Assembly (NCBI RefSeq): GCF_006345805.1 | Contig: NW_021823709.1 | Span: 1-21,455, forward strand | Direction: 5' to 3' | Origin: Octopus sinensis | Lineage: Eukaryota | Length of the DNA stretch: 21,455 nt | Shown here: positions 1 through 21,455 of the stretch, piece by piece | Layout of the letters: the number at the start of each line of letters is the position of its first letter | How positions within the stretch are numbered: position 1 is the first letter of the stretch | Made by a program: the position numbers and the translations under genes | The notes under the pieces: generated by a model | The model's input: only the letters and a program-made list of their open reading frames with translations | Told to the model about the DNA's origin: nothing | The model's database searches: none

Positions 1-166
1 ATATATAAATATATGTATTAAATTTAAATTTTTGAATTTTATATTTTATATATTTGTATATTATATTAATTATATTAATTAATTATATTAATTAATTTTA
101 TTTCTATGTTTTGGTTTATGTTTTTCAGTGTTTGATTTACCTAATAGTGGTTTTATCTCTAATTTA

Positions 167-207
<41 letters not shown>
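167..207. repeat. (TA)n(GA)n compound microsatellite
   Basis: Direct dinucleotide runs. Confidence 0.95.
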
Positions 208-208
<1 letters not shown>

Positions 209-346
209 TGTAGATTAGAAGAGAAATTTTCTACCTGTTCCTTGTGGCATGTAAGGTGTCCTGTTAGGGGTCACTTCTCTTGTGTATAAATGTACATAAT
301 TTTATTTGAAATATATATAATATATCTATTATATATATATATACCG

Positions 347-475
347 TTATATATATATGTGTGTGTGTGTGTGGGTGTGTATGTGTGCGTGTGTATGTGT
401 ATGTGCGCGTGTGTGTGTGTGTGCGTGTATGCCAACTAAATGTGGCGGTCCTATTGAGGACGGTATTACGTTATT

Positions 476-506
<31 letters not shown>

Positions 507-536
507 TAATACATGTATATATATGTGCGTGTATGT

Positions 537-576
<40 letters not shown>

Positions 577-590
577 TGTATGTGTGTGTG
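347..590. repeat. Compound (TA)n/(TG)n microsatellite region
   Basis: Dinucleotide runs; source of the His/Thr- and Cys/Val-rich spurious ORFs. Confidence 0.9.
431..470 (-). mobile_element. Short terminal fragment of the hammerhead-bearing element family
   Basis: gccaactaaatgtggcggtcctattgaggacg matches gccacctaaatgtggcg(c/g)tcccat..gggacg at 7743-7774. Confidence 0.55.
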
Positions 591-603
591 TCTGCGTTTG
601 TCT

Positions 604-760
604 TGTATGGTGAGAAGTTTGACGAGAGGTTCCGCATGGTTCCGGGTTCAGTCCCATTGCACGGCACCTTGAGCAAATATATTTTACTATAGCCCCACGA
701 ACCGACCAAAGCCTTAGAAATGGACTCGGTAGATGGAAACTGAAAGAATCTTGTTTTAGG
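604..760 (+). mobile_element. Decayed tRNA-derived SINE family A
   Basis: ggttccgggttcagtccc...ggcaccttg...ggaaactgaaagaa aligns to the full copy at 4029-4420. Confidence 0.8.
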
Positions 761-1116
761 TGTGTATACATGCACACACACATGCATTGACATACAAAAG
801 ATATCTGTGTGTATGTGTGTGTGTGTATTTGTTATAAGAATAAGGAGGGTGACAGACACGAAACAATTACGTACGTTTATATTGTAAATGAACTCTGGCT
901 GTTTGACTGAGCGAATTTCACACTCAAAGATCGATATAATCGACAATCACCCTCTCTGAAGTGTATCAACTTTTAACCTTGTTAGAATTCAATACTTACG
1001 TCACTATGCACGCGTGCGTGTGTATATGTATATTCGCACACCTATATATAGGTGTATATATACATATAACTCATGTGGTGTGTATACTCACACATACACG
1101 CTTACTCACACACACA

Positions 1117-1143
1117 CATGATATATATATATATTGTATATAT

Positions 1144-1181
<38 letters not shown>

Positions 1182-1188
1182 GTGTGTG

Positions 1189-1226
<38 letters not shown>

Positions 1227-1312
1227 GGATCTTTCACCCATACACTGGTTGAATACCTTTCTTTCGTTTGTCCATTCATGTGTGTGTGTATGTGTGTATA
1301 TATATATATATA
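1117..1312. repeat. (TA)n-dominated microsatellite cluster
   Basis: Long TA runs. Confidence 0.9.
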
Positions 1313-2197
1313 CAGGGTGCGAGGGGTAAAGTTACGCCGTTTGGTATTTTTAATTTCGCGCATGCGCATTGTTTGATTTTGATTTTGTCAACTACACAGT
1401 ATAGTAGGGTCAGTTGGGCACCGTCCGTGAGGAAAACAGTACCATGACGCAATTCACTCTGCCACAAATTTGGAAACGACATGCTATACTACTTGGCATT
1501 CGTGCCAGAAGCTCCAATACGAGCAGATGGTGACCACACAGAACAACCGTTGGCTTGTCGTGTCCCCAAAACATGTACCGAGAGTGATAAAAATCAAACA
1601 TCCAGTCAACATCATGGTGTTTGGAGTGATCACTAGTGAAGCTGACGTTATGCTTCCATTCATCTTCCCACACGGCCTCAGACTCAACACGGAGGCCTAC
1701 ATCAAGTGCCTGGAAGAGGTAGTGCTGCCCTGGGTCAAGAGGGTGGCTGTTGGAAGACTATCTCTGACCAGAGGACTCTATACCATGCCACACATACAGG
1801 AGAACCCAGTCATGGCTGTCAGACAATTTCTGTGACTACATCACCCATGACATTTGGCCACCTAACTCCCCAGACTTCAACCCCCTTCATTATTATGTGT
1901 GGGGCGCAGTTGAGTGAGAGACCAGCAAAATTCCTTGTAACACCAAAGATGAACTGAAGGCAAGGATCATGACAGCATTCACCAACTTAAACAAGGAAAC
2001 CGTCCAGAAGAGTTGCAAGAGATTCCGAAGTCGTCTGGAGGCCATTGTTGAAGCCAATGGTGGTTTTATCGAATAGATTTACTCTTCAGTATTTCAAGAT
2101 AATTTTACGTAATTTTGGTAAATATATCTGTTAGAATGAGCTGTCAGTACTATTTTCACTTTTGCGTAATGTAATCCGCAGTTCATTCACCGCGCCG
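1313..2197 (+). mobile_element. Internally deleted Tc1/mariner element, DD37D (maT-type)
   Basis: TA at 1311-1312 then CAGGGTG start; degenerate inverted end near 2172-2199; transposase remnant inside. Confidence 0.8.
1444..2076 (+). pseudogene. DD37D transposase pseudogene
   Basis: ATG at 1444 (MTQFTLPQIWKRHAILLGIR) jumps to the catalytic domain: KHPVNIMVFGVITSE, then after a frameshift DSIPCH...WPPNSPDFNPL(H)YYVWG...RFRSRLEAIVEANGGFIE*; 37 residues between D2 and the D3 position (mutated to H); internal stop. Confidence 0.85.
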
Positions 2198-2221
2198 TAA
2201 GGCTTCATTTCCACACACACC

Positions 2222-2590
2222 AGCTTAATTCAATTCGTCCTTAGTCGAAAGACACCTGTTGTTATGTCCTGTTATTATTTTTATTGTATTTGTATTTGTG
2301 TAACATTGTCCGTTTTTTTTCCGTCCTTGTTTTTGTATACATTCGCTGCTTTCTTCCAAGGAATCTAATTGTCTTAGCTTAGTTTTTCCTTGGGGCTGGC
2401 CAGATTGGAGCAATCTCAAGTATAATCAGCCGAAATTGCGAGGATAATCTGGTGCTTGACTGAGAAAAAAAAACTTCGAATGACCCGTCCTTATTTTCTT
2501 TGTATCGTCTATCTGGATGTTTTGTTGTCCCATTTTTGTATCACCTAGCTGTCCGGATGTTTTGCGTTCTTGTCCCATTTTGTATTATAT

Positions 2591-2623
<33 letters not shown>

Positions 2624-2820
2624 GTAATAATATTAGGGAATAAATCCAAACTTACAGGGAAAAATTAGATTTAGGATTAAATCCAATTTTATAGTATAAA
2701 TATATTATATTATATCATATTATATTATATTAAATTAGAGATAAAACCACTATTAGGCAAATCAAACAGTGAAAAACATAAGTCAATACATAAAATTAAT
2801 TTTAAAATATAAAAGGTTTA
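2222..2820. other. Probable interspersed repeat, unclassified
   Basis: Resembles a repeat I recall from octopus DNA; no second copy, termini or coding motif in this window. Confidence 0.3.
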
Positions 2821-2934
2821 ATAAAACTCTTCAAGGCGATGCCCCAGCATCTTAGCACTCCAATGACCGAAAGAAACAATAGAGAAAAGTTAAAAGCACA
2901 AGAGAACTTCTCGGGGGTTGGACCCAATATGAAG

Positions 2935-3365
2935 AGAGTGGCTGAGCCGGTGCGCTGACAGAATCGTTACCGTGCCGGGGAAAAAAGGCCAAGCGTCATT
3001 TGGTCTGTTCTTACGTTCTGAGTTCAAATGCCGCTGAGGTCGACTTTCCCTTTTATCCTTTCGGAGTCGATAACACAAGTTCGATGTAATCAACTAGTCC
3101 CCTCCCCTGAAATTGCTGGCGTTGTGCCAAAACTTGAAACCAATAGGAAGAGACTGACTAAAAGGCGGCGAGTTAGGAGAATCGTTTGGATACCGGACAA
3201 AACGCTCAGCAACATTTCGTCCGTTGTTACCTTCTGAATTCAGATTTGGAGGAGGTCGATTCTGCTTTTCATCGCTTTCGGCATCGAAAAATAAAATAGG
3301 TGCCTGTAGAGCATTGACACCTGCTCCGAACTTACTGGGCTGGTGCCTAAATTTGAAACCAGTAT
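2935..3365 (+). mobile_element. Two tandem old SINE family B-related copies (about 2935-3135 and 3161-3365)
   Basis: ggcggcgag..cagaatcgtt..ttctgagttcaaat..gaggtcgact..tttcatc body; both end in gtgcc.aaa.ttgaaacca.ta. Confidence 0.75.
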
Positions 3366-3557
3366 GGAGGGGCTGACTATTGTTTCGTGTTCCAGGGATT
3401 GAGAGAAAGGATTTGATCAATAGCAAAACTACAACTCGGAGACATCAAGATATCCAGACAAATCAAAATGAAAAACGCTTTACTGCCGAAGAATACGTAG
3501 CTATTAAACGAGTTCCAGAAATGTTAATTATTCACAAATTTCTAAATCTGTTAAATA

Positions 3558-3791
3558 CCTATTTCTTTACTACCCACAAGGGGCTAAACACAGAGAGAAC
3601 AAACAAGGACAGACAAAGGGATTAAGTCGATTACATCGACCCCAGTGCGTAACTGGTACTAAATTTATCGACCCCGAAAGGATGAAAGGCAAGGTCGACC
3701 TCGGCGGAATTTGAACTCAGAACGTAACAGCAGACGAGATACGGCTACGCATTTCACCCGGCGTGCTAACGTTTCTGCCAGCTCGCCGCCT
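3558..3791 (-). mobile_element. SINE family B, full length
   Basis: tRNA-like head with B-box GAGTTCAAATTCC; 15-bp TSD taaatc(t/g)gttaaata at 3543-3557 and 3792-3806. Confidence 0.92.
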
Positions 3792-4028
3792 TAAATCGGT
3801 TAAATATAATTATACACGTGGTGTACCCTGGTGGTTAGATATCGAAGGGGAGGTAATCCCTCCAAGTTTATGTGAATGAAAGATTGGAACTGGGAATTTT
3901 AAATGAAAGAGTGACGGTGTACAGAATTTTTTTTATTTTTACTTGTCTCAGTCACTGTCCTGTGGCCATGCTGGGGCACCGCCTTGAAAGGTTTACTTGT
4001 TTCAGTCATTTGAAACAAAATATTCACA

Positions 4029-4420
4029 GGCGCTGTGTGGTAAGTAGCTTGTTTACCAACCACATGGTTCCGGGTTCAGTCCCACTGCGTGGCACCTTGG
4101 GCAAGTGCCTTCTACTATAGCCCCGGGCCGACCAAAGCCTCGTGAGTGGATTTGGTAGACGGAAACTGAAAGAAGCCCGTCATATATATGTATATATATA
4201 TGTGTGTGTGTGTGTGTTTGTGTGTCTGTGTTTGTCCCCCTAGCATTGCTTGACAACCGATGCTGGTGTGTTTACGTCCCCGTCACTTAGTGGTTCGACA
4301 AAAGAAACCGATAGAATAAGTGCTGGGCTTACAAGGAATAAGTCCCGGGGTCGATTTGCTCGATTAAAGGTGATGCTCCAGCATGGCCGCAGTCAAATTG
4401 ACTGAAACAAGTAAAAGAGA
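4029..4420 (+). mobile_element. SINE family A, near full length
   Basis: tRNA-like head, ggcaccttgggcaagtg body, internal (TA)n(TG)n, tail ending gaaacaagtaaaagag; multiple near-identical copies in window. Confidence 0.92.
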
Positions 4421-5092
4421 AATAAAAAAGAATACCAAACAATCTAAAATATACGTATATACACTAAACATACAGACGTAGGTACATGGCTAAATACATA
4501 TACGGACATATATAGGCAAAAAACATAAATGCATACATACGTACGCACATACACACATACTTATATCGTGCGGGACATAGACATCGGTTTACTTAGATCC
4601 ATATAGTCATACGCACTCCCGTAAAGGGGTTGGCGTGTGTCCTTGCTCTGTACCATACAGGCATCATCGAGCACACACACACACATAAGTACACACACAC
4701 AACACACACACACACACATACACGTACACGCTTATTTTCACGTACATTTGCGCACACACATACATACACATACTTACATATACACCCAGCACCATGCTAA
4801 TAGCTTAGGAGTGAAATTTAGGATTTCTTGGTTTTCTGAGAATCGATTTTGGTAAAACTTTTCCCAGCTTCTTTGCACACTATAGCAACACCATTGTTAT
4901 GTTTTCATTCTACTATGAAACGTCCTTTCTTTTTTTATTTCAGATTCTTCAGTTTTTTGGGTGAACCATGCTAATGCAAGCTTATAGCTTTTGAATGAAA
5001 ATAGCCCACTTAGACATTTTTTTTCAGAAATTGAAGGGTAATGATACATATTAAGCATACATTGAGTATATATTTAATAGAAAACAATAATA

Positions 5093-5481
5093 ATATTAAA
5101 TCTCTGAACGAGATGTAAACAGTAACTGCACGACAATGTAAAGTATACTAGCCATCTCAATATGGCTAACCACTAAGGGTGGGTATTATTGCTTGCAGAC
5201 AGTTTTTCGAAATCAGTGACGAAAAGTTACTGGAAAAACAATAAATAAGGATTTGCAAACGGTCTCCCTTCATCGAAAACCGGTGATTGCCGTACGCTGA
5301 AGACAGGCAAATACCTAGAAACTGCAGGTTGGCGAGAGAGGGATGACCTCCCTTTGCAAATACCATAAGAGCACAGAAAGTGTGCCTAAAGCCAGCTGGA
5401 GACGATGATCTCCTGGGGCTAAAAGCTACAGTAACACCCACCCTTAGTTGTTAGCCATATTGAGATGGCTAGTATACTTTA
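5093..5481 (+). mobile_element. Hammerhead-bearing Penelope-like/retrozyme-like element, copy 1
   Basis: 53-bp inverted repeat with 3 mismatches (5139-5191 / 5429-5481); HHR core CTGAAGA 5297-5303 and GAAA 5318-5321; body homologous to 7676-7950 and 10590-10850. Confidence 0.65.
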
Positions 5482-5517
5482 TAATAATGATATTGTAATA
5501 TTCATTGACATAATAAA

Positions 5518-6570
5518 TTATTTAGTCACATGAGCGACATTTCGACAGAGAACTTCAAAACCTCATCAGTCATGGAATCTGTCAATTTTTTAATAGTAGC
5601 AGGTTGGACTGCTATTGTTGCAGCTTTGATGGTCGACCATAAGACATCCTACGGCGTAAATTGGCGACCATCGCCATAAACATCTTGTTTAATGATGCAT
5701 CAAAGATTTTCGATAGGGTTGAGATCCGGAGATGCTAGCGGCCATACCATCATCCTTTCACCTTGTATGCCGTAAGACCCTAGGAATTTTTGGGTGGTAC
5801 TTGTAGAGCGGGAGGGAGCGTTTTCATGCATGAATACGAGATTGCTTAGAAGTGACAGCCAGGGATCCAAGACCTCCTCCAGGAGATTGCACTAAGCGGT
5901 TGTGGTCACTAAGCGGCGAGCTGGCAGAAACGTTAGCACACCAGGCGAAATGTGTAGCCGTATTTCGTCTGCCGTTAGGTTCTGAGTTCAAATTCCGCCG
6001 AGGTCGCGTTTGCCTTTCATCCTTTCGGGGTCGATTAAATAAGTACCACTCACGCACTGGGGTCGATGTAATCGACTTAATCCGTTTGTCTGTCCTTGTT
6101 TGTCCTCTCTGTATTTAGCCCCTTGTGGGTAGTAAAGAAATAGGTTGTGGTCACTCTCCAATGATACTAGTCCACAACATGACTCATCCACCCCGTTCTT
6201 GACGTCGAAACGTTGGTGATGTTCGTCTCCAAAATAGACCCAAACATTTGCCCAACTGTCAGGTTCGTCAAGGGTCGCCTTGGTTTCGTCAGTGAACAGA
6301 ACACAACTCATGTCTAATGTCATGTACTTTTGGGCCCATTTAAGCCTCAAATTCCTGTAAGAAGGCAGTTTCCAGAGTTCTCGCACGGAAGCCACGGTCT
6401 CGAGGATGCGATTTCTGGTAGTTTTCGGTACATGAGGAAGTCCAGGGGAGGTGAAAATGGCTTTGCTTGTTTGTCCAGGTTCCCCACGTAACTTGCGGCC
6501 AATATTCCTTAAATCCCTGGCTATCACAGTCTTGGGGGTCCACAATCAGATCGTTACTTCCTTGGCACTC
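5518..6570 (-). pseudogene. DD37E transposase pseudogene lacking its N-terminus
   Basis: VLFTDETKATLDEPDSW, RRQERGG*VMLW, FMHENAPS...GIQGERMMVWPLASPDLNPIENL*; 37 residues between D2 (mutated to E) and E; frameshifts, stops and a SINE insertion. Confidence 0.88.
5911..6142 (+). mobile_element. SINE family B inserted into the DD37E transposase
   Basis: 13-bp perfect TSD ggttgtggtcact at 5898-5910 and 6143-6155. Confidence 0.93.
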
Positions 6571-6647
6571 ATGTGGCTAAATAATTCATTATATTAATAA
6601 ATGTTATAATACCATTATGGCTTTTCTGTTAAATATATACACAAAGG

Positions 6648-6956
6648 GTGGAGGCGCGATGGCCCAGTGGTTAGGGCAGCGGACTCACGGTCGTAGGATC
6701 GTGGTTTCGATTCCCAGACCGGGCGTCGTGAGTGTTTATTGAGCGAAAACACCTAAAGCCCACGAGGCTCCGGTAGGGGGTGGTGGCGATCCCTGCTGTA
6801 TTCTTTGGCCACAACTATCTCTCACTCTTTCTTCTGTTGGCCTGTTCACTTAGCCAGCGGGGTGGCGGCATTTGAAGGCTAAAACAGAGCGAAGCGCACT
6901 GTGACCAGGGATGTGTAACAACATCTGATAGCCTGGTCGGTCACGTGATCACGTGA
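6648..6956 (+). mobile_element. SINE family C, tail type 1
   Basis: A-box TGGCCCAGTGG, B-box GGTTTCGATTCCC; ends (TCACGTGA)2; approximate TSD atacac(tc/a)aaag. Confidence 0.88.
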
Positions 6957-7241
6957 TACACTCAAAGTATGCTTGATATGTATCATTAACCGTCAGTTTG
7001 ATTCAAAAGCTATCAGCGTGGTTCACCCAAACACTGAAGAATCTGAAAAAATAAAAAAACGAAAAGACAGTGTACAGAATAATGGGAAGATAAGAATGGT
7101 GTTGCCAGCCAAGAGTGGAAACCAACTGGGAAAGGTTTTATCAAAATCGATTCACAGAAAACCAAGAAATCCTAAATTATACGCCTAAACTATTAGCGTA
7201 GTTCTGGGCGCGTGTATGTACACACACACACATATATATAT

Positions 7242-7664
7242 ACTCTTTTTCTCTCTTTTACTCTTTTACTTGTTTCAGTCATTTGACTGCGGCCATGCTG
7301 GAGCAACGCCTTTAGTCGAGCAACTCGACCTCGGGACTTATTCTTTTTGTAAGCCCAGTATTTATTCTATTGGTATCTTTTGCCGAACTGCTATGTGACG
7401 GGGACGTAAACACACTAGCATCGGTTGTCAAGCAATGCTAGGGGGACAAACACAGACACACAAACACACACACACGCATTTATATATATATACATATATA
7501 CGACAGGCTTCTTTCAGTTTCCGTCTACCAAATCCACTCACAAGGCATTGGTCGGCCCGGGGCTATAACAGAAGACACTTGCCCAAGATGCCACGCAGTG
7601 GGACTGAACCCGGAACCATGTGGTTGGTTAGCATGCTACTTACCACACAGCCACTCCTACGCCT
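7242..7664 (-). mobile_element. SINE family A, full length
   Basis: Reverse complement of the 4029-4420 and 17931-18318 copies. Confidence 0.92.
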
Positions 7665-7675
7665 ATATATATAGC

Positions 7676-7993
7676 AATATTAAATCTCTGAGCAAGAAGG
7701 CAAGAAGTAAACAGTAGCAGCACAGAATCGTGAAGTATATTTGCCACCTAAATGTGGCGCTCCCATATGGGACGATGCTACTGTTCTTTATAGCCCCGGG
7801 AGGACATCTCATCCAGCTGGTTAATGACACACTGTCTGCCCCCGATAAGTATTTGCGAAGGGAAATCTTCGTTCCAATCTCTAGCCTTAGGTGATACACA
7901 CAGACCCGGGTTTCTGAGCAATAACCCGTCATCAGTGTGTAATAATCACCAGCTGACGCATCCCCCATGGGACCGCCACATTTAGGTGGAAAA

Positions 7994-7995
<2 letters not shown>
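7676..7995 (-). mobile_element. Hammerhead-bearing Penelope-like/retrozyme-like element, copy 2
   Basis: 35-bp inverted repeat, 31/35 identical (7738-7772 / 7961-7995); contains an intact HHR core; terminus aatattaaatctctga shared with 5093-5153. Confidence 0.7.
7890..7950 (-). ncRNA. Minimal type I hammerhead ribozyme
   Basis: ggtgat-tat-tacaca CTGATGA cgggttattgctca GAAA cccggg TC tgtgtg-t-atcacc: stems I and II, palindromic stem III ACCCGGGT, GUC cleavage triplet. Confidence 0.82.
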
Positions 7996-8067
<72 letters not shown>

Positions 8068-8095
8068 CCGATCCTTCTATCTATCTATCTATCTG

Positions 8096-8167
<72 letters not shown>

Positions 8168-8170
8168 CCG

Positions 8171-8212
<42 letters not shown>

Positions 8213-8232
8213 ATCTATCTATCTATCTATCG
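7995..8232. repeat. (CTAT)n / GATA tetranucleotide microsatellite
   Basis: About 240 bp of near-perfect CTAT with a few interruptions. Confidence 0.97.
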
Positions 8233-8435
8233 CGGTTCACCTATCGCGGTTTATTATTTAAGCTCACGTCGATGCCTCCGTGGTGTCGTTTTGCATTTAT
8301 AATTAAAAAAATATATACAAATTATAAAAACAATAAAAAATATATACAGACAGTACAGTACTGCTTCTGCTTCGCGGATTTCCACATATCGCGGAGATGG
8401 AATGTATCACCTGCGATAGTCGAGGGATTACCGTA
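8226..8435. mobile_element. Tigger/pogo-like MITE remnant
   Basis: Right end cgatagtcgagggattaccg+TA with tatcgcgg subterminal motifs; left end reduced to tatcgcggttcacctatcgcgg. Confidence 0.55.
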
Positions 8436-8719
8436 ATTACTTCAGTTAAAAATTTAGTAAAGTATTAAGGGTTAATAAGGAACCTAACAGTAAAAGATAT
8501 TAATAATTACAGAATGATTATTATGGGAGCAGAACAGTGTAGAAAACCCCCTATGGTTACCCTGGTTCCAAATGTGTGCCATTTAGAATCTGGGGCAGGA
8601 GTCTATATATATATCAAGAAGCTATGCGAATACAAGCATAGAAGCTCGCGTTCATTAGTATAAATATGTGGTTTGTGGGTGTTTATGGCTGTGTGTATTT
8701 GTATATCATTATGTATGCA

Positions 8720-8976
8720 TACCTTCCTTTACCCCTCTCTCCTCCTTTTTCTCCTTCTACCTCACCCTTCCTCACACCACTGCCTTCTTTACTCCTTTCC
8801 CAAACTACCGCTCTGTCTATTCGTCTTCCCCTCCCCCGCCCTGTTTGTCCGCCTCTTTTTCTCTCCTTTCCGCCCGACTTCTCTCTCTCTTCCTTCTCTT
8901 TCTGTCTGACTCTCTGCAAGAAATCAGCGCTCAAGACGTGAGGGCGATGGACGCCGTCGGATTTAATATGGTCAGT
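8720..8976 (+). promoter_or_regulatory. Long CT-rich tract with GC box, followed by a possible short first exon
   Basis: ccccgccc at 8834-8841; gcgATGg at 8947; ATG|gtcagt donor-like site at 8970/8971. Confidence 0.2.
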
Positions 8977-9054
8977 ATACGAGTGTCATTTATCACGACA
9001 ATGCCTTTACGAGTCCACCAGGAGTTGAGGCTCCAAGAGAGGATATATGTGTGT

Positions 9055-9440
9055 GTGGAGGCGTAATGGCCCAGTGGTTAGGGCAGCGGACTCGCGGTCA
9101 TAGGATCGCGGTTTCGATTCCCAGACCGGGCGTTGTGAGTGTTTATTGAGCGAAAACACCTAAAAGCTCCATGAGGCTCCGGCAGGGATGGTGGTGATCC
9201 CTGCTGTACTCTTCCGCCACAACTTTCTCTCACTCTTACTTCCTGTTTCTGTTGTACCTGTATTTCAAGGGGCCGGCCTTGTCACTCTCTGTGTCACGCT
9301 GAATATCCCCGAGAACTACGTTAAGTGTACACGTGTCTGTGGAGTGCTCAACTACTTACACGTTAATTTCACGAGCAGGCTGTTCCGTTGATTCGGATCA
9401 ACGGGAACCCTCATCGTCGTAACCGACGGAGTGCTTCCAT
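9055..9440 (+). mobile_element. SINE family C, tail type 2
   Basis: Same head as 6648; different 3' half shared with 15104-15475; TSD-like atatgtgtgtgt at 9045-9056 and 9450-9461. Confidence 0.9.
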
Positions 9441-9534
9441 CATCCATCCATATGTGTGTGTGTGTGTGTGTGTTTGTGTGTGTGTGTAGGAATGAAAATT
9501 CTTTGTAGTGTAGAATATGTAATGATAGATATAT

Positions 9535-9865
9535 GTTAGTTAATTTTTGGCTCAAAAAGCAAAAAGCAAGGCCATGTAGGGGGACATGGAGTTATGTACA
9601 GGGTGGTGTTCATGTAAAGAGTTCAGGCCACTTGTGGTCAAGGGAGACTTTGAACCGAGCAGTCGTCGGCATCTTCACCGTCTCGTCCGGCAGCTTATTC
9701 CACGAATCCGCAACCCGGACGGAGAAAGCCCCTCTCCTTCGATTGAGATGAAATCGTCGCAGATAGAGCTTTTCGGAGTGACCCCGCAGCCGACGCTCTG
9801 GAGCAGGAGTGAAGAACAGCTCTTTCGAGAGGTTACACTTTCCGCTTATGATGTTGTGAAGTAAC
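9535..9865 (-). mobile_element. CR1-clade LINE 3' end (5'-truncated)
   Basis: RRLRGHSEKLYLRRFHLNRRRGAFSVRVADSWNKLP...RFKVSLD matches the CR1 ORF2 C-terminal motif; short 3'UTR ending aattaactaac. Confidence 0.85.
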
Positions 9866-9870
9866 ATATA

Positions 9871-10250
9871 TTTATATATAAAAGTAAGGTTTTGTATCTG
9901 TCTCCTACGATTTAGATTCCTAACTACTCCCACATTTTGCGGTGCAGTTTAACCAAAACCGGGTATCTTATAGTCGTGATTCATATCGAGCCCTTCTGGG
10001 TATTAGCGCGCGTCTACGATTTTAAAAATAATTTACCATCATTTTTTTCATTTTAATGCATTTTTTCGCTATTATATAAGGGAAGTAACTCTCTAAAAAT
10101 GTCTACGATGAGTCAACGATTTAAAAAAAAAATTACCATCATTTTTTTCCATTTTTAATGCATTTTTGCTACTTTTTGGCTATAACTCTCTAAAAATGCT
10201 TTATAGTTATTTCCCTTACAAACCCGAGCAACGCCGGGCGATACTGCTAG
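9871..10250 (+). mobile_element. Non-autonomous Helitron, copy 1
   Basis: 3' hairpin cccgagcaacgccggg 8 nt before terminal CTAG; 5' TC decayed to TT; homologous to 16747-17248; internal tandem duplication 10012-10100 / 10101-10197. Confidence 0.8.
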
Positions 10251-10589
10251 AATACATATAAATGTGTGTGTGTGTAGATATACATAGGTACATATAACTG
10301 AATATATTCAGTAGATAAATGTATGTGTGCAAGGATATACATGTGTATCTTTATATATATATATATATATATATATAGTCTTTGAATTTTCCTAAAGAAA
10401 TGAGATGGAATACTGCATCAACCCTTTCATATTGTTCTTTATTGTGCGTTCCTTTTTAGTGCTGAACTTTATAATTTTCTTCATCACGTATTAGTTATCG
10501 TTTGTATATAGGTACTGATAGTTTTGTTAACCTTTGTGTATTTAAAAATAGTTATTAACATCAAAACCAATCGTTATGGCGATGAAATA

Positions 10590-10850
10590 TTCTTCAAAAT
10601 ATTTTAAACAGAAAATGCAATTATAATTTAAAGTATAGAAGCCATCTTATCATGGCTAACCACATTGGGGAGGGGGTGTTACTGTAGCTTTATAGCCCCA
10701 AGAAATCTTCGTCTCTAGCTGGCTTTAGACACAATATCTGTGTCCTTGGAGTATTTGCAAAGGGAGGCCATCCCTTCCTCGCAAGCCTGAGTGATACGCT
10801 CGAACTAGTTTCGGGATTGTTGTCCCTCGTCAACGGGTGGTCCTTATGAG
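10590..10850 (-). mobile_element. Hammerhead-bearing element, copy 3 (decayed)
   Basis: About 150 bp aligns with copy 1; TTGACGA ggga-caacaa-tccc GAAA ctag TT at 10833-10803. Confidence 0.6.
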
Positions 10851-11734
10851 AAAACATTGGAGAAACACACAGACACAAAAAAAGCAGCCAGCAACCCCAG
10901 CAACTCCCCTGCATTAAGTATTATATATATATTAAAGCTGGACAAATAAATATTATTGTTTTATGTTGACTTTCTCATTAAAAAAACGAAAACGCCCATA
11001 TCTGAAGAAGTTGGACAGGCGGTGTGACTATGTCACTTTTAAAATGTGGCACCAACAGCAAGGAATATAGGTAAATAGAAAGATGGTAGATACAGCAGAG
11101 AGAGGAAAGGAGGGGGACCGGGGGAGAAAGGAAATTTTCAAATAGATAAGATAAATATTTGTTTTCTCCAGTTGAAGGTTTAATCCTGATATGGCACTGG
11201 GAGAGTTTTGAGAGCAACGACTTTAAAGATTACAAGAAAATCGAGAATTTTGGAACGAAAAATCTTTCGTACATATCCTTATATTTAAGCATACATATAC
11301 ATTCACGTATACATACATACATACACACATATCTACTACATACATACATACATGCATACATACACATATACATATATATATATATATATACACAAATTGA
11401 TACATGTGTGTACACGATATATATGCAGGTCTATCTATATAGCTACTTATCTATCTATTAGATCGATCAATAGATAAGAGATGGGTCTGATTGATTTCGA
11501 TTATCTCATCGTGATAACCAGCAATATGAAAAATAAAAGCCAATATGGCGTAGGGTGAGGATTCTCAATGTTCATTGTTTTCTTAAAATATGGCAAGATG
11601 TTACGACTTGATACAGCCAACTAAAACCCTTCTCTGATGGGAAGAAAGTCGTAACATCTGGCCAAGTAGTAAGAAGTCAATAAAAAGCATGTTTGAGTGT
11701 GTTTGTGTGTCATTGTGTTTGTCTCACAAGAAGG

Positions 11735-12500
11735 GTAAAAGACCCTTTTTGGAAATGACTGACCATGGGATTGCACCTAGAAAGTTCCCCTCTGAGGTAC
11801 ATGTCCGAGCAAGGTTGTTTATGGAAGCGAGCTGGCAGAAACGTTAGCACGCCGGGCGAAATGCGTAGCCGTATTTCGTCTGCCGCTACGTTCTGAGTTC
11901 AAATTCCGCCGAGGTTGACTTTGCCTTTCATCCTTCCGGAGTCGATAAATTAAGTACCAGTTACGCACTGGAGTCGATGTAATCGACTTAATCCCTTTGT
12001 CTGTCCTTGTTTGTCCCCTCTATGTTTAGCCCCTTGTGGATAATAAAGAAGTAGGTATTTCGTCTGCCGCTACGTTCTGAGTTCAAATTCCGCCGAGGTC
12101 GACTTTGCCTTTCATCCTTCCGGGGTCGATAAATTAAGTACCAGTTACGCACTGGAGTCGATGTAATCGACTTAATACCTATGTCTGTCCTTGTTTGTTC
12201 TCTCTGTGTTTAGCCCCTTGTGGGTAGTAAAGAAATAGGTTGTTTATGGAAGATCAGCAGTCGCCTATGCATTTTTCTGATCCACTCTCCACGCCACCAG
12301 TGTTATCCAAGGGAAAAACAAAGGGGCCAATGTAGCTTGGCACCTGTGACATCGCAACTTATTTCTACAGGTGAATGAACTGGAACAATGTGAAATAATG
12401 TTTTGCTCAAGAACACAATACACAGCTCAGTCCGTGATTCGAACTCACTACTTCATGATCGTAAGCCTGACGCTCTAACCACTTAGCGATGCGCCTCTAC
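11735..12500 (-). mobile_element. SINE family D, split by a SINE B dimer
   Basis: tRNA-like head at 12430-12500 (GAGTTCGAATC B-box); second copy at 13690-13990. Confidence 0.8.
11828..12237 (+). mobile_element. SINE family B with head-to-tail duplicated body
   Basis: About 184-bp unit twice; 15-bp perfect TSD ggttgtttatggaag at 11813-11827 and 12238-12252. Confidence 0.93.
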
Positions 12501-13086
12501 ATTCTCACATTTCTAATGCGCATTTTGCGTCACGCATCATCAATGATCATGCACTGGATAAACTGAACCGTGTCACGATCTTCGATGTTGTTATCGAAAC
12601 ACCGGGTGTCCGGTTACTTCTTAATGCGTGACATATGCGATTTTGGAAATTTCCAAGTCATTTGTAGACACCGAAGCGGCTAGTGTTTATTCCTACGTTC
12701 TTATGAAAATCTCTGATGAACATCAGCGCCTGACATACCTTCAAACAATAGAAAAATAAAATTAAAAAAAAACAAAACAAAACAAAACAAAACTAAACTA
12801 AACTAAATAAAAACATACATTCCTTGAATATCTTGTAAGCTATCTCGCTTTGTAAAATATCTAATTAGGTGTAGTGTACATGCCTGGGGTTATGTCGCAC
12901 TGATGATTTCAAATATGGATGAAATGTCGCCATATACTCGGACATGTGCAAAAAAAAAATAAATAAATAAGCGGACAAAGGAGGGTGGAAAGAAGTTCCA
13001 CAAAGAAAAAATAAACGATAAATGGACGGGACTCAACTACAGCATCAACCCACAACACATAACACCCATTAGCAACACCACCAATA

Positions 13087-13512
13087 CCTATTTCTTTACT
13101 ACCCACAAGGGGCTAAACACAGAGAGGACAAACAAGGACAGACAGACAGACGGATTAAGTCGATTATATCGACCCCAGTGCGTAACTGGTACTTAGTTTA
13201 TCGACCCCCGAAAAGATGAAAGATAAAGTCAACCTCGGCGGAATTTGAACTCAGAACGTAGCGGCAGACGAAATACCTATTTCTTTACTACCCACAAGGG
13301 GCTAAACATAGAGAGGACAAACAAGGACAGACAGACAGACGGATTAAGTCGATTATATCGACCCCAGTGCGTAACTGGTACTTATTTGATCGACCCCGAA
13401 AGGATGAAAAGCAAAGTCAACCTCGGCGGAATTGGAAGCCAGAACGTAACGGCAGACGAAATACAGCTACGCATTTCGCCCGGCGTGCTAACGTTTCTGC
13501 CAGCTCGCCGCC
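13087..13512 (-). mobile_element. SINE family B with head-to-tail duplicated body
   Basis: Same dimer junction (aaagaaataggtatttcgtctgcc) as the 11828 copy. Confidence 0.92.
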
Positions 13513-13689
13513 CTCAGAATTTCTACATATATTCTATAGAAATTACTGATCTTTACTACGTTTCGATCTCGTTTGTTTTCATCTGACGTCTCGTGTATGA
13601 AATGCTGTAGCAAAGATCCACACTGGTTGCAGTTTTTATAGAATAATATTTTAATCCGAATGCTTAGACCAAGTAAAAGGAAGTTAGAA

Positions 13690-13990
13690 ATCGGGATCGG
13701 GACCCCCTTCGGTCACGACATTAACCATGGGATTGCACCTAGAAAGTTATCCTCCTAGGCACAAGTCTGGGTAAGGTTGTTTTATGGGAGACCAGCAGTC
13801 GCCCATGCATACCAGCCTCCCCTCTCCATTCCACACCCCTGATGTTATCCAAGGGAAAGGCAAAGGGGCCGATACAGCTTGGCACCAGTGACGTCGCAAC
13901 TCTTTTCTACAGCTGAGTGAACTGGAGCAACGTGAAATAAAGTGTCTTGCTCAAGAACACAACACGCAGCCTGGTCCGGAATTCGAGCAC
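13690..13990 (-). mobile_element. SINE family D, head truncated
   Basis: Aligns to 11735-11827 plus 12238-12440. Confidence 0.82.
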
Positions 13991-14139
13991 GTTTACTGAA
14001 ATAAAGCAGAGCAAAATAGTAACTCTGCCAAGATTATGATACGGGCACAACACCGACTGTCCGGTCGGCGATGACCCCTGAATCTCCGATAATCTACACT
14101 AGTTTACGTTATTACTCACTGCCCTGTCATCAATAATTC

Positions 14140-15090
14140 TAATTTTAGCCCAAGGCCGGTAATTTTGAGGGGAGGGAACAAATTAATTAAGTCAATCCCA
14201 GTACTTAGCTCGGGATCTTTTCGCTTTGACCGGCAGATTTTTTTAATAATTTCTTTGTAACTAAACACTTTTAAACTTCGTACTCTGGTAGTATGTTACA
14301 TAAAACATCTTTTTCTCTTGGCTTTCTTAAGAAAATTCTGTAGTTTGTAAGCTATTTGTTGTTTGATTTCTTGCATTTCGACAATTTCAACCAATCAATG
14401 ACGTCTATTGAGGTGAATACATTTTCTGCCGTAGTGTGTCAACAACAGTATACGAAGTTTAAGTGTTTAGTTACAAAGAAATTATTTTTAAAATCTGCCG
14501 GTCAAAGAGAAAGGATTCCTTAGCTCGTTCTTTATTTTATCTTTTATTTTACTTCGTTCTTTATTTTCATCCAAAACAAACGAAAGACAAAAAGTCAACA
14601 CTAGGAAAATTCGAACTCGAATCTAAAGAGCGAGAAAAAAAAACTTACGCTTAGCTAAGCGTTTTACCCGACGCGCTAACAATGCTGGCACCTCGCTGGC
14701 TTTCTATTAGGAAATTGGTTCAAAGTGGTGAACTGGCAGAGTTGTTATTGTCCCGGGGGAAAATGGTTAGCGGCATTTCGTCCGTCTTTACGTTCCGAGT
14801 TCAAATTCCGCCGAAGTCGACTTAGCTTCTATCTTATCGAGATCGATGGAATAAGTAGCATTTGAAAACTGGAGTCGGTGTAATCGACTTATCTCCTGCC
14901 CCGAACTTGCTGGTCTTGGGCCAAAATTTGAAGCCATTAAGGCCAGCGATTTTGAGGGAAAGGGGAAAAGACGAAACCATCGCTTCTGTGGTTCTTTATT
15001 TCATCGACCCAAGAATGATGGAAGGCAAAATTGTTCTTGGCGGAATTGGTATGAAAAGGGCCAAGAACTGAAAAACACCACGCAATATTT
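14140..15090. mobile_element. Cluster of old SINE B-related copies (about 14140-14700 minus, 14725-14935 plus, 14935-15090 minus)
   Basis: Degenerate gagttcaaattccgccga / atcgaccc / gtgctaac motifs. Confidence 0.65.
14212..14519. mobile_element. MITE with about 70-bp TIRs and a 7-8 bp TSD, inserted in an old SINE B
   Basis: TIR gg(g/a)atc.ttt.c.ctttgaccggcagatttt..aataatttctttgtaactaaacactt; TSD (c)ttagctc at 14205-14211 and 14520-14526. Confidence 0.88.
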
Positions 15091-15103
15091 TAGCCGATGC
15101 TAT

Positions 15104-15475
15104 GGGATGGAAGTACTCCGTCGGGTACGACGACGAGGGTTCCGGTTGATCCGATCAACGGAACAGCCTGCTCGTGAAATTAACGTGTAAGTGGCTGAGC
15201 ACTCCACAGACACGTGCACCCTTAACGTAGTTCTCGGGGATATTCAGCGTGACACAGAGAGTGACAAGGCCGGCCCTTTGAAATACAGGTACAACAGAAA
15301 CAGGAAGTAAGAGTGAGAGAAAGTTGTGGTGAAAGAGTACAGCAGGGATCACCACCACCCCCTGCCGGAGCCTCGTGGAACTTTAGGTGTTTTCGCTCAA
15401 TAAACACTCACAACGCCCGGTCTGGGAATCGAAACCGCGAGTCCGCTGCCCTACCACTGGGCCATTGCGCCTCCT
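15104..15475 (-). mobile_element. SINE family C, tail type 2
   Basis: Reverse complement of 9055-9440; 11-bp TSD gccgatgctat at 15093-15103 and 15476-15486; 14-nt head deletion between accgcga repeats. Confidence 0.92.
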
Positions 15476-15589
15476 GCCGATGCTATAAGGATTTCGACAA
15501 CTCGCTGCCATATTGTTGGTTTATGCTCAAAGATAACACTTAAGGTGAAGGAAGAGAATCAATCGATTATAATGATAGATCGATACTTT

Positions 15590-16070
15590 TTTTTAAACGA
15601 CCTCGGAAGAGTGGAAAGTCAACTGTTGACATTGGATGGATTTGAACTGAAAGCAACACGAGTGCTCAACTGGTATTTATTTCTTTATTGCTCACAGGGG
15701 CCTAAACAGAGGAGACAAGCAAGGACAAAGGAATTAAGTCGATTACAGTACTTATTTTATCGACCCGGAAAAGATGAAAGGCTAAGTCAGTCAGCGGCAT
15801 TTGAACTCTGAATGTAAAACTAAAAAAGAAAAAAAAAGTAACTATTTTATCCAACACTAACAATTCCGTTAGGTCGCCGCCTTTGCCTTTTTTTCCTAAT
15901 AATTCTTTCCAACATAGCCAAAAAAGGGCTATTAAAAAAAAAAAAAAAAAAAAATCAACCCCAGTGCTTATATTGTCGACCCCGGCGGAATTTGAACTCA
16001 GAATCTCAAGAACGAAATGTCGCTAAGCATTTTACCCGACGCACTAACGATTCTCCTAGCTCGCCTCCTT
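15590..16070 (-). mobile_element. Old SINE B-related fragments
   Basis: Degenerate atcgacccgg..gatgaaagg and tttgaactc..gc(a)ctaac..ctcgcc motifs. Confidence 0.6.
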
Positions 16071-16320
16071 TGCTCTGTTAATAATGAAACGAAAACAATC
16101 GCAACAAAAACTGAATTGAAAAATACAAACTTCCAAGTAGCGTTTAGGGTGGTAGTGAAGTTCAAAAAAGTGGTTTCGATACCTGAACGCAGATATATCA
16201 AAACGATCAATCTTCACAAATGTAAATTATTTTTTCAGTATAAAATAACTGGTTTGTTTTGAAGTGGTGGATTTATGCTTGAAGCGTGGTGCATGGCCAA
16301 AGATAGTATGATAAAAACTT

Positions 16321-16724
16321 CTTTTACTCTTTACACTTTTTACTTGTTTCAGTCATTTGACTGCGGCCATGCTGGAGCACCGCCTTTAGTCGAGCAAATC
16401 GACCCCGGGACTTATTCTTTGTAAGCCCAGTACTTATTCTATCGGTCTCTTTTGCCGAACCGCTATGTTACGGGGACATAAACACACCAGCATCGGTTGT
16501 CAAGCAATGCTAGGGGGACAAACACAGACACACAAACACATACACACACATACATATATTCGACAGGTTTCTTTCAGTTTCCTTCTACCAAATCCACTCA
16601 CAAGGCATTGGTCGGCCCGGGGCTATAGCAGAAGACACTTGCCCAAGATGCCACGCAATGGGACTGAACCCGGAACCATGTGGTTGGTTGGCAAGTTACT
16701 TACCACACAGCCACTCCTGCGCCT
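16321..16724 (-). mobile_element. SINE family A, full length
   Basis: Near-identical to 7242-7664. Confidence 0.92.
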
Positions 16725-16746
16725 ATATTTTATAATTTATCATTAA

Positions 16747-17248
16747 CTAGCAGTATCGCCCGGCGTTGCTCGGGTTTGTAAGGGAAATAACTATATAAGC
16801 ATTTTTAGAGAGTTACTTCCTTATAAATTCGGGCTTCTTAGCCATTTTGTTTTGGTGTCTTCAAGCCATGAAGTCGTTGTTCTAAAAGAACGCTGGTTTC
16901 CTAACAACGCATTACGACGTTGATTTCTTTACACTCCCTTCCCCACAGCTTCACGAGGGAGGGAAGGGGGAGAAGCAAACAGGTGCAGCTGTGAGCGTGG
17001 ACGCCAACTCCGTCGCCATCGACATACGATGCATTTTATGCATTAAAATGGAATAAAAAATGATGTTAAATTATTTTTAAAATCGTAGACTCATCGTTGA
17101 CGCGCGCTAATAGTCAGACGGGCTCGATATGAATCACGACTATAAGATACCCGAATTTGGTTAAACTGCACCGCAAAATGTGGGAGGAGTTAGGAATCTA
17201 AATCGAAGGGGACAGACACTCACACAACTAGAGTTTTATATATATAGA
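16747..17248 (-). mobile_element. Non-autonomous Helitron, copy 2
   Basis: A|TC 5' end at 17248, CTAG|T 3' end at 16747, subterminal GC hairpin, no TSD. Confidence 0.88.
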
Positions 17249-17373
17249 TATGCTGCGGCCATCCTTAGCGTCACTCTTCAAGAGTTTAGTTCAATATTTG
17301 TTTTTGGTCCATTTTTTAGAAAAAAAATATGTAGTCTGGTTGAAAGAAAAACAAATGCAGAAAGAAAGTTGGT

Positions 17374-17379
17374 TTTATT
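17374..17379 (-). terminator. Candidate polyadenylation signal of the H2B variant
   Basis: AATAAA 17 nt after the stop, followed by a U-rich tract (ctttctttctgcatttgttttctttc). Confidence 0.6.
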
Positions 17380-17396
17380 TTACTAAACTTTTCTTT

Positions 17397-17783
17397 TTAT
17401 TTACTATTCATATACTTCGTAACGGCCTTCGAACCCTCACTGATGGCATGCTTACTCAATGCCCCAGGCAGGAGTAGACGCACAGATGTTTGAATGTCTC
17501 TGCTCGTGATGGTAGCTCGTTTGTTGATGTAGGCCAAGCGAGAAGATTCTGCCGAAATTCTCTCAAACCAATCGTTAACAAAGTTATTCATTATTGAAAT
17601 GGCTTTTGACGTAATCCCAATATCTGGGTGAACTTGTTTTAATACTTTATAAATGTATAAAGAAAAGGTCTCTTGCCGTCGCTTCCTCGACGCAGTTCGT
17701 CGTGAATTTATCTCTCTTTGGCTGGCAAACTTTTTTGTAGCTTTTTTCGAAGCTTTGGTGATTGATGCGGATTTTGAAGACAT
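17397..17783 (-). CDS. H2B: Histone H2B, divergent variant (128 aa)
   Basis: Intact ORF with histone fold [10 protein letters not shown]...FVND.FERI..E.SRLA..NKR.TITSR.IQT.VRLLLPG..SKHA.SEG.KAVTKY; aagATG context; in-frame TGA shortly upstream; 67/91 identical to human H2B over residues 35-125 by hand count. Confidence 0.93.
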
Positions 17784-17895
17784 CTTCGGATCGTCTTCGT
17801 TCTGCCGATTTTCGCTTTGTGTTTTTTTTCACTCCGAGTTTTCGTATAGAAGAAACTCAACAGGAAAAACTTTTTTTATTTTCTTAATGTTCAAC

Positions 17896-17917
17896 CTAAA
17901 AAGAAGAAAAAAAAAAC
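17896..17917 (-). promoter_or_regulatory. Candidate 3' splice acceptor in the H2B 5'UTR
   Basis: tttttttttcttctttttag|G, 112 nt upstream of the ATG with no intervening ATG. Confidence 0.5.
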
Positions 17918-17930
17918 GAGATGAATATAT

Positions 17931-18318
17931 AGGCGCAGGAGTGGCTGTGTGGTAAGTAGCTTGCTTACGAACCACATGGTTCAGGGTTCAGTCCCACTGC
18001 GTGGCACCTTGGGCAAGTGACATCTACTATAGCCCCGGGCCAACCAATGTCCTGTGAGTGAATTTGGTAGACGGAAACTGAAAGAAGCCCGTCGTATATA
18101 TGTATATATATATATATGTGTGTGTGTGTTGTGTGTTTGTGTGTCTGTCCACCTAGCATTGCTCGACAACCGATGCTGGTGTGTTTACGTCCCCGTCACT
18201 TAGCGGTTCGGCAAAAGAGACCGATAGAATAAGTCCTTGGGTCTAGTTGCTCGACAAAAGGCGGTGCTCCAGCATGGCCGCAGTCAAATGACTGAAACAA
18301 GTAAAAGAGTAAAAAGAG
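17931..18318 (+). mobile_element. SINE family A, full length
   Basis: Complete head aggcgcaggagtggctgtgtggtaag, internal microsatellite, tail. Confidence 0.92.
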
Positions 18319-18359
18319 TATATATTTACTATAAGGGCGCGTTTGAATGTGTCGATAAG

Positions 18360-18806
18360 ATCACTTTGCAACTTCGTGGATGCAGGTTCAGTCTCACAGC
18401 GTGGCACGTTGGGCAAGTGCCTTCTACTACAGTCTCGGGCCAGCAAATGCCTTGGGAGTGAATTTGGTTGGCGGAAACTGTGCAGAAGTCCATCGCGCGC
18501 GTGCGCGTCTTTGTATTAGTGTCTTTCCAATATCGACAAAAAGGGCTAAAATCAACCCAGTGCCATCGCCGTTTTATGACCAATGATGGTTTGTTTCTGT
18601 CCCTGTAATTGAGCGGTTCGGCAAGATAGACCGACGGAATAGGCACCAGACTTTTCTCAGTTTCCGTCTACCAAATCCATTCACAGGTTTCGGTCGGCCT
18701 GAGGCTATAGTTTAAGACACTTGCCCAAGGTGTCACACAATTGGACTGAACCCGGAATCAAGTGGTTCGCAAGCAAAATTCTCACCATATATCCACACCT
18801 GCACCT
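18360..18806. mobile_element. Decayed SINE A copies in opposite orientations (about 18360-18650 plus; 18653-18806 minus)
   Basis: ggttcagtc..gtggcac.ttgggcaagtg and its reverse complement. Confidence 0.75.
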
Positions 18807-18877
18807 AATTTTTATTCTTTTATTTGTCATTTGACTTCGGCAATGCTGGAGCATCGCCTAACTATATTTTTATTTTA

Positions 18878-19030
18878 AGGCGGCGAACTAGTGGTCTTTA
18901 GCGAGCCTCGTACGGAGTTCAAATTCCGCCGAGGTCGAGTTCGTCTTTCACCCTTTTGGAGACGATAAAATAAGTACCAGTTGAGCACAGGGGGCGATGT
19001 AATGCTACCTCCAAACTTTTAGGCCTTGTA
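18878..19030 (+). mobile_element. Old SINE B-related copy with deletion
   Basis: aggcggcga...ggagttcaaattccgccgaggtcga..ataagtaccagtt. Confidence 0.7.
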
Positions 19031-19391
19031 GCGATAGTAGAAAAAAACTTTCGGTTTCGATGTAAATTAAAATAATACACACATACAAGTATTCTCGCGT
19101 TACGGAAGCATATTCGCTGAAAACATCACTGCGACACGATGTTTTGTAACACGAAGTGCGACGCCCTTTTGGCTTCGCTACAATAGGGAAGTAAATATGA
19201 AAATAATGAAAAATGTCTCAAATTATGTCGAGATTTTCAGGAATAAATAAGCTGCTATTTGTTAAATTAAAAATCACATTTGATTATTTTATTACCCACA
19301 AGGGACCAACAAAGAAGGGTCAATACAATCGGGGAACTTAATAATAACAAAGGGGGATAAAATAAGACGAAGAAAATTAAAAATCACATTG

Positions 19392-19400
19392 ACATACCTT
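19392..19400 (-). promoter_or_regulatory. Candidate 5' splice donor
   Basis: AAG|GTATGT on the minus strand in one of the few non-repeat stretches upstream of H2B. Confidence 0.3.
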
Positions 19401-19619
19401 TCTTTATCAGATCCGCTGTTACCACTTCGCTTTCACATTAATGAATCACTCTTGCAATAAATAAAGAAGTAACTACGGAAGATTTCATTTTATCGTGAAG
19501 GTAAGGTAGGTGGGTAGAATTGTAGGAAGCGAAACGGGAGTCGTAAGAACGTAGATCAGAATGTCTCGAGGTTTTTTCCGATACTGTGCTTGCTGAGTTC
19601 AAATTCTGCCGCTTTTCTA

Positions 19620-19830
19620 ATCTAGGCACAAGGCCCGAAAATTTTTAGGAGGGTGGGAGCCAGTCGATTAGATCGACCACAGTACGCAACTGGTACTAAA
19701 TTTATCGACCCCCCGAAAGGATGAAAGCAAAGTCGACTTTGGCGGAATTTGAACTCAGAACATAAAGACTGATGCAATATCGCTAAGCATTTCGCCCGGT
19801 GTGCTAACGTTTCTGCCAACTCGCCGCCTT
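19620..19830 (-). mobile_element. SINE B-related copy
   Basis: atcgacccc..aaggatgaaag..ggcggaatttgaactcagaac..gtgctaacgtttctgcca.ctcgccgcc. Confidence 0.85.
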
Positions 19831-19921
19831 TCTGTTGAGGCCAAATGCAGCGCAAGATGTTTCATTTTAGCAGAAATTCTAATAACCGGCGTGTATATTC
19901 ATGCAATGGATTTACGTTGTG

Positions 19922-20213
19922 TTGTTTGTTTGTTCCTTCTCGAGCCATGCCTGTCTCATAAGGGCCGGTTTCCCGGTTTCTTTGGCGTATAGGTTCCCCA
20001 CCTGGACGGGACGCCGGTCTGTCGCAGGTGAACCGCAAGATGCAGGAGGAAAGAGTGAGAGAGTTAGCAGAAGTTCACCATTACCTTCTGCCGGAGCCGC
20101 GTGGAGCTTAGGTGTTTCGCTCATAAACACACACATCGCCCGGTCTGAGATTCGAACCCGCGATCCCTCGACGGCGAGTCCGCTGCTCTAACCACTAGGC
20201 CATGTGCCTCCAC
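19922..20213 (-). mobile_element. SINE family C, tail type 3
   Basis: Family C head; distinct 3' half ending (AAAC)n; 14-bp TSD ggatttacgttgtg at 19908-19921 and 20214-20227. Confidence 0.88.
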
Positions 20214-20282
20214 GGATTTACGTTGTGCATAGTTATTGTGTAGATTTATGTTGCACATTTGTAGTGTAGATAATTGCTTTAC

Positions 20283-20525
20283 CTCTTTTACTTGTTTCAG
20301 TCATTTGATTGCGGCCATGCTGGAGCACCACATTAAGGGGAGTTTAGTCGAACAAATCGACCTCGGGATTTATTCTTAGTAAGCTTAGTACTCTTTCTAT
20401 CGGGGTTTTTTGCCGAACCGCTAAGTTACAGAGATGTAAACACACCGACACCAGTTGTCAAGCGGTGATGGGGTGGGGGGACAAACACACATACACACAT
20501 AGATACACATACACACACACGCATA

Positions 20526-20584
<59 letters not shown>

Positions 20585-20781
20585 ATCTATATCTATATAT
20601 ATATATATATGTATTTACGATGGGCTTCTTTCAGTTTCCGTCTACCAAATCCACTCACAAGGCTTTGGTCGGCCCGAGGCTATAGTAGAAGACACTTGCC
20701 CAAGTTTCCACACAGTGGGATTGAACGCGGAACCATGTGGTTGGGAAGTAAAGTTCTTACCACACAGCCACACCTGCGCCT
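20283..20781 (-). mobile_element. SINE family A with expanded internal (CTAT)n
   Basis: Full head and tail; microsatellite slot contains (CA)n, (CTAT)n and (TA)n. Confidence 0.9.
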
Positions 20782-20899
20782 GTATACATTGAGAGTGTAG
20801 ATTTTCTGGCGTCAGATTAATGGAATAAGTATTTCATCCCAGATCATCGAGGTAATTTTTTTTTAAGAAGAGATGTATTTTATTTAATATCAATGGATC

Positions 20900-21030
20900 T
20901 TCGTCGCTGTCGACGATGAATGTTGCTTTGGCCACTCAACTGAACTCATTGGATATTCATTGAATTAACGTGAAACTGGCTGAGTGCTCCGCAGGCATAT
21001 TTGACCTTAATGTAATTGTAAAGGAGATTG
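20900..21030 (-). mobile_element. Very old remnant of SINE C tail type 2
   Basis: gaattaacgtg.aa.tggctgag..ctcc.cag aligns to 15175-15230. Confidence 0.5.
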
Positions 21031-21221
21031 GAATTACAATTTGTAATTCCAACTCCAAATGAGATGAGGCGAAAATCTAAAAAAATGAAGAATTCTCCAA
21101 GATTGTCACGCCGTTAAGGAAAAGACTAGCAGACAACCGTGTACACGTGTTTCTGCATCAATATATGTCATCAGCATAGCAGCGTGTCCTACTTTGTCTT
21201 TAGCAGTGCAAATACTCAAAC

Positions 21222-21236
21222 ATATACACACACACA

Positions 21237-21289
<53 letters not shown>

Positions 21290-21316
21290 CACTCTCTCTC
21301 TCTCACTCTCTCTCTC
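21222..21316. repeat. (CA)n(CT)n microsatellite
   Basis: Direct dinucleotide runs. Confidence 0.95.
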
Positions 21317-21455
21317 ATAATCTCAAAATTCAAGGATTCTCTAAAATTGCTATGCTATAATAGAAAAGACAGTATTATTGTCTGAAGACTAGGGGACAGT
21401 TGTATAAACGTGTTTCAGCCTCAATAAGCGTCAGCAGCACAGCCATCGTTCTGTT

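Follow-up and report, generated by a model that had tools for sequence, protein, structure and literature searches.

A single, strongly diverged histone H2B reading frame lies in repeat-rich DNA of Octopus sinensis, and the question raised by this locus is whether the frame encodes a working H2B variant or a copy that is losing its function. The window analysed here is the whole of contig VCDQ01003400.1 (21,455 nucleotides; assembly GCA_006345805.1), as identified by look-up of the exact protein. With a probability of roughly two in three, we favour a functional H2B variant gene of the octopod lineage, which is single-copy, stands outside the histone clusters, is most likely expressed as a polyadenylated mRNA and should replace canonical H2B in nucleosomes. 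The O. sinensis protein is already present in NCBI and UniRef, where it was predicted under an automatic name, so it is not a new gene call. No paper on this gene was found in the literature, apart from a possible count in a molluscan histone survey (PMC12210499).

Identity, ends and surroundings of the gene

The reading frame runs from ATG to TAA, encodes 128 amino acids and is intronless in its coding part (Table 1). It was compared with the orthologous locus of O. bimaculoides (L001) and with the locus, or contig, of a third octopod (L002). The protein matched the Pfam family PF00125 (Histone) with 72.4 bits (E=5e-20; cut-off 26.4), and a phmmer search of solved structures aligned its residues 10-128 to residues 6-125 of H2B chains with E about 1e-45, H2B chains making up 60/60 of the matches listed. 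The ORF is a real histone H2B, far beyond chance. Alignment to the solved H2Bs is weak in the N-terminal tail. The H2B signature stretches are found with few changes, the exceptions in O. sinensis being PGEL (E to A) and EGTK (T to S), and the basic RKRR patch before alpha1, E113 and the equivalent of K120 are kept. BLASTP against the human H2B chain of PDB 8GRQ gave 67/93 identities over residues 32-124. The initial annotation had described an intact 128-residue frame with 24 differences from human H2B in 91 positions. The frame is intact, with exactly the sequence quoted there, and the count is reproduced when the 22 differences over residues 38-124 are joined by two at the human C-terminus (M125 and N126 against human T/S); we take the natural human C-terminus to be TSSK and the 8GRQ construct to be engineered at that place.

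Table 1. Coordinates of the H2B variant gene, its flanking elements and other features of the window
Feature	Position	Strand	Remarks
H2B variant CDS	17397..17783	(-)	128 codons plus TAA at 17397-17399; from the ORF list
Serine/threonine-rich basic tail	residues 1-36		part of the H2B variant CDS
Histone fold plus alpha-C helix	residues 37-128		part of the H2B variant CDS
AATAAA, candidate polyadenylation signal	17396..17401	(-)	overlaps the stop codon; conserved in three species; at 562-567 in L002
Second AATAAA	17374..17379	(-)	at nt 18-23 past the stop; conserved between O. sinensis and O. bimaculoides; falls in a deletion of the third species
3' flank without histone 3' stem-loop	16900..17396	(-)	Rfam and consensus pattern
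Conserved upstream segment, putative 5' UTR	17784..17897	(-)	three-species alignment
TATATATTCATCTC motif, TATA-box-like	17918..17931	(-)	about 150 nt upstream of the ATG; in all three species
tRNA-derived SINE-like repeat	17924..18300	(+)	adjoins the gene on its 5' side; context only, outside the gene itself; D13/D15/D17, I5/I7/I12
MicroRNA-artefact regions	1-1300, 4495-4566, 10315-10381, 11284-11430		Rfam

Searches by tblastn with H2A, H3 and H4 found none of them, either in the 21.5-kb contig or in the 20 kb that surround the orthologue of O. bimaculoides. Hence the variant is solitary and lies outside a histone cluster, as had been stated for the window and is now borne out at the orthologous locus also. 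In O. bimaculoides, the H2B gene lies antisense inside a larger gene, whose product has 2544 residues. When all stop-to-stop ORFs of the window were compared with L001, no exons of this host gene were found and no frame was preferentially conserved. An AT-rich noncoding block at 10363-10628 (L001 16762-17029) is 94% identical between the two Octopus species, compared with about 84-92% for its neighbours. No reading frame in this block is conserved above the others, and it may be a regulatory element within an intron of the host gene.

The 3' flank carries no recognisable histone 3' stem-loop. The Rfam model RF00032 gave no match in the window at E<=1 or in 16900-17420 at E<=10, the consensus stem-loop pattern gave none in the 3' flank with three mismatches allowed, and none was found in the orthologous loci L001 and L002 either. 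Because an AATAAA lies at the stop codon and the stem-loop is missing, the mRNA is probably polyadenylated and replication-independent.

Upstream of the ATG, the conserved segment starts at a pyrimidine run followed by AG (17896-17897), and an A occupies position -3 of the ATG. The stretch of about 150 nt from the TATA-like motif to the ATG is 89% identical to O. bimaculoides and 79% identical to L002, compared with about 69-72% in unconstrained flank of the L002 pair. The motif itself, TATATATTCATCTC (TATATA(T/G)TCATCTC), is kept although the DNA upstream of it differs among the three species. It may act as a TATA promoter, the start then lying about 35 nt further downstream. It is equally possible that the pyrimidine run and AG form a splice acceptor for an untranslated 5' exon. 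The assignment as a promoter is weak because the motif lies at the edge of a SINE, and promoter function, like any tissue specificity, is something we infer. Since an in-frame stop at 17829-17831 precedes the H2B ATG, the same protein is expected under both readings.

The window is densely packed with SINE-like repeats and microsatellites, and the SINE-like repeat that abuts the gene has at least six copies in it. This SINE (17924-18300) borders the gene on its 5' side in both O. sinensis and L002 (1-36), with 88.6% identity over the part covered. O. bimaculoides has one SINE-like copy (L001 9470-9888) and O. sinensis has two in tandem (17924-18300 and 18300-18700), a difference that suggests either that recombination between tandem SINEs removed a copy in O. 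bimaculoides or that the insertions were independent, at a TA-rich target. Moreover, an unclassified 127-nt repeat forms an inverted pair (9894-10020 and 17093-17219) with 92% complementarity, and the copy at 17093-17219 begins about 180 nt beyond the H2B stop, where the sequence is without a counterpart in the third-species contig. Long arrays of an 8-nt unit at 7938-8277 and 20466-20600, seen as 'LSIY' repeats in translation, create spurious long ORFs at 7967-8302 and 20465-20800. The ORFs at 5988-6545 (-), 1470-1835 (+) and 13245-13586 (+) look like fragments of Tc1/mariner transposases by eye. None of seven longer ORFs, these transposase-like ones included, gave a Pfam match at E<=0.01, and the initial statement that every transposase in the window has decayed is not confirmed by Pfam. 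The O. bimaculoides locus also contains part of 5991-6545, conserved to 81% at the amino acid level, which is thus an old shared insertion. Rfam matches to microRNAs (mir-297, mir-3149, mir-1277 and others) were rejected as artefacts; they fall in TA/TG microsatellites, with scores far below the gathering thresholds.

Orthologues and selection in the octopod family

In reverse orientation, the window aligns collinearly to chromosome CM046620.1 of O. bimaculoides near 42.2 Mb. The many collinear blocks amount to about 14 kb and are 84-94% identical, and the H2B gene lies at the matching place. The orthologue there (P0016; XP_052830905.1; UniRef A0A0L8GYH3) has 129 amino acids, 87-88% identity to the O. 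sinensis protein and the same flanking motifs. It differs by one extra codon in the tail and by canonical-type residues where O. sinensis has N67, W72, A90, A108 and S118. Its name, 'late histone H2B.L4-like', apparently stems from automatic best-hit naming after the late histones of sea urchins, and we do not regard it as evidence of orthology to them. An orthologue from a third octopod (P0023), also full-length with 129 amino acids and 80% identity, was obtained from three Logan runs (SRR11869390/91/94). The Logan contigs in question have repeats at both ends and extend 760 nt beyond the stop; they therefore appear to be of genomic and not of transcript origin. The exact O. sinensis protein was found on no Logan contig, the sole contig being the genome record itself.

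In a search with a profile of the three sequences, the members scored 269-275 bits and the next single-domain matches, which are canonical H2Bs, about 190 bits. This gap of about 80 bits divides the three octopod members from canonical H2Bs, and the family in the searched database is therefore made up of these three sequences; single-sequence and profile searches of 5.8 billion proteins gave no further members. Each 90%-identity cluster consists of a single member, and each genome shows one copy. Syntenic orthologues in other octopods and squids had been proposed as a check in the initial annotation, and full-length ones occur in O. bimaculoides, at the matching chromosomal place, and in a third octopod. 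The variant gene is specific to the octopod lineage and has been kept for a long time at one chromosomal spot.

Selection was estimated among the three species from pairwise dN/dS by the Nei-Gojobori method and from branch counts obtained by assigning single-taxon differences, and these estimates rest on small counts from three species only. Whole-gene dN/dS was 0.36 between O. sinensis and O. bimaculoides (0.30 in the fold), 0.27 between O. sinensis and the third species (0.19 in the fold) and 0.21 between O. bimaculoides and the third species (0.11 in the fold). In the tail, values of about 0.46-0.49 were found in all pairs. Fold values of 0.11-0.30 indicate a conserved, lineage-specific variant and not a pseudogene. 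Assigned to branches, fold changes were 3 synonymous and 0 nonsynonymous for O. bimaculoides (P=0.011), and 15 synonymous and 8 nonsynonymous for the long branch of the third species plus root (omega about 0.15, P=1e-5). The O. sinensis branch carries 4 synonymous and 7 nonsynonymous fold changes (omega about 0.49, P=0.21), and its dN/dS of about 0.47-0.49 is not significantly below 1 (P=0.10 overall, 0.21 in the fold).

The variant family is under long-term purifying selection. A dN/dS near 1, which in the initial annotation would have counted against a functional variant, is rejected for the family but is not rejected on the O. sinensis branch alone. Its broader claim, that this is a solitary, lineage-specific variant with a long history of an open frame and not a young pseudogene, agrees with the orthologues, the shared derived residues described below and the dN/dS values.

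The O. sinensis branch is accelerated. Nonsynonymous fold changes number 7 in O. sinensis and 0 in its sister O. bimaculoides (exact binomial P=0.016), and synonymous changes over the whole gene are balanced between these two species (7 vs 5). At 11/296 = 0.037, nonsynonymous change in O. sinensis comes near to one half of the noncoding divergence (about 0.043). Flanking noncoding blocks show 0.082 differences per site and 11.2 gap openings per kb, and at 92% nucleotide identity to O. bimaculoides the CDS is barely above these blocks (84-92%). The 387-nt CDS has only 1 indel, of 3 nt and in frame, compared with 4.3 expected at the flank rate (P about 0.03-0.05). Moreover, the frame is intact in all three species, with no frameshift, premature stop or lost start. 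In simulations of a fully neutral O. sinensis terminal branch, the frame survives in 7-10% of runs, a result that is suggestive, but not decisive, against neutrality of this branch.

Derived residues and comparison with known H2Bs

The three octopod proteins were compared with 104 single-domain canonical H2Bs taken from the searches. About 12 family-derived residues occur at sites with little or no variation among these 104 sequences. In window numbering, Q37, L42, I55, T58, I62, S77, S110, I114, M125 and N126 are present in all three octopods; Y85 and D96 are present only in O. sinensis and O. bimaculoides, and the third octopod keeps canonical H and E there. Residue 86 is I in O. sinensis and O. 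bimaculoides and T in the third octopod. Residues Y85, I86 and D96 correspond to human H82Y, Y83I and E93D; they lie on either side of N84, where alpha2 ends and alpha3 begins. In the canonical nucleosome, N84 of H2B has water-mediated bonds to R78 of H4, and replacement of N84 is the sole structural change seen in the testis variant TSH2B (PMC3976059). In the octopus variant, N84 itself is kept, and the changes are at 82, 83 and 93 in human numbering. In addition, Y37 is replaced by F and S36 by T in all three octopod proteins. The tail is basic, of normal length and about 30% Ser/Thr, and no S-P-K/R-K/R (SPKK/SPRK) motif was found in residues 1-36 of the O. sinensis protein.

Several of the most radical changes are private to O. 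sinensis, a point absent from the initial annotation; these private changes are S67N, V72W, S90A, E108A and T118S in window numbering (human S64N, I69W, S87A, E105A and T115S), plus K75R, which goes back to the canonical residue. Five of the private changes are at positions invariant in the 104 canonical H2Bs, of which 104/104 have I, L or V where W72 stands. Human E105 (E108 of the window) is a residue of the acidic patch. I69W and Y83I, which had been picked out from the window alone as changes needing several substitutions, are real, with W in 0/104 and I in 2/104 canonical H2Bs at these columns, and the former codon is GTG (Val) in the orthologues and TGG (Trp) in the window, a difference of two substitutions. 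At 17566-17571 (codons 72-73 of the CDS), GTGTTC has become TGGTTT on the O. sinensis branch; these three substitutions in six bases, which give V72W, appear to be one clustered multi-nucleotide mutation and not separate events. Changes private to the third octopod are A61S, S115N and K123S. Residue 123 of P0023 is Ser (codon AGT) in place of the lysine equivalent to the K120 ubiquitylation site, and this lysine is invariant in the 104 canonical H2Bs. Of the two unique peptides named in the initial annotation for proteomics, LAYINK is tryptic, and the 12-residue one is not, since trypsin would cut before it after K60.

Canonical H2Bs (Drosophila 2PYO chain D, Xenopus and human) have the same full-length fold alpha1-L1-alpha2-L2-alpha3 plus alpha-C, with 71-78% fold identity to the variant. 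Canonical H2B genes are clustered with H2A, H3 and H4, whereas the octopus gene is solitary, is without the 3' stem-loop and has AATAAA; its product has a tail that is not confidently alignable and carries about 12 family-wide plus 5 species-private substitutions at positions invariant in 104 sequences. Canonical H2B protein is almost invariant, which is consistent with the 104-sequence comparison, whereas the fold of the octopus variant has a dN/dS of 0.1-0.3. Mammalian testis TSH2B (H2B.1) is likewise moderately diverged, with a normal fold, a changed tail and substitutions around residue 84 (PMC3976059). However, N84 is replaced in TSH2B and kept in the octopus variant, and testis expression, a known trait of TSH2B, is a candidate trait of the octopus gene. 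The two share no variant ancestry, as the top solved-structure matches of the octopus protein are canonical and H2B type 1-A is not preferred among them. Echinoderm sperm H2B is another invertebrate lineage-specific variant with a modified N-terminal tail. Its tails have repeated SPKK/SPRK in an N-terminal extension, whereas the octopus tail is not extended and is without such repeats. For molluscs, the survey by Guan et al. 2025 (PMC12210499) covers 28 species, and its main text gives H2B variants only for M. gigas (two) and O. vulgaris (one), with none for O. sinensis; for the O. vulgaris variant, the main text holds no sequence, locus or expression data. This O. vulgaris 'H2B variant' may be the same gene in a sister species.

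Competing readings and meaning of the variant

Under the functional reading that we prefer, the variant gene would give a polyadenylated, replication-independent mRNA, and its product should pair with H2A and take the place of canonical H2B in nucleosomes, since the whole fold and the alpha-C helix are kept. The rewritten, S/T-rich tail and the conserved set of substitutions would distinguish this protein from canonical H2B. The most suggestive changes are H82Y, Y83I/T and E93D, which adjoin the H4-contacting N84 and may alter, and probably weaken, the binding between the H2A-H2B dimer and the H3-H4 tetramer. Such a nucleosome could be more easily exchanged, as may be useful for a specialised cell type or stage, with a germline role as one candidate. 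From the positions of these residues in known structures we infer both incorporation into nucleosomes and their destabilisation.

The acceleration of the O. sinensis branch can be read in another way, that the family is functional and the O. sinensis copy has recently lost constraint and is heading to a pseudogene. We regard this as unlikely. The excess of nonsynonymous fold changes in the face of balanced synonymous changes is what such a loss would give, and omega on this branch, at about 0.49, does not differ significantly from 1, although it is still below it. E105A removes the acidic-patch glutamate, Trp has entered a position that is aliphatic throughout the canonical set, and the exact protein is known from the genome record only. 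Moreover, survival of the frame in 7-10% of neutral runs would be higher if relaxation was more recent. On the other hand, the frame, start, -3 A, stop and both AATAAA are intact and the sole indel is in frame; 4/7 of the fold changes are conservative (S/N, K/R back to canonical R, S/A and T/S), and germline histone variants normally evolve fast. Adaptive change is an alternative reading of the same acceleration. It belongs to a more far-reaching version of the functional reading, which we hold to be rather doubtful: octopods would have evolved their own replication-independent H2B variant with a remodelled H2B-H4 contact, followed by lineage-wise loss of E105 in O. sinensis and of the K120 lysine in the third species, pointing to a packaging histone of the germline or early embryo under recurrent adaptive change.

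As a sub-case of the functional reading, the variant could be a male-germline H2B of testis or spermatids, in line with the possible testis or sperm variant of the initial annotation, and would then loosen nucleosomes before their replacement by protamines. This is a tentative proposal, possible but well short of even odds. Many germline histone variants in other animals are solitary, without a stem-loop and with a fast-evolving tail, and the octopus gene is solitary, has no stem-loop and has a tail with omega of about 0.45-0.5. Its changes adjoin N84, whose replacement is the structural effect in TSH2B (PMC3976059). Furthermore, E105 is lost in O. sinensis and the K120 equivalent in L002 (K123S), as expected if somatic chromatin signalling works without this protein. 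However, the third orthologue comes from Logan contigs of genomic appearance, the tail is without the SPKK/SPRK repeats of the sperm-H2B type, and the main text of the molluscan survey gives no tissue data for H2B variants (PMC12210499); expression in oocyte, embryo or neural tissue would fit the sequence data equally well. The idea that the gene was captured or moved by a transposable element, or is a copy of a dispersed repeat, is highly improbable. Inverted SINE-like copies do flank the gene (16528-16731 and 17924-18127, pair I7) in very repeat-rich DNA, but each genome has one copy, the 90%-identity clusters are single-member, the position is syntenic between species and selection acts on the protein. 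In addition, L002 lacks the downstream SINE at the equivalent position, and the inverted SINE pair is therefore not a unit. Copy number and synteny largely refute this origin.

To our knowledge, fewer variants have been described for H2B than for any other core histone, and hardly any have been characterised in lophotrochozoans. The octopus gene is a well-defined candidate rather than a discovery, as it is an already-predicted gene of a familiar kind. Its points of interest are the changes in the H2B-H4 contact region, the loss of E105 or of the K120 equivalent and the species-specific acceleration. If the version with recurrent adaptive change is true, the octopod gene would be an invertebrate counterpart of the rapidly turning-over germline H2B variants of mammals. 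If the gene is germline-expressed, it would offer a handle on the histone-to-protamine transition of cephalopods. Lineage-specific loss of E105 or of the K120-equivalent lysine makes the family a compact natural experiment on which surfaces of H2B are dispensable.
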